Shown: piece after piece, positions 1-64,000 of the stretch
How the letters are laid out: every line of letters begins with the position of its first letter
How positions within the stretch are numbered: the stretch's first letter is position 1
Source: Parachlamydiales bacterium
GTDB lineage: Bacteria; Chlamydiota; Chlamydiia; Chlamydiales; JAJFMK01
Length of the DNA stretch: 64,000 bases
Direction of reading: 5' to 3'
NCBI GenBank assembly: GCA_963765145.1
Contig: CAVXVG010000029.1
Span: forward strand, 1-64,000
The notes under the pieces: generated by a model
What the model was told of the DNA's origin: nothing
What the model saw: only the letters and a program-made list of their open reading frames with translations
The model's database searches: none
Program-made: the position numbers and the translations under genes

Positions 1-1430
1 GAGGGGGGAAGCGGTACTCGAAATTTAGGACTAATAACCACTATCACCAAGGGCTACAGCCAACGGATATCCCCGCACCGTATCGCTACCCCCGATGTAG
101 AATTGTTCAGGCAATGTAAGTTTACTTGGACTCAATTGACCTGAAGCATGGAAAAAGAAAAAGGTCTCTTGCGGCAACATCTGCAAACGGTCGTAATCGG
201 CATTGAAGATGAAGAACTGCCCGCCGCCGCCAATCCGCGAACTTTGTTTATCGACTGCTTTTAAGCCGCCCAAAAATTTTGGGATACCGGCAGAAAAACT
301 AAAAGTCAGATAATCGTGCGAAAAACAAGGGCAAAAATAATCTAAAAAGCCGCCGATAGTCAGCACTCGAAGCTTGTCGTACGAGACCCGATGGCCAAGC
401 ACATAGTTTTCGATCTGTTTGAAGTCGAAGTAGGCGAAAAGATCAACACTCAAATACCGATCACGGATAAGGGCCTGATCGACTCTTAATGTCGCAATGT
501 CTGAACGACCTCGAAGGCGCAAATTTTTCAGCTCTTCGATTTTGAATTGAGAATATAAATACCCGGCTCCTAAATAGGTGCCCTGACGGTTAATAGGCGC
601 TGTATAGCGGATGTCGGTAAAATAGAGGGCATTGACCGGAAGGCCTACAACTTCTGCAATGGATAAAGTGTCTCCATACAAAAACAGGTTCCCATAATCA
701 AGCCGGCCACCACCACGAGTATTGGTGGTTAAATCTCTCCCATAGTCGTTTGCATTGAGATAAAGGTGGACAGGTCTTGCATCAGACACACGCAAGATGA
801 CATCGGCACACCCAAACTCTTCCCCCTTCTCAAAAACAGAACCTACAATCAGATCGCTGTTATCGTTTACGAGCATCAAGGCTCTTAAAAACTCGTCATA
901 CCGTAGAGGCCTGTTCTGAAGCGCAGTAAAATAGCTGCGAATAAAACACTCGCTGTAATAGCAATTGCCAACTACTTCAATGTTTCCTAGACATCCTTCA
1001 ATAACCTCTAAAGTTAAAATGCCGTTCTTAATATCTTGTGGAGGTGGATAGGTACGAGCCAGAAAATAGCCGCATGCAGCGTAATATTGATCGATGATGT
1101 GGCAAAGCTCGTAAATGTCTCGTAAAGTCAGGTCGCAATTTAAGCCATCCCCTATAGCATTGAGGATTTCTTGATCTGCAACACAGGTATTCCCCAAAAT
1201 TCTAATTTTTTGGATGAACACCGACCTCTCTTCCGGCATTTCCAAACAATCGTCCGGCATGTCGATTTGGATGGCGGGAATATCTTTGCGAAAGGGATCA
1301 GTTGGGACTCGAACTCTCTTTCAAGCTCCCGTTCGACAACCCCTGCAGAAGGGACTGGAGGAGGTATTGCGTTCACTGAAAAAATGAGCGCAAACGATAG
1401 TAAAAAACTTGTGGCGCACGCTTTATGCAT
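1..1430 (-). CDS. ShlB/FhaC/HecB-family (Omp85/TpsB) outer-membrane transporter; frameshifted near 1290 and near 30, runs off the left edge
   Basis: Signal-peptide-like start (MHKACATSFLLSFALIFSVNA) in one frame. POTRA-like YYAACGYFLARTYPPPQDI and beta-barrel motif IGGSDTVRGY in the next frame. LNFEYR continues in another frame after the apparent stop. Confidence 0.8.
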
Positions 1431-1587
1431 GCAATTGAAGTTAGCAAATAGCTACATGTTAAACAAGGTAATTAGGCGTAGATTTCACGTTTAAACAACA
1501 GCCTAAGCAACTTACACGAAACTTGAATAAATTCGCATATCATGTTTAATTGCTTAGCAATCAATGAACCCTAACCAGGAAATGTAA

Positions 1588-2418
1588 ATGGCTGCTGCTG
1601 CCACACTAAACCCACCAACATTAAAATGGCCCTCTCTTGATGCTATCAGTGCTCATACAAATCACGTAGGAACGAAAGAACTGATCGAAATCATGAAAGC
1701 AAAAAAGTCGTTGCTTTGCGTCGCTGCAGATCTCGTCGGAGATGATGGGGTCGCCTACACAAAAGAAGACCTTTTTAAACTGATCCGTGAAATCGGTCCA
1801 GAAATTGCTGCTCTAAAAGTACATACAGACCTTTGCAGAGATTTTTTTGTTGCCGGCCCGAATGGAAAGACGGGAGCTCAAGAGCTAAAAGAGTTCGCTA
1901 AGCACTATAACTTTAAGGTCATTGAAGACAGAAAGCTTGGGGATATAGGCGATATTGCCAAGCGTATTTTACACACATTCCCACATGCAGATTTTGTAAC
2001 GATCCATGGAATATCCGGTGGCGAAGCTATCGAAGCGATGTGCAAAGTTGCGTCAGAAATTGGGATGGGCCTGATTCCCGTCATTGAAATGAGCAATAAA
2101 GGAAATTTGGTTTGGAAAATAACAGATGATTTGATGGAGATAGTCAATCGTCCTGAAATGAGTGATTGCTTAACTTGCTTAGTGGGTCAAGAGAAGGATG
2201 TGGGCTTCAAATTAAAATGCACCCCTGGAATCAGCACCTCAGAAAAGACATCAGGCGATCAACAATACAATACCCCAGAACATCGTATTGAACAGAATGG
2301 AACCCGTTTACTGATCGTCGGAAGCGATATTTACAAAATGACAGACCCTCTTGCCCGTCTTGCAAAAGTACAAGCGATTAATGCAAGAAGCTGGTCCGCC
2401 TACGAATGTTCGATATAG
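1588..2418 (+). CDS. pyrF: Orotidine-5'-phosphate decarboxylase, URA3/UMPS-like type
   Basis: LCVAAD, KVHTD, catalytic EDRKLGDIG, TPG and GDQQYNTP motifs. Confidence 0.8.
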   Translation: MAAAATLNPPTLKWPSLDAISAHTNHVGTKELIEIMKAKKSLLCVAADLVGDDGVAYTKEDLFKLIREIGPEIAALKVHTDLCRDFFVAGPNGKTGAQELKEFAKHYNFKVIEDRKLGDIGDIAKRILHTFPHADFVTIHGISGGEAIEAMCKVASEIGMGLIPVIEMSNKGNLVWKITDDLMEIVNRPEMSDCLTCLVGQEKDVGFKLKCTPGISTSEKTSGDQQYNTPEHRIEQNGTRLLIVGSDIYKMTDPLARLAKVQAINARSWSAYECSI

Positions 2419-2464
2419 AATCGGCAGTTCCGCAATCCATTACGTGCGAAAACAGCTTTTTTAA

Positions 2465-2920
2465 TTCGCAACACGTTTGGAGTGCGCAAGTCCTCTTGCG
2501 CTTTCACTGTTCACTGACAAGTCAAAGCTAAACGGGAGTTTAGTACGGCCTTGTTGCATAATTAAGCATAATTTGGACAAATATTGTAGCTTAGGCTTTA
2601 GAGGCACTTGCAAAAATGGGCCAATCTGCTTTTTCGTCTTTTCGAAAAAATTGCGCTTGTTTTCGATTCGGCTAACCCACAAGGGGTTAGGCCTCATCTC
2701 CAAACAAGCATTTTTTCAAAAATCCTGAAAAATCAGATTTTGGCCGATTTTTGCAAGTACCTCTTTAGCCTGAGTTTGTTTTGCGGGGTTTTAACCCCGC
2801 ACATCTTCTGCAGGACTAAAGTCCTGCAAAACGAGCTCAGGCTAAAGCCTAAGCTACATTTTTTAATTAGAAATTGAATTGTGCAACAAGGCCGTTTAGT
2901 ACTCCAAACGCACACGCGAA
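2465..2920. repeat. Four-level nested element: REPIN A [MITE B 2547-2893 [REPIN C 2585-2858 [MITE D 2601-2763]]]
   Basis: A arms cgtttggagtgc...gtactccaaacg. B ends ggccttgttgca/tgcaacaaggcc with 9-bp duplication gtttagtac. C ends tgtagcttaggc/gcctaagctaca. D ends gaggcacttgcaaaa/ttttgcaagtacctc with TTTA duplication. Confidence 0.9.
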
Positions 2921-2939
2921 ATAAAAAACTCTTTTTTGA

Positions 2940-4925
2940 TTACTTGGGCTTAAGAGTGGTGTAATGTTGTCCCCCAAATCGTAAGTGCCTTGGTGGTCCT
3001 TTTTGGTCGACGCCATAAATGGTATGTGGCTTTATTTTCTTGCTCTTGGGATCTAAGAAAAACTTTTTTAGGTCTCTGTTATAGACGTAAATGGGGCATT
3101 TAATCAGCTTGGCTGCAATTTCAAATTCGAGCTCCATCATAAATGTTCCCTCGCTTAAAACTTCACGCGCTCGAATTTCAATAGCTTTGTACTTAGCCTG
3201 CTTTAAAGCATTAGCCGAATCATATTTTCCTCCCACATGTACGAAATCTATGTAATCATCTTTATTGTTTAAGAGATGATCAGAGATTTTCCTTCTCATC
3301 TCAATCGCAATAATATGTCTCTTGTTTAAATCTAAATCAGGCGTTAAAGCTGTAAAAAAGCAATTTGCATTCATTGACATGTGGCTAATGACAGTAAAAT
3401 CTTGCAGAATTTGCGTATCAAATTCAGCGCCTGTATGGTTATGAATGTGTATTAATCCTTCTATAGCAGAAGGAAGAGGCCTTTGTTTAGAAGCGAGATT
3501 TGAAGTCACTGCCCTCACCAGCTGCGAACAAAATGGAGCGTAATACTTTTTTAAGATCCAATCAGAGAAAGGTTTAAACTGAGGGCAATTCTCAACATCT
3601 TTTCCAGGATTGTTTTGCAGCCATTTTGCAATATGCAAGGCTTCGTCTGTGATGAAAGGATAATCCATTCCGTTTGGGCTTGTTAAGTCATTCACGTGGC
3701 ATAAACTGACATGTCGCAAATAATTGTCGTCAAAGGGACTTGAGGTAAATGCTTGTCCAAAATACAGTGTCACATCGTTAGGAAAAACCAGCTGATCTCC
3801 TCTGATAGTCACATTTTGAAGTAGGCCAACGATCAGATCCCTACACATTTTCTGCACGAATGGTATGTCGGATAAAACTGACTCATCCCAATTTTTCACA
3901 ACAGGGTGACTTCTAAAAAGATTTTTCAGTCTGTCGTGTATCAGCTCTTGGACACTATTTCCATCATTGTCCCAAAACCGATGCCTCATCTCTACTGCAA
4001 GCAGCTTTAATGCATTAAAACAATCAGCTGTAGCCAAATCAGTCTGGTTGATAAATTGAGGTTGTAAACAGACGATCCTTAACCAGGTTCTTTGCTCTTC
4101 AGTAAGCTCGTTCAATTGCTTTTTAAAAGCGATGGGGTCGAAGTGACTTTGTTGAGTATTCAAACAGTCAATACGATAGACTGGATTGCCGTCTTTAAGC
4201 GTTATAGCAAGGCTGTCTGCGCACCAATCAGTAGAATTTGGCCAGACGATACTGGTTGTGCAACCTTCCTCAATGATCCCATCCAGAAAAACGTCTAACG
4301 TTGTCGTTAAAAACGGGTTATCTTCTATCCTATTTCTTTCAAAAGCCTCATTGAATCTCTTCCAAAATCCTTCAGACTTTACCTTGTCCAAGCAAGCAAC
4401 GACATTGATTTTGGGAGGCCAAATCTTTGCGACAAGAGAGGTCACTGAATCAGATAGCCCCCTTGAAACACGACCAAAAAGCGGATTGCTCGTTCTGCGC
4501 AACATAACAAGGAGAGGGAGAGCAAAAGCCACAGCGGTTGCGATCTTGGCAAGATTGCTAAAACGGGTAGATTGAGAAAAATTCCAAGCTTTAGCGGCCG
4601 TGCTAGCGACTAACCCTGCCCCTTTTAAAGCAATAGATCTTGTTATCGTTGCGATTTGTCCAATTTTTAAAATTGCAGCAAGCACACTGCCACTATAAAA
4701 AGAAAGCGCTGCTCCTAGCGCGAATGCTTTAGTAATATTTAAAAATTTTCTTTCTTGATCTGGATATTTTTTAGCCAGGTGTGTAGCTGTGACAACTCCT
4801 GCAAGCCCTATTAATGTTATAGCATATGTAGCAACAGTTATCGTAGTAATGCTACGGCTCCAATTGACGTTGGTGAGCAGCGGGATGCGCGGCAAACTTG
4901 AAAGACTGATTGGACCTATCTGCAT
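2940..4925 (-). CDS. Membrane-anchored protein with C-terminal OTU-like cysteine protease (candidate deubiquitinase effector)
   Basis: Hydrophobic N-terminal segments; C-terminal NANCFFTAL ... ELEFEIAAKLIKCPIYVY ... FGGQHY, the OTU Cys and His boxes. Confidence 0.7.
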   Translation of the reverse strand: MQIGPISLSSLPRIPLLTNVNWSRSITTITVATYAITLIGLAGVVTATHLAKKYPDQERKFLNITKAFALGAALSFYSGSVLAAILKIGQIATITRSIALKGAGLVASTAAKAWNFSQSTRFSNLAKIATAVAFALPLLVMLRRTSNPLFGRVSRGLSDSVTSLVAKIWPPKINVVACLDKVKSEGFWKRFNEAFERNRIEDNPFLTTTLDVFLDGIIEEGCTTSIVWPNSTDWCADSLAITLKDGNPVYRIDCLNTQQSHFDPIAFKKQLNELTEEQRTWLRIVCLQPQFINQTDLATADCFNALKLLAVEMRHRFWDNDGNSVQELIHDRLKNLFRSHPVVKNWDESVLSDIPFVQKMCRDLIVGLLQNVTIRGDQLVFPNDVTLYFGQAFTSSPFDDNYLRHVSLCHVNDLTSPNGMDYPFITDEALHIAKWLQNNPGKDVENCPQFKPFSDWILKKYYAPFCSQLVRAVTSNLASKQRPLPSAIEGLIHIHNHTGAEFDTQILQDFTVISHMSMNANCFFTALTPDLDLNKRHIIAIEMRRKISDHLLNNKDDYIDFVHVGGKYDSANALKQAKYKAIEIRAREVLSEGTFMMELEFEIAAKLIKCPIYVYNRDLKKFFLDPKSKKIKPHTIYGVDQKGPPRHLRFGGQHYTTLKPK

Positions 4926-5034
4926 TATAACCTTATTTATAGTAGGGATATTTTACACTTTTGCCGGCATGGATGCAAATCGTTAATCTCTTGAGGGAAA
5001 ATGGGACAAATTGCTATGTTCTGTTGTTCACGGT

Positions 5035-5109
5035 CGGAGTATAGCGCAGCTTGGCTAGCGCGGCTGCTTTGGGAGCAGTAGGTCGGGGGTTCGAATCCCT
5101 CTACTCCGA
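5035..5109 (+). tRNA. tRNA-Pro(TGG)
   Basis: Cloverleaf: acceptor cggagta/tactccg, anticodon arm gctgc-tttggga-gcagt, T-arm ggttcgaatccc; CCA not encoded. Confidence 0.95.
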
Positions 5110-5123
5110 TTTTCTTTTTTCTT

Positions 5124-5966
5124 ATGATCACTTGGGACGCACCAAAAGCTCTCTTTACTTTTCCAGCTACAGGCCATGAAGTTCGCATTTATGGTGTCCT
5201 TTTTGCACTTGGAGCAGGCCTTGCTTGGTACTTGATCAGGCGAAATTTCATTTCCTTATTCCAGAGTAAAGGAGAACCCTTACCGCAGGCGAAAGAGCGA
5301 GCGACTAAGCTTTTAGACAAGCTGACCTGGATATCGGTCCTTTCTTTAGTTCTAGGCGCCCGGCTGTTCCATCTGGTTTTCTACGATTTTGATTATTTCG
5401 TCCAGGACCCCCTCTCCATATTCCGTTTTTGGGAACCGGGACTTGCAAGCCATGGGGGAACCCTCGGCTTACTTATAGGTGTTACCCTTTTCTGGAAGAA
5501 AACTAAAGATCAGTTTTTAGGGGCCGGTTTCCTCGAATTTCTCGATCGTTTTTCACCTCCTACTGCTATCACGGGTGCTTTTATCCGTTTTGGCAATTTC
5601 TTTAACCAAGAAATTTTAGGGACGCCAACCGATATGCCTTGGGGTGTTACTTTTCTTCACCCTGTTGATGGTGGCCCAATCGTTCCACGCCACCCCGTAC
5701 AGCTTTATGAAGGGTTTTTCTATCTAGCCTGCTTTTTTGTCTTAAGCAAGATCGCACCAAAAAAGCCCGGATTTGTTTCAGGCCTCTTTTTTGTCTTGGT
5801 TTTTGGTGGACGGATGGTATTGGAAGCGTTCAAAGACTCTCAAAGCGGCGTTTTTGATGGGTCGGCTTTTTCAACAGGCCAGCTCCTCAGCATCCCCCTC
5901 ATCCTCTTCGGCCTATTCCTAATGTTTAGAAGAAGCTTTTTTTATAACCCACGAAATATAGCTTAG
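5124..5966 (+). CDS. lgt: Prolipoprotein diacylglyceryl transferase
   Basis: GARL, GLASHGG, RFGNFFNQE and RHPVQLYE motifs. Confidence 0.95.
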   Translation: MITWDAPKALFTFPATGHEVRIYGVLFALGAGLAWYLIRRNFISLFQSKGEPLPQAKERATKLLDKLTWISVLSLVLGARLFHLVFYDFDYFVQDPLSIFRFWEPGLASHGGTLGLLIGVTLFWKKTKDQFLGAGFLEFLDRFSPPTAITGAFIRFGNFFNQEILGTPTDMPWGVTFLHPVDGGPIVPRHPVQLYEGFFYLACFFVLSKIAPKKPGFVSGLFFVLVFGGRMVLEAFKDSQSGVFDGSAFSTGQLLSIPLILFGLFLMFRRSFFYNPRNIA

Positions 5967-6275
5967 ACTTTAAAGGCACTTGCAAAATTCGAATAGTTGG
6001 TTTTTCTCTAGAAAATAGGTCCGAAGGACCGAAATATGAAAGCCCAGCGCCGAAGGCCTGGGTTACAAATGTGAAATATAATTGGAGTCCTGAAAGGACG
6101 GCATAATTGCCTTCTAGACTATTTATAGAACAGGATATGTCGTCCCTTCAGGACTCCAATTTCTATTTGCAACTCTTACCCAGGCCTTCGGCGCTGGGCT
6201 TTCATATTTCGGCCCTTGCGGGCCTATTTTAAGCTTAACCTGATTTTTGCAAGTGGCTCTAAAGCCTAAGCTACA
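5957..6275. repeat. Nested element: REPIN C ends [MITE D 5973-6259 [hairpin cargo 6012-6230]]
   Basis: tatagcttagacttta...taaagcctaagctaca flanks D ends aggcacttgcaaaa/tttttgcaagtggctc. Internal long inverted repeat with agcccagcgccgaaggcctggg and gtcctgaaaggac units. Confidence 0.85.
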
Positions 6276-6284
6276 TTTCGTAGG

Positions 6285-6872
6285 CTACAAGACCTTCTTA
6301 GCAAGCAAAGCGGTCAACAAGTCTTTAAAGACGTGAAGGGGCGGTTGGTCGCCATTGATGTGGATCTGCTTATCGACAGGATAGGCCGTTAGGACATCGG
6401 CCGTCTGTTGTTTGTAGACCTCTAGCCTTTTGTGCAAAACGTCACGCTTTGCATCGTCGGCTCTTCCTTCGATCAATGCCCTTTTTTCAAGACGATTGAT
6501 GAGGGTCTCTTCATTTTTGACATCGAGCAGGACGACCGACACCATTTCGATCTCTTTTTTCAAAAGTTCGGCTTGGTTTTTGGTTCTTGGGATGCCGTCT
6601 AAAAGAAGGAGCTGTTTTTTTCGGTCAAATTTGAAAGTTTTTTCAAGCCCATCGATGTAGCTAAGACAAATGTCTAAAGTGACTTGATCAGGAACAAGCT
6701 GCCCTTTAACGATGTATTCCTGTTGTAAGGCTGATTCCTTGCTATCTTTAGGGATGGCTCGGAAGATGTCCCCCGATGAGAGGTGGTAAAGGTCTGCCAC
6801 ATGGGCCAATTTTTTGGCTTGGGTCCCCTTCCCTGAACCGGGAGGTCCCACTAGTAAAAGTGCACGCATCAT
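6285..6872 (-). CDS. adk: Adenylate kinase
   Basis: GPPGSGKGTQA, SSGDIFR, LDGIPRT and GRADD motifs. Confidence 0.95.
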   Translation of the reverse strand: MMRALLLVGPPGSGKGTQAKKLAHVADLYHLSSGDIFRAIPKDSKESALQQEYIVKGQLVPDQVTLDICLSYIDGLEKTFKFDRKKQLLLLDGIPRTKNQAELLKKEIEMVSVVLLDVKNEETLINRLEKRALIEGRADDAKRDVLHKRLEVYKQQTADVLTAYPVDKQIHINGDQPPLHVFKDLLTALLAKKVL

Positions 6873-6891
6873 AAGTTATGATAGTATTGCA

Positions 6892-6992
6892 GCAATCCCG
6901 ACTGGAAATCAAGCGAGACACTCCAGAATGGAGTGAAGGATGGTAGCCCAAGGTAAGGAAACCCTGAAAGGGTGACGCAACCCTGGGATTGC
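6892..6992. repeat. Small REP-like multi-hairpin in the divergent adk/ferredoxin spacer
   Basis: gcaatccc...gggattgc closes cactcc/ggagtg and cccaaggt...accctgaaagggt...accctggg hairpins, similar to the cargo units at 6012-6230 and 29389-29597. Confidence 0.45.
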
Positions 6993-7043
6993 ATTTATCG
7001 ACGGAAAAATGTACTATAATAAAGTCTTTAAATTTATACCATT

Positions 7044-7310
7044 ATGCCAAAGCTAATCTTTTCTAGAACAAACGAAGAATTTGACCTACCGGAACTCTCC
7101 CCTTTGCAAGAAATTTGCGAAGAGGCCGGCGTTCCTTTTGCTTGTACAGAGGGGGTTTGCGGCACCTGTGTGATTGAAATTAAAGAAGGGCAAGAGAACT
7201 TAACACCCCCTACTGAAGAAGAAGAAGATTTTCTCGGGACAGGTGTTTTAGACGAAAGACTGGCTTGCCAATGTAAAATCAAATGTGGCACAGTCCGTAT
7301 CACATTCTAA
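7044..7310 (+). CDS. 2Fe-2S ferredoxin
   Basis: C-TEGV-C-GT-C ... RLACQC. Confidence 0.9.
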   Translation: MPKLIFSRTNEEFDLPELSPLQEICEEAGVPFACTEGVCGTCVIEIKEGQENLTPPTEEEEDFLGTGVLDERLACQCKIKCGTVRITF

Positions 7311-7344
7311 CATCTTTTAACATCAAGCTTTAAGGGGAAAACCT

Positions 7345-7920
7345 ATGTCAGACACAACAACCATCCATCCACAAATGACCATTGAGGACATCCTCTCTTT
7401 ATTCCCTACAAAGGCACAGCGTCTCTCGCAAGAGATCACCAATGCCGGGCTTCACTGTGTAGGCTGCCATGCAGCTACCTGGGAAACTTTAGAGGGCGGG
7501 ATGTTAGGACATGGAAAATCGCAAGAAGAGATTTCAAAGCTTGTCCAAAAGCTTAACGATTTGCTCAAAGAAAAAGAGCCGAATTACGATGCAGATAAAA
7601 TCCACCTCACTCCAAAAGCGGCTGCAAAATTTTTAGATTTTCTCCGTCAGGAAAATAAAGAAGGTTGGGCCCTCCGTTTTGGTGACAGAATGGCTGGATG
7701 CAGCGGATTTGAGTACATCCTCGACTATTCAGAAAAAGCATTGCCAAACGACGACCTCTTCACCTCTTCAGGCATTGAAATCCACGTGGACAAAGCCTCT
7801 TCAAAGCGTCTCCGTGGTTCAGTGATCGATTTTGTCGATGGCATGTCTGGTGGCGGTTTTAAAGTTTCTAACCCGCAAGCCAAAAGCTCTTGCGGCTGCG
7901 GCACCAGCCATGGCTATTAG
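7345..7920 (+). CDS. DUF1858-like domain fused to HesB/IscA Fe-S cluster carrier
   Basis: GLHCVGC N-terminal domain; AGCSGFEY and SSCGCGTS. Confidence 0.85.
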   Translation: MSDTTTIHPQMTIEDILSLFPTKAQRLSQEITNAGLHCVGCHAATWETLEGGMLGHGKSQEEISKLVQKLNDLLKEKEPNYDADKIHLTPKAAAKFLDFLRQENKEGWALRFGDRMAGCSGFEYILDYSEKALPNDDLFTSSGIEIHVDKASSKRLRGSVIDFVDGMSGGGFKVSNPQAKSSCGCGTSHGY

Positions 7921-8041
7921 ATAACCTTTCGCCACCTCATTCTGAAATTTAAAATTTTACAAATCTTTCTCTACCTCACGATGTTCTTTGTAGTAGAGGA
8001 AGATTTAAAATATAATTTACTTTTTTAAAAATGAGATTTTT

Positions 8042-9706
8042 ATGTCAAGCAATTGGAATATTCAATATTTTAATAATCGAAAGTTAATAGAAATAAGCCC
8101 GCAGAAAGATCAACGAAAAAATGCTGAAAGCGTCAGCGTAATGATAGAGGACTTTTATGAATTGGCTGTGACAAACAATATCCCTATTCATTTTTACCCA
8201 AGTTCTCCAAATCCTATTGATGGTAAACGCCCAAGTCATCAACGAATGACTCTAAAGAATGATGGAGCTTACCAGAAATTTATTCGGGAGAACTTAGGCA
8301 TCTCTTCAAAATCCCAAATGCAACAACAGCAACCTAAACAGAGCCCCCTTCCTCCGAAAAATCCTAAGGCAAAGGAAACAACCCCTCCTCCCCCTTCTAA
8401 GGCGGTGGAATCGAGCTCCTCCTCATCTGCTACCATAAGTGCTCCTGCTCCTCTCAATGAGGTGGCTTCCACAAAAAAAGCGATGACTTCTAAAGAGTTT
8501 GATGAAAATTATGAAAAAAAGATATTTGAAAAATTTTTGAAAACGAATAAAGCTCAAGCCAAGAACATCACCTCGATCAGACTTCCCTCTGAGGCAACTG
8601 CTGAATGGCTTGAACTCCTCTATTCTTACAGCCCTGACATCACTTCGCTTGCGTTTACCTTCCCCTCCACTTTTTCTGACAAAGATTATCCTGCTATCTT
8701 AAGATTTTCCAAACTAACTACACTTGATCTACGTGGCAATTCTGGAATTAACGGTTTTACAGATAACGGTCTGACTCAATTGTCAAAACTTCCCAGTCTT
8801 GTAACGCTCACTCTCCCGCATGACACAAAAAATTTAGCATATCTTAATAATTGTTCTAACTTATCCACCTTGATTCTTTCTGAATGCAAAGAAATTACAG
8901 TTAATAGCTTTTTGAGTCTGCATAAGGGTCTCCTTAGACGCCTAGATTTATCACATTGCAACCAGTTTGACGATGACGGCATTAGGACCATTCTTGACAC
9001 GTGCGGCTCCATTACTTCCCTGCGTCTTGCGCATAGTGATATTACAGGTGAATGTTTTAACGGGGTTCCCATTCTCAATGATGTTGATCTATTGTTTTGC
9101 GATAAAATAACAGATGAGGGACTTAAAGCTCTTTCATCACATCCGCTTATTTCTCTTAAGTTAGGCAGCAGGGTTATCACCGGAAAGGGAGTCCAAATTC
9201 TTGGAAAGTGCACTTCGCTTCAGTCCCTTGATTTTTATTGCCAGAACATTGACCACACAGAATTAAGCTTTCTACCTTCCCTGGTTAATCTGACCCATCT
9301 TGATCTGCTCCAATCTCTACAGGACGAAAGTTTGCCATATCTCATTGGATGTAAAAAGCTCAATGAAATGGTTGCTTTGAGTACCTGTAATTTAGGCAAC
9401 AACGCATTAGAAACCTTATCAAAATCGAAAATTGCCGCAACTATCATCTCTCTTGAACTAAGCAGTGGTTGGTCGATGACTGACGAGGGCCTTAAACCAC
9501 TCTTAGAAAAATGCACGAAATTGGCCCATTTCAGCATCAATTACTCTTCAGATGTCACCGTAGAAGGGCTTCGACCTCTTTCAAGCATTCGCACACTCAC
9601 CACAGTAAACGTAAATCAGTGTGATCAGATCACCGACAAAACAGTTTTGTCTTTCTTAAAAAATGTAAACACAGAGGTCACTTATAAAGATCTTAGAAAA
9701 AAATAA
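8042..9706 (+). CDS. Leucine-rich repeat protein (eukaryote-like, cysteine-containing LRR); candidate effector
   Basis: Repeats such as LRRLDLSHCNQFDDDGI and VDLLFCDKITDEGL after a Pro/Ser-rich linker. Confidence 0.8.
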   Translation: MSSNWNIQYFNNRKLIEISPQKDQRKNAESVSVMIEDFYELAVTNNIPIHFYPSSPNPIDGKRPSHQRMTLKNDGAYQKFIRENLGISSKSQMQQQQPKQSPLPPKNPKAKETTPPPPSKAVESSSSSSATISAPAPLNEVASTKKAMTSKEFDENYEKKIFEKFLKTNKAQAKNITSIRLPSEATAEWLELLYSYSPDITSLAFTFPSTFSDKDYPAILRFSKLTTLDLRGNSGINGFTDNGLTQLSKLPSLVTLTLPHDTKNLAYLNNCSNLSTLILSECKEITVNSFLSLHKGLLRRLDLSHCNQFDDDGIRTILDTCGSITSLRLAHSDITGECFNGVPILNDVDLLFCDKITDEGLKALSSHPLISLKLGSRVITGKGVQILGKCTSLQSLDFYCQNIDHTELSFLPSLVNLTHLDLLQSLQDESLPYLIGCKKLNEMVALSTCNLGNNALETLSKSKIAATIISLELSSGWSMTDEGLKPLLEKCTKLAHFSINYSSDVTVEGLRPLSSIRTLTTVNVNQCDQITDKTVLSFLKNVNTEVTYKDLRKK

Positions 9707-9766
9707 CTATAATCACTGTTAAAACAGCCTCTGATCAATAAATAAGAATTACAGGTTAAGAACATC

Positions 9767-12700
9767 ATGACAAGTATCCCTCCAAGCCTTATCCAAGCCT
9801 TCCCCTATCCAGAAACGCCATGGCGTGTCACTCCTGGTTTGGAGGATAGGACAGACTTAAAACCTTACGATTTGAATCATTCTTTCAAGCTTGCAGTAGT
9901 TTTGGGGACTGATCCTGATCTTGAACCGGTTAAAAAGTATTATTTTGCCGATAAACCAAAAGGCAAGGGAATCATACGGGTATATTATATTTATAACCCC
10001 TCCTCTTTAAAAGCGTTCGAGATGGGGATCAAAAGAATAGAGGTAGAGGCTAAAAACTCCGTCTTTCATCCTAAATGGTCTAGTGAAAAAGGGGCAGATG
10101 AGCGAGCAAAAGTCATTAGCTGTTGGAAAAATATAACAGATCTTTTTGAGAATATTCGACTCTCAGACAATGACCCTCTTCTGAGAGACGCAAAAGTGAT
10201 TCCTCTCTGGCATGGAAGTGATGTGAATAAATGCCTTTCTATTGCATCAGGGGGGTTTACATCATTTGGTAAACATCATTTTTTTAACCCGCAGACTCAA
10301 AAGAGCAACTTAAATACAGATTGTGGCTATTTTGGCAGCGGGATTTACTTTACTGACAGCGCTCGCTATGCGGCGATGTATAATCAAGAGCTCCTTTTGG
10401 CTTTTGGAGCGATGCGCCAACCCTATCCGGTCATCAACGATGTTCCTCATCCATCCATGGGTTCTGATATGAAGAAGCTCTCAACAGGACTTGGAGCCTT
10501 TGAGAACTACAATGCACACTTCGTTCCTGTCGCTTCGATTCGCCCAAACGACCCAAATTGCATGGAATACTACCCTTGCTACCAAGGCCAGCCTGCGACA
10601 TTCAACGAGTATGTTCTTTTTCAATCGGCTCAAACCATTGCCCGCTTTTGGGTTCAACTCGCTCCAGATGGTCCTTTGCCCGCATTATCTCTACAGTATT
10701 CTGCTGCAGAGTGTTACATTGCAGCAGAACAAGGAGATGAAAACCAGATCAAGAATTGGATTGTAGAGGATGCCTCGCGGCTTCGGAAACTCTATGAAGG
10801 GCGAGAAACGCTTTTTTACCCGGCTCTTGCAGGCAATCATCTTTCGCTCATGCAGTGGTTCCACAATCAAGATCCCGATGTAGTCAATTATTGTCGCGAT
10901 GACGGACGATCGCTCTCTTTCCAAGCTGTGCTAGCAGGCAAGCAGGAGATCCTCCACTGGCTGATGAGCGTCTCAACGAAGCCATATTCTGCGCATCAAT
11001 TTTCAAATGAAGCGCGCGCGTTTGGCTATTCTCCCCAAAAGATTCAGGCCTCCCTCCAAAGCGTAGGCTGGTCCAGTTGGACTATTCCTCCAAGGAATGT
11101 GCATTTTTCTGGAAGAGAAGATTTTCTATTGGAACTGGAAACAATGCTGCAAAGCATGCCTGCGACTACATTCGAGCAGGCTACTATTGTCGGACCTGGC
11201 GGGATTGGGAAATCTGCAATTGCCCTTGAATACACGCATCGCCATCAAGAGCGCTACACCTTCACCCTGTGGATCGATGCAAAGCGTACGTTGATCAAAG
11301 ATTTGAAAGCGCTTGGAAAGAACTTAGGGATCACCAACCAAAATACCCCTGAAGATGAGGCTCTCGCAAAGGTCATCGCTTATTTGGAGGAGCATCCCGG
11401 CTGGCTGCTTGTTTTTGATGAGGCAGAAAGCCCTGAAGGACTCAAACAGTATTTGCCGAAACGTGGAGGACACATCATCATCACTTCGCGTAACAACAAC
11501 GACTTCGGCGGAAAAGGGTTTTTTGTTGAGTTACTCCTTCTACAAGAATCTTACGAACTTTTTGAGACATTTACTCATCAAGATAACAAGGAAACTGAAG
11601 CGCTGCTTTTTGAGTTACAGGGTCATCCTCTTGCCATCACTCAAGCAGCCGCCTATATCAGCAAGACAGGCATCTCTTCTGCTGAGTACCTTGCCTCTTT
11701 CAAAAAAAACCGGCAAATTTTGCTTAACTCGCAGCCTTGTCCCGAAGACTACGGTTATAGCATCACCAATACTTTGCAGCTCTCAATTGAAATAGTAAAA
11801 AGTCGATCTCCAGAATCTCTTAAAATTCTTTCTTTAGCCCTCTTTCTAGCGCCTTACAACATTCCTATATCATTCTTTGGCTTTAACGACCTTGAAACCC
11901 TTCTTGAACCACTTTTTGAACAGTGCCTTCTCGCCCTAACATCTAGAGAAGAGTATGTCGTCTCTATTCATCCGCTCCTACAGAATATTCTTCGAGACCA
12001 ACTCTCTCTTGAGGAAATCAAATGGGTAATTAGTCAACAAAACGTCATCATTCGTGCATGGAGAAAATTTCAACCAGCCAATCCAGAAACTTGGGATCCA
12101 GCAAAAAAGCTACTTCCTCATGTAGAAGCCTTTTACAATCATTTAGAGGCCTTTGGGTATAAAAATGCAGATATTTTCGTGGAATTCAGGAAACTACTTC
12201 AGAATTGCCGATGCCAACTTGCCCAAGGCAATTCCGTTTTATATCAAAGCTCTTGATCATGAAAAACACATTCATACAAGGTGGAATTTACATGTAAAAG
12301 AAAAGACGTTTATCTTAGCAGATGCATATAATGAACATGGGGATTTTTAGAAAGCCATTCAAACTTTAGATGACGCACTTATAGTTTTAGATGAAGATAT
12401 TAGTTCAAAAAATGACAACTCATTCTTAATAAGAATGGAATTGAATATCGAAAAAATTATTGTTTTTAACAAATTCGGTGAAATCTATCTTAAACAGCTG
12501 AATTTTCAAAAAGCTGAAGAATATTTTAATCGGTCGCTAGATAGCCCAAGACAGTATCGAAGACAGCTATCCATCATCAAGGAGGATATCGCACCAAGAA
12601 AAGATGCCTCCCACTATCCTTGGGGTGAAGAGGTGGCAGATGGTTGGTATGGCCTTGGCAGAGTGTTAGCGTCTAAGGAAAATAAAGATCTTCCTGAGTC

Positions 12701-12839
12701 TATTAAATGCCTAAAAAAGGCGCTTGAGATTTATGGATATAACCAAGGTCTGAATTACAGAACCCAGGATCACCCAAACACTACAGCTGTCAGTAATCTG
12801 CTGAAAGAACTTGAACTTCAATCAACATTACAAGTTTAA
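9767..12839 (+). CDS. PARP-like ADP-ribosyltransferase + ankyrin + NB-ARC/STAND NTPase + TPR protein (reading frame broken near 12230-12350)
   Basis: [13 protein letters not shown] and NEYVLF; two ankyrin-like repeats; [16 protein letters not shown] and [16 protein letters not shown] fragments in ORFs 12153-12350 and 12435-12839. Confidence 0.75.
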
Positions 12840-13819
12840 AAACTAGAGTTCTCTAACTGCTCTTTGATGTGAATCAAAAAGGAGACCGCTTCCTTACCGT
12901 CAATGACTCTGTGATCATAACTTAAAGCCAAATACATCATGGGGCGTATCACAATCTGGTCATCCACCACAACGGCACGTTTCATAATCTTGTGCATCCC
13001 AAGGATAGCTGCCTGAGGCGGGTTCAAGATGGGAGTCGAAAGCATCGACCCAAAAATGCCACCGTTGGTGATGGTAAAACTTCCCCCTTTCAGATCATCG
13101 ACCGTCAGCCCCCCTTTTCGGGCTTTTTCAGCTAAACTTCCCAGCGCCTTTTCAATCTCTGCATACGACAACGTATCGCAATTTCTCACCACAGGCACAA
13201 CAAGGCCCCGATCTGTGCTAACAGCAATCGAGATGTCGTAGGTTAGCCTGGTGACCATGTCTTCTCCATCAATATAGGAGTTAACCCCAGGAAAAGCTTT
13301 TAAAGCCGACACAGCTGCTTTGACAAAAAACGACATGAAGCCCAGCTTCACGCCCTGCTTTTCCAAAAAGGCGGCCCCCTGCTCTTCTCGAATTTTCATG
13401 ATAGCCGTCATGTCCACTTCGTTAAAAGTGGTGAGCATGGCGGTTGTCTTAACCGCTTGTAGCATCCGTTCGGCAATCACCTGGCGGATCTTGGGCATCT
13501 TAGCTCTGGTGACCTTTTCTTCTTTTTTTGTCTCAACAGGTACGGCAGCTGGTTTTGGAGCTGGAGGGGGAGCTGCAGCTTCCTCTTTTCCATCCGAAAG
13601 GGTGGCAAGCGTTTGTCCCACTTCGACCGAATCCCCTACTTGAACCAAAAAATGGACCACACCATTTCCGGGAGAGTAGATCACATGGTTCACCTTGTCG
13701 GTTTCAAGCTCTAAAATCTCTTCGTCCGTTTTCACCGCATCGCCTTCTTTTTTGATGAAGTTAACAACGGTGGCCTGGCTGATCGATTCGCCCATTTGAG
13801 GCACTTTAATGTCTATCAT
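12836..13819 (-). CDS. sucB: Dihydrolipoamide succinyltransferase (E2)
   Basis: Lipoyl ETDKV motif; DHRVIDG. Confidence 0.95.
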
Positions 13820-16218
13820 GTGAAGCTCCAAAGCTGATTCAAGATCGCTTCCTCTTCTATCTCATGTAACTTGTGTGATCCGCAAGCAGGAGATGCATGC
13901 CGCGCTCTGCCCACATAGGTTAAATCGGGCATCTCGCCTTTAACATAGGTCCAAGCTCCCATGTTTTGGGGCTCTTCTTGGCACCAAACGACTCTTTTAA
14001 GCTGCGGGAAATTTTTGATGGCGGCCTCTATTTCTTCTTTAGGAAAGGGATAAAGTTGCTCAACTCTCAAAAATGCAAACCCCTCTTTTGGCTGAAGTTC
14101 GATAAAAAAACGGCCCGACAAAAGAACAAGGGTATGGATCGTCCCAGTTCCTTTATCCAGCAAAACCTTTTTAAATGATCCATTGACTAAATCGTCCAAC
14201 GTACTTGTTGCTTTTGGGTGTCTCAGCAAACCCTTTGGCGTCATCACCACAAGAGGTTTATTAGAAACAGCCTGTTCACGCAATAGGTGGTACAACTGGG
14301 CAGGTAAGGTGGGATAAACCACCCTAAAATTGTCTTCTGCTGCTAAAGCTAGGTATCTCTCTAAACGTCCGGAAGAGTGTTCAGGCCCCTGCCCTTCAAA
14401 GCCATGGGGTAAAAAAAGGACAAGAGACGAATATTGCCCCCACTTACTTTCTCCGGCAGACAAGTATTGGTCATACATCACTTGAGCACCGTTGGCAAAA
14501 TCGCCAAATTGGGCCTCCCAAATGACTAAAGTCTTTGGCGAAGCGACAGAATATCCATATTCAAAACCGACAGAGGCAAATTCGCTTAAAGGAGAGTTGA
14601 TCAGATCAAATCTTGGCTGTCTTTCGAACAGATGTTGAAGCGGAAAATAGGAATGGCCACTCTTTTGGTCGATCAGCCGGAGTTGCCGATGAGAAAAGGT
14701 CCCTCTCCCCACATCTTGACCGGTCAAGCGGATCGGCACCCCATTTTTGAGCAACGAGGCGTAGGTCAACATCTCAACCGTTCCCCAATCAAGCCCTTGC
14801 TCTTTTAGTACCGCCTCTCTTCTGTGTTGGTACCCTTGAGCAATTTTAGAATGGGCAAAAAAATCGGTTGGCAAAGTCGTCACAAAGATTGCCAATTCTT
14901 TTAGCTCTTCTTTGTTCAGGCTCTTCACTTGGGGCTTTATCTGCTTTTCACTAGTGGCTTGAGTTGTTTGCAAGCTATCAGAAGCTTCTAAAGTTTCAGA
15001 CAGCAGTTTTTTAAACTGTTCCTCTCCCTCTTTAGCTATTTCTGCAGACAGTTCTCCTGCTTCGATGAGCCGGTCGCGATAAAGCTCCCGCACACTTTTC
15101 CGGCTTCGGATCACCTGATACTCGACAGGCTGAGTGAAGGCAGGTTCATCCCCTTCGTTGTGTCCATATTTGCGATAGCAGACCAAATCGAGGAAAACAT
15201 CGATCCCAAACCGCTCTTTCACCTCTAAAGCAAGCCTTGTGGCCACGATCGCCTCTTCGGGGTGATCGCCATTGATGTGAAAGACGGGGCAACCAAACGC
15301 TTTTGCAATATCTGTGCAATAAGGAGTCGATCTTTCTTCCTCAGGCAATGTTGTAAAGCTGATTTGGTTATTAATAATCAAATGAATCGTGCCATGAACG
15401 GTGTAGCCAGGCAGATTAGAAAATTGCATCGTTTCATAAACAACCCCTTGACCAGCTAGAGCTCCATCTCCATGGATAATGATCGGCAAAACCGATGTTC
15501 CATTGTCGATTTTACCTCTGGAATAGCCCTCTAAAACAGGATAGACCGATTCCAAGTGGCTAGGATTTGGCAATAAAGTAATCCGATCAGTTTTGTAGCC
15601 AAGGTGGTATTTAACATCGCCTACCACCCCTTGTGGGACATAACCTTCATGAAATTCTTCGAAAATTTCGCTGTAACTTTTTTTGAGGATGTTAGAAAGG
15701 ACGTTCAATCGCCCGCGGTGGGCCATGCCAATAACGACCTCTTTCTCCCCGCTTTTGACCAACTCTTTCATCATCGGGATCAACGTTTCGGCCCCTTCAA
15801 GAGAGAACCGCTTTTGCCCGGGAAATTTGACATGAAGAAACGTTTCAAACAGCTCCGATTCATTCAAAGCATCGAGCAGCGCTTTTTTTTCTTCTGTCGT
15901 TAATGCGTTGCTAAATCCTTTGCTTTCGATTTTCTCAATCAGAAAGGCCTCCACTTCGGGAGGGACTAACCCAGAAAATTCAACCCCGACAAACCCTGAA
16001 TAGAGTGGTCCTAGCCGTGAATCGAGCGGAGGATGCTGCTTTTGTGGGTGGATGGGACTTAACGTGGCCCACTGATGGCCAAAACGTCTGTAAGTCTCTT
16101 CAATAGATGAGGCCAAAGGCTTTGAAAGTGCCGGCTCTTGAAAGACATGCTCTTCGAGGTAACGAAGGTTTTGAAAGCCCAACTGTTCATAAGGAAAGAC
16201 TTCATCCATGGCCGACAA
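13816..16218 (-). CDS. sucA: 2-oxoglutarate dehydrogenase E1
   Basis: [22 protein letters not shown] and GPEHSS motifs. Confidence 0.95.
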
Positions 16219-17038
16219 GTCGGGTTAATGCTTTCTCGATCGTCGGATCTCTAAAAACATATCCGCTACTTTGCAGTTTAGTGGGTACCACACGAGCACT
16301 AGATAAAAGAAGCTCATCTGCCATTTGACCCATCACAGCCTCTAAAGCCCATTTGGGTGCAGGAAAAAAATGAGGCCTGTTCAAAACATTGGCTAAAGTC
16401 TCTGTAAACGTCTTTGACATAACAGGCTCAGGCGCAACAAAGTTGACAGGGCCTTTAATGTCGTTGTTTTCTAATAGATGGTCGATCGCCCCTTTGATGT
16501 CACATAAGGTGATCCAGCTCATCCATTGTGTACCATCACCAATGGGGCCGCCAAGCCCGAGTTTAAAGGGGATCAGCATCTTTCTAAGGGCTCCCCCATC
16601 GGGGGTGATGACGCTGCCAAAACGGGAGAAAACAATCCTGCAGGGGGCTTTTGCCGCCTTTTCCCAAGCAGAGCAGACAGCAGAAAGGAAAAGGTTACCT
16701 TGAGAGGAGCTTTCGTCGAGGACCTCGTCTCCCCTATCGCCGTAATAACCGACAGCTGAGGCATTGATCCAAAGCTTAGGGGGGTTTTTGATAGTGGCAA
16801 GCTCGTTAGACACCCTTTCGGTCTCTATCACTCGGGATTGAAGAATTCTGTCCTTTTTACCGGCAGTCCATCGGCCAAAAATGTTTTCGCCGGCCAAATT
16901 GACTAATAGATCAAGGTCTTCAAGTTGAGAAGGTTGTACTTCTCGAGGCGGCAGAATAATGGTATGCCCTTCATCTTGCCATCGTCTTTTTAGGTAGGAG
17001 CCTATCAGACCGCTACCCCCTACTATCGCCACTCTCAT
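16202..17038 (-). CDS. TIGR01777-family NAD-dependent epimerase/oxidoreductase
   Basis: GGSGLIG, NLAGE, SAVGYYG and GDGTQWMSWI. Confidence 0.9.
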   Translation of the reverse strand: MRVAIVGGSGLIGSYLKRRWQDEGHTIILPPREVQPSQLEDLDLLVNLAGENIFGRWTAGKKDRILQSRVIETERVSNELATIKNPPKLWINASAVGYYGDRGDEVLDESSSQGNLFLSAVCSAWEKAAKAPCRIVFSRFGSVITPDGGALRKMLIPFKLGLGGPIGDGTQWMSWITLCDIKGAIDHLLENNDIKGPVNFVAPEPVMSKTFTETLANVLNRPHFFPAPKWALEAVMGQMADELLLSSARVVPTKLQSSGYVFRDPTIEKALTRLVGHG

Positions 17039-17094
17039 ATTTTGATCTATAATCTCTCATTGATTTTTAACGACAGTTTATTTAAAATATTACT

Positions 17095-17751
17095 ATGACA
17101 TCTTTACTTTCTTACCTATATCCACACTCTATAGCTCAAGCCTTTAACGGCCCCGAAATGGAGCAGGCTCGAGTCGCCTATAAGGCGACATCCCCCTCTA
17201 TACCTAAACAGGTTATGGATGGTGTTACCGACGGCGTGAAAGATTTTGCACGCGGCCTATTTATCAGCTTGGCAGTCTCGCAGGCAATGAAGCGGATCTT
17301 TGACACGAAAGTTCCGGAAGGGGCAAAACCTTTACCGATATCAAGGCTTGTAATCACATCCATTGCTGAAGAGCTGATCTTCCGTGGTCTTCTCCAAAAC
17401 GGCATCGGTCTTTTACAGACCTTTGCCAAGGACAATATCGAAGAGCGTTTTAAAGAAGACTTTGCATTCCAAGTTCTGACTTCGCCCTCTTTTCGAGTGA
17501 TTTTGACCCAAATTTTCTTCGTGGCAGCTCATTATCTTATGAACTCAAGAAAGAACATGAGCCAAGCTGAAAGGGCAACACAAGTTGTTTACACTCTATT
17601 GCACCCAATGTATTCGATTGCTTATGAACAAACCGGCAGCTTACCCAACGTCATCTCCGCCTACACCACTCGGAACTTACTCGTCCCCGTCATCAGTGCT
17701 GCGCTTGTTGCCTTAAACAACAAAATCCCCAAATTCCCCAAACCGGCCTAA
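17095..17751 (+). CDS. CPBP/Abi (CAAX protease-like) membrane protein, divergent
   Basis: EELIFRG and FVAAHY motifs. Confidence 0.6.
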   Translation: MTSLLSYLYPHSIAQAFNGPEMEQARVAYKATSPSIPKQVMDGVTDGVKDFARGLFISLAVSQAMKRIFDTKVPEGAKPLPISRLVITSIAEELIFRGLLQNGIGLLQTFAKDNIEERFKEDFAFQVLTSPSFRVILTQIFFVAAHYLMNSRKNMSQAERATQVVYTLLHPMYSIAYEQTGSLPNVISAYTTRNLLVPVISAALVALNNKIPKFPKPA

Positions 17752-17759
17752 CAACATAA

Positions 17760-17864
17760 TGTAGCTTAGGCTTTAGCCTGAGTTCGTTTTTGCGGGTTTT
17801 AACCCGCAACCGTGAGCAGGACTAAAGTCCTGCAAAACGAACTCAGGCTAAAGCCTAAGCTACA
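17760..17864. repeat. Free REPIN C (GTAG-type inverted REP pair)
   Basis: tgtagcttaggctttagcctgagttcgtttt...aaaacgaactcaggctaaagcctaagctaca with inner hairpins gcgggttttaacccgc and gcaggactaaagtcctgc. Confidence 0.9.
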
Positions 17865-18381
17865 TTTTATTGGAAAACCTCTCATCGACATAGTCTTTTA
17901 ACAGCTGAGATAGCTTGGGCGCATTATCCAAGATAGAGGCTGTTGTATTTTCATCGGCGTTATCAGAGACAATTTTGATCAGGCGGCAAGGAATATTGTT
18001 TGCCAAGGCAATTTCAGCAATCACATGCCCTTCCATATCAACCAGATCCCATTTATGGGCTAAAAGATCGCGAAGCGTCGGGTCATGCAGCGGGGCATCG
18101 AAGGTAATAAGCCTTTTCCCTTCCCCGTGCAGCTTGTGGTGTCCTTCTTGCTCGTGCCTTCCTACAACACTCACCGTGTAGATCGAACCAAAGGGAAGCT
18201 TTTTGTCCATTGCCCCGGCAAAGCCAATGTTCCAAATTTCATCGTAGCCGGCCAGAACCTTAGCAGTCAGTGTTTCCCTCACTTTATTTGGCCCCATTCC
18301 TGTGATAAAAATATCGGAAGAGGCCTCAAACGCTTGAGCTTCAAGGTAGGTAGCAAAAACAAATAGTATTTTAGATAACAT
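17860..18381 (-). CDS. MTA/SAH-nucleosidase-like (futalosine pathway, CT263-like) phosphorylase-family protein
   Basis: TGMG, WNIGFAG, VDMEG and KIVSD motifs. Confidence 0.7.
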   Translation of the reverse strand: MLSKILFVFATYLEAQAFEASSDIFITGMGPNKVRETLTAKVLAGYDEIWNIGFAGAMDKKLPFGSIYTVSVVGRHEQEGHHKLHGEGKRLITFDAPLHDPTLRDLLAHKWDLVDMEGHVIAEIALANNIPCRLIKIVSDNADENTTASILDNAPKLSQLLKDYVDERFSNKM

Positions 18382-18400
18382 GGCAGAAATCTACCTTCAA

Positions 18401-19597
18401 TTACAGCTTCTGATCAATGGTAAAGGTGGATGTTGACCCATCGAAAGGGATCCGAACTTCAGCGTGATAAGTTGGACTAGCTGCTATGCCGCTTGTATCC
18501 ATATCTACCCATTCAATTTGTTGAATCTGTTTAATGCGGATCGCTTTTTCTTTGCCTAAAACCGACACTAGCGACTCCCCTTGAGTCTGACCTTCCTCCG
18601 TCTCGCTTTTGGGAAGTCTTGTATGATATGTACCCCCATCTTCTGATGCGCGTTTAAGCACTTCAAATGCAACGGCATTAAACGAAAGCCACGGAAGGGT
18701 ATTGGCCATGATGGCTGCAATTTCATCTGACGAAAGCTCTGGATGTACAGCAATCATCTCTTTTTTAAGTTCATTTAGAAAGAACCTGCAAATAAAGCCG
18801 TTTAGGTCTTTATCATCATTAAAAGTGAGTGTTTCGCTTTGTTCAGGCAGATTGGGATACTCAGAGCGAAGGTCGTTGTAGGCACTATCAAAATCTACAA
18901 AATTCATAAACTTCTTCAAGCCCTCAAGGGCAATAGAGGCCTTTCCAGACTTATCGCTAGCGATTTCTAAGCTAGAAACACTTCGAACCTGCTCGTCATC
19001 AAACGCGTCTAAGACAACATTAAGGGCAGAAAATCGATTCGGAATGTCCTTGTTTGTCTCGATATCAAACAGCTTTCCATCAATGGATACCGGTATTTTC
19101 ATCCCAAGTGTTAGGTTTTCTATCGCAAGATTTGTAGGCGAAATCAGTTTTGGAGAAGAACTCGTTCCAGCCGTTTTCCGCAGAGTGTGTAAGATTTCAT
19201 GGACATGGCTTGAAGTCGCTGCAAATTGCCGTTTGGTGGCTGCATCTCCAGATTCGATCAACCGGTGCCTTAGAATCCCTTTTTGGATACTTTCAAGAGC
19301 ATGTTCTATAAAGGAAAAGTTGTCCTTTGCAATGGTAGGGTCACTTTGTAAAGCGCTTTCCAGTTGATCCATTTCGGCGGTCACATAGCTTGTAAGAAGT
19401 TCCGCTTGTTTTTGCGTTGTTCCTGTATACCAGTCTTTCCACGAAAAATAGGTCGAAACCAGCGTTGTAATGACTCCGGCATACTCAGGAGCTGGCGAGG
19501 ATTTCCTTTCCCCTTCAAGCTCCAAAATATCATTAGGCCCTATGCTACTCATGAAATTTAGAGCCCCTCTTACCTCATCAAAACCGCTAGTCGACAT
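18401..19597 (-). CDS. Hypothetical protein (candidate effector)
   Basis: 398-aa ORF, no family recognised. Confidence 0.6.
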   Translation of the reverse strand: MSTSGFDEVRGALNFMSSIGPNDILELEGERKSSPAPEYAGVITTLVSTYFSWKDWYTGTTQKQAELLTSYVTAEMDQLESALQSDPTIAKDNFSFIEHALESIQKGILRHRLIESGDAATKRQFAATSSHVHEILHTLRKTAGTSSSPKLISPTNLAIENLTLGMKIPVSIDGKLFDIETNKDIPNRFSALNVVLDAFDDEQVRSVSSLEIASDKSGKASIALEGLKKFMNFVDFDSAYNDLRSEYPNLPEQSETLTFNDDKDLNGFICRFFLNELKKEMIAVHPELSSDEIAAIMANTLPWLSFNAVAFEVLKRASEDGGTYHTRLPKSETEEGQTQGESLVSVLGKEKAIRIKQIQQIEWVDMDTSGIAASPTYHAEVRIPFDGSTSTFTIDQKL

Positions 19598-19680
19598 AAC
19601 AACCCCGTTTCCCTCAGTCTGCCTCTGATAAATTAAGCGTGTATGAGTAAATGGTTAATTTTCGAAATATGCTGCCTTAG

Positions 19681-19700
19681 TTTCGCGCTAGCGTTTGGAG
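19681..19700. repeat. Single truncated arm of REPIN A
   Basis: tttcgcgctagcgtttggag is identical to the start of the A copy at 31892 and stops at the IS110 core position. Confidence 0.65.
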
Positions 19701-19707
19701 CTCTCTA

Positions 19708-21582
19708 CTAGACAGGCTTTAACCGTTCTTCTACCTGCTGCTTGTAAGCAATGCCTGCCTCAATTTTGCGTAGGACCTGAAGGTGGCCGATAGGTGAATC
19801 TTCTCTAAGTAGGGTTTGGACGAAAGCTTCCCTCTCCTCTTCCGTTCTAAGAGCCATAAAATGGTTGTTTAACCAGGTGACGGTCCTGTCGACTAAAGAG
19901 GGCGCTCGAAAAAAGTCTGCTATGGAAAGGATGTAGATCGCTTCATCTGCATCTGTAAAGGTCAAAAATGGATTGGCAAGACACGCAATCAAATCTGCAA
20001 TCGATTGACTATCAGCACCATTTATCGCTTTCGCTTGCCGTTTTCCAGAAAAAGATCCTGAGAAAACATCTGAATAGTCTACAAGAAGCTTTTGTTCAAG
20101 AGCAGAAAGGGTAACACTTCCCGTTTCCTCTCCTAATGTGCATCCAATTGTTCGTCTTTGCGCCGTCAGCTCATCCCATGTGATATCTTTTGAGCCATTG
20201 AGAAGCGCCATTGCCAATGATGGAGATAACACCACTTTTTTCCTTTCATGGGAAATCTCTATCAACTCCCCTTTTACTTCTTTCCTTTTTACCCATTGAC
20301 GGAGAGCATAAGCGATCAACAGCCTGGGATTTTCTTTCTCATCTTCACTCAATGTTTTGGTAGCAACTAAAAACAACTCTGTCATGGTCCGTAGAGAAAA
20401 CTCGAAAAAAATCCGCTCCGTTGGATTGAATCGTTCTACTAATTTACTTAATGTTTTTGCTAGTTTGGCAAATGATTTCGTAGCTTGTTCTTCAGAAAAG
20501 ATCAGATCGTCTCTAGCCAATAGGTATAATTCATACGTCTCCTTCCATGAAAATGTCTGTAACCAGAGGTCTGGTAAATAAATTTTTAAAGATAGAAATG
20601 CCTTAAATGCATCGGCCAACTGCTTCTGTGACATCTTATCTTCTTCAAATCGAAAAATTACAATAAATAAAAAACAGGCAATTAACCCTCTAAATTGAGG
20701 GTGGTTTGCAGCAAAGTCCTGTAAATTGCGTGGCTGCAGTTGTTGTTTATTAGAAGGGGTCTCATTTATCCACAGTTTATGCAAATAAGGCAACAAACCC
20801 CCATCGTCGTGGTCACAATACACTTTAAACGCTTCAAGATTGGCGCTTTGTTTTATTCCAATCAAACTGTCGATCAAACCTTTGCCTACTGCTACAATGA
20901 CCCACGTATGAAGAGGAGAGTTTTCCTTTATAATAGAAGGATAAACATCAAAAAACACGTTTAGAACAGAAGGATTTTCATTTAATTTTATGACGATATC
21001 GAGCGGCAACTGCTCGTAGCCAGTGTTAAAAAATGCATCTTTAAAAGTATCAAAAAAAGCCTGCATAAGGGTTAACGAGCAGCTTTTTCTCTCAAAAAAA
21101 ACGGCTATAGGCCCAAGCCACTCCCTAAACGAAGAAGGGCCCGCTTCATGAATGGCTAACAAATCGGCAGGTGTCAATGATTCATGCGTTAAAAGAGGTC
21201 TTAGTGCCTCAACAGCTGATCTTTGCGGAGGAATAGGACTTTGTCGAACAACAAGAGAAAGACTATACCGCAATAGATTTTCAGGACCTGTTCTGCATAG
21301 AGAAAGTAGTTTTGCAGAGATGCGGTCCACATCAGCACTTTTCATAAGAGCTTCAACTTCTGCATAGTCGGGATCAAAATTATAACGATAGAAGGTTGCT
21401 ATTCTTGATACAGCTTGAGAGGCTACACGAGTCACCCACCGCGGCATATGCCTCGAGCTTTCCGTTTGACTTGGTAACGCCCTTGCAGCAATGGCTTGCG
21501 TCTCTCTGCGATCAGCTACTACTCTATTTCCCCCACTCCCTGAAGATGGATGAGGCACAGTGGTCACTAACGCTACGCTCAC
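19708..21582 (-). CDS. C-terminal BTB/POZ-domain effector-like protein (divergent paralog 3)
   Basis: LLVDYSDVFSGSF...IADLIACL...ILSIADFFRAPSLVDRTVTWL; homologous to 23282-25111 and 25409-27586. Confidence 0.7.
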   Translation of the reverse strand: MSVALVTTVPHPSSGSGGNRVVADRRETQAIAARALPSQTESSRHMPRWVTRVASQAVSRIATFYRYNFDPDYAEVEALMKSADVDRISAKLLSLCRTGPENLLRYSLSLVVRQSPIPPQRSAVEALRPLLTHESLTPADLLAIHEAGPSSFREWLGPIAVFFERKSCSLTLMQAFFDTFKDAFFNTGYEQLPLDIVIKLNENPSVLNVFFDVYPSIIKENSPLHTWVIVAVGKGLIDSLIGIKQSANLEAFKVYCDHDDGGLLPYLHKLWINETPSNKQQLQPRNLQDFAANHPQFRGLIACFLFIVIFRFEEDKMSQKQLADAFKAFLSLKIYLPDLWLQTFSWKETYELYLLARDDLIFSEEQATKSFAKLAKTLSKLVERFNPTERIFFEFSLRTMTELFLVATKTLSEDEKENPRLLIAYALRQWVKRKEVKGELIEISHERKKVVLSPSLAMALLNGSKDITWDELTAQRRTIGCTLGEETGSVTLSALEQKLLVDYSDVFSGSFSGKRQAKAINGADSQSIADLIACLANPFLTFTDADEAIYILSIADFFRAPSLVDRTVTWLNNHFMALRTEEEREAFVQTLLREDSPIGHLQVLRKIEAGIAYKQQVEERLKPV

Positions 21583-21671
21583 AGACTCTATTCTCCTTTA
21601 GAGAAGAGATTATAGAATAAAAACCTTTTAACCTTAACGTATTATCGTCAAAAGCTGACTGCTTACGCTAA

Positions 21672-21731
21672 GTAGTTTTTATTGCGGGTTAAAACCCGCA
21701 ATAACGAGCTCGAGGTTAAGCCTAAGCCGTA
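21672..21731. repeat. Degenerate REPIN C remnant
   Basis: ttgcgggttaaaacccgcaa hairpin, acgagctc and aagcctaagc. Confidence 0.6.
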
Positions 21732-22278
21732 ATGCTAGACGGGATTCAAATGCGCCTCTATCTGTTGTCGGTAAGGATCGCCGACACGCAGAGTGCAAAG
21801 GATAGGAAGGTCGTGGACAGGTGAGCACAAAGCCCGAATTTAATAAATCAGAAGAATTAACGATCGGCAACCAAACCAACTCGACCAACTGTGTTGTCTC
21901 CAACCTTTTTGGGATGTTTGAAACCTTAGACACTCTGCAAGGCAATACAGACGCCACCTCTAAACGCTACGAAGTCGTCCGGAAAGCCCTCACTGACACA
22001 TACAGTTTTTACCAAAGCGATTTTTTCCCCTTTGACAAAGTTTCTAATATGTTCACACTATCTGACACATGGGAAGCGCTCAAATCCCACCCCAACGCCC
22101 ACATTTAGAAATAAGCTGTTTACGCGTCGAACTCGCGTTATTAGTAAAAATTTGCTCTGGCATTAGGCTGAAGGCCTTTAGCTGCAGTTCTCCAGACCTT
22201 CGGTCTTTTGTTCTTCTCAAGCGGGACATTTCATCGTGAGGATTTTCTTGAGACCTCATTTCCTTATATTAATAAAGA

Positions 22279-22620
22279 ATGAAACTTGCAAAAAAGTATT
22301 CGAAGATGCTTAATTTGCACACGAAAAAGGCGGTGGCAATGTTTGAGTTTAATCCTATAAAGCATTCTTGCGTTTCTATAGGCTACCTTAACGGAAACGT
22401 TGAGGATAAAAGATTAGTAAAAAAAGTAACTATTGTCCCTAATAAAGGAAGAGATACATGCTCTATTGCTACTTGGGAGGGATTTAGCAACATCTATATG
22501 AGAATGAAAAATGGGGCAATCGGAGAAATTTTCGCCACTTTGACAGATTGTGAGACAATAAAAGAAAGCGAAGATAGAAGATGGGGGGAAATTAGGAGAA
22601 AAATTCATGCGCTCTCTTAA
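22279..22620 (+). CDS. Hypothetical protein
   Basis: AT-rich 113-aa ORF overlapping the next ORF. Confidence 0.45.
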   Translation: MKLAKKYSKMLNLHTKKAVAMFEFNPIKHSCVSIGYLNGNVEDKRLVKKVTIVPNKGRDTCSIATWEGFSNIYMRMKNGAIGEIFATLTDCETIKESEDRRWGEIRRKIHALS

Positions 22621-23170
22621 GGAAAAAGTTGTTTTATTAGAGAATTATGAAGTTGTCTCTTATGTGACGTATTTTTTCAAAATAAAGCAGCTTAATTTAG
22701 ATTTCAAATTCATCGACAAAAATAATGCTAATAAGAGCACAGATCGAGAAGGAAGCCCATATCAAGCAATAGTATTAAACATCCATTTTTCTCATGACCG
22801 AGAAAAAAGAAAACTTGACACAACGGATAATATTTTTTTTAGGAGTATAGCAGAACTGAAAAAACACGTTCGATCAATTGAAAGTGGAGCGCTAAAAAGT
22901 GAACTCGACAAAATTAAAAAAACTGCTTATGTGGAATTTGAGTTTGACTTAAAAGAAAAAACAAATCTTGGAGTCTTTATCTCCGCTAACGAAAGTGAAA
23001 TTAATTTTACAAGGATTGAAAACGATGCTTCGGATGAAGACCCTGAACTTATTATCCCGCAATTTAAAAAACAGAAACTTATAAAAGAAACCGAAGATCC
23101 TGAGGATATCACTGCAAAACGGACTCAAGAGGTTAGCGCTGATATTGAAACTTCCAATCCCGATCTATAG
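22607..23170 (+). CDS. Hypothetical protein
   Basis: AT-rich 187-aa ORF preceded by aggag. Confidence 0.55.
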   Translation: MRSLKEKVVLLENYEVVSYVTYFFKIKQLNLDFKFIDKNNANKSTDREGSPYQAIVLNIHFSHDREKRKLDTTDNIFFRSIAELKKHVRSIESGALKSELDKIKKTAYVEFEFDLKEKTNLGVFISANESEINFTRIENDASDEDPELIIPQFKKQKLIKETEDPEDITAKRTQEVSADIETSNPDL

Positions 23171-23281
23171 CGTTTTTTGATCTCTTCAACTATACCTATA
23201 CAGGTAGGCGAAAAGGCTTTTCTTCTGAATGAAAAAGGCCCATTTCTTTGCCCATTTCATAGAATCTTTGAGGGTCTTTTT

Positions 23282-25111
23282 TCATGAAGCGGGAAGGTTA
23301 AGCCTTTCTAAAATAGCGTGATTATTATGGAGGGGGGAATCTTCATGGCGCAAGGTGTCTGCAAAGGATTTCCGTTCCTCTTGAGTTTCTAATGAGTCAG
23401 CATAGGTGTTAAGCCAAGTAACTGCCCTATCAAAGACTGAAGGCACTTGGAACATGTCGGCAATGGCTAGCATTTCAGCAGCTGCGTCGACATCTTCAAA
23501 TGTCAAGGAGGAATCGGCAATGTATTTGACAAGGTCTTCAATGGCGCCAGGAGCGATATTTTGCATCGGAGACTGCCCAGCTTGCCATCTGTTTGCCAAA
23601 TAACGAGAGAAATACTCTGAGTGATCCTTAAGCAGTTTTTGATCAAAGGCAGAGAGTGTAGCACTTCCCCTTTTGCCATCTAATTCGCATTCAATGGTTC
23701 GAATCGGTGCTTTCAGCTCTTCCCATGTAATATCGCCTGTTCTATTGAGCCATCCCAACGCTAGCATGGGAGGTAACGTTACCTCTTTCTCCTCATGCGA
23801 GATTGTGAGCATCTCGTCAACCCCTCCCCTTCTTTCTGCCCATTGGTAAAATGCAATAGCCATCAAAAACCTTGGATCTTTGGCTTGAGCTTCAGTTAGC
23901 ACGTTGGCAGCAACTGCAGAGAACTCTATTGAAGCCCGTGTGGAGAACTCAAATCCACTCAGTACCGCACTCTTTTCAAGTTCATTCAACGTAAATATTG
24001 GGCCATTAGGGAAAACCTTAAGGTAAAGTGCTTCTAATTTTTCCCACTCTTGATCCGAAAAGAAAGGGCGTAAAGGCACACGTAGAGAAAATAAAGCTTC
24101 AGAAAGAGATTTACTGACTCCTGGACGGTCAGAATCGAAAAGGTCAGCATTGGCAGGGCAGGACGCGAGATAAAAGGCTAAAATTTTAACAATAAAATCT
24201 GCATGCTGGGAATTTTGATGTACAAATTCTTCTAACCCTTCAAGCGCCATGGCGTTACACCTTTTAAGTGGGTTTGTCAATGACTTAAGACGCAGTAATA
24301 TATAAGCCTTGTCATACAATCCCGACATTGGCACGTCTCTCTCAAGATCACAGTAAATTTTAAGCGCTTCCGGATCAGGAAAACTATCTGCCACTCCTAA
24401 ACAATCGAGCAAGCCATCGCACACCTCTCTTCTCATCCAAATATTATTTCCAATAACACTCGAATAAGCTTTTAAAAAGACTTTAAGTAGAGGGGGGTAA
24501 TTATTTAAATAGGCGATAGCGTTCTGTGGAAAAGTTCTAAAGCCATTTTCGTCAATAAATTCATGCTTAAATTGCGCGCAGAAAGCCTCCATCAATGATA
24601 AAGAAACATAATTATCACACGGTTCTCGGAAAAACCCTTGCATTATAGCATGAATAGAGTCCCGCGACCATCTAGGGGCGACCCTTCCAATAGAATCTAA
24701 GTCTGTTACTGTCAACGATTTGCCTTCAAATAGTTGGTACAAAACATAAGTGCTCCTCTGATTGTTTAGGGTGGAGAAACAATATCGCAATAACTCTAGA
24801 TCTTGCGGATTTGCGTGTAGGACTGTCTCAAGCCTTGTAAAGGCTCTATTGCCACTTTCGATATCGCTATAGGCTTCGGCGTATTTTGGATCAAAATAAG
24901 TATGATAGAGGGTTTTTACATTCGATGCGGCATAGGAGGCTACATTAGTCATCCATTTTGGGAGATAGCCAGAGCTTGTAGGCTCTGCTGACAACGCCTC
25001 CCTAGCAATGTTCTGCACCTCTTGCTGCGAGGCTGGTGGTGTGGGTGTAGTTTCCCCTTCATTGGAAGGTTGGGGAGGCCCAGGTCCTTGAGTAGGTGGT
25101 GTTATGCTCAT
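23282..25111 (-). CDS. C-terminal BTB/POZ-domain effector-like protein (paralog 2)
   Basis: Pro/Ser/Thr-rich N-terminus; LLKDHSEYFSRYLANRW...IEDLVKYI...MLAIADMFQVPSVFDRAVTWL. Confidence 0.75.
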   Translation of the reverse strand: MSITPPTQGPGPPQPSNEGETTPTPPASQQEVQNIAREALSAEPTSSGYLPKWMTNVASYAASNVKTLYHTYFDPKYAEAYSDIESGNRAFTRLETVLHANPQDLELLRYCFSTLNNQRSTYVLYQLFEGKSLTVTDLDSIGRVAPRWSRDSIHAIMQGFFREPCDNYVSLSLMEAFCAQFKHEFIDENGFRTFPQNAIAYLNNYPPLLKVFLKAYSSVIGNNIWMRREVCDGLLDCLGVADSFPDPEALKIYCDLERDVPMSGLYDKAYILLRLKSLTNPLKRCNAMALEGLEEFVHQNSQHADFIVKILAFYLASCPANADLFDSDRPGVSKSLSEALFSLRVPLRPFFSDQEWEKLEALYLKVFPNGPIFTLNELEKSAVLSGFEFSTRASIEFSAVAANVLTEAQAKDPRFLMAIAFYQWAERRGGVDEMLTISHEEKEVTLPPMLALGWLNRTGDITWEELKAPIRTIECELDGKRGSATLSAFDQKLLKDHSEYFSRYLANRWQAGQSPMQNIAPGAIEDLVKYIADSSLTFEDVDAAAEMLAIADMFQVPSVFDRAVTWLNTYADSLETQEERKSFADTLRHEDSPLHNNHAILERLNLPAS

Positions 25112-25186
25112 AAGTCTATCCCACTTTTAATAAATTATAACAAAACAACCATCTTTTAATATTAAGATTCCATTAAAATTAATGAA

Positions 25187-25284
25187 CTCGCGAAGCGTTT
25201 GGAGTGCTAAACTCCTGTTTAGCTTTGACTTATCAATGAAAGTGAAAGCTAAACAGGAGTTTAGCACTCCAAACGCTTCGCGAG
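25187..25284. repeat. Intact (empty) REPIN A
   Basis: Perfect 40-bp arms (ctcgcgaagcgtttggagtgctaaactcctgtttagcttt) around an 18-nt spacer; each arm contains hairpin gctaaac-tcct-gtttagc. Confidence 0.95.
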
Positions 25285-25408
25285 ATGAAAATTGTTATAA
25301 TTGGATTTTTTTAGATACGGGAGACTCTGGGGGGGGAAAGGGGCTTTCTTCTGAATGAAAAAGGCCCATTTCTTTGCCCCTTTCATAGAATCTTTGAAGG
25401 GTCTTTCT

Positions 25409-27586
25409 TCATGAACCGGGAAGGTTAAGCCTTTCTAAAATAGCGTGATTATTATAGAGGGGGGAATCTTCATGGCGCAAGGAGTCTGCAAAGGATTTCC
25501 GTTCCTCTTGAGTTTCTAATGAGTCAGCATAGGTGTTAAGCCAAGTAACTGCCCTATCAACGACTGAAGGCACTTGGAACATGTCGGCAATGGCTAGCAT
25601 TTCAGCAGCCGCGTCGACATCTTCAAATGTCATGAAGGGATAGGCAAGGTATTTGATAAGGTCTTCGATAGCTCCAGGAGCAATGTTCTGTATCGGAGAC
25701 TGCCCAGCTTGCCATCTGTTTGCCAAATAACGAGAGAAATACTCTGAGTGATCCTTAAGCAGTTTTTGATCAAAGACAGAGAGCGCAGCACTTTCCATTT
25801 TGCCATCCAATTCGCATTCAATGGTTCGAAGCGGCGCTTTCAACTCAGCCCAAGTAATAACGTCAGCTTTATTAAGCCATCCCAAAGCTAGCATGGGGGG
25901 TAATTTCACCTCTGCCCCCTCATACGAGATTGTTAGCATCTCGTCAACCTTTCCCTTTCTTTCAGCCCATTGGTAAAATGCAATAGCCATCAAAAACCTT
26001 GGATCTTTGGCTTGAGCTTCAGTTAGCACGTTGGCAGCAACTGCAGAGAACTCTATTGAAGTCCGTGTGGACAACTCAAATCCAATCAGTACTGCACTCT
26101 TTTCAAGTTCATTCAACTCAAATTCATTCAACGTAAATATTGGACCATTAGGGAAAACCTTAGGATAAAGTGCTTCTAATTTTTCCCACTCTTGATCTGA
26201 AAAGAAAGGACGTAAAGGCACACCCAAAGAAAGCATCTGTTTTAAAAGTGGACCGCACGTATTTAAACGAAGCGTATCGAGAAAGCCAGCAAGAATAGGA
26301 TCGGGCTCAATACGATTAGAGCCCAACTCGATAAGAAAGGCTAAAATTTTAACGACAGAACCTATATGTTGAGGATTCTGATCAGCAAATTTCATCAATC
26401 TTTGCTGTGGCTTTGGCAACCAAAGCATGGGATTTAAATCATTTGGGCTAAACGACGAAATTGGCACTTCTTCTTTAAAGTGATCACAATAAATTTTAAG
26501 GACTTGCAGACCAATTTCTTCCTCATGAGGATTTGAATATATAGCTGTTAAGTTCTCTAATAGGCCATTTAATATTTTATGCGACTGCCATGAATCTTTT
26601 CCTACTTCACTAGAATTGACATCTAAAAAAGCTTTAAGTAGGGAGGGGTTTTTATTTAAATTGATCGCAGCATTTTGCCTAATAAGTTCATATCGATACA
26701 GCCTACAGAAAGTCTCCATCAAGGACGTAGAAGAACTACTCCTACTAAAAAATCCATGTATTGCAGTATCTTTTAAAATGCCCCTATAATCCCAACTTGC
26801 TTTCATTACATCTATGTCTTTTGCTGTTAATGATTTGCTTGCAAACAGACGTTCCCATACTCTGCTGACGCTTGCCTTATCACGATCAAGATTTAGTTTA
26901 AAAATAGCTGCGCTATAGTTCCATAGATCCAGATTAAATGGATTTTCGTGGAGTACTCTTTCAAGCCTGGCAAACATTCTATTTTCATCGCCACTTTTCA
27001 TTTCTTTATGCGCTGAAATGTATTCCAGAAATCGTGCTCTAAAAGCCTCTCTTAGCCCTGGTTGGATCTCTCGTCTTGCGTAAAACGATTCAAATACAGA
27101 TAGAGGGAGAAGTTTCTGAAGTTGAGGATCAGCCTTTATAATTGCATCGAAATCTGCAACAGTCAACTGTGCCTTTCCAAAAAGTATCACAAATGGAGGT
27201 GCAGTTTCTTCATTCATGATGCGGCCTGCAGGAAATAGATTCTCGAAGCAATAACTTAATAGCATTGGATCATATGGGTTTGCATGGAGTACTAACTCTA
27301 GCCTTCTCGCAATAGTTTCTGCATTGCCACTTTCGATATCGCTATAGGCTTCGGCGTATTTTGGATCAAAATAAGTATGATAGAGGGTTTTTACATTCGA
27401 TGCGGCATAGGAGGCTACATTAGTCATCCATTTTGGGAGATAGCCAGAGCTTGTAGGCTCTGCTGACAACGCCTCCCTAGCAATGTTCTGCACCTCTTGC
27501 TGCGAGGCTGGTGGTGTGGCTGTAGTTTCCCCTTCATTGGAAGGTTGGGGAGGCCCAGGTCCTTGAGTAGGTGGTGTTATGCTCAT
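25409..27586 (-). CDS. C-terminal BTB/POZ-domain effector-like protein (paralog 1)
   Basis: First ~88 aa and the BTB region near-identical to paralog 2; carries an extra internal repeat unit. Confidence 0.75.
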   Translation of the reverse strand: MSITPPTQGPGPPQPSNEGETTATPPASQQEVQNIAREALSAEPTSSGYLPKWMTNVASYAASNVKTLYHTYFDPKYAEAYSDIESGNAETIARRLELVLHANPYDPMLLSYCFENLFPAGRIMNEETAPPFVILFGKAQLTVADFDAIIKADPQLQKLLPLSVFESFYARREIQPGLREAFRARFLEYISAHKEMKSGDENRMFARLERVLHENPFNLDLWNYSAAIFKLNLDRDKASVSRVWERLFASKSLTAKDIDVMKASWDYRGILKDTAIHGFFSRSSSSTSLMETFCRLYRYELIRQNAAINLNKNPSLLKAFLDVNSSEVGKDSWQSHKILNGLLENLTAIYSNPHEEEIGLQVLKIYCDHFKEEVPISSFSPNDLNPMLWLPKPQQRLMKFADQNPQHIGSVVKILAFLIELGSNRIEPDPILAGFLDTLRLNTCGPLLKQMLSLGVPLRPFFSDQEWEKLEALYPKVFPNGPIFTLNEFELNELEKSAVLIGFELSTRTSIEFSAVAANVLTEAQAKDPRFLMAIAFYQWAERKGKVDEMLTISYEGAEVKLPPMLALGWLNKADVITWAELKAPLRTIECELDGKMESAALSVFDQKLLKDHSEYFSRYLANRWQAGQSPIQNIAPGAIEDLIKYLAYPFMTFEDVDAAAEMLAIADMFQVPSVVDRAVTWLNTYADSLETQEERKSFADSLRHEDSPLYNNHAILERLNLPGS

Positions 27587-27817
27587 AAGTCTATCCCACT
27601 TTTAATAAATTATAACAAAACAACCATCTTTTAATATTAAGATTCCATTAAAATTAATGAACTCGCGAAGCGTTTGGAGTTCTCTAATTGCGTTTCTAGG
27701 CAAGCATGATTTTTTCTCTTTCCCCTTCCTAAGCCGAGGGGGTTTGGGGGATACTTCCCCCAAGATAATTGACAACTTCCTCTATGGGCTTCCAAAGCTT
27801 GATCGTAAAAAATAAAA

Positions 27818-27978
27818 TTCTAACTCGGTCATAGTTCTCTCCGGGGTCCTTTTTATTGAAGATTTCGGCCTTATTAGCTGATCTTCAGCCCCAACATACT
27901 TTCCAAAAGAAACAAGGTAAGACAATGTGCTACACGACGTCTTATTAGCGTCAACTCCAAAGCGTCTTAACCTTATTT
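27818..27978 (-). ncRNA. Predicted bridge RNA/seekRNA of IS copy 1
   Basis: Reverse complement of 50194-50354, with the same four guide segments. Confidence 0.75.
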
Positions 27979-28049
27979 CGAACTCGTATTTGAATCTTTT
28001 TTCTTACTCTCTCTGCTCTTTCGCTCTTTGAGAACTTTTTTAACTTTTC

Positions 28050-29150
28050 TTAAGCAGCCATCTGCTTTGATTTTTTCTTCTCTTTCCGACTTGGCTTGGT
28101 TACTTTATCAATTTCTTTTTTCTCGACTTCACCAGCTTCAAATGGTTTACCTTCTGTCCACATTCGATGCATTATCACACCAAGCTTCCGACCAAGGGCA
28201 ACTATAGCTTTTTTATGCCCATGCTTCTTATTGATCTTTAGCCCAAAAACTTTGGCTCTACTCCATGTTTTGCATCGATACATCATGCTCATGGCGGCAT
28301 CAGATAGCAGCGCTCTGAGTTCATTTGATCCAATCTTTGTTATTTTCCCCTGATGCTCGGTTTCACCTGAACTATACTGCCTTGGAGTCATCCCAACATA
28401 TGCTCCAACTGACCTCGATCGTGTGAATCTTTTTGGGTCTCCAATTTCAACCTTATAGCTCACTGCAGTTACGATCCCTACACCAGGAACTGTCATTAGC
28501 AGCTGAACGACTTCGTCATTCTTTCCTATGTCTTCGATCTTCTTGTCTATTTCATCTACTAGTTTGTGAAGTTGAGAAAAGGTTACTAAAAGTGCACGAA
28601 TGCCCATTGCGACCTCTTCAGGTTGATCTTGTATCGACTCTGTTACCTTCTCTATGAAGTTCTTTTGACTACTACTAGACCCTAAAAAAAGCTTTCCACA
28701 ACATCTCAAAGTACCGCGGATACAGTTACTCGTCATGGTTCTTTGTATCACCAGATTGCGTCGGATGTTTAAGAGACTTTTGATGCTCATATTTGTATCG
28801 TTTTTTTGATAGACCTCTTGAAAGTAGCCAGTCCGAAGGGCGTTTGCGATTTCCCTCGCATCGTTTTTGTCTGTTTTATTGGCTTTGATTGCGATGGCGG
28901 CAGCCATTTTGCGAGAGTCGATACATATCGCTGGAAGGTCAAGCTCTTGAAGTTCTTGAACAAGCCATCGGCTTGTTCCACCAGCTTCAATTGCTATAGC
29001 TTCAATAGTGAGCTTGGTCGTCTTGATCGCAGTTGCGATAGCTAAAGGGTCAGTAGCGGCTGTCATCTCTCGGATGATCTTACCATCTTGAGCCATGATG
29101 CAGATGGCAGTAGTTTTCAAAGATACGTCTAAACCGATATAATGTTTCAT
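28050..29150 (-). CDS. IS110-family recombinase/transposase (intact)
   Basis: RuvC-like DEDD motifs IGLDVS, IEAG and KTDKNDA; C-terminal PGVG and YSSG (catalytic Ser). Confidence 0.95.
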   Translation of the reverse strand: MKHYIGLDVSLKTTAICIMAQDGKIIREMTAATDPLAIATAIKTTKLTIEAIAIEAGGTSRWLVQELQELDLPAICIDSRKMAAAIAIKANKTDKNDAREIANALRTGYFQEVYQKNDTNMSIKSLLNIRRNLVIQRTMTSNCIRGTLRCCGKLFLGSSSSQKNFIEKVTESIQDQPEEVAMGIRALLVTFSQLHKLVDEIDKKIEDIGKNDEVVQLLMTVPGVGIVTAVSYKVEIGDPKRFTRSRSVGAYVGMTPRQYSSGETEHQGKITKIGSNELRALLSDAAMSMMYRCKTWSRAKVFGLKINKKHGHKKAIVALGRKLGVIMHRMWTEGKPFEAGEVEKKEIDKVTKPSRKEKKKSKQMAA

Positions 29151-29353
29151 TGGGCTGTTCTCCTGTATTGCTTGCTTAGGCTACCAAGCCAAAGCCTGGA
29201 GAGTCTAGTACTACTCCGTGGGGTTTTTAAAACCCTCCTAGAACAGCCCATTTTCTTACCGGCTAAGCTCTGAAGCGCAATTACAGTATGTGCTAAACTC
29301 CTGTTTAGCTTTGACTTATCAATGAAAGTGAAAGCTAAACAGGAGTTTAGCAC

Positions 29354-29632
29354 GGCCTTGTTGCATAATTGCACGTGATTCCCCGTTTCTCCTGCAGCCC
29401 TTCAGGCTGCCATATAAAGTTTCATCCTAAACCCGGGGCGTTGCCCACGGGCTGTTGCAATTTTGGCCTTTCAGGCCAAGGGAAAAGCCTGTATTGCTAG
29501 GATTTTCCGGCTGAAAGCCGGATAGTTGCAACAGCCCGCGGGCAACGCCCCGGGTTAAGTTGGAGAATAAAATTGGCAGCCTGTAAGGCTGCAGGAGTAG
29601 AGAAACGTTGCGAACAATTATGCAACAACGCC
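29354..29632. mobile_element. MITE B (IS903-like ends) with hairpin cargo 29389-29597, in the other arm of the same REPIN A
   Basis: ggccttgttgcataatt...aattatgcaacaacgcc flanked by 9-bp direct repeat gtttagcac. Confidence 0.85.
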
Positions 29633-29669
29633 GTTTAGCACTCCAAACGCTTCGCGAAATAATAAGTTT

Positions 29670-30507
29670 TTAGATGCGAACGACTCTGGGGGGAAAGGGA
29701 TTTTCCTCGGAATGGAAGAGGCCCATTTCTTTGCCTCTTTCGTAGAATCTTTGAAGGGCTTTTTGACCAGATTCGGTCAAGCCCTGCACTTTCTTCATTG
29801 ACGAAGCTAGAAATATGTTTTCCGATCACATCGGGATCTTTATTTTGGGCATGCTCAAGGATGTAGGGATAGACCTGCTCTAAATGAGTGCTAGCAAATT
29901 GCAAAGAATGGTGTATAGCTTCTACCACAGCAGGTTTTTCAACCAAAGACCTCTTAGCCACAACAACTCCAAGGGGCAAGGGAAGCCCTTCCCGCTCCTC
30001 CCATAGGGCACCGAGGTCAGCTACTGTGCAGAGGTTTTCTTTTTCTACGATAAAGCGTCCTTCATGGATCAAAACCCCTGCATCGACCTCCCCTTTTTGC
30101 ACCATGGAGATGATCTTATCAAAGCGGGTGAACACCGGTTGTATGTCAACGGGGCCAAAGAGTTGGAACAGAAAATGGGCTGTGGTGCCTGCTCCCGGAA
30201 AGGCTACTTTTTTACCGGACAATTCATTTAAAGAGACATTCTTGCCTTTTTTGGTGACAACAACAGGGCCGACTCCATACGCAATAGCACCTCCCACAGG
30301 CAAAATTTCATACTCTTCTAAACATTGTAGAGCCGTGATAGCAGACACTTTTTGGACATCGAATTGTCCCCTTCTTAGGGCGATATTGAGCTCTTCAATG
30401 TCTAATAGCTCGACATTCATCTTTAGGTCTGGTGCTACCAAGTGGTTAGCCCAGGCACCAAAAATATAGGTGTCGTTCGGACAGGGGGAAAATGCGAGTG
30501 TTTTCAC
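29670..30507 (-). CDS. mqnD: 1,4-dihydroxy-6-naphthoate synthase (futalosine pathway); probable 1-nt frameshift near 29783
   Basis: FSPCPNDTY, LIHEGRF and LPLPLG. A family-like C-terminus (TESGQKALQRFYERGKEMGL...) lies in an adjacent frame ending at 29670. Confidence 0.85.
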
Positions 30508-31196
30508 TTTATGAGGCCTTTCTCTACAAAGGCAGCTTTTAACTCAACGTTCTCTTCTTTGTCGAGAGCTCCGCTTCCATGGAGCCATTTGAGATAATCT
30601 TTTGGCACAAGTTCAAGCGGTGTCCCTTTGAATTTTCCAAACGGCATCGATGAAAAATTCTTAGAACCATCCAGCAATTCCACTACATCTTGCAACGTCA
30701 AATCGTCAATTAAACACTCGAAAACCTTGTGCAGCACCATCACGTCATCTAAAGCTCGGTGGGCTTGATTTGAAGGGATTTCAAAATGTTCGCGCAAAAT
30801 TTGCAGACCATGTTTTGGCAGGTCTGGTCGGTATCTGCGGGCCCACACCAAAGTGTCTAAATGACGCCAAGTAGACGGGACGACAAGATTGTTTCTCTTA
30901 AATTCTGCGTTTAAGAATAACTTGTCGAAACGGTAATTGTTATGGGCAATTAAAAGAGCGTCGGGACCACAAAAATCGACAAACTGCTGCCCAACCACAC
31001 TGAAATCCGGGGCATTTTCTACCATTTCGTCAGTGATGTGGTGAATCGCTGAAGTTTCGGGAGGAATTGGCACGCCGGGATTGATAAAGGAAACAAAATG
31101 GTCATTTTTAACAGGATCAAAGGCTGCAATTTCAACGATGAAATCTTTCTCTGCCCTAAGACCTGTTGTCTCTGTGTCGTAAAAGATCGCTCTCAA
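30504..31196 (-). CDS. dnaQ: DEDDh exonuclease, DNA polymerase III epsilon-like
   Basis: DTETTG, AHNNYRFD, HRALDD and C-terminal MPFGKFKG. Confidence 0.85.
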   Translation of the reverse strand: MRAIFYDTETTGLRAEKDFIVEIAAFDPVKNDHFVSFINPGVPIPPETSAIHHITDEMVENAPDFSVVGQQFVDFCGPDALLIAHNNYRFDKLFLNAEFKRNNLVVPSTWRHLDTLVWARRYRPDLPKHGLQILREHFEIPSNQAHRALDDVMVLHKVFECLIDDLTLQDVVELLDGSKNFSSMPFGKFKGTPLELVPKDYLKWLHGSGALDKEENVELKAAFVEKGLIK

Positions 31197-31642
31197 CTGG
31201 TCTTATCCCTTACCTCTTCAAAAGAGGCTCCTTCATCGTTTACCTTTTTTATTGGTGGCCAAAAGGTTGTCGAGACCATCCGGACTGCGCCCAAAAAGGG
31301 TTCGAGTAGATTTTCATCAAACGACATCCCAAGCACCGGCAGCATCACCCGAAAGAAAACGCTCTTCGAGCTTTCTTCCATGCCAAATCCGGGTAGGTCG
31401 AGAGATTGGTTGATCCAGTGTAGCAATCTGCCCATGTCCCCTTCCCTACCCACTTTAAGTTTTGTAGGCAAAAAGACGAGGATTTGCAGAAGCTGGCTCT
31501 CTTCAAATAAGCGGATAAAAATAGGGAAAGCAGCCCCTTCTTCTTCAAATCCAAACAGAATTTGGCCTGTATCCTTTTGGATTTCGGCTTCGATGCCCCG
31601 TTTTTTGATGAGCTCTAAAAGGGTGTTTAGACTGATTTGCAT
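31193..31642 (-). CDS. Type III secretion chaperone-like protein (CT260/Mcsc-like)
   Basis: GRLLHWINQSLDLPGFGMEE motif, 149 aa, position upstream of dnaQ-mqnD as in Chlamydia. Confidence 0.7.
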   Translation of the reverse strand: MQISLNTLLELIKKRGIEAEIQKDTGQILFGFEEEGAAFPIFIRLFEESQLLQILVFLPTKLKVGREGDMGRLLHWINQSLDLPGFGMEESSKSVFFRVMLPVLGMSFDENLLEPFLGAVRMVSTTFWPPIKKVNDEGASFEEVRDKTS

Positions 31643-31795
31643 CTACATTTTCATCCCTGGAAGGGCTGACTGATGCCCCGCCTCACGCGTGATATTGGGG
31701 TTATTTGTATTGGGGATCACGCAAAAGTCATCGTCAGTTGGCATTCTGTAGCAACCAGCTACAACAACAAGGGATAAAAGGATCAAAATTTTCAT
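31643..31795 (-). CDS. Small lipoprotein
   Basis: MKILILLSLVVVAGC lipobox. Confidence 0.6.
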   Translation of the reverse strand: MKILILLSLVVVAGCYRMPTDDDFCVIPNTNNPNITREAGHQSALPGMKM

Positions 31796-31891
31796 AGGAT
31801 ACTCGAGGAATTGGTAAACTTCTATTATAGTGATCCTATGAGAATATGGGAAGACGACTATACCACGCCCAATCAACTTAAACGCATTTAA

Positions 31892-31993
31892 TTTCGCGCT
31901 AGCGTTTGGAGTGCTAAACTCCTGTTTAGCTTTCACTTTCACTGACAAGTCAAAGCTAAACAGGAGTTTAGCACTCCAAACGCTAACGCGAAA
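31892..31993. repeat. Intact (empty) REPIN A
   Basis: cgcgctagcgtttggagtgctaaactcctgtttagcttt-spacer-aaagctaaacaggagtttagcactccaaacgctaacgcg. Confidence 0.95.
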
Positions 31994-32061
31994 AAGTAAC
32001 AAAATGTTGATCATGAAAGACTCGGGCGTTTATAAAGCTGCTGCAGATAATAAGGGCATTT

Positions 32062-33853
32062 ATGAAAACACGTGACGAAATTGACCTAAAAGATACTTGG
32101 GATTTAAAGCCGCTCTTTTTCTTCCCCCGAAGAGTGGGAAAAAGCCTTTCAAAAGGCAAAAAATTTGCCCTCATTGGAACCTTTTAAAGGTCACCTCAAA
32201 GATGGAATCGACACTTTTGTTGCAGCATGCCAAGTGATCTACGACACCTGTCGCGAACTTGAAAAGTTGTATACGTATGCCCACCTCTATCACGATGTCG
32301 AGATCACGGCCGTTGATGCAAAAAGCAAATATGCACAGATCCAAACCCTTTTTCAAACCTTCCAAGATCAGCGCTCTTGGTTTGAGCCCGAAATTTTAAG
32401 CCTTCCTGACGATCTGCTAAAAAAATATCTCAATGACCCTAAGCTTGGCGCTTTTCGGTTCCCCACAGAGGTCATCGTTCACCTAAAACCCCACATTCTC
32501 GACGCTGAAGGGGAAGCCATTTTAGCTAAAAGCGACGAAGCGCTCTCGACAACGTATAAAGCCTATAAGGCTTTAACCGATGCTGACATCGCTTTTCCTG
32601 ACATCAAGGACAGCCAGGGTAATACCCTCCCCCTGAGTCATGGGGCTTATGGAATGTACCTACGCTCGCCCGACCGGACGTTGAGAAAAGAGGCTTTCAC
32701 TGCGTTTCATCAAAGTTTTGCGCAATTTGGAAACACATTGGGCGAACTGTTCCAGGGCATCATCAAAAACCACCAGTTCCATGCGAAGACACGTGGATAC
32801 AAAAGTTGCCTTGAAGCAGCTCTTTTCCCTCGCAACATCCCAACCCAGGTGTATGATGCTTTAATCGACGCGGTACGAAAAGGGATAGGCGCCCACCACA
32901 ATTACATTGATTTGCGGAAGAAAATTTTAGGGGTCGAAGCTTTCCACCTCTATGATAGCTATGCCCCATTAGTTGAAGGGGTCGATGTCGATATTCCGTA
33001 CGATGAAGCGGTCGATTTAGTGATTGCATCTGTAGCCCTTCTTGGAAAAGAGTATCAAGACACTCTTGCCAAAGGTTTAAAAAGCCAAGGATGGGTTGAC
33101 CGGTACGAAAACAAAAACAAACGGTCCGGAGCCTATTCTTCAGGCTGCTACGACAGTCACCCTTACATTCTGATGAATTATAAAGGAACATTCCGCGACT
33201 TGTTTACCCTGGCTCACGAGGCAGGTCACAGTATGCACAGCTATTTGTCAAAGAAAAATCAGCCTTATCCAATCGCAGATTACCCTATTTTCTTGGCAGA
33301 AGTGGCATCCACCTTCAATGAAGAGCTTTTATTCCAACATTTGTTGAAAAACACAACCGATCCGAAAAAACGGCGGTATTTCATCACACAAAAGCTGGAC
33401 GATCTTAGGGCTACCTTCTTTAGACAAACCCTGTTTGCAGAGTTGGAGCTTCAAACACACAAGTGGGTCGAAGAGGGCATCCCTCTTACTCCTGAAAAAC
33501 TCAATGCCTACTATAGAGAGCTCACCGAGTTTTATTTTGGCTCTTCCCTTGTCTTTGACAGCTTTGGTCAGGTCGAATGGTCACGCATCCCACACTTCTA
33601 CTATAATTTTTACGTTTACCAATATGCGACCGGATTGAGCGCTGCCCTCCAATTGGCAACAGCGGTTTCTGAAGGGGGCGAGTCAGAAAGGAATCGTTAC
33701 TTGAAGTTCCTATCTTCCGGCGGCTCTAATTACCCTATTCCGCTGTTGAAAGATGCGGGTGTCGATTTAACGAAAGGAGATGCAGTGGCTTCCACCTTAA
33801 ATTTGTTCCGTCAACTGACAGACGACTTGGCACTCGAATGTGGCAAGTGCTAA
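32062..33853 (+). CDS. pepF: Oligoendopeptidase F (frameshift near the 5' end)
   Basis: MKTRDEIDLKDTWDL start; KRSGAYS, HEAGH and AEVAS. Confidence 0.9.
33827..33853. promoter_or_regulatory. CIRCE operator (HrcA site) of groESL
   Basis: TTGGCACTC-N9-AAGTGCTAA versus consensus TTAGCACTC-N9-GAGTGCTAA, 66 bp upstream of groES. Confidence 0.85.
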
Positions 33854-33919
33854 ACGCCTCTTGTTTTAAAACGGGAGTTTGGCTAAGGTAATGAGCAAAT
33901 TTACAACAGTGGTGAAAAT

Positions 33920-35886
<1,967 letters not shown>

Positions 35887-35888
35887 TA

Positions 35889-36064
35889 GAAAAAACCACT
35901 GAGGCACTGAGATCACTGAGGAAGTTGAGAACACTGAGAACCATTTTCTGGTAAATAAATGTGAATTCAATTTTCTATCAATTTATGAAAGTTGTTTTAC
36001 AAAAAACCAGCTCTCAGTGACCTCGACTTCCTCAGTGATCTCAGTGTCTCAGTGGTTTTTTTTC
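35889..36064. repeat. Inverted repeat built from ~9-bp CACTGAG tandem units
   Basis: aaaaaaccactgaggcactgagatcactgaggaagt ... acttcctcagtgatctcagtgtctcagtggtttttt. Confidence 0.8.
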
Positions 36065-36087
36065 AAACACGTCAAGGTGTATGTAAT

Positions 36088-36834
36088 ATGGAAACTTCTT
36101 GGGAAAAATCGAGTCAATGGTACGACGATATCGTCGGTGAAAAGGGTCATACCTACCACCAAGAGATCATCCTCCCTGCACTTCTTAAATTATTAGACTT
36201 AAAACCAAACGACCACCTCCTCGATGTCGGCTGCGGCCAAGGGGTTTTCGCCCGCGCCCTGCCAAAAGGGGTCAAATACACAGGTATCGACGCCTCCCCT
36301 ACACTTATCAAAAAAGCAAAATCCACTTACCCCGCCGGTCAATTTATCGTGACCGACGCCACAAAGCCATACCCATTAAAAGAAAAGGCGACCCATGCGA
36401 TTTGTATTTTGTGCCTACAAAATATGAACGACCCCAAAAGCGCCTTGAAACAGCTTGCCGGACACACAACAGGTAAAGTGATCCTTGTTCTTAACCATCC
36501 TTGCTTCCGCATCCCTCGCCAATCTAGCTGGGGCATAGACGAAGGTAAAAAAATCCAATACCGGCGGATCGACCGGTACATGACACCTCTACAAATACCG
36601 ATCCAAACACACCCAGGCAAAGGGGGCGAATCCACCCTTTCTTTCCACTTCCCTCTCTCTTACTGGACATCTAGCTGCAAAGATGCCGGCATCGTCATCC
36701 ATGACATTCAAGAGTGGTGCAGCCACAAAGAAAGTACCGGCCGCATGGCCCGTATGGAAAACCGTGCCCGCGAAGAATTCCCCCTCTTTCTAGCCCTAGT
36801 CGGGCAAGCAACTGCTACTCCTGAAAAGAAGTAA
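36088..36834 (+). CDS. Class I SAM-dependent methyltransferase
   Basis: LLDVGCGQG and NHPCFRIP; the upstream in-frame extension is repeat-derived. Confidence 0.85.
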   Translation: METSWEKSSQWYDDIVGEKGHTYHQEIILPALLKLLDLKPNDHLLDVGCGQGVFARALPKGVKYTGIDASPTLIKKAKSTYPAGQFIVTDATKPYPLKEKATHAICILCLQNMNDPKSALKQLAGHTTGKVILVLNHPCFRIPRQSSWGIDEGKKIQYRRIDRYMTPLQIPIQTHPGKGGESTLSFHFPLSYWTSSCKDAGIVIHDIQEWCSHKESTGRMARMENRAREEFPLFLALVGQATATPEKK

Positions 36835-36866
36835 GCCGCTTCAAAAGAGGGGGTTCATAGCCCGAT

Positions 36867-36906
36867 TTGACAAAAGCACACCGCCGTATTACACTCGTAA
36901 GTACGG
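36867..36906 (+). promoter_or_regulatory. Sigma70-type promoter with overlapping operator-like inverted repeat for the TA operon
   Basis: TTGACA-17-TACACT; ccgtattac...gtaagtacgg. Confidence 0.6.
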
Positions 36907-36914
36907 AGGAAGAT

Positions 36915-37148
36915 ATGTTAGTGAAACAACTCACACAGAGTGGCAATAGTAAAGCTATTATTTTAGATAAATCCTTGCTGACTGCAGCAGGTCTAGATGA
37001 AGATGCTCTTTTTGGTATTACAATTAACCCAAATGGCGGACTTACCATCCAGTCTTTAGAAACAACTGATCCGGACTTAAAGAAAGCCGCATTTAAAAAA
37101 GTTATGGAAAAACATCGTGATCTACTGAAAAGATTAAGTGACAGATGA
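36915..37148 (+). CDS. AbrB/MazE-type antitoxin
   Basis: KQLTQSGNSKAIIL; overlaps the doc-like gene at ATGA. Confidence 0.8.
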   Translation: MLVKQLTQSGNSKAIILDKSLLTAAGLDEDALFGITINPNGGLTIQSLETTDPDLKKAAFKKVMEKHRDLLKRLSDR

Positions 37149-37546
37149 TTTTCTTGAACGTAGAAGACATTATTGATTTCCACACAGAAGTCGTCAACGA
37201 ATTCGGTGGCTCTCATGGCATAAGAGACATGGGCCTGCTGATATCGGCTGTCGAGATGCCTAAAGCAACTATGTTTGGGCAAGATCTACATCTTTCTATT
37301 TTTGATAAAGCTGCAGCGTACCTTTACCACATCATTTGCAATCACCCCTTTATTGATGGAAATAAAAGAACAGGGATTGCTTCTACGTTAACGTTTTTAG
37401 AGCTAAACCAATTAATTATTCCATTTGACTCTTTTGAATTAGAAGAACTGACTGTTCAGGTAGCAAAGGGAGAAGTAAAAAAGGAAGAAATCGCCCGTTT
37501 CTTTGAAAAATGTTTTGAATCAAAATTCACAACCAAAGACATTTAA
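37145..37546 (+). CDS. Death-on-curing (Doc/Fic) family toxin
   Basis: HPFIDGNKRTG. Confidence 0.9.
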   Translation: MIFLNVEDIIDFHTEVVNEFGGSHGIRDMGLLISAVEMPKATMFGQDLHLSIFDKAAAYLYHIICNHPFIDGNKRTGIASTLTFLELNQLIIPFDSFELEELTVQVAKGEVKKEEIARFFEKCFESKFTTKDI

Positions 37547-37852
37547 AATCATGAAAAACCATGTTCTATTGGAAATGCTATGATTTTTTGCGTTGAAATT
37601 AAGATTTTCAGCTTATCCTTGCGTCACCTAGACAAACCCACGAGACGTTAAAAAAACCACCAAATATTTATACGAACTTTATGTTGCTGAGTTACCTTTA
37701 AGAATGTAGGGAGGGTAAAAAGTTACTAACTACGGTTCTTCTTCAGGGAATGAACCCTAGTTACTTTGGCGGACGTTTTTTTCTTTTAGAAATCATTCCG
37801 TCCGCCTTTACCTTAGGCGAACTGTATATCACTGATATCCCGTTCGCCTTTT

Positions 37853-38884
37853 TTACTCCCCCCATTTAAGGGCGTCAAGCTTGTCAAGCGTCTCTTGAAA
37901 ATCGAGTGTTTGACTCATGTCGAATTGATAACCTTCCCAATAGCTACCTTTCAAGCGATTCGGGGCTAATCTCTTCAAAGCTAAATAGGTAACACAATCA
38001 ACTTCATCAATTGGAACACCGATCATAGCTTGTTGTTTCTCTGAAAAAATAGCAATCTGATCAATAGAACGGCCCATTTTGTTAGGCACTAGCGGGTGGG
38101 TTACCTCAAAAGACAATCCACCGTTTGGAAAATTAAAGGAGTAATTCCCGGAACCATCCCTTGAAATAGTGATTTCGATTTCTTTATCGAGATGCATGAG
38201 AACGGACACTCCGAAGGGCGCGGTCATCTTGCCAGTAACGGCCTCATCAAGCTCTAAACGATATCTCTTGCCAGATTCAAGAACGGTAAATTTTCCTTTC
38301 TTCACCCCTGCTAGAAGGAAAGACCAACATGAAGTGGCAAACGCTAGATCAACTTCTGACCAAACTTTTGCAAATTCTACCGCCATATTACCTAAAAACT
38401 TGTCATCCATCTGATCAACATCGCTTTCATCAGGCCATGTCTCAATATCATAAAACCGTTCTGTTACTACACTTACTGTTCCATCAGGACCTATTACCTT
38501 TATTTCCTCATCAGTCCATGATCCTTCTTTTGGGTCGGTAAATCCATGTTCATCAAAGCCTGATATTTTCTCGATGATAGAGTTAGCAAGTTCAAGGCCA
38601 AGCTCTCCACTACTGATCCATCTGCCGATCGCAAACCGATTAATAAGAGAGGAAAAAAACTTCAAAATGAAGCCAAGTCGACCCTCGTAAGCCTTCATTT
38701 TCTGCTCAGAAAGGCGATGCACCTTTTGAGCTAAATCAATAGAAGAAGTTGCCGCTGTTTTCTGGTAGTTCCAAACGGCACGATGTAGCGAAGTTAAAGG
38801 ATGAACCGTATCGGCGCAGTCATTAAAAGACCGAGGAGGCAAATGGGGGAGAATTTGAGATGTTTTATTATTAGTAACGTTCAT
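37853..38884 (-). CDS. Hypothetical protein, tandem paralog (candidate effector)
   Basis: Shares TVHPLTSLH, GELGLELANS and a C-terminal domain with 39046-40352. Confidence 0.65.
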   Translation of the reverse strand: MNVTNNKTSQILPHLPPRSFNDCADTVHPLTSLHRAVWNYQKTAATSSIDLAQKVHRLSEQKMKAYEGRLGFILKFFSSLINRFAIGRWISSGELGLELANSIIEKISGFDEHGFTDPKEGSWTDEEIKVIGPDGTVSVVTERFYDIETWPDESDVDQMDDKFLGNMAVEFAKVWSEVDLAFATSCWSFLLAGVKKGKFTVLESGKRYRLELDEAVTGKMTAPFGVSVLMHLDKEIEITISRDGSGNYSFNFPNGGLSFEVTHPLVPNKMGRSIDQIAIFSEKQQAMIGVPIDEVDCVTYLALKRLAPNRLKGSYWEGYQFDMSQTLDFQETLDKLDALKWGE

Positions 38885-39045
38885 ATGGAATCATTTTATC
38901 CCATTTGAATTAAGTTACTCCAAAGATATTAATAATTTTTCTTAATGTTTAATGCGCGAAGCATTTTGAGTATCTTATTGGGAGGATATGGGTGTGCCCT
39001 ATTTGGCGAACGGTGTATCTTTTCAGATTCCTCATTCGCCTTTCT

Positions 39046-40352
39046 TTATGCCCATTCTATTGCATTAAGTCCTTCTAAGGCGTCTTCGAAGGAAAGTGGC
39101 AAATCCAAAGGAATTTCTTTTTGGTCAAAATCAGAAACAAATTGCTCAATGACCTTGGAAATAGCCCATGGAATTTTATATGAGGTCATGCCAATCTCTA
39201 ACTGATTGTTTTCCAAAATAGTGATTCGGTTAATAGGACGACTGATTGTTGGTAACCACCAGAGAGCACTGCAGAGTGCCGCTACCAACTTACCTTCCAA
39301 TTTCTCAACTATCTTTTCAGAATCTTTTTTTAACGGAGAGGAGGAGTCTGGAAGTTGTTTTGCAGCTTCTATAAGCTTATCGCGGAATTCACCTGATTTA
39401 CTTGGCACAGCATTAAAAGTGATTCCGCCCTTAGGGAATATGAAAGACCGCTTCCCTTCTTCATCTACTGCAATCTTAACTTCAATTTCGTGATCCAAGC
39501 TAATATAAAAAGGTGTTTCAAGTGGGATCGGGACAGCCTCGTTTTTAAAAAAAATTATTCCAGTGGGAGAGTTATCGATTTCAAGAACATAGTTCTTACC
39601 TGGTTCTACGACCTTCCAATCTATTCCTCCTGCTCCCTTTAAAAGGCTGTCCCAAAGCTTGGATATGTTCTCTTGATCATTTTGGCTTCTCCAAATATCC
39701 CGACAAAGCTCTTTGCATCGGATCCAACTCATTTTCTTCTGGTGGGGTTAAGGGCTTTGACACCCTAAGGTTCTCTGGCATTAGCTCTTCAATAAACCGC
39801 TCCATATCTATTGCATTAAACGGAACTGTAGATTTCGAATCTTCAACAGCAGGCTCTTCTAGTGCATCATAAAACTTATCTGCCTCATCATCTGGAACTA
39901 CTAGAACCTCGCTTATTGCATCAAAAAAAAATTCTTCGGACGCTATCTCTTCTCTGGCAACAGTAACAAGTTTTTTTGCTAATCCATTCTTTATTTCTGA
40001 AGCATCTTTTTTTTCTCTTTCTAACTTTTTCGCTCTTGCAATCACAGAGTTGGCGAGTTCAAGGCCAAGTTCCCCGAGCTGATCCATTTGCAACATTAAG
40101 GATTGGCCCAATTGAGGGCAGAAAAATGTTTCAGTACAAAGCCAAACCTTGCTTTATAAGCATCTATCTTTTGCTTGGAAAGAAGCTTGACCCTGTCTGC
40201 CAACATCCTATCAGAAGAAGTGTCTGCTATGATCTGATATCTATAGATAGCAGATGGAGCGAAGTTAAAGGATGCACTGTCTCTGGAAAGCTCTCGAAGG
40301 AGGAAAGCCAGAGAGGTGGAATGGAGAAAAAATTACTAAGAGGCGTCGTCAT
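39046..40352 (-). pseudogene. Fragmented paralog of 37853-38884 (possibly sequencing errors)
   Basis: Homologous pieces in several frames; similar ggcgaac...ttcgcc hairpin downstream of both genes. Confidence 0.55.
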
Positions 40353-40427
40353 AATTAAAATATTATATCGGAAAAAACTGGGGTGGTTTTTATTAACAAC
40401 TTTTTAAATTAAATTCATTGTTTAATA

Positions 40428-40918
40428 CGCGAAGCGTTTGGAGTGCTAAACGGCCTTGTTGCATAATTCAATTTCTAATTAAAAAATGTAGCTTAGGCTT
40501 TAGAGGCACTTGCAAAAATCAGAATAAACTCTGATAAAGCCCTTAACATCTCTTAAGAGTTCTTGGTTACAAGATAAAAATAACAGGATGAACAGGGTGA
40601 ACAGGATAAGCTTCGCCAACAAAATGATTTCTATTTTCAAAATGATAAAGCTAGGCGGAGCTATCCTGTCGCTCGATGAGCGATCCTGTTCATCCTGTTT
40701 AATTTATAGGAAGCTTTTCCTTAGGTTAATGCAATACATAAGGGTCTATTGTGATCTGGAGTCCGATTTTTGCAAGTGTCTCTTTAGCCTGAGCTACAAT
40801 ATTTGTCCAAATTATGCTTAATTATGCAACAAGGCCGTGCTCCTGAGCCCGTTTAGCCTTTCACTTTCACAGATCAGTCAAAGCTAAACGGGCTCAGGAG
40901 CACTCCAAACGCTTCGCG
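40428..40918. repeat. Nested element: REPIN A [MITE B 40452-40836 [collapsed C 40487-40798 [MITE D 40503-40782 [aacaggatg-repeat hairpin]]]]
   Basis: Same terminal motifs as 2465-2920; B/C junction sequences are the reverse complement of those at 2547-2893; TTTA duplication around D. Confidence 0.9.
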
Positions 40919-40925
40919 AGACCTT

Positions 40926-43442
40926 TTACTTTTCTATCACCAGGTTTAGCAGCTTGTTGGGGACGAAAATAACCTTTTTCAAGGTGCCTTCGGCTAGGTA
41001 CTTCTGGATCTGAGGGTGACCCTTGGCTTTCACGAGGATCTCGGCTTCTGAAAGGTTGACCGGCAGCTCAAAGCGACCACGCACTTTCCCATTAACTTGG
41101 ACAACGTAGGTGACCTCTGCATCATGCAAATATTGCTGTTTTACTTCAGGGTAAGGACAGATGTTGATGTCCTCTTTAAAGCCCAAATGTCCCACAGTTC
41201 AGATGTGATGTGGGGAGCAAAAGAAAAGACACACTGCAGCACAATTTTAATGGCAGCTTTTGGAATTTTTTCAACTTTTGTAAAGTTGTTCATGATTCCA
41301 TCATCTTGGCAATGGCAGTATTGAATTGCAGAGTTTCCTGGCATCTTTCAAAATGTTATCGAGTAAGCGATGAGCAAGTTTTAACCCTTCCTCATCCCCT
41401 TCCTCTCTACAATTCGGTCAGAAGTGCAAAGATCCCAAAGTATCTCAAACCTTCGGCATCCCATCACCGCTTCACTGTTCCACACTTTTTCTTGTCGAGA
41501 GGGCCCATGAACATTTCATCAAGGCGCAAAGAATCTGCACCTAATTCGTCGATCACTTAGTCAGGGTGGCTTCGTGAGTTTCGGCATCCTGGTGTTACTG
41601 ATCTGAGAACGAAGCGGCTCTTTTGTCACCTTGTGGAACAAACTTACCATCGACCTCTTCTACCTCTTCGGAACGTACTGTCCGGTGCTTTTCTGATTCA
41701 AACAGGCTACCCATCATCCCTTGGTTAAATAACTTTTGGAATGGCTCTAACGTATGGACAAGGCCGCAATCGTAAAGCACTTTATGCCAAAACCTGGCGT
41801 TAATGATCAATCGAAAACAGCATCGTGCGCCAACATACAGATCAACCGGCAACCAATAGTTTTCGGCCTCTTTTGACCAGCCTTGTCGTTTAAAGGATCG
41901 GCAAATCGAAGATAATACCGGAACAACCTGCCCATTGAGGCATCGAATTGGTTTCACGCAGTGCTTTTCGACCTGTTTTTGGATCGACAATCTCCACCCA
42001 ATCTTTTGCCTTGGCAAAAGGACTTTTCCATCTCCTGCTGGGAGTAGATTCGTCGTCCACTTTTACGGCTGAATTAAGGGCAATTCATCGATGCCAAGCA
42101 CCCTTTCTGGTTCCATCTTCAAAATGGAGGATCAGGAAACGGCGCACCCAATACAGTCACATAAAAAGGCCGGTCGCGCAGCTTGTAGGTCACCGCTTCC
42201 AGCCCATTTCTTCAAGAAAGGCATTGATCGCATCTTTTGTTTCTTCAATAAAAAGCATACCGATGATCTTTCGGGCCATTTCATGTTCATCGAACGCCCG
42301 TCGCCCGACCAAGCAGTTTCTCCGGCTAAAACCTTTTACGAACATCTGCTTCTACAGGATCGATTACTTGGATAATGTCTCGGGCATATTTTTTAGCAAA
42401 ATCGAAGTCCCGTTCATCGTGCGCAGGAACCGCCATGACAGCCCCATTTTCCCATAGGCTGCTCGACGTAGTCGGCAATACAAATCGGTATCTTTTTTTG
42501 CGTCAAAGGGGGATGGACTGCAAAAGCGCCTGTAAATACGCCTGTTTTATCAAAATTTAACTCTGTTCGGTCTAAATCGCTCTTTGCAGCTGTTTCTTTT
42601 TGATATTTTTCGATCTCATTTTTTTGTGCTGCAGTCGTAATGCTAGAAACCAGCGGATGTTCTGGCGAAAGGACAACAAAAGTTCGCCGGCGAGATTATC
42701 TGCTCTTGTCGTAAAGACTGTAATCGCCTCTTTTGTCTTTTCCTCTATGAATTCGACATAAAGTCCGACACTTTTGCCTATCCAATTTTCCTGCAGTTTT
42801 TTCAAACCCTCGGGCCAATCGAGCAATTTCGAGTCGTCCACAACCTTCGGCATACGCGGTGATTTTTAGGACCCATTGACGCAAAGGGGCTCTTCAACCT
42901 GGTAACCCGATCTTTTGATACCCCATTTTCGACCTCTTCGTTAGCCAAAACAGAGCCGAGGGCCGGGCAATAGTTGACCAGCAGTTCGGCTTCATAGGCC
43001 AGATCCCTTCTCGTAAAGTTTTGTAAAGATCCATTGGGTCCATTTGTAATAGTCGGGAGAACTTGTGGCAATTTCTCGGTCCCAATCGTACGAAAAACCA
43101 ACCGCTTTCGGCTGTCTTTTGAATGTTGCTATGTTTTGGTCGGTCGTCACACTTGGGTGTGTCCCGGTCCGAATAGCATATTGTTCAGCCGGCAGACCAA
43201 AAACTATCCCATCCCATCGGGTCAAAACATTAAAACCCCGTTGCCGTTTAAAGCGCGCAGTGATGGGTTCCTGTATACCCAAGCAAATGTCCGACGTGCA
43301 ACCCCGAGCCAGAAGGGTAAGGAAACATATCGAGGACATAATATTTTGGCTTTTTAGGATCGATGGTAGAGCTAAAGGGCTTCTCGTTTTCCCAACGGGC
43401 TTGCCATTTCTTTTCTACTGCCTTGTGATCGTACTTTTTCAT
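40926..43442 (-). CDS. leuS: Leucyl-tRNA synthetase, broken by many indels (likely read errors)
   Basis: [49 protein letters not shown] and VQVNGKVR occur in order across frames. Confidence 0.9.
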
Positions 43443-43478
43443 GATTTTCAATGGGAAAGGGTGTATATTGGATAGAGT

Positions 43479-45470
43479 ATGACAAAGAAGACGAATAATC
43501 GAAAAGGAAGACTGCAGAAAAAACCAATCCCCTTCTCTAAAAAAACAGAAACAAATGATGAAATTGTAAACGGAATCATCAGACTCCACCCTCGAGGATT
43601 TGGGTTTTTACTCCCCGAAGGGCGATGGGGCTCAAAAGAAGAAGTTTTCATCCCTCGCCACCTGACCATGCAAGCTTTTGACGGTGATAGAGTCGCCGTA
43701 GAGGTCAAAGCTGAGGTCTCTGCCAAAGGAAAAGAGGGCAAAGTTGTCGAGATTTTAGAACGAGTACGCACCCATTTAGCCGGCACTGTTTTTCGGATCA
43801 ATTCAAAAGGGCGCCCCGTCGTTTATGTCCCTATTTTAGGCAGCGAAAATCATGTCGTCCTAGAAGAAGGCGAAGCCAATGTTGGCGACCGTATAGTGCT
43901 AGAAATTTTAACTCACGGCGAGCAAGGGATTAAAGCAACAGGCAAATTAGAGAAAATCATGGGACACATCGATCGCCCCGGCGACGACATCCTTTCTGCC
44001 GTTCACGAATACACTCTGCCCGGCTCTTTTTCCCCCGAGTTGGTCCAATCTCTCAAAAATCTTGGCAAAACAGTAAATAAGTCAGACATGAAGGGACGAG
44101 AAGACCTGACCAAATTTCTGACTGTCACAATCGATCCTGAGACTGCCAAAGACTTTGACGACGCCCTTTCCATTTCAAAAAGAAAAGATGGTTCTTTTTA
44201 TTTGGCCGTGCACGTTGCCGATGTGTCTCACTATGTCAAACCTGGCACTTTAGTTGATGATGAAGCCAGAAAAAGACTTAATTCAACCTATTTGCCTGGT
44301 GTTTGCATCCCGATGCTGCCGGAAATCCTTTCAAACGAACTTTGCAGCTTAAAACCAGAGGTCGAAAGACTTGCTGCGACTGTTCATATGGAATTTAAGC
44401 CAAACGGAGAGCTGATCCGGTTTCGGATGGCCCGTTCGGTCATCAAAAGTGCTTATCGCTTTACCTACAAAGAGGCAAGACAGGTCATTGATGGGACTAA
44501 AGAAAGCCCCTACCGAGAAGCTCTTTTGCAGATGAAAGAGTTGGCTTTAGCTTTGAAATCAATCCGAAAAGGTCGGGGCAGTATTGAACTTTCGCTTCCC
44601 GATTTGATTGTCAGGGTAAACAAAGAAGGTGTTCCGACCGGCATTGAATGGGAAGAATACGATATCACCCACCAATTGGTGGAAGAATTCATGTTAAAGG
44701 CCAACGAACTTGTGGCAACCCACCTCACAACAGCAGGCAAGCCGGTTACCTACCGTATCCATGAAAGCCCGGACATTGAGGATATTGAAGAATTTGCAAG
44801 GCTAGTTAGCTCGTTTGACATCAAAGTGCCGGAAAACCCTACCTCGCACCAATTGCAAGAGGTGCTTGACCAAGCAGCTAAAACCCCATTTGCCTCGTTT
44901 GTCATCGGCAGCTATATCCGATCGATGAAAATGGCCGTTTATTCGCATGAAAATATTGGCCACCACGGGCTTGCGCTAGAAAATTATTGCCACTTCACCA
45001 GCCCCATCCGCCGCTATCCCGATTTAGTCGTCCACCGTTTGCTATTTGGCGGAGAGGCCACCCTTGAAGAGGTCGCATCTATTTCAGACCAAGCCTCCAG
45101 TCAAGAGCGGGTCTCTGCAAAAGCCGAGCAAAGCGTTAAGTTGTTAAAAAAACTGCGCCTTCTTAAACAAGAGCCCAAAGAAAAAGAGTTTGTCGCCTAT
45201 GTTTCAAAAGTGAAGCAGTTTGGATTTACTTTTGAGGTTGCAGAATTTGGCCTTGAAGGGTTTTTTGGATTTGAAGATCTCGGTGATGACTATTATGTTT
45301 ACAACGAGAAAACCCGCTCATTGACTGGCAGACGCACCGGATTGAATTTTTTTGTCGGGGCTAAAATTGGGGTCTATTTGCAAGATGTCGATTTGATCTT
45401 TCAAGAGGCAAAATGGTATCTATCTGTAGAAGGTGGCCAAGAAAACAGAAGGGGAAAAAGGAAAAAATGA
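43479..45470 (+). CDS. rnr: Ribonuclease R
   Basis: [24 protein letters not shown] and C-terminal S1 domain. Confidence 0.95.
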
Positions 45471-46144
45471 AAAGTCAGTTCCAATTTGATACGACACATT
45501 TAAGAAATTACTTCTTAACAGGGCTTGTTCTACTTCTACCCATTGCCCTGACCATCATCATCGTCACTTTCCTCTTTAACCTATTGACAGCCCCATTTGA
45601 AGGGCTGATGCATAGCTTTCTGACTAGCATTGGCATTTACCATGGTGGTTTTTGGATTCTTTCTGAAGAGCAGTTGGTCAACATGACCAGCAAGATTTTG
45701 ATCCTTGTGCTGATCATCGGTCTTACAATTTTGCTTGGAGCTATTGCCCGTTGGTTTTTCATCAATTGGCTTATCGGAGTTGGAGAAGCTGTTGTCACAA
45801 GAATCCCTCTGATTGGTTCAATCTATAAAACCTCTCAAGACGTGATCAAGACCATCTTTACTTCTAAGACAAGCAGCTTCAAGCAGGTGGTCCTTGCCCC
45901 TTATCCATCTAAAGGGACCTATGCGCTTGGCTTGATTACAAAAGAGGGGGTCACTTCGCATGACCAAGAGGTTTTAGGAGACCGCGTCACTGTTTTTGTT
46001 CCAACCACACCAAACCCTACTTCGGGCTTTCTGTTGCTCTATGAAGTTAAAGACTTGATCTATCTTGATATGGCTATTGAAGATGCCTTGAAGTTTGTCA
46101 TCTCTTGCGGTGTGATCACCTCACCTATTAATAGGAAACAGTAG
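45467..46144 (+). CDS. DUF502 membrane protein
   Basis: FLTGL, RIPLIGSIY and VFVPTTPNPTSGF. Confidence 0.85.
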   Translation: MKSQFQFDTTHLRNYFLTGLVLLLPIALTIIIVTFLFNLLTAPFEGLMHSFLTSIGIYHGGFWILSEEQLVNMTSKILILVLIIGLTILLGAIARWFFINWLIGVGEAVVTRIPLIGSIYKTSQDVIKTIFTSKTSSFKQVVLAPYPSKGTYALGLITKEGVTSHDQEVLGDRVTVFVPTTPNPTSGFLLLYEVKDLIYLDMAIEDALKFVISCGVITSPINRKQ

Positions 46145-46151
46145 ATCTCTC

Positions 46152-46727
46152 ATGTGGAAATGGTTCATTGAAGGAATCATCCTTCTCTTTCCGATCGTCC
46201 TTTCCTGTTTGATTTTCATCTACTTATTCCAGCTTTTCTCCCATCCGCTCGATGTTTGGCTAGAATCGTTTTTCCCTGCCTTGGCCGGCAAACACTATAC
46301 TGCAAGGCTGATCGCTCTTCTAATGACTCTTGCCTTTATCGTGATCGTTGGCTTTTTAGGAGCACGCTGGATTTTAGGAAGAGTGTTAAAGCAGATACAC
46401 GCACTGTTTTTAAAAATACCAATCATTCGAAAAGTTTTTCATGCTTCTCATGAAGTGGTCAACACGATGTTGAGAGAGGAAGATCGGGGGTTTCAACAGG
46501 TAACACTCTTTCCGTTCGGAGATACTGGCGGTTATGCGGTCTCCTTTTTACCCCGTAAAGACGGGCAATTTGAAGAACACACCGCCGTCTTACTGCCGGG
46601 CACACCAAATCCCCTGCAAGGCTTTATGCTCTATGTAGAGAATGACAAAATCGCCCTTTCCGAGCTACCCATTGGCGCTGCCATGAAGTGGAACATCTCC
46701 ATCGGCTCGTCAGACTTCTCCAAATAA
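46152..46727 (+). CDS. DUF502 membrane protein paralog
   Basis: KIPIIRKVF and PGTPNPLQGF. Confidence 0.75.
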   Translation: MWKWFIEGIILLFPIVLSCLIFIYLFQLFSHPLDVWLESFFPALAGKHYTARLIALLMTLAFIVIVGFLGARWILGRVLKQIHALFLKIPIIRKVFHASHEVVNTMLREEDRGFQQVTLFPFGDTGGYAVSFLPRKDGQFEEHTAVLLPGTPNPLQGFMLYVENDKIALSELPIGAAMKWNISIGSSDFSK

Positions 46728-46739
46728 TTCCTTTTCGTC

Positions 46740-46979
46740 CGCGAAGCGTTTGGAGTGCTAAACGGCGTTGTTGCACAATCAAATAGAATTCGCATACACA
46801 TTGTAGCTTAGGCTTTAGCCTGAGCTCGTTTTGCAGGACTTTAGTCCTGCTAGAAGCTTGCGGGTTAAAACCCGCAAAAACGAACTCAGGCTAAAGCCTA
46901 AGCTACATTTCTCATGATGGCGATTAATTATGCAACAACGCCGTGCTAAACAGGAGTTTAGCACTCCAAACGCTTCGCG
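46740..46979. repeat. Nested element: collapsed REPIN A [MITE B 46764-46942 [REPIN C 46802-46907]]
   Basis: 9-bp duplication gtgctaaac around ggcgttgttgca...tgcaacaacgcc; complete C inside. Confidence 0.9.
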
Positions 46980-47038
46980 TAGTATAGATTTTTTAGTGGT
47001 AAAGAGACATGATGCGGGCAGGGGCAGGGGTTTTGAAG

Positions 47039-47599
47039 ATGAAATACTTTCTTGATGGAATAGCGATTCTTATTCCATTTATCCTGTCAGTTCTCATTGT
47101 GGTGTGGCTGGTTGACTTCTTCACCTATCCTCTCCACCTATGGCTCTCTCATGTGGTTCATCATAGAATCATCATCAAGACGCTGGCTTTTGTATTTACC
47201 GTCATCTTTATCACGACTCTTGGCTTTTTAATCCAAAGGTGGGCGCTTCATCGCTACTTAGACCGATTACATTCTCTGTTCTTAAAAGTACCCATCTTTA
47301 AGACCATTTATAAAAGCTGTTATCAGGCCATTCACGTTCTTTTTAAGAAGAAAGGGCGCGCTTTTAGTGCCGTTGTCACCTTTGAGTATGGCAATACCAA
47401 CGGCCAGGTGGTTGGCCTGATTCCTAGAGAAGAGAACCTCTTTGAAAACCATGTCCCGATCATGCACACGGGGCCAAGCCCCCTTCATAACCTCATCCTT
47501 TTCGTCGACAAGGATAAGCTCCATGCTACTGATATCCCTATAGAAAACGCGATCCGCTGGTCTGTTTCAGCAGGTTCGGCCCCCTTAAACAATTCTTAA
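47039..47599 (+). CDS. Divergent DUF502 paralog
   Basis: Same topology, KVPIFKTIY and TGPSP. Confidence 0.65.
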   Translation: MKYFLDGIAILIPFILSVLIVVWLVDFFTYPLHLWLSHVVHHRIIIKTLAFVFTVIFITTLGFLIQRWALHRYLDRLHSLFLKVPIFKTIYKSCYQAIHVLFKKKGRAFSAVVTFEYGNTNGQVVGLIPREENLFENHVPIMHTGPSPLHNLILFVDKDKLHATDIPIENAIRWSVSAGSAPLNNS

Positions 47600-47633
47600 A
47601 AATTCTTTTAAAGAAAAATGCTATACTAGTTGC

Positions 47634-48770
47634 ATGAGTGAAAAGTTCTCTGTCTATAATAACACCGGCGGCGGCGCTCCCCCGGCTGCCCCAATGAAGA
47701 CAGAAACTCCGCTTCTCTTTAAAAGAGACGGTTTTATCCCACCGTCGCAGTCTCTTTTTGATGCCATCAAGATGGAAACCAACCAGAGTAAACACAACGA
47801 CATCTTAACAAAATATTACAAGATGCTGCTCTCCTCGATTTTCTTGAAATGGAAAACAGAAGAAGGAAGCACTCCCCGGCCCATCAAACGAAAAGAGAAA
47901 GTTGAAAAGCCGGCGGTAGAGAGAAAGAAGCTCGATCTGCAGATTGGCAAAAAGATAGACGCCGCTTCGGACAAAGTCTTGATCACAATTGGCAAAGCTC
48001 TTCTGCCCGTTGCTAAACCCCCGTACAAACTCGCCCTAAGTGGGCTAGATCTTCTTGGCAAAGGGCTGAACAAAGCAGATGCGCTTATCGACAAGGCTAT
48101 CCTTAAAGTGCTTGTTGAGCCGGCCATTCTCCTCTATGAAAAGGTGATGCCTCCCCTTCAGAAAGTCGTTTCGATGATCAATCAAGCATTGACCATGACA
48201 TTAGAAATGTTAGAACGAGAAGGAGAGCGGATCATCGAATTTATCATTGTTCCTCTTGCTGAAGCATTGGAAACCGTTCAAATCCTAGCTAAAAAAATCT
48301 ATACTCCTCTTAGAAAAGCTAAAAATTGGATGGTCAAAAAATTGCCTTCCATACCAAAACCAAGCGCTATTTTAGAGCCATTAGACAGGGTCATTATCAA
48401 ACCCCTTAAAACCTTTATCAACACTTTCATCGCTACTCCAATGGCCAAAGTGTTGCAAAAAATGGGGACTAGCGTCCAAAAGGGGTCTCAGTTTTTATCT
48501 AAAAAAGGGTCCATAGCCTATTTGATGGCATCTAATTTCTGCCGTTCGGTAGGGGCAAGGCTTGGCCGTCTCCTCGAATTCCTATTCGGAATAGTGCTTA
48601 GAAGGCTCGGTCGATTCCTTCTATGGCTATTTAAGCAAATAAAAAGGCTATCCATTCAAGCATGGAAGTTCATCCGTACCATTCCACATTACCTCTCTAA
48701 AGCCGTTACAAAATGTTACGAGGTCGTCTGCAAGCTGACCCAATGGGCCGTTAGAAGATTCCAGCGATAA
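47634..48770 (+). CDS. Hypothetical basic, amphipathic-helical protein
   Basis: 378-aa ORF, no family recognised. Confidence 0.6.
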   Translation: MSEKFSVYNNTGGGAPPAAPMKTETPLLFKRDGFIPPSQSLFDAIKMETNQSKHNDILTKYYKMLLSSIFLKWKTEEGSTPRPIKRKEKVEKPAVERKKLDLQIGKKIDAASDKVLITIGKALLPVAKPPYKLALSGLDLLGKGLNKADALIDKAILKVLVEPAILLYEKVMPPLQKVVSMINQALTMTLEMLEREGERIIEFIIVPLAEALETVQILAKKIYTPLRKAKNWMVKKLPSIPKPSAILEPLDRVIIKPLKTFINTFIATPMAKVLQKMGTSVQKGSQFLSKKGSIAYLMASNFCRSVGARLGRLLEFLFGIVLRRLGRFLLWLFKQIKRLSIQAWKFIRTIPHYLSKAVTKCYEVVCKLTQWAVRRFQR

Positions 48771-49020
48771 ATGATCAAATTGAAGTCACTACACTTTTAC
48801 AACGCGAAGCGTTTGGAGTGCTAAACTCCTGTTTAGCTTTGACTTATCAGTGAAAGTGAAAGCTAAACAGGAGTTTAGCACATACTGTAATTGCGCTTCA
48901 GAGCTTAGCCGGTAAGAAAATGGGCTGTTCTAGGAGGGTTTTAAAAACCCCACGGAGTAGTACTAGACTCTCCAGGCTTTGGCTTGGTAGCCTAAGCAAG
49001 CAATACAGGAGAACAGCCCA

Positions 49021-50122
49021 ATGAAACATTATATCGGTTTAGACGTATCTTTGAAAACTACTGCCATCTGCATCATGGCTCAAGATGGTAAGATCATCCG
49101 AGAGATGACAGCCGCTACTGACCCTTTAGCTATCGCAACTGCGATCAAGACGACCAAGCTCACTATTGAAGCTATAGCAATTGAAGCTGGTGGAACAAGC
49201 CGATGGCTTGTTCAAGAACTTCAAGAGCTTGACCTTCCAGCGATATGTATCGACTCTCGCAAAATGGCTGCCGCCATCGCAATCAAAGCCAATAAAACAG
49301 ACAAAAACGATGCGAGGGAAATCGCAAACGCCCTTCGGACTGGCTACTTTCAAGAGGTCTATCAAAAAAACGATACAAATATGAGCATCAAAAGTCTCTT
49401 AAACATCCGACGCAATCTGGTGATACAAAGAACCATGACGAGTAACTGTATCCGCGGTACTTTGAGATGTTGTGGAAAGCTTTTTTTAGGGTCTAGTAGT
49501 AGTCAAAAGAACTTCATAGAGAAGGTAACAGAGTCGATACAAGATCAACCTGAAGAGGTCGCAATGGGCATTCGTGCACTTTTAGTAACCTTTTCTCAAC
49601 TTCACAAACTAGTAGATGAAATAGACAAGAAGATCGAAGACATAGGAAAGAGATGACGAAGTCGTTCAGCTGCTAATGACAGTTCCTGGTGTAGGGATCG
49701 TAACTGCAGTGAGCTATAAGGTTGAAATTGGAGACCCAAAAAGATTCACACGATCGAGGTCAGTTGGAGCATATGTTGGGATGACTCCAAGGCAGTATAG
49801 TTCAGGTGAAACCGAGCATCAGGGGAAAATAACAAAGATTGGATCAAATGAACTCAGAGCGCTGCTATCTGATGCCGCCATGAGCATGATGTATCGATGC
49901 AAAACATGGAGTAGAGCCAAAGTTTTTGGGCTAAAGATCAATAAGAAGCATGGGCATAAAAAAGCTATAGTTGCCCTTGGTCGGAAGCTTGGTGTGATAA
50001 TGCATCGAATGTGGACAGAAGGTAAACCATTTGAAGCTGGTGAAGTCGAGAAAAAAGAAATTGATAAAGTAACCAAGCCAAGTCGGAAAGAGAAGAAAAA
50101 ATCAAAGCAGATGGCTGCTTAA
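49021..50122 (+). pseudogene. IS110 recombinase with +1 frameshift near 49652
   Basis: Matches 28050-29150 apart from ggaaagagatgac versus ggaaagaatgac (may be a read error). Confidence 0.8.
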
Positions 50123-50193
50123 GAAAAGTTAAAAAAGTTCTCAAAGAGCGAAAGAGCAGAGAGAGTAAGAAAAAAGATTCAAATACGAGTTCG

Positions 50194-50354
50194 AAATAAG
50201 GTTAAGACGCTTTGGAGTTGACGCTAATAAGACGTCGTGTAGCACATTGTCTTACCTTGTTTCTTTTGGAAAGTATGTTGGGGCTGAAGATCAGCTAATA
50301 AGGCCGAAATCTTCAATAAAAAGGACCCCGGAGAGAACTATGACCGAGTTAGAA
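50194..50354 (+). ncRNA. Predicted bridge RNA/seekRNA of IS copy 2 (target-binding loop then donor-binding loop)
   Basis: Target guides tttggagt (50211-18) and tagcac (50240-45); donor guides agtatgt (50272-78) and agagaac (50332-38); each pair sits in an internal loop closed by stems. Confidence 0.8.
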
Positions 50355-50548
50355 TTTTATTTTTTACGATCAAGCTTTGGAAGCCCATAGAGGAAGTTGT
50401 CAATTATCTTGGGGGAAGTATCCCCCAAACCCCCTCGGCTTAGGAAGGGGAAAGAGAAAAAATCATGCTTGCCTAGAAACGCAATTAGAGAACTCCAAAC
50501 GCTTCGCGAAGGCAGAATTCTCTGCACGCTGGTTAAATTATGTTTTAG

Positions 50549-51956
50549 TTAAAGCTTTTTCAATTTGGGGCCGTTGGCGGTGTCTTCAATTTGAAAACCG
50601 GCCGTTGTGATCAATGCTCTTAAACGGTCTGCCTCTGCCCAGTTTTTATCTTTTCTTGCGACTAATCTTTGGTCAAAGGCCGCTTGCACATCTTGTGGAA
50701 CTTCAAGCTCTTGTTTCCACACAAAAATGCCCAGTATGGCATCGATTTCATGGAGAAAATCGAGGACAATCTTCTTTCCTAAAGGTCCCACACTCCCCTC
50801 ATCGATCATCTGGTTCACATGTCTAACAAGGTCAAACAAAGCAGCTAAGGCCGGCGAAATATTGAGGTCGTCGGCAAGGGCAAGCTTCATTTTCTCTCTG
50901 GTTGTTGCAACCAGTTCATGCACATCCCCTTCAACTTTTCCCGGTACAACATCGTTTAACCGGCCGATAAAATCGTCTAGACGTCGCAATGCATGGCGAG
51001 ATGCCTCTAACCCTTCGATTGTGAAATTTAATTGGGTTCTATAGTGAACGGAAAGAAGCAAATAACGGATCTCCCTCCCGTGGTACCCTTTTTCCAAAAG
51101 ATCTCTCAGGGTAAAAAAGTTGCCAAGCGATTTTGACATTTTTTTCCCATCTACAATTAAATGTTCCGAGTGGAGCCAGGTTTTGACAAACTTGCAGCCA
51201 CTGCAGCTTTCCGACTGCGCGATTTCGTTTTCATGGTGCGGGAAAATGTTGTCGACTGCACCACAATGGATATCGAGTGCCGGCCCTAAAAGGGCTGTAG
51301 CCATTGCAGAGCACTCGATATGCCATCCTGGACGCCCTTTACCCCATGGGCTTTCCCAAAAAATTTGGCTATCTCTTTCTTTGTCATACCCTTTCCATAA
51401 GACAAAGTCGGCTACCCTTTCTTTATCATATTCATCGTGGACAACCCTTTCAGAGCCCCCTTCTTTCAATTCATCCAAATGGAGGTGAGACAAGGCACCG
51501 TACTGTGGGAATTTCTCAATCGAAAAATAAACGCTGCCGTCATGACCAACATACGCAACCCCTTTCTGAATGAGTTGTTCGATCATTTTGACCATATCAG
51601 GAATGTAATCGGTGGCTTTTGGACGGTGTTCAACCTCTTCAATAGCAAGCGTTTTCAAGTCTTCTAGAAAAGCTTTTGTGTAGGGCGCAGTATATTGATC
51701 AAGAGTGACATTGTCTCTGATAGCTCCACGAATGGTTTTGTCATCCACATCGGTGATGTTCATCACCTGTTCTACTGCATATCCAAAGTGTTTTAGAGTT
51801 CTTCTTAGTAGGTCCTCGAACACATAGGTGCGAAAATTTCCGATATGGGCAAAATGGTAAACCGTAGGGCCGCACGTATAAAGCCGGACTTTATTCTTTT
51901 CATGGGGAACAAAGGCCTCTTTTTGCTCTTGTTAACGTATTGAAAAATGTAATCAC
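50549..51956 (-). CDS. cysS: Cysteinyl-tRNA synthetase (frameshift near 51920)
   Basis: YTCGPTVY...HIGN, GRPGWHIEC and KMSKS. Confidence 0.95.
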
Positions 51957-54619
51957 TCGAGAAATTCCCCTTCTAACTTTTTATAATCAATTTTACCGGT
52001 ACCTAAAATCGGAATATCTGGCAGTTGATAGACCAAAGAAAACCTTGCCAAATTGCTAAATCCACCTTTACGCAAGACGCCATTGGCTTCATCTAAAGTC
52101 AATGGCTTAGTGGTAAATAAAATCAGCCTGGGTCTATCAGCTCCTCCCTCTTTGGCGGCAACAGCAAAGGCAGGCCCCCCCTCTCCATTTGGGAACGTTT
52201 CTGAAAGAACGTCTTCCAAGCTTGCCAAACTGATCATTTCACCACCCACTTTAATAAATCGTTTCAAACGACCCACTAAAGTTAAATAACCCTCTTCATC
52301 TAAGTACCCTAAATCTCCTGTCTGGTACCACACTTTTCCGTCGTGTGTGATGAAAGGTGAAGCTTGACCTGGGTTCAAGTAGCCAGAAAAAACATTAGGC
52401 CCTCTAGCAAGGATCAACCCAATTTGCCCTATAGGTATCTTTGCCTTGGTTTCGGGGTGGATGATGTCTAGTTCAACCCCTTTTAAAGGTCTGCCTACCC
52501 CCTTGGCCTTTTCTCCTGGTCTATTGAATGTTAAAATAGGGGAACATTCGGTAATGCCATACCCTTCAATCAGGGTATTGTCTAAATGCAAAATACGGGC
52601 TATTTCAAACAGTTCTATCGGTGCTTTTTCTGCACCGGACACAAGGAGGCGCAATGTTTTGACCTCGTCAGCTTTTGCATTTTTTAAGATTCGTTTTAAA
52701 AACGTGGGCGCACCGCATAAAATGGTCCCCTTGTAGGTTTCGATCCCTTTTACGATCCGGTGCGTCTCATTTGGATTGGAATAAAAGCTGGCCCGCAATC
52801 CTAACAATGGGGCAGCCAAAGTGGATACTGTCAAACCAAAAGAGTGAAAGGGGGGTAAAAAACTTTGCATGACATCATCTTCAAAAAGGTCAACAGAACT
52901 ATTGACGGCCTCGATGTTGCTTAAGATGTTGTAATGTGAAAGGGGCACCCCTTTAGGCAGCCCTTCGCTTCCACTTGTAAAAAGAACCACGGCAGGGTCA
53001 TCTCGATGGACTTTATCCAAACCCCATTTCTTTACAAGCCACTTCGTTGGTAAAAACGAATGGAGGTAGGCCTTTATTTTTTTCCCTTCGGTGATCTCTT
53101 TCCGCAGATCCTCTAATTGCACCAACTTATCGGTTAAGTCGCCAAAATCAACGTTTGAGAGGCGATCTAAAAAACTCCACGAAGTGATGGCTGTTTTCAT
53201 CCCGGTTAAACGCATGACAGATTCAACGTGCCTTCTGCCTAGCGTCCAGTTAATCATGATGGGCACTTTTTTAGCCGCAACGCAGGCTAAAAAACAGACA
53301 AGAGCTGTCACACTTGCCGGCAGTAAAATACCTACACTTTCACCCGGCATTTTTGCAAAAATTTCACGCAGGATGGCAACCCTTACCTTTAAATCCCGAT
53401 AAGTAAGAATACCGCTAATCGAATCAGCTACAATGGCACGTCCGGCTTGAGCATTTGCTTGTCTTAAGAACGCTTCCACAATTGTAGTGCCGCCAGGGAA
53501 AACAGCTTTGGTTGATGGATTTTTTTTCAGCCATTTTTCCAAGTTTTGAGGCTGCTCATCTTCTGGGACTGGAATGATTTCTTTCACAGCAAAACCTAAA
53601 ACATCCTTCACAGTGATTAAATCTTCTCCTGATATTTCCATTACATCAAATGACTCTTCAAGGAAAGAGGAGATATCTGCCGTGTCTAGAGAATCGAGGC
53701 CAAGGTCCGATGCCAATTCCATCTCTTCTTTGATTTCGTGTGGAGCAATGTCAGACAGTTCAGACAGCTTAGCAAATATTTTTTGTTTGATGATGGGGGT
53801 TATTGGTTCATGTTTCTTTGAGATGACTCGCTCTTTTAATCTCTCTTCTACCCACTTAGGCTCGGCCCCAAATCGATTATAGGGGACGATATTGATGGGA
53901 TCTGGCTCTAAATTATACCAATCCTCTAACGACTGGTTCATCTCGTGACGATTTAACGTTGATAAGTCACTTGGTGCCACCTCGAACACCACCTTAACTT
54001 TCCTGCGTGGATTAAAAAAAATAAAATTTTTAAGGGTAATCCAAATCCCTTTTTTCAATATCTCTGCTCCGACGGGAGTTTTGTTTGTGTATGCTCGTGA
54101 AAAGCGGCTGCCCCACAACCCTGTCGTCCGAACCAAGACAACATCCACATTGGGCGCCTCTTGTATCAAGTGGTGAAGGCCCGAAGCCCCGCCGATTTGT
54201 TCCTTCTCCCCTCCCTTCACCTTGCCTGCAGGATAAAAAAGGAAAGCCTGTCCTTGCTTAAGCCCATCAACGACCTCTTGCAAGGCCACGTTCATCCGAC
54301 GAACTTTATTGCTATTACTGGTCGCGCCAAAGTTGGGAATTGGCACAGCATCAATCCGTTGCATTAAAAATTTAACACCCGGAAGAAAATACATGTATTC
54401 TACGACAACCGGACGCATTGCAATTTTTTTTAACGCAACAAGCATCACGACCACAGGGTCAATGAAGGCGGCCGGGTGATTGGGAAGAATAAGGACACCT
54501 CTTCCGTTTTTACCAACCTCTTTGGAAATTTGATCCAATCCTACAATTTCTATTGAGTAGCGCAGAGAAAGTAAGCATCGAAGAAGCCATTCGAGCAGGC
54601 GATTCAGTAGCAATTTCAT
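51953..54619 (-). CDS. aas: Acyltransferase-ACP-acyl-ACP synthetase fusion (Aas-like)
   Basis: PNHPAAFID, LGLDSLD carrier domain, FTSGSEGLPKG, EGYGITE and TGDLG. Confidence 0.85.
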   Translation of the reverse strand: MKLLLNRLLEWLLRCLLSLRYSIEIVGLDQISKEVGKNGRGVLILPNHPAAFIDPVVVMLVALKKIAMRPVVVEYMYFLPGVKFLMQRIDAVPIPNFGATSNSNKVRRMNVALQEVVDGLKQGQAFLFYPAGKVKGGEKEQIGGASGLHHLIQEAPNVDVVLVRTTGLWGSRFSRAYTNKTPVGAEILKKGIWITLKNFIFFNPRRKVKVVFEVAPSDLSTLNRHEMNQSLEDWYNLEPDPINIVPYNRFGAEPKWVEERLKERVISKKHEPITPIIKQKIFAKLSELSDIAPHEIKEEMELASDLGLDSLDTADISSFLEESFDVMEISGEDLITVKDVLGFAVKEIIPVPEDEQPQNLEKWLKKNPSTKAVFPGGTTIVEAFLRQANAQAGRAIVADSISGILTYRDLKVRVAILREIFAKMPGESVGILLPASVTALVCFLACVAAKKVPIMINWTLGRRHVESVMRLTGMKTAITSWSFLDRLSNVDFGDLTDKLVQLEDLRKEITEGKKIKAYLHSFLPTKWLVKKWGLDKVHRDDPAVVLFTSGSEGLPKGVPLSHYNILSNIEAVNSSVDLFEDDVMQSFLPPFHSFGLTVSTLAAPLLGLRASFYSNPNETHRIVKGIETYKGTILCGAPTFLKRILKNAKADEVKTLRLLVSGAEKAPIELFEIARILHLDNTLIEGYGITECSPILTFNRPGEKAKGVGRPLKGVELDIIHPETKAKIPIGQIGLILARGPNVFSGYLNPGQASPFITHDGKVWYQTGDLGYLDEEGYLTLVGRLKRFIKVGGEMISLASLEDVLSETFPNGEGGPAFAVAAKEGGADRPRLILFTTKPLTLDEANGVLRKGGFSNLARFSLVYQLPDIPILGTGKIDYKKLEGEFLE

Positions 54620-54630
54620 AATCGCTATAG

Positions 54631-54793
54631 TATACCAAACGTAATAAATAACGTTACATTTGAGCGCGTGAAAGCGCCGCGATTCAAAGATCTCGATCGA
54701 GGTTGTATTTCTAATACTGTCTCGATCGAGATCTTTGAATCCCGGCAGCTTTGACGCGGCTCAAATGTACCGTTATTTGTTGCGTTTGGTATA
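54631..54793. repeat. ~163-bp imperfect palindrome with TATA termini (MITE-like) filling a divergent intergenic region
   Basis: tataccaaacg...gattcaaagatctcgatcgag / ctcgatcgagatctttgaatc...cgtttggtata. Confidence 0.8.
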
Positions 54794-54805
54794 ATATGCT
54801 TAATT

Positions 54806-55120
54806 ATGACTAAAGCCATCATTCCTCAAGACCTTTTTACTATGTGCCAAAATGGAGCCGTGACTCTCATTGACGTCCGTGAAAAGGAAGAATATGACGA
54901 AGGACACATCGAAGGCTCTCGCCTCATTCCCCTTGTTACCTTTCTAGCAGATCCAATACTCGTGAAGCCTGAACAGCCTGTCGTTTTTATGTGCCGATCT
55001 GGAAAACGTTCAGAACGCGCGTTGAATGCTTATTTAATTAAATTTCCTGATGCAACAGCTTACAATTTGACCGGAGGCATCCTTGCATGGATAGCTGCCT
55101 CACTACCTATAGAAAAATAA
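54806..55120 (+). CDS. Rhodanese-like domain protein
   Basis: IDVREKEEY, GHIEGS, CRSGKRS and LTGGILAW. Confidence 0.9.
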   Translation: MTKAIIPQDLFTMCQNGAVTLIDVREKEEYDEGHIEGSRLIPLVTFLADPILVKPEQPVVFMCRSGKRSERALNAYLIKFPDATAYNLTGGILAWIAASLPIEK

Positions 55121-56085
55121 TGACTTGGACTTTTGAAAGCATCTTCGACCTTTATCAACAGCCTCTGATGGAGCTTGTCTACAAGGCAGCCACTGTCCAT
55201 CGTCACCATTTCGACCCTCTGGAAGTTCAACGGTGCTCTCTTTTATCGATCAAAACAGGTGGATGTCCTGAAAATTGCAGCTATTGCCCACAATCGGCTC
55301 ATCATCAAACAGGCGTAAAAGCCGAAAAATTGATGGAAGTCGAAGATGTCTTAGGCGAGGCTAAAAAGGCAAAAGATGGTGGAGCAACTAGGTTTTGCAT
55401 GGGCGCTGCCTGGAGAAAAGTGCGAGACAGCCAAGACTTTGAGAACGTTTTGGAGATGGTCAAAGGGGTTAATGGCATGGGGATGGAGTGTTGCGTCACT
55501 TTAGGCATGCTGACAGAAGAACAAGCCTACAAACTAAAAGAGGCTGGTTTGTACGCCTACAATCACAACCTTGACACAGGCAAAAATCACTATAGCAACA
55601 TCATCACAACTCGCACCTACGACGATCGGCTAAACACTTTAGATGTAGTCAGAAAGGCAGGCATCTCTGTCTGTTGCGGCGGTATTATTGGCCTTGGTGA
55701 AAAAGTTGAAGACAGAATAGACATGCTACTTACACTGTCTGAACTTGAAACTCCGCCAGAATCTATTCCAATCAATGCTCTTGTCCCTACAAAAGGGACA
55801 CCTCTAGAACACCGAAACAAGGTGAACCCTTTCGAGATGGTTAGAATGATCGCCACCACCCGCATTGTGTTTCCTACATCGATGGTTCGCCTTTCTGCCG
55901 GACGCCTTTCTCTTTCACCTGCTGAACAGGCCCTTTGCTTCTTTGCAGGTGCCAACAGCATCTTCGTAGGTGAAAAACTGCTTACCAGCCCAAACCCCGA
56001 TATCGACGCTGACGCCGAGCTCTTCAACACCCTCGGTCTCCGCGGCATGGAAAGCCACCTAGAAGCCGCCAACTCCTGCTGCTAA
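55120..56085 (+). CDS. bioB: Biotin synthase
   Basis: CPENCSYCPQS, YNHNLDT and RLSAGR. Confidence 0.97.
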   Translation: MTWTFESIFDLYQQPLMELVYKAATVHRHHFDPLEVQRCSLLSIKTGGCPENCSYCPQSAHHQTGVKAEKLMEVEDVLGEAKKAKDGGATRFCMGAAWRKVRDSQDFENVLEMVKGVNGMGMECCVTLGMLTEEQAYKLKEAGLYAYNHNLDTGKNHYSNIITTRTYDDRLNTLDVVRKAGISVCCGGIIGLGEKVEDRIDMLLTLSELETPPESIPINALVPTKGTPLEHRNKVNPFEMVRMIATTRIVFPTSMVRLSAGRLSLSPAEQALCFFAGANSIFVGEKLLTSPNPDIDADAELFNTLGLRGMESHLEAANSCC

Positions 56086-56095
56086 CTACAACCAC

Positions 56096-56124
56096 TTGTG
56101 GGTAATACCCACCGCTGATATAAT
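56096..56124 (+). promoter_or_regulatory. Promoter with palindromic operator for the TA pair
   Basis: TTGTGG-17-TATAAT overlapped by gtgggta-a-tacccac. Confidence 0.6.
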
Positions 56125-56148
56125 GAAGTTAAAGAGATCAGAGGTCAT

Positions 56149-56451
56149 ATGGAACGCCATACATCAAAAGTTAGCAAAGATGAGAAAAATCGCATCTCTC
56201 TAACTCGCGTCTTAACAAAGGAAGAGCAGGAAAGCTTTAGCACCTTTCGTATCTATCGACAAGGTGGGAAGATCATTTTAGAGCCTGTTATGGAAATTCC
56301 CGTGAAGGATCATTGGATTTATAAAAACCCAGAAGCTCTCGCTTCTCTTATGAAAGGGCTTAAAGATGCTGAAGAGGGAAGGGTTAGAACAATTTCATCT
56401 GAAGAGCTAGATCAGTGGGAAAAGGAACTGGAAAATGAACCAGACCTTTGA
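56149..56451 (+). CDS. AbrB-like antitoxin
   Basis: DEKNRISL and KIILEP; overlaps the downstream toxin-like gene. Confidence 0.65.
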   Translation: MERHTSKVSKDEKNRISLTRVLTKEEQESFSTFRIYRQGGKIILEPVMEIPVKDHWIYKNPEALASLMKGLKDAEEGRVRTISSEELDQWEKELENEPDL

Positions 56452-56737
56452 GATAAGACTTTCCAGAGATGCAGAAATATCATTCGAAAAATTAAAGAAT
56501 GATAATTCCAAAAGAGCTATTGCGAAAGCTGTTGTTAAAAGCCTTAAATTCATGAAAGTTAATTTAAAGCATCAGTCACTAAACACTCATAAATTCGATC
56601 AAATGTGCGGGCCGAATAAAGAGGAAGTTTTTGAATCTTATGCTCAAAATAATACGCCGGGGGCATATCGAATATTTTGGTATTACGGCCCAGCAAAAAA
56701 AGAAATCACTGTTCTTGCAATTACCCCGCATCCATAG
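56435..56737 (+). CDS. RelE/ParE-like toxin
   Basis: HQSLNTH, AYRIFWYY and VLAITPHP. Confidence 0.65.
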   Translation: MNQTFEIRLSRDAEISFEKLKNDNSKRAIAKAVVKSLKFMKVNLKHQSLNTHKFDQMCGPNKEEVFESYAQNNTPGAYRIFWYYGPAKKEITVLAITPHP

Positions 56738-56790
56738 AAGAAAATCTTGAAGGAAAATGGGGATTTATCATTCAGTAGGGAAATAACTGT

Positions 56791-57945
56791 TTGGATAAGA
56801 ATCCCGTGTCGCGCTTCATAAAACCCACTTCATTGAGATTACCTGATGAAAAACATGAGCGGCATGCCACATGGCTGGAAATATTTTTTGATCTGATTTT
56901 TGCGGTGCTTGTCGTACAGCTTTCAGACAGATTATCAAAAGATTTCACACTGACCGGACTGCTTAAATGTGCTGCTTTGTTGGTCCCTTCCATATGGACA
57001 TGGACAAGTTACACTGTATTTGCAGCACGTTTTGATAATAATGATGCTGTTCATTGGTTAATGACATTCATCACAATGTTTGCCGGTGCGATTATGGCCA
57101 TACAAATTCCAGATGCACTAGAAGATGGTGGAACTGGGTTTTCTATTGGCTTTGTCCTATCACAAGTGACTTTGCTTTTTCTCTACTCACGGCCTCATCA
57201 CGATATGGCCGCTGCCCATAAGCTCACCCATTTTTATCTCACTGGATTTGGGCTAGCTACCCTTTGTTGGGTCATTTCATTACTTTTCGATCCTCCAGAA
57301 CAATTTTATTTGTGGATCTTAGGTATGTCTATTTACCTTGCCGTACCGTGGATTGGCAGGAAACGAATTTTATCCAAGGCTCCGCTTGATACGATCTATA
57401 TCCCAGAACGGCTTGGAGCGTTTACTGTCATTATTTTAGGGCAAATTGTGACATCTGTCGTTCTCGGCCTTGAATCGGCAAGTTGGCACTTCACCTCTGT
57501 GGTAACTAGCATGATGGCATTTGCACTGGCCATCATCATTTGGGGACAGTATTACTGGTTTACTCAAGTAGCTGATTATAAATGCACGTTGGGTTCAGGT
57601 CAGCCCTACATCTACGCTCACATTCCATTGATTTTCAGCTTAATGGTGATTGGCGTTTGCGCACAATTTTTCATATCAAACACAGACATAGATGAAACCG
57701 TAAGAAACACATTTTGTTGTTCAATCATCTTGTACATGAGTTCATTTTTCCTTCTTCAGTACATTGCACTGCCAAATATTAGAATTCGGGGAATTGCTTA
57801 CTTAGGAGGCACCACTGCCACACTGTGTTTGTTTTACTTGTCCCCTCTAGCTCCAATGTTCCTCATGACAGGCATTGCGCTCATTTTTCTTACACTTTTT
57901 GCAGTTCAATACCTACTTGGCTACAAGTACATACACATACATTAA
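56791..57945 (+). CDS. Low temperature requirement protein A (LtrA) family membrane protein
   Basis: ATWLEIFFDLIF and ERLGAFTVIILGQ. Confidence 0.85.
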   Translation: MDKNPVSRFIKPTSLRLPDEKHERHATWLEIFFDLIFAVLVVQLSDRLSKDFTLTGLLKCAALLVPSIWTWTSYTVFAARFDNNDAVHWLMTFITMFAGAIMAIQIPDALEDGGTGFSIGFVLSQVTLLFLYSRPHHDMAAAHKLTHFYLTGFGLATLCWVISLLFDPPEQFYLWILGMSIYLAVPWIGRKRILSKAPLDTIYIPERLGAFTVIILGQIVTSVVLGLESASWHFTSVVTSMMAFALAIIIWGQYYWFTQVADYKCTLGSGQPYIYAHIPLIFSLMVIGVCAQFFISNTDIDETVRNTFCCSIILYMSSFFLLQYIALPNIRIRGIAYLGGTTATLCLFYLSPLAPMFLMTGIALIFLTLFAVQYLLGYKYIHIH

Positions 57946-57971
57946 CCAGAATGCAGAGCTATCAAGAGAAA

Positions 57972-58077
57972 TGTAGCTTAGGCTTTAGCCTGAGTTTGTT
58001 TTTGCGGGTTTTAACCCGCAAGCTTCCAGCAGGACTAAAGTCCTGTAAAACGACCTCAGGCTAAAGCCTAAGCTACA
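57972..58077. repeat. Free REPIN C
   Basis: tgtagcttaggctttagcctgag...ctcaggctaaagcctaagctaca between convergent genes. Confidence 0.9.
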
Positions 58078-58106
58078 ATATACGTGCAAATTCCATTTGA
58101 TAATGT

Positions 58107-59375
58107 TTAGATTTTGTCGAGGGCAAGCTGGAGGGCAGAAAAGACTGCATCTAACTCTTGGTCGGTGATAGTGTAAGGCGGAGTGATGAAGACAGCTTCT
58201 CCGAATGGACGGATCAGCACACCATGCTCTTCCACGATCTTTTGAAACTGTTTGCCAAGTGCACTTCCATACCCTTCATCTGCATCGAGGTCGAACACGA
58301 AAATAGCACCCAATCCTCTTACCTTTTTGACTTTCGGATGAGTCAGCAGAAAATTCCCCCTTTCTTTCATCCTGTCGTGCATCAGCTTATAGCGCCCTTC
58401 CTGCAACAGCTCAAGCGAAGCGGTAGCTGCGACACACCCTAAAGGGTTGCCTGTATAGGAATGGCCATGCAGAAAAGCTTTACCCACATTATCTGATAAA
58501 AACGCTTCGTATACCTCTTCAGTGGTTACGGTCAGCGCAAGAGGCAAAAAACCCCCTGTTATGGCCTTAGAAAGGCAAATAAAATCGGGCTTGCAAGTTG
58601 TCTGATCAACAGCAAAAAGGGTGCCTGTCCTGCCAAAACCGGTCATCACCTCATCAAAAATGATCAAGGCTCCATAGCGACGTGCTATTTTTTCTACCTC
58701 ATTGAAAAATTGAGGACGTGCTTGGCGCAACCCCCCAAGCCCTTGCATCAATGGTTCTATAACAACAGCGGCTATCTCCTCTCCTCTCTCTTTGAAAGTT
58801 TTTTTCAAAGCTAGTAAAGCCTTACTCTCCTTCTCTTCAACCTCGGTATCTCCCCAAAAAGTGGCTGGATAGGGTGTGCGTAGTACGTCAAAAAGAAGCG
58901 GCTCAAAAGGAGCTGCAACCACCGCTATCGAGCTGACAGAGGCTGCTCCTAAAGTGTCTCCATGGTATCCGCCATCAAAAACAACAAACGTTTTTCTGGG
59001 CTTTCCTAGGTTCCAAAAGTACTGGAAGGCCATTTTTAACGCGGCTTCTACAGAAGTGGCTCCATTATCGGAAAAAAAGAACCTGTTTAGGTGAGAGGGC
59101 AAATGAGGCTGAAGCTTTTCGACATAGTGCTCTGCCGGCTCATGGCTAAACCCTGCAAACATCACATGCTCAAGACGTAACGATTGTTTGTAGATAGCTT
59201 CGGCAATTTTTGGATGGGCATGGCCATGCAAATTGACCCACCAGCTAGATGTGGCATCGATCAACTTTCTTCCATCTGCAAGGGTTAAAAAAACGCCGCA
59301 TCCAGAAACAACTTTTTGTGGAGCACTTGCCGTTTTGACTTGCGTCCAAGGATGCCAAATAACCGGTTTAGACAT
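58107..59375 (-). CDS. bioA: Adenosylmethionine-8-amino-7-oxononanoate aminotransferase
   Basis: WHPWTQ, SSWWVNLHGH, DEVMTGFGRTG and HGHSYTGNP. Confidence 0.95.
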   Translation of the reverse strand: MSKPVIWHPWTQVKTASAPQKVVSGCGVFLTLADGRKLIDATSSWWVNLHGHAHPKIAEAIYKQSLRLEHVMFAGFSHEPAEHYVEKLQPHLPSHLNRFFFSDNGATSVEAALKMAFQYFWNLGKPRKTFVVFDGGYHGDTLGAASVSSIAVVAAPFEPLLFDVLRTPYPATFWGDTEVEEKESKALLALKKTFKERGEEIAAVVIEPLMQGLGGLRQARPQFFNEVEKIARRYGALIIFDEVMTGFGRTGTLFAVDQTTCKPDFICLSKAITGGFLPLALTVTTEEVYEAFLSDNVGKAFLHGHSYTGNPLGCVAATASLELLQEGRYKLMHDRMKERGNFLLTHPKVKKVRGLGAIFVFDLDADEGYGSALGKQFQKIVEEHGVLIRPFGEAVFITPPYTITDQELDAVFSALQLALDKI

Positions 59376-60007
59376 TAGACACTGATCTTTTCTGTTCTCC
59401 AGAAGGTTTTAAAATCATCGATCGGATGCAATTCACCTAATATTTCTACTCGTCCAAACTGTTCAATTGCTTCGACATTTCCCTCATTTTTTGGTCCGTT
59501 GACGACAACTCCTAAAATAGGGATTTTTCTTGCTCGCAAGGCTTCTAATGTAAGCAAAGTGTGATTGATGGTTCCCAAAGTTGAGCGTGCAACAACAACA
59601 ACAGGTAAATCCCAAAATTTCAGCAGATCGATAAAAAGTGTCTCTTCGGTCAGAGGCGTCATGACCCCTCCTACCCCTTCAATGATAAGAGGCTCTTTTT
59701 CAACGGGAGGGATCAAGAGCTGGTCAAACTGGATCACCTGATGCTCCTTCCGGGCAGCAAGATGAGGAGAGGCTGCAAGTTCAAATGAATAGGCCTCTTT
59801 CCAAACCTGTTTTAAGTGCACATCTCCTTCCTTTAAGACAAATTCTCGATCGGTCTCTGGTGATGTGCCGGTTTGAATCGGTTTCCAATAGGTTCCATTC
59901 AAGTGTTTGGTCAGCAACGTTGACACAACTGTTTTTCCGACGCCTGTATCGGTGCCTGTGACAACAAAACGTTTCGGATAAGGGAAATGGCGATTCCAAC
60001 TAAACAT
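59375..60007 (-). CDS. bioD: Dethiobiotin synthase
   Basis: TGTDTGVGKT, KPIQTG, EGVGG and LGTINHTLL. Confidence 0.95.
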   Translation of the reverse strand: MFSWNRHFPYPKRFVVTGTDTGVGKTVVSTLLTKHLNGTYWKPIQTGTSPETDREFVLKEGDVHLKQVWKEAYSFELAASPHLAARKEHQVIQFDQLLIPPVEKEPLIIEGVGGVMTPLTEETLFIDLLKFWDLPVVVVARSTLGTINHTLLTLEALRARKIPILGVVVNGPKNEGNVEAIEQFGRVEILGELHPIDDFKTFWRTEKISV

Positions 60008-60689
60008 GTACTACCTCTAAAAATGCTACTGTTGCTTGGGTCTGGAAAGGTTCTGTCTGCTTAGATAGCTCTCTTAATAGTCCCAAAGAAATTTTCTCTT
60101 GATTAAGAGAGATATTAGCACCCAACTTTTTTAACCACACGAGAAAGCTCCGTGGCGAGGCAAAATGGAGCGGAAAGGTTTCGATCTCCAGACGGCAATT
60201 TAAGGTGGAGAGCTGTTCAGCGGTAGGCAAACGGTTCAAAGGAATCTTCGTAAGTGCTTCCCATTCTGCAAAAGATGGAGAAATAGGAAGAGCGACAATG
60301 ACCTTTTCGCAAGTTTTAGACCATTTTTTTAGTGCTGCAATCGGGTCAGAAAACCACTGCAAAGCAAACGAGGAGGCAATCATTGAAACAGGCGGCACAT
60401 CGAGAGTTTCACCATCTCCTGCTACAAACTCGATCCGATGATCTTGAGGCAATAAAGGACCCATTTGGTCAGAAATGTCATTTGCAAAAAGGTGCTGGGG
60501 CTGAAAGCTTAAGAGCTGTTCTGTTAAAAAGCCGGTTCCACACCCCACTTCAAGCCAATTCCCTTTTGGAAAAGGGGCAAATTTTTGGCACAGCAGTTTT
60601 GCAACCTCACATTGCAGATCCCCGTTTAATCGATAGGTCTTTTTTGCCCTTCCGAAGGCTCTTGCAACTGTTGTTTTACAGATTTCCAT
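60000..60689 (-). CDS. bioC: Malonyl-ACP O-methyltransferase
   Basis: VARAFGRA, LEVGCGTG and ALQW; position in the bio operon. Confidence 0.8.
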   Translation of the reverse strand: MEICKTTVARAFGRAKKTYRLNGDLQCEVAKLLCQKFAPFPKGNWLEVGCGTGFLTEQLLSFQPQHLFANDISDQMGPLLPQDHRIEFVAGDGETLDVPPVSMIASSFALQWFSDPIAALKKWSKTCEKVIVALPISPSFAEWEALTKIPLNRLPTAEQLSTLNCRLEIETFPLHFASPRSFLVWLKKLGANISLNQEKISLGLLRELSKQTEPFQTQATVAFLEVVHV

Positions 60690-61219
60690 TGTTCTAATGT
60701 CGCCATGTGCCCACCTTCGACCCAAATCACCTCTGCATGAGGAAGGAGGTTGTTCAATTCATTGGCACGATCTTTCAAAACAACTCTATCTTTTTTTGCA
60801 TGCCAAAGAGTGATCTTCGGGATCTTCAATAAAGGCTTTGTATCCAGCCCTTTTTGCATCCTGTCTAAATCATCCAGTAACAGCTGCACATTGATTGATT
60901 GCTCGAGCCAAGGAGCCTCACCAGTATAGCCCGATTCAGAGTAAAAGTCCCCAAGCAACTCTTTTGGATCATCTTGCAAATATTTTTTTATCAGTTTCAG
61001 CTTCATCTCTTCCATAAAGCCGACGCCAAGTCTGATAAAACCCGAAAGGACCACAAGTTCTTCACATTGGCTTAAGTCAGCCCAGTGCAATCCGAATGAG
61101 TGAGTCACAATTTTTTTCGAGGGGGTCCCCTCTTTCTTTTGGCCAAAGTAGCCACGATCGGCCGATTGAAACGGAGAGAAAATTTCGGCAGGATAACCCC
61201 ACCCATGGTAACAAAACAT
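60626..61219 (-). CDS. Alpha/beta hydrolase, BioH/BioG-like pimeloyl-ACP methyl ester esterase
   Basis: HGWG, THSFG nucleophile elbow, D...GGH; first gene of the bioC-D-A operon. Confidence 0.65.
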   Translation of the reverse strand: MFCYHGWGYPAEIFSPFQSADRGYFGQKKEGTPSKKIVTHSFGLHWADLSQCEELVVLSGFIRLGVGFMEEMKLKLIKKYLQDDPKELLGDFYSESGYTGEAPWLEQSINVQLLLDDLDRMQKGLDTKPLLKIPKITLWHAKKDRVVLKDRANELNNLLPHAEVIWVEGGHMATLEQWKSVKQQLQEPSEGQKRPID

Positions 61220-61354
61220 GGCAGACAGTTTATACTAACAGTCATTTTCGCTCGAATGTTAGACCTAAAATCATTGCGTAGCTATATTTCATTAGAACTT
61301 GCGTGTAAGTAAGTTAAATCTGAGTCAAAACCACGCTAATTAATTGGAGTTCCT

Positions 61355-62479
61355 ATGTCTACGCTCGGCGTCTACCCCCAACAAATTCCCCTCATACCCC
61401 CTGTTTATGAGGCACAACAAACTATTGATGATATGGAGATAAGCGAGGATGTTTATGCCTACCCTTTACTCCCTATTGAGAAAGCCGAAAGTAGCTGGGG
61501 AGCGAGCGGATCTGTTTCAACCCTAAACGGATCTGATTCAACTCTGAATGAAACCATCCAAACGATAGTTAAAATGAAAGTATGGGGCGGACCTGTTGCT
61601 CGCAATTTTGCGTGGCACCATGGCCCAAGGGATATCCGAATCGTTTGGGGAGATGGGTTCCCCTTTTCTCCGGTAAGTCATGTAGCGGGTATTTGTGAGG
61701 AAAATGTTCATCTCTTTAATAAACTCCTAAAAAACCGTTATAAATTTGTAGACTCTTTAAAAAATTCTGAAATTTATGTCTGCTTAGATGCTCATGAAAG
61801 TAAATGTAGAGTTGAAGGAGCCTGTTGGCAACCAAACGATCAATGGGTGTACTTTGGTAAAAATGGAGCTCAATTGAAACCTTACGCATTAGCAAATGCT
61901 ATTGATATCGTTGCTCATGAGCTTGGGCACCGCGTTATTCAGCTCCACGGAGGAACCCCGGGGTGTCTTGCCTACGAACGCCAATCGGGTGCTTTAAACG
62001 AGTCTTTAGCCGATATCATCGGAATCACAACTAAACATTTTGCATCTAAGTCACACCTTCATGACATCGATTGGTCTATTGGAAAAGGAATCTATTTAGA
62101 TAAGGATGACCTTGCTCTCCGCTCCTTTGAAAACCCAAATGGCGATAGTACGATTAAGGTAGAACGCTGGCAACCGAAAAACGCAAACGGCTATAAAGCT
62201 TACCCGCTAGCCAAAGACAATGGTGGCGTTCACACAAATTCCGGGATTCCTAATCATGCCTTCTACAAGGTAGTAACGAAGCTTGGATGTCATTCCTGGA
62301 AACGACCGACAGAGATTTGGTTAAATGCGCTGAAATCTTGCAAGGCAGACGAAACGTTCGCTAGCTTTGCCCAACTCACGCACGAAGGATGTCTTAATAC
62401 TCACGAAAAAAACGCCGTCGAGAAAGCTTGGAGTGAAGTTGGAATTATTCGCGGCCAAGAAACCATACAACATGTTTAA
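61355..62479 (+). CDS. M4 (thermolysin/protealysin-like) metallopeptidase
   Basis: HELGH, SGALNESLAD and DNGGVHTNSGIPN. Confidence 0.9.
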   Translation: MSTLGVYPQQIPLIPPVYEAQQTIDDMEISEDVYAYPLLPIEKAESSWGASGSVSTLNGSDSTLNETIQTIVKMKVWGGPVARNFAWHHGPRDIRIVWGDGFPFSPVSHVAGICEENVHLFNKLLKNRYKFVDSLKNSEIYVCLDAHESKCRVEGACWQPNDQWVYFGKNGAQLKPYALANAIDIVAHELGHRVIQLHGGTPGCLAYERQSGALNESLADIIGITTKHFASKSHLHDIDWSIGKGIYLDKDDLALRSFENPNGDSTIKVERWQPKNANGYKAYPLAKDNGGVHTNSGIPNHAFYKVVTKLGCHSWKRPTEIWLNALKSCKADETFASFAQLTHEGCLNTHEKNAVEKAWSEVGIIRGQETIQHV

Positions 62480-62494
62480 TATAATTGGGGTCAG

Positions 62495-64000
62495 ATGAGC
62501 GCTTTAAAATTTGTTGGTGTTCCTTGCTTTCACTTGCCCAAGGCAGTGGCAAGCAAAATCTTCGATCAGAAACTTGAGAAAGGGGAAAAAGTTGAACTTT
62601 TCCTCAAAGTTTCTGGGGGATTAGAAGCTTTCGTAGATGGTAAGCATGTTCTACTAAAAGGCGTTCCCCCAGACATTGGATCTGATGAAACCAAAAGCGC
62701 TCAAATCTGGCTGTCCGGAAGAGAATTGAAGTGGAATGGGGCCGAGCTCCAAATCTGCCCAAAAGTGGGAAAGTCTCTCTCTTCTTTTTCCCCACGTCCC
62801 CTTATGGGAAGAGAACTGTTTCTCCAAACATTAAGAAAAAGACTCGAAAGGGACTCGAGAGTCATCCTCACCGGAATGCGAGGAGTAGGCAAGTCTGCCC
62901 TTGCGGGTGCCTACCAAAACAAATTTGCCTCTTCATATACTCATCGGTGGGAGATTCAAGCATCTCAATTCAACATGTCGTTCTTAGCGCTTGCCCATTC
63001 CGTCGGCTTAGAAGGCGCCGAAGCAATGAAAACTTGGCTGCAAGAAACTAAAGGATGGTTGATTGTCGTGGAAGATGTCTTAGACATTACTTTTCTTGAT
63101 CACTACTTCCCTTCGACTCTTGGCGGACACCTTCTAGTGGTCTCTCCTCGACGCTCGTGGAAAGGAGAACTTGAACTTCCCCCTCTTGAGATGGAGGAGG
63201 CAATCGAATGTTTTCATGTCTCCACCGGGTTCGAAAACCAAGATGGGGTTAGGAAACTTGTAATGAAATTGGGATTTCTCCCCTCAGCTATAGAGCAGAC
63301 GGGCGACCACCTTAAAGGTAGCAGCACCTCCTATCTTCAGTTTCTTGCTTCCCTTGAACTATCAAGCAAGCCCCTCCAAAAATTTGAAATCTGGACAAGG
63401 TGGAAAGAGGCTGTGAATGCTTTGCAGAAAGAATCTCCAGCAGCCTATGAGCTTCTCGAGCAACTTGCCTGCCTCAATGGCAACGGCATCCCTAAGTATC
63501 TCTTCACCCAGAATGACCATCTCGACGACCTCTTATATCAACTCAATTGTCGCTACATGTTACAGACATGCGAAGGGATCATCGCCGTTGATCCTTTGGC
63601 ACAGCAAATTGTCAATGAACATGCAAAGGGCAATGCATTGGTAAGATTGCATCATAGCAAATTTGCCCTTCCACTCTGTTACTATCTTGGTGCTATCGCC
63701 CTTCGGGAAAACCGCCTTTCTGATGCAATGGATGCATTCACATTTGTCATAGAAGCTCAAAAAACGAAAACCGAACAACCACCACATCTTCTAGCCCTAA
63801 GCAAAATGGGATGTGCCAAAGTCTGGGCAGAAAACAATGAGCAGCTTAAAGCCGACCAGATGCTCGAAGAAGCATTGACCCTTGTAAAGCACTTGTCGCC
63901 ACTCGAAGAGGCCTATGGCTGGGTAAGCAGCGAAATCTACACAGATGCAGCCTTTTTCTTCTTATCGCAAAAAAAGTATGAAGAAGCGAAGCAGGCGTGT
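62495..64000 (+). pseudogene. NB-ARC/STAND NTPase-TPR protein, frameshifted, continues past the window
   Basis: LTGMRGVGKS P-loop (~62867), GWLIVVEDV and LGFLPSAIEQ in successive frames. Confidence 0.6.

Follow-up and report, generated by a model that had tools for sequence, protein, structure and literature searches.

At positions 2465 to 2920 of a contig from a Parachlamydiales bacterium, short non-autonomous elements of four families lie inside one another (A contains B, B contains C, and C contains D), and the question raised by this locus is how such an order arises and which enzymes produce it. An earlier note on this DNA had proposed that several transposases acted on each other's remnants, and had set against this the derivation of all composites from one ancestral composite.

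Element families and nests in the window

The window (the whole stretch of DNA that was analysed, 64,000 nucleotides) represents the first 64 kb of a 296-kb contig (C29) in an assembly of 2.68 Mb, which comprises 37 contigs with about 44% G+C and has a completeness of 84.8%. Families were delimited by their termini (A, CGCGAAGCGTTTGGAGTGCT; B, GGCCTTGTTGCATAATT; C, TGTAGCTTAGGCTTTAG; D, AGGCACTTGCAAAAAT), and elements were catalogued by motif searches with mismatch limits and subsequent pairing of the ends. The set of D ends was defined with a stricter motif; the 11-mer with one mismatch gave 313 matches, most of which were due to chance. Motif pairing across the genome yielded 76 A, 56 B, 46 C, and 28 D elements and left numerous orphan ends (82 A, 53 B, 27 C, and 17 D). 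The modal length of A was 94-96 nt and that of C was 106 nt; B formed clusters at about 179 and about 279 nt, whereas those of D were at 161 nt and at 279-286 nt. Modules common to the composites were also recovered by repeat finding. What had been listed previously as hairpin cargos turned out to be the ends of two further IS200-type elements, henceforth called E and F. The nests and free copies in the window are as follows (strand is given where one is assigned):

2467-2918: A copy hosting the whole composite, termini CGCAACACGTTTGGAGTGC ... ACTCCAAACGC
2547-2893: B-type MITE, background type i, 9-bp duplication GTTTAGTAC at 2538-2546 and 2894-2902, termini GGCCTTGTTGCATAATT
2585-2858: C REPIN within B, termini TGTAGCTTAGGCTTTAG / CTAAAGCCTAAGCTACA
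2601-2763: D-type MITE, 163-nt short form, within C, TTTA duplicated at 2597-2600 and 2764-2767, termini GAGGCACTTGCAAAAAT
5957-6275: C termini (17 nt per side) enclosing D (5973-6259), which encloses a palindromic E core (5990-6240)
17760-17864: free C REPIN, long hairpin of -50 kcal/mol, z = -15.2
25189-25282: free A, hairpin of -51.5 kcal/mol, z = -18.6
27664-29656: single A with both arms occupied, one by an IS110-family element and one by a B MITE
27679-29289, minus strand: IS110-family element of 1611 nt; its transposase ORF (28050-29150, 366 aa) is intact
29354-29632: B MITE with a palindromic F core (29384-29600), duplication GTTTAGCAC at 29345-29353 and 29633-29641
31896-31989: free A
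40428-40918: A enclosing B (40452-40836), a 28-nt mini-C (40487-40798, guest included), and D (40503-40782, long form with a different body)
46740-46979: A, interior-deleted form, enclosing B (46764-46942, background type ii, duplication GTGCTAAAC) and C (46802-46907)
48803-50508: A copy hosting a second IS110-family element (48882-50493, plus strand), with a frameshift that divides its ORF (49021-49656 / 49676-50122)
57972-58077: free C REPIN

All nests reported earlier, as well as the free copies of A and C, were thus present, with slightly shifted coordinates. The nest of A, B, and cargo that had been placed at 29292-29657 is real, but constitutes just one arm of the A copy at 27664-29656, which is split by the IS110-family element.

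Containment of paired elements was counted genome-wide, as the earlier note had suggested, and the order proved strongly biased and far from chance: A enclosed B in 18 cases, C in 6, and D in 4; B enclosed C in 13 and D in 7; and C enclosed D in 18. Nests reach a depth of four to five layers. Reverse containments comprised two cases of A within B, one of which lies within another A remnant (A>B>A), and a single B within D, which was rejected as a false pairing of chance motifs within the full-length B IS. With this pair set aside, none of the paired elements of the genome showed D enclosing A, B, or C, or C enclosing A or B. An inward-facing B terminus was found within 75 nt of 7 of the 54 free A copies, compared to 85 of 20,000 random positions. 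The claim that the order never reverses accordingly applies to the window but not to the genome, where some B-type MITEs enclose A and where D uses A as a direct target as well.

That these nests are artefacts of a metagenome-assembled genome, in which repeats were collapsed or chimerically joined, appears scarcely credible. Such errors might be expected from an assembly of 37 contigs at 84.8% completeness in which full-length B copies sit at contig ends (C2:1-1115 and the end of C25); against this, the composites are embedded between unique genes of the 296-kb contig, their junctions carry exact duplications, and the same architectures occur in a single-contig genome of the same genus. Four public sequencing runs held at most 0.24 of the sampled words, and their short contigs break at repeats; no empty-site allele was seen in this set of contigs. 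Two candidate rearrangements in the run contigs were discarded, namely joints on apparently opposite strands (5928/5931 to 6278), which are a palindrome effect, and a lone skip from 2565 to 2834, which is a cross-match with another B/C copy.

Insertion sites of the outer layers

The outer host, A, is a REPIN-like palindrome of 94 nt that consists of two inverted units, each with a conserved tail (CGCGAAGCGTTTGGAGT) followed by a hairpin with a 7-bp stem and compensated variants. Free copies, of which there are 54 genome-wide, are located at unique loci. Single strands of A and of C each fold into one long hairpin over the whole element, and the site used by D is therefore better termed the centre of a short palindrome than a loop. 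A Y1 gene flanked by A was found for none of the six Y1_Tnp matches in this assembly (84.8% complete) and for neither of the two in a second genome of the same genus (G001). Searches against Rfam over positions 27500-29800 gave nothing above threshold; matches to microRNA precursors on the A hairpin were below it.

The stability of these hairpins, the compensated variants in the small hairpins of A, and the position of many copies just downstream of genes would also suit structured RNA or DNA signals selected by the host, such as terminators or protein-binding sites, with the layers as modular variants that are not mobile. This reading is highly improbable, given that target duplications are present, that termini are common to transposase-bearing copies, that transposase genes lie between element halves, that elements are absent from orthologous spacers, and that Rfam returned only generic hairpin matches below threshold. 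A secondary host function of the palindromes alongside mobility may nevertheless exist.

The termini of B (GGCSTTGTTGCAYAAT) are common to B elements of 97-470 nt and to 1115-bp copies encoding a protein of 316 aa. These full-length copies (C2:1-1115, intact; C29:69607-70720, frameshifted and 5.6 kb past the window; and a frameshifted copy on C25) are 99.4-99.8% identical to one another. Their transposase matched DDE_Tnp_1_5 and DDE_Tnp_1 in Pfam and the IS5 family in NCBIfam (296 bits vs. a cut-off of 140). B would belong to the IS903 group, to which its GGC... termini and its 9-bp duplication are suited; a duplication of this length is typical for that group.

Out of 136 evaluable B ends, 68 adjoined an exact copy of GTGCTAAAC or GTTTAGCAC, with another 22 at one mismatch and 11 at two; the resulting 101 of 136 compare to 0.25% of 200,000 random 9-mers at the same tolerance. 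Direct repeats of at least 8 of 9 bases flanked 27 of 55 evaluable paired B elements, which divide 14 vs. 13 between the two arms of A. The duplicated sequence matches the variant of the host A (GTTTAGCAC, GTTTCGCAC, GTTGCACAC, GTTTAGTAC, GTGCGAAAC), one B subfamily is found in several A variants and in either arm, and an intact A is regained when B is removed together with one 9-bp repeat. The duplication is centred in GGAGT-N5-ACTCC, a short palindrome present in each arm of A, and the IS5-family (IS903-like) transposase presumably recognises this motif as the frame of its 9-bp duplication. No clean duplication was found for the other 28 of the 55 paired B elements (6 with inverted flanks and 22 classified as other), and the flanks of B at 40452-40836 (GTGCTAAAC / GTGCTCCTG) agree at only 5 of 9 positions; recombination or conversion among copies is thus frequent and blurs event counts.

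C consists of two inverted, hairpin-forming REP units with a 5' GTAG tag (TGTAG... termini). C halves flank an open frame of about 180 aa on both sides (C5:119088-119692), the product of which matched the REP-associated tyrosine transposase model NF047646 (103.4 bits vs. a cut-off of 80); a degenerate second copy of this RAYT is located at C28:46752-47350. D, its guest, shares its ends with a 1457-bp IS at C27:207334-208790 that encodes 381 aa. This transposase matched DUF772 and DDE_Tnp_1 in Pfam, each above its cut-off, and stayed under every NCBIfam cut-off (IS1182, 119.8 bits vs. 270; IS5, 69.4 bits vs. 140).

With ends taken as GAG...CTC, a perfect 4-nt direct repeat flanks 19 of 28 paired D elements; the flanks of 7 D elements are in inverted orientation. 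In C, the repeat reads TTTA or TAAA and corresponds to the centre of GGC-TTTA-GCC; less often, it reads TCCT and corresponds to the centre of GCTAAAC-TCCT-GTTTAGC in A. The 73 matches to the D-end motif were distributed over C palindrome centres (43), the TCCT centre of A (7), and other places (23, several of them chance matches). Three D body types and the full-length D IS use the identical site in C, and one C copy (C5:75752-76309) holds two D guests. The second DDE transposase would accordingly be one that recognises the 4-nt centres of the palindromes GGC-TTTA-GCC (C) and GCTAAAC-TCCT-GTTTAGC (A), with inverted repeats on either side. The statement that B and D each use one fixed site needs to be read as one sequence occurring twice, mirror-wise, in every palindromic host, and D uses A in addition.

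The third guest is the IS110-family element, the transposase of which matched DEDD_Tnp_IS110 (E = 4e-17) and Transposase_20 (E = 4e-24) in Pfam as well as the NCBIfam model NF033542 for IS110 family RNA-guided transposases (239.5 bits vs. a cut-off of 140). All five copies, two of which lie within the window, occupy the identical position in A and are 99.9-100% identical. Their junctions (marked by slashes) read ...GTTTAGCAC/ATACTG...GAGAAC/TCCAAAC... in 5/5 copies, with AC at both junctions and no long duplication, and the element carries subterminal inverted repeats (GTAATTGCG / CGCAATTAG). Within its 3' non-coding part of 372 nt, TTTGGAGT and TAGCAC match the two target flanks at a distance of about 30 nt from each other; by our estimate, about 0.3 such 8-mers are expected by chance. 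No Rfam match to a bridge RNA was obtained over positions 27500-29800. The IS110 enzyme may be guided to GCAC/TCCAAAC.

The search for autonomous partners proposed by the earlier note was therefore successful for B, C, and D, and its guesses were right in that B is an IS903-like member of the IS5 family and C and the cargos belong to RAYT/IS200-type Y1 systems. Several transposase chemistries are indeed involved, namely two DDE enzymes, Y1/HUH enzymes, and a DEDD enzyme of the IS110 family. That no cognate enzyme for A to D is encoded in the window was correct insofar as the enzymes for B, C, and D, as well as for E and F, lie outside the window in the same genome and none was found for A; the window is not devoid of relevant enzymes, as it encodes the IS110-family transposase that acts on A (27679-29289 and 48882-50493).

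Taken together, we consider the nests to be true nested insertions, at a probability of roughly 80%, with B, D, and the IS110-family element as outer layers placed by transposase site choice, and with inner layers that go back to few founder events and were then copied whole. Most likely, each outer-layer transposase selects its own site in the host, i.e., B in A, D in C or A, and IS110 in A.

Derivation of all composites from one ancestral A>B>C>D, which was duplicated and then lost layers so that free A and C represent deletion products, is very unlikely. It is compatible with the existence of interior-deleted hosts, with the inverted flanks of 6 B and 7 D elements, and with the spread of some A copies along with duplicated genes (identical flanks at 25189, 27664, and C24:30385-32027). 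It does not account for the restoration of an intact A on removal of B and one repeat that tracks the host variant, for the presence of B in both arms (14 vs. 13) and of one B subfamily across several A variants, for 54 free A and 24 free C copies at unique loci, or for three D bodies and a full IS at the same C site.

Comparison with two genomes of the same genus bears on a further alternative, by which insertion is random and guests survive only within the repeats of a compact genome, the order being survivorship. G001 (2.6 Mb) shares the gene order of the window with 64-80% identity in aligned stretches, a distance at which stepwise nesting states are not visible. Its orthologous spacers are without the elements at 5957-6275, 31896-31989, and 48803-50508, and the spacer orthologous to 46740-46979 carries a different palindromic element. 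Elsewhere in G001, the same builds recur, namely A>B>F, C termini with D and E, and a variant of A>B>F in which the F halves, themselves between B termini inside A, enclose a 150-aa Y1 gene. In G002 (88% complete), no A terminus was found, and a related IS was located at non-A sites in 15 of 15 examined cases; site specificity is hence either a property of the IS lineage or needs A to be present, and is not a trait of the family.

Survivorship is unlikely, even if repeats are neutral ground and the related IS of G002 occupies diverse sites after an apparent recent burst (identical ends at many contig ends). It predicts scatter over intergenic DNA and over the full length of repeats, whereas 68 of 136 B ends adjoin one of two 9-mers without mismatch, all five IS110 copies interrupt A at the identical phosphodiester, and the duplication made by D covers the 4 central bases and no others. 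Moreover, G001 has just 10 exact matches to the A terminus in its 2.6 Mb, yet 5 of 5 examined B ends are in an A-type site. Selection that removes harmful insertions may add to the bias.

Among named genome records, the A/B junction pattern was detected at 16 loci, and A lay beside a B end at 2 of these (L044, L046), both from one Parachlamydiales MAG record; the other 14, IS903-like ends in unrelated surroundings, were set aside. Within the named genome records searched, no such nest was detected beyond this genus.

Inner layers and their probable copying

The two cores were each assigned to an IS200-type gene. E forms the core of D elements of 283-286 nt, and its halves flank the gene at C24:56681-57127; F forms the core of B elements of 279 nt, and its halves flank the gene at C21:218943-219392. 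Both products matched the IS200/IS605 family model NF033573 (E partner, 71.2 bits; F partner, 76.2 bits; cut-off 55). A fourth Y1 family is present at C29:104047-105009.

The 46 C copies were divided by surroundings into 22 that occur in just two or three B backgrounds (7 in type i and 15 in type ii/iii) and 24 at unique sites; no empty copies of the C-bearing B backgrounds were present in the genome catalogue. In two copies, C is reduced to the 28-nt mini-C. Units of B with C inside were found in different A copies, each with its own duplication. With regard to the cores, the 38 copies of F comprise 26 that are bounded by B termini at either end, 5 that have such a terminus at a single end, and 7 free ones; of the 17 E cores, 15 are enclosed by D termini. 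The median nearest-neighbour identity of capped cores was 100% (F, n = 24; E, n = 15), compared to 88% (F, n = 7) and 83% (E, n = 2) for free cores.

That C occupies a constant place in B, and the cargos in B and D, is thus likely the result of common descent of amplified composites rather than of repeated site-specific insertion. With C in two or three B backgrounds, none of them empty, and with near-identical capped E and F cores, derivation from one ancestral composite fits the inner layers; the alternative named by the earlier note therefore fails for the outer layers and holds approximately for the inner ones. Under nested insertion, the entry of C and F into B and of E into D was likely limited to a few events, after which the composites were copied as wholes. 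Given the termini and duplications, together with the identity among core copies, the recent spread of the Y1-type E and F cores appears to bear the marks of DDE transposition, and palindromic cores of IS200/RAYT type would now spread mainly as cargo between DDE termini.

Composites without the interior of their host probably derive from hosts in which both mirror sites were occupied and the two guests recombined. Composites that keep host termini only do exist, and the inverted flanks of 6 B and 7 D elements fit such recombination.

Significance and comparison with known systems

These relations can tentatively be summarised as a food web, in which A is the common landing pad for three unrelated transposases and Y1-type cores (C, E, F, and at times A) multiply mainly as DDE cargo; we regard this picture as possible, though somewhat doubtful. 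If it is true, the elements would, by targeting each other, spare the genes of a compact intracellular genome a large burden of mobile DNA. The nests provide a base-precise natural record of target choice by different transposases inside one another's remnants, and the enzymes of B, D, and the IS110-family element are candidates for studying sequence- or structure-directed integration. Capped cores indicate that elements thought to be Y1-dependent can be taken over by DDE transposition. For the annotation of environmental chlamydiae, the layers explain many spurious small ORFs and contig breaks.

The kind of phenomenon is already known from REP-targeting IS and from conglomerates of elements within elements, and the present case is an unusually orderly one. 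No description of these families or of such nests in chlamydiae was found in the literature searched. Nested MITEs of maize and rice, reportedly formed by insertion preference (Jiang and Wessler, 2001), differ in being eukaryotic, in depending on other transposase families, and in having no Y1-DDE interplay. IS4321 and IS5075 (IS1111 group of the IS110 family) are said to target the terminal inverted repeats of Tn21-family transposons (Partridge and Hall, 2003). The IS110-family element described here resembles them in its subterminal inverted repeats and in occupying one fixed position in another mobile element; its target, unlike theirs, is a REPIN-like palindrome.

REP-targeting IS are reported from the families IS3, IS110, IS4, IS256, and IS5, with IS110 being the most frequent, and examples with highly selective insertion include IS1397, ISKpn1, IS621, ISPpu9/10, ISPa11, and ISRm22 (Tobes & Pareja 2006, PMC1525189). 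In line with these, IS110-family (5/5) and IS5-family elements target the palindrome of A. The guests described here differ from those of that survey in being mostly MITE derivatives and in adding two further layers, and nesting past one level does not feature in the part considered (PMC1525189). Furthermore, the MITEs of the guests in turn carry the palindromic hosts as cores, and the bacterium is an environmental chlamydia-like one, unlike the cases surveyed there (PMC1525189).

In conglomerates of the archaeon Haloquadratum walsbyi, 192 element-in-element events were counted and found to be strongly directional, and 30 of 31 MITEs as well as most SMR-A were located within IS200/605-derived PATEs or IS605-type transposons (Dyall-Smith et al. 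2011, PMC3119063). The direction is the same in both genomes, i.e., elements with terminal inverted repeats enter palindromic elements of Y1 type. The present nests differ in their base-precise sites with 9-bp and 4-bp duplications, with neither depth nor single-site precision being a subject of the part of that study considered, and in the amplification of palindromic cores between DDE termini, to which most of the recent copies are due (PMC3119063).

As in described REPIN-RAYT systems, C has the typical build and a RAYT gene between its halves, and A likewise has a two-unit build (Bertels & Rainey 2011, PMC3116915; Nunvar et al. 2010, PMC2817692). REP dimers tagged with GTAG are noted to occur regularly inside longer palindromes (Di Nocera et al. 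2013, PMC3733652), a situation that resembles the presence of C in B and of E in D. Unlike in REPIN-RAYT systems, several Y1 systems coexist in this genome (C, E, F, and the fourth family), no RAYT was found for A, and most of the recent E and F copies are framed by DDE-type termini instead of being free. What this genome adds to the known systems is a set of undescribed families in an environmental chlamydia-like genome, the base-precise convergence of three transposases on one host, a depth of four to five layers, and DDE MITEs that carry Y1-type cores.

Transposase gene cargo and further families

The sister genome of the same genus (G001) holds an IS200-type transposase gene inside nested elements:

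G001 contig C1:106500-107950 (L020): IS200-type transposase gene, 150 aa, between halves of palindromic core F, within the termini of B (a MITE of IS5-family elements), within a copy of A (the 94-nt REPIN-like palindrome).

The nest is flanked by GCGCTAAAG and GTGCTAAAG. In this arrangement the Y1 transposase gene is carried as cargo by a DDE-type element. A different Y1 gene is found on the contig of the window, C29:

C29:104047-105009 (region C29:103900-105220): gene for a 321-aa Y1-domain protein.

On both sides of this gene lies a short GGGGTCAGGCCTGGCATTCGGACATTTG-type repeat, arrayed in tandem, and gene and arrays together look like a fourth Y1/repeat system. Other B elements of the genome (C21:33766-34107, C29:84641-84986 and C21:205202-205506) contain additional palindromes, in which a AAATAAACGCCCGAAGGGTGTTT hairpin encloses a GGATTGTAGCCCAGGGTAAGC... 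palindrome that itself encloses GCACCCACGAACGTGGGTGC hairpins, so the genome has more families than A-F. The part around AACAGGATGAACAGG ... CCTGTTCATCCTGTT in the body of the long form of D (a MITE inserted mainly in C; window 40520-40765) has 93 short matches genome-wide, which suggests one more small repeat family.

Duplication and independent colonisation

Two settings bear on how individual copies arrived:

Window: paralogous ORFs of 609 aa (23282-25111) and 725 aa (25409-27586), both on the - strand; A copies at 25189 and 27664.
G001 C1:578096-578354 (L039): spacer orthologous to window 46711-47042, with a different long palindrome.

The paralogous ORFs share a 300-nt stretch at 100% identity, and the A copies that come after them have identical left flanks; this A copy was therefore multiplied by segmental duplication rather than transposition. 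The four copies of A at C24:30385-32027 have the same appearance.

The orthologous spacer carries the long palindrome CAACACGAAGAACGCGAAGGGACGAAGACCACGAAGG ... plus its complement where the window carries A enclosing B enclosing C, and was colonised independently in the two genomes.

Insertion sites of C and the IS110-family element

Bases immediately outside free copies of C, a REPIN, are often mutually complementary (typically ...AAA | TTT...), and a direct repeat is absent:

Window 5951-5956 / 6276-6281: C flanks, ACGAAA / TTTCGT.

Either variable bases form the outer part of the palindrome, or the middle of an A/T palindrome is the target into which C inserts.

The IS110-family element sits at one fixed position of A:

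Window 27679-28049, - strand: its 3' non-coding part, 372 nt, beyond the transposase ORF.

Within this stretch, TTTGGAGT and TAGCAC, separated by about 30 nt, agree in sequence with the two flanks of the insertion site in A. They may serve a bridge RNA as guide segments, with about 0.3 such 8-mers expected by chance (our own estimate).

Follow-up and report, generated by a model that had tools for sequence, protein, structure and literature searches.

REP sequences are hot spots for several insertion sequences (IS) (PMC1525189), and IS621, ISPa11 and ISPpu9/10 insert at fixed places within them (PMC1525189, PMC12288879). For ISPpu9, ISPpu10, ISPsy8, ISRm19 and ISRm22, all from Proteobacteria, specific insertion into REP sequences was described before the RNA guide was known (PMC1525189). 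IS621, an IS110-group element of E. coli, is reported in PMC11208160 and PMC11208158 to possess a 2-bp CT core, inverted repeats of 2-3 bp and a bridge RNA in the left end with separate target and donor guides, and to insert into REP elements (144 of 173 sites in its assay). ISPa11 of Pseudomonas aeruginosa, a member of the IS1111 group, is described in PMC11187229 with a DEDD transposase, subterminal inverted repeats, a 3' non-coding end in which the top-strand match comes first, and a fixed position in a REP repeat.

The element described here lies twice in a 64,000-nucleotide stretch of DNA from a Parachlamydiales bacterium (hereafter the window). Within the genome itself, a match to Hc1 (4.9e-19) and a sub-threshold one to OmcB point to a chlamydial host. 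It shares with IS621 the 2-bp core, the separate guides and insertion into a REP-type repeat, whereas its predicted RNA region is in the right end and its core is AC. All of the ISPa11 features listed above are also found, in another host phylum and with other repeat and guide sequences. The elements of PMC11187229 usually have inverted repeats of 11-13 bp with extensions of 7 and 3 nt, compared with 8 bp perfect and 12 nt between them here, and their RNA has been demonstrated, whereas ours is predicted only. Specific insertion into REP sequences is shared, in turn, with the ISPpu9-type elements. The host repeat resembles those of REPIN-RAYT systems (bioRxiv 10.1101/2021.07.10.451892) in its inverted arms, variable spacer, length of about 100 bp, extragenic position and high copy number; it differs in that no RAYT gene lies beside it in this assembly, and chlamydiae are not mentioned in that source.

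A literature search covering mainly open-access main texts yielded no publication that deals with this element or with IS targeting REP sequences in chlamydiae, which in PMC3733652 appear in a reference only; a closer relative could be present in the supplementary ISfinder lists. Since 2024, RNA-guided elements of the IS110 family that target REP-type repeats have been ordinary, and the present one is a clear new example of a known mechanism, not a new mechanism. What makes it valuable is the clean set of natural data that it provides: the members of a clade within a chlamydial order share an AC core and a fixed scaffold and carry 15-19 distinct natural guides among them. The clade displays target reprogramming directly and donor reprogramming more rarely, and offers candidate compact recombinases for testing.

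Anatomy of the element

The coordinates of the features are collected in Table 1. The 366-aa protein of copy 1 carries the domains of the IS110 family in the broad sense (PF01548, 4e-17; PF02371, 4e-24) and matches profile NF033542 with 239.5 bits (cut-off 140). The only named IS among the 25 best plasmid matches listed is an ISMno22-family transposase (NC_011887.1), which is distant (40% identity over 93% of the protein). About 370 bp of non-coding DNA lie downstream of the recombinase gene, compared with about 140 bp upstream. The subterminal inverted repeats, perfect over 8 bp here and 7-13 bp long in 23 related ends, may be set beside the 7-17 bp given for the IS1111 group in PMC11208160 and the 7 (or 6) and 3 bp by which, according to PMC11187229, the ends extend beyond the repeats. 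The junction spacing between the perfect repeats amounts to 6 + 2 (core) + 4 = 12 nt, a count that depends on how the repeats are drawn, as they can be extended by 3 bp with one mismatch. Judged by sequence, this layout is the IS1111 layout set out in PMC11187229 and PMC11208160, and the group is assigned by layout.

When the IS ends are joined, they form TTGCCT-18 nt-CATACT, a predicted -35/-10 pair. A junction promoter with at least 4/6 matches in both hexamers is found in 14 of 23 elements, this one included. A linear promoter scan of copy 2 gave no + strand promoter, as expected if the promoter forms on the circle only. A GGGGG...CCCCC hairpin box is located near the right end of the IS (27727-27765 in copy 1, 50407-50445 in copy 2), and is present in some relatives too.

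Table 1. Features of the two IS copies, their host repeats and neighbouring elements (window coordinates unless a contig is given)
Feature	Position	Strand	Remarks
IS copy 1, IS1111-type	27679..29291	-	includes both AC cores; 1611 bp core to core
AC cores of copy 1	27679-27680 and 29290-29291
DEDD recombinase, intact, 366 aa	28050..29150	-	D8, E55, D94, D97; S261 in SG motif
Left subterminal inverted repeat TAATTGCG	29276..29283	-	6 nt inside core
Right subterminal inverted repeat CGCAATTA	27685..27692	-	4 nt inside core
Predicted bridge/seekRNA region, 3' non-coding end	27822..28001	-	limits from alignment, not mapped RNA ends
Predicted right-target guide TTTGGAGT	27954..27961 (copy 1); 50211-50218 (copy 2)	-; +	complement of core + TCCAAA
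Predicted left-target guide TAGCAC	27927..27932 (copy 1); 50240-50245 (copy 2)	-; +	same sense as TAGC + core
Predicted right-donor guide AGTATGT	27894..27900 (copy 1); 50272-50278 (copy 2)	-; +	complement of core + ATACT (element left end)
Predicted left-donor guide AGAGAAC	27834..27840 (copy 1); 50332-50338 (copy 2)	-; +	same sense as element right end + core
Outer part of left arm of palindromic repeat, split off by IS	27662..27680	.
Inner arms and spacer of copy 1's host repeat	29290..29353	.
279-bp IS903-like MITE in right arm	29354..29632	.	other palindrome family inside
Flanking copies of GTTTAGCAC around 279-bp MITE	29345-29353 and 29633-29641
Outer part of right arm, intact target site	29633..29657	.
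Empty paralogous repeat	25187..25284	.	98-nt near-perfect hairpin, z -16.6; two intact targets
IS copy 2	48880..50493	+
AC cores of copy 2	48880-48881 and 50492-50493
Recombinase ORFs of copy 2	49021-49656 and 49676-50122	+	frameshifted near 49652
Repeat hosting copy 2	48803..48881	.	outer right end at 50492-50508
CTCC-bracketed elements (examples)	C2 80636-80814; C5 10374-10556; C5 28749-28938; C29 167644-167694; others

Insertion sites within the palindromic repeat

The first-pass annotation held that both window copies had struck one dinucleotide of a palindromic repeat, and this was borne out: each reads tagc-AC, element, AC-tccaaa, with only the 2-bp core repeated, and the asymmetric spacer places the two copies in opposite arms of the palindrome. 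A BLAST search with the whole element against the 2.68-Mb assembly (37 contigs, 84.8% complete) yielded five full copies and one 38-bp match. Alignment of the flanks of all copies genome-wide placed the three full copies outside the window (C18, C27 and C29:153240) at the same dinucleotide, as is the C21 remnant represented by the short match, so that none of these copies lies elsewhere. In element orientation, the target common to the five full copies is TTTAGC-AC, element, AC-TCCAAACG. Insertion is thus site-specific around a short core without true target duplication, AC alone being repeated in 5/5 copies. The C21 remnant consists of the last ~36 bp of the IS right end with the usual right flank (about 174134-174181), its left side being fused to the interior of a MITE at a near-identical 8-mer. 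This suggests that the solo end is the scar of a sixth insertion later lost by deletion.

The repeat, which has two inverted arms and a less conserved spacer with several variants, is both abundant and extragenic. The assembly contains 175 intact GTTTAGCACTCCAAACG sites (0.0002 expected under a 3rd-order Markov model), and the window exactly nine, the earlier estimate having been about nine. Its description as a multi-copy landing pad, almost wholly intergenic, is likewise upheld: 170 of the 175 intact sites lie outside long ORFs (at least 150 aa), which together cover 77% of the assembly, and all five full copies use the repeat.

The five full copies differ at only two alignment columns and are, for that reason, considered recent; one of these columns is the single extra base that frameshifts copy 2. 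Their host repeats, on the other hand, differ in the arm used, the spacer and the outer end (CTTCGCG or CGTTGCG), and that of the C27 copy is a lone half-repeat with no partner arm within 100 nt. We therefore regard the copies as separate insertions. Within the genome, any preference for TAGC arms over other arm variants would be weak, TAGC being present in 5/5 filled sites compared with 177/307 unfilled ends.

An empty repeat unit close to copy 1 (25187-25284) had been taken for the pre-insertion allele of that site. The exact IS ends can indeed be read from it, as they could from any of the 175 empty sites. The unit is, however, a paralog located before a tandem gene duplicate rather than an allele, and the copy-1 site is further distinguished from it by a second insertion, the 279-bp IS903-like MITE. 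Removal of the IS alone from the copy-1 site gives a unit identical for 85 nt (25183-25267), whereas the full 101-nt identity to the control requires removal of the IS, the MITE and one copy of the 9-bp duplication. Contigs from a public run (X3) cover the left flank and the repeat and leave the IS uncovered; no contig joins cleanly across, and this run therefore provides no evidence of an empty allele. The public runs contain at most 0.17 of the stretch's words.

The tandem paralogs near copy 1 are ORFs of 609 aa (23282-25111) and 725 aa (25409-27586) with weak C-terminal BTB matches. They are almost identical over 350 bp at the 5' end and in the upstream repeat, and diverged elsewhere; on their sequences, the pair is a recent duplication or conversion tract. 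The longer paralog is set 1.9 kb apart from its upstream DNA by the IS and the MITE.

Predicted guides and their covariation with flanking DNA

Four stretches in the 346-nt 3' end match both halves of the target and both halves of the element's own junction. A non-coding end that matches both strands of target and donor is an IS110-family trait, which the predicted RNA possesses. The top-strand target match lies 5' of the bottom-strand match (50211-50218 before 50240-50245 in copy 2), which is the IS1111 order according to PMC11187229. In 20000 dinucleotide shuffles of this region the right-target, left-target, right-donor and left-donor motifs, which were picked after inspection, occurred 279, 334, 173 and 1610 times, respectively, and the two target matches together in none. 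In the consensus fold of the scaffold, 13 of the 18 predicted pairs show compensatory changes and the guides are not paired; the single-sequence fold is only modestly stable (z -2.1), with part of both target guides paired. Rfam returned nothing on the 3' end, and on the palindrome only sub-threshold microRNA hairpin matches.

The 12-nt stretch read by the two target guides, TAGC-AC-TCCAAA (TAGCACTCCAAA), occurs 178 times in the assembly, and in 177 of these it continues as a repeat end. That this match is almost confined to the repeat, once per arm, explains why the insertion point is constant and why either arm can serve, and the guide alone would therefore account for the landing pad. Most likely, then, the predicted guide RNA in the 3' end supplies the mechanism behind it.

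To examine whether guides and flanks change together, we turned to related elements. A search of 401 genomes from the order to which this one belongs recovered the recombinase in 35, this genome included (E<=1e-30). Thirty-one loci were inspected, and the 22 that gave anchors were aligned; the nine loci without anchors were left out (L020, L032, L048, L059, L060, L062, L067, L070 and L072). The alignment determined the guide columns, which were scored against the flanks of the element in question at the five positions adjoining the core (four in the case of the right donor); rows with cut flanks were dropped (left: L019, L051, L071; right: L049, L050). The left target gave 84/95 matches (n=19, shuffled mean 32.0), the right target 82/100 (n=20, shuffled mean 28.4) and the right donor 70/72 (n=18, shuffled mean 53.8), values reached in 0/20000 permutations in each case; the left donor gave 35/35 over n=7 distinct pairs (shuffled mean 30.4), a value reached in 493/20000. 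As the relatives are kin, these permutation counts overstate independence, yet the sets comprise 15 and 19 distinct guides. Poor fits are L063 on both sides and L058 on its right side; the rows of L052 and L055 are out of register. Within the right-donor guide, the two RNA bases opposite the core are not conserved. Donor reprogramming is rare: in L058 and L071 a changed right end of the element is accompanied by a matching change in the left-donor guide (GGGAAC, AGGAAC).

Two of the left-out elements, from G053 and G031, fit by eye. The relative in G053 (L018, L032, L036, L039, L041, L043, L044, L046) is 46% identical, and the 34 matches counted in that 1.9-Mb genome include many that are broken or interrupted by other IS; its target is the AT-rich ATATAC|TCGTTT. 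In G031 (L020, L033) the flanks form a different inverted repeat, and the left guide matches 8/8. L048 (G200:C3) and L052 (G192:C145) also have the right-target guide TTTTGGAGT, with left guides TCGCAC and GAGTCAC; they are perhaps aimed at variants of the same repeat end. Single-protein scans of genome and metagenome collections gave matches of 26-35% identity only, while a homolog search returned proteins up to 68% identical, with no DNA context. In the family's three other genomes there was no exact match to the 16-mer target.

We considered, and rejected, a general targeting of palindromes by the clade. An inverted arm of at least 20 nt is found nearby in only 2 of 17 rebuilt sites (this element and L058), although the G031 site appears palindromic on inspection; palindrome targeting is therefore a property of this guide.

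We consider it highly probable that this IS1111-type element is directed to one AC of the 175-copy repeat by a predicted bridge/seekRNA pairing with both strands of the site and with the element's own joined ends. The element would excise as a circle, as in IS621 and ISEc11/ISPa11 (PMC11208160, PMC11208158, PMC11187229), and its joined ends would create the TTGCCT-18 nt-CATACT promoter. RNA from the 3' end would then load the DEDD/serine recombinase, and recombination across the shared AC would insert the circle, so that AC would be the core and not a target duplication. While these steps are modelled on IS621 and ISEc11/ISPa11, the element ends, the 2-bp core, the fidelity to one site, the four guide matches and their covariation with the flanks are observed in this element and its relatives. 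With targets that are numerous and intergenic, the repeat would be a landing pad of low cost, which is the likely reason that this guide spread.

It might be argued that the recombinase, a host protein or a RAYT protein recognizes the hairpin or its sequence directly, the 3'-end matches being at most minor. Indeed, the repeat forms an extremely stable hairpin, and at least three other element kinds, including the IS903-like one for which no guide is known, lie no further than about 12 bp from that arm; the site could therefore be attractive to insertions in its own right. Related elements that share the scaffold, however, occupy unrelated sites in agreement with their own guides. Long inverted arms are, moreover, rare among the rebuilt sites, and the C27 copy lies in a lone half-repeat, all of which renders direct recognition quite improbable. 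Still further from the data is the notion that all copies descend from a single ancestral insertion, multiplied as cassettes of repeat plus IS through duplication, gene conversion, RAYT activity or misassembly, in which case the copies would not be independent. The near-identity of the copies, the recent tandem duplication in the region and the division of the assembly into 37 contigs would all suit this scenario, but it is largely refuted by the differences between host repeats, the lone half among them, and the unique flanks differ immediately past the repeat; we give it almost no credence. Guidance by the predicted RNA is hence the reading that we retain.

Other elements in the same arm and RAYT genes

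The three further kinds of element in the arm differ in type. A second IS110-family element, present in one copy (C25:31093-32619, L045) and encoding a protein 27% identical, lies at the same dinucleotide in the opposite orientation, and its 3' end carries guide-like TTTGGAGT and GCGCAC. IS903-like ends, a label that we presume from the shape of the end repeat, number 96 genome-wide (in the window, 29354-29632, 2547-2893, 40452-40836 and 46764-46942). Equal 9-bp flanks are found in 21 of 33 end pairs, and 17 of the 33 have the exact repeat 9-mer GTTTAGCAC; a long member encodes a DDE_Tnp_1_5 protein. The IS903-like elements comprise MITEs and longer members; their 9-bp duplication is for the most part this 9-mer, and several of them carry other palindrome families inside. 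The third kind is a CTCC-bracketed family with 16 right ends, 13 of which have a left end 45-215 bp away, mostly in the same arm. Its bracket lies one base to the right of the IS core, an internal CACAGAG-type palindrome is common, and no autonomous partner for it was found.

A broader proposal would see in this 12-bp stretch of arm a convergence point of four unrelated lineages: two IS1111-type elements (27% identity) independently programmed from opposite strands to one dinucleotide, an IS903-like element that gained a fixed 9-bp site, and the orphan 45-215 bp CTCC family. Transposases of different chemistry would be recruited by a property of the repeat (the foot of an extruded hairpin, or a protein bound there, either RAYT or host), and the orphan family would depend for its movement on an uncharacterised enzyme acting in trans, RNA-guided or RAYT-dependent. 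Taken as a whole, we hold this proposal to be rather unlikely. One repeat arm common to several kinds of element does permit a test of whether REP hot spots arise from independent selection of safe sites or from a physical property.

The name REPIN appears a fair one, and it rests on RAYT genes beside the same ends in other genomes, the cognate RAYT not having been found in this assembly. None of the six Y1-transposase genes of the assembly (84.8% complete) has a repeat end in its locus (as much as 1.5 kb to either side of the gene), and with the RAYT of a relative as query no match better than E 0.015 was obtained. The 13-mer end of the repeat is abundant in 4 of 400 other genomes (63-235 copies). 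Genomes rich in the repeat include G163, G228, G298 and G389. In two genomes (G228 and G304), proteins over the cut-off of the RAYT-family profile NF047646 are flanked by the same repeat ends, and in G389 a close RAYT homolog lies at a contig start with repeat ends downstream.

Four of the Y1 genes of the present assembly, L002 (C21:219036), L003 (C24:56771), L005 (C5:119344) and L006 (C28:46907), have flanking inverted repeats that belong to other palindrome families, three at least; the gene on C28 appears to be frameshifted. In G304 (L098:700-950), an extra copy of the RAYT 3' tip together with its repeat is located upstream of the RAYT gene.
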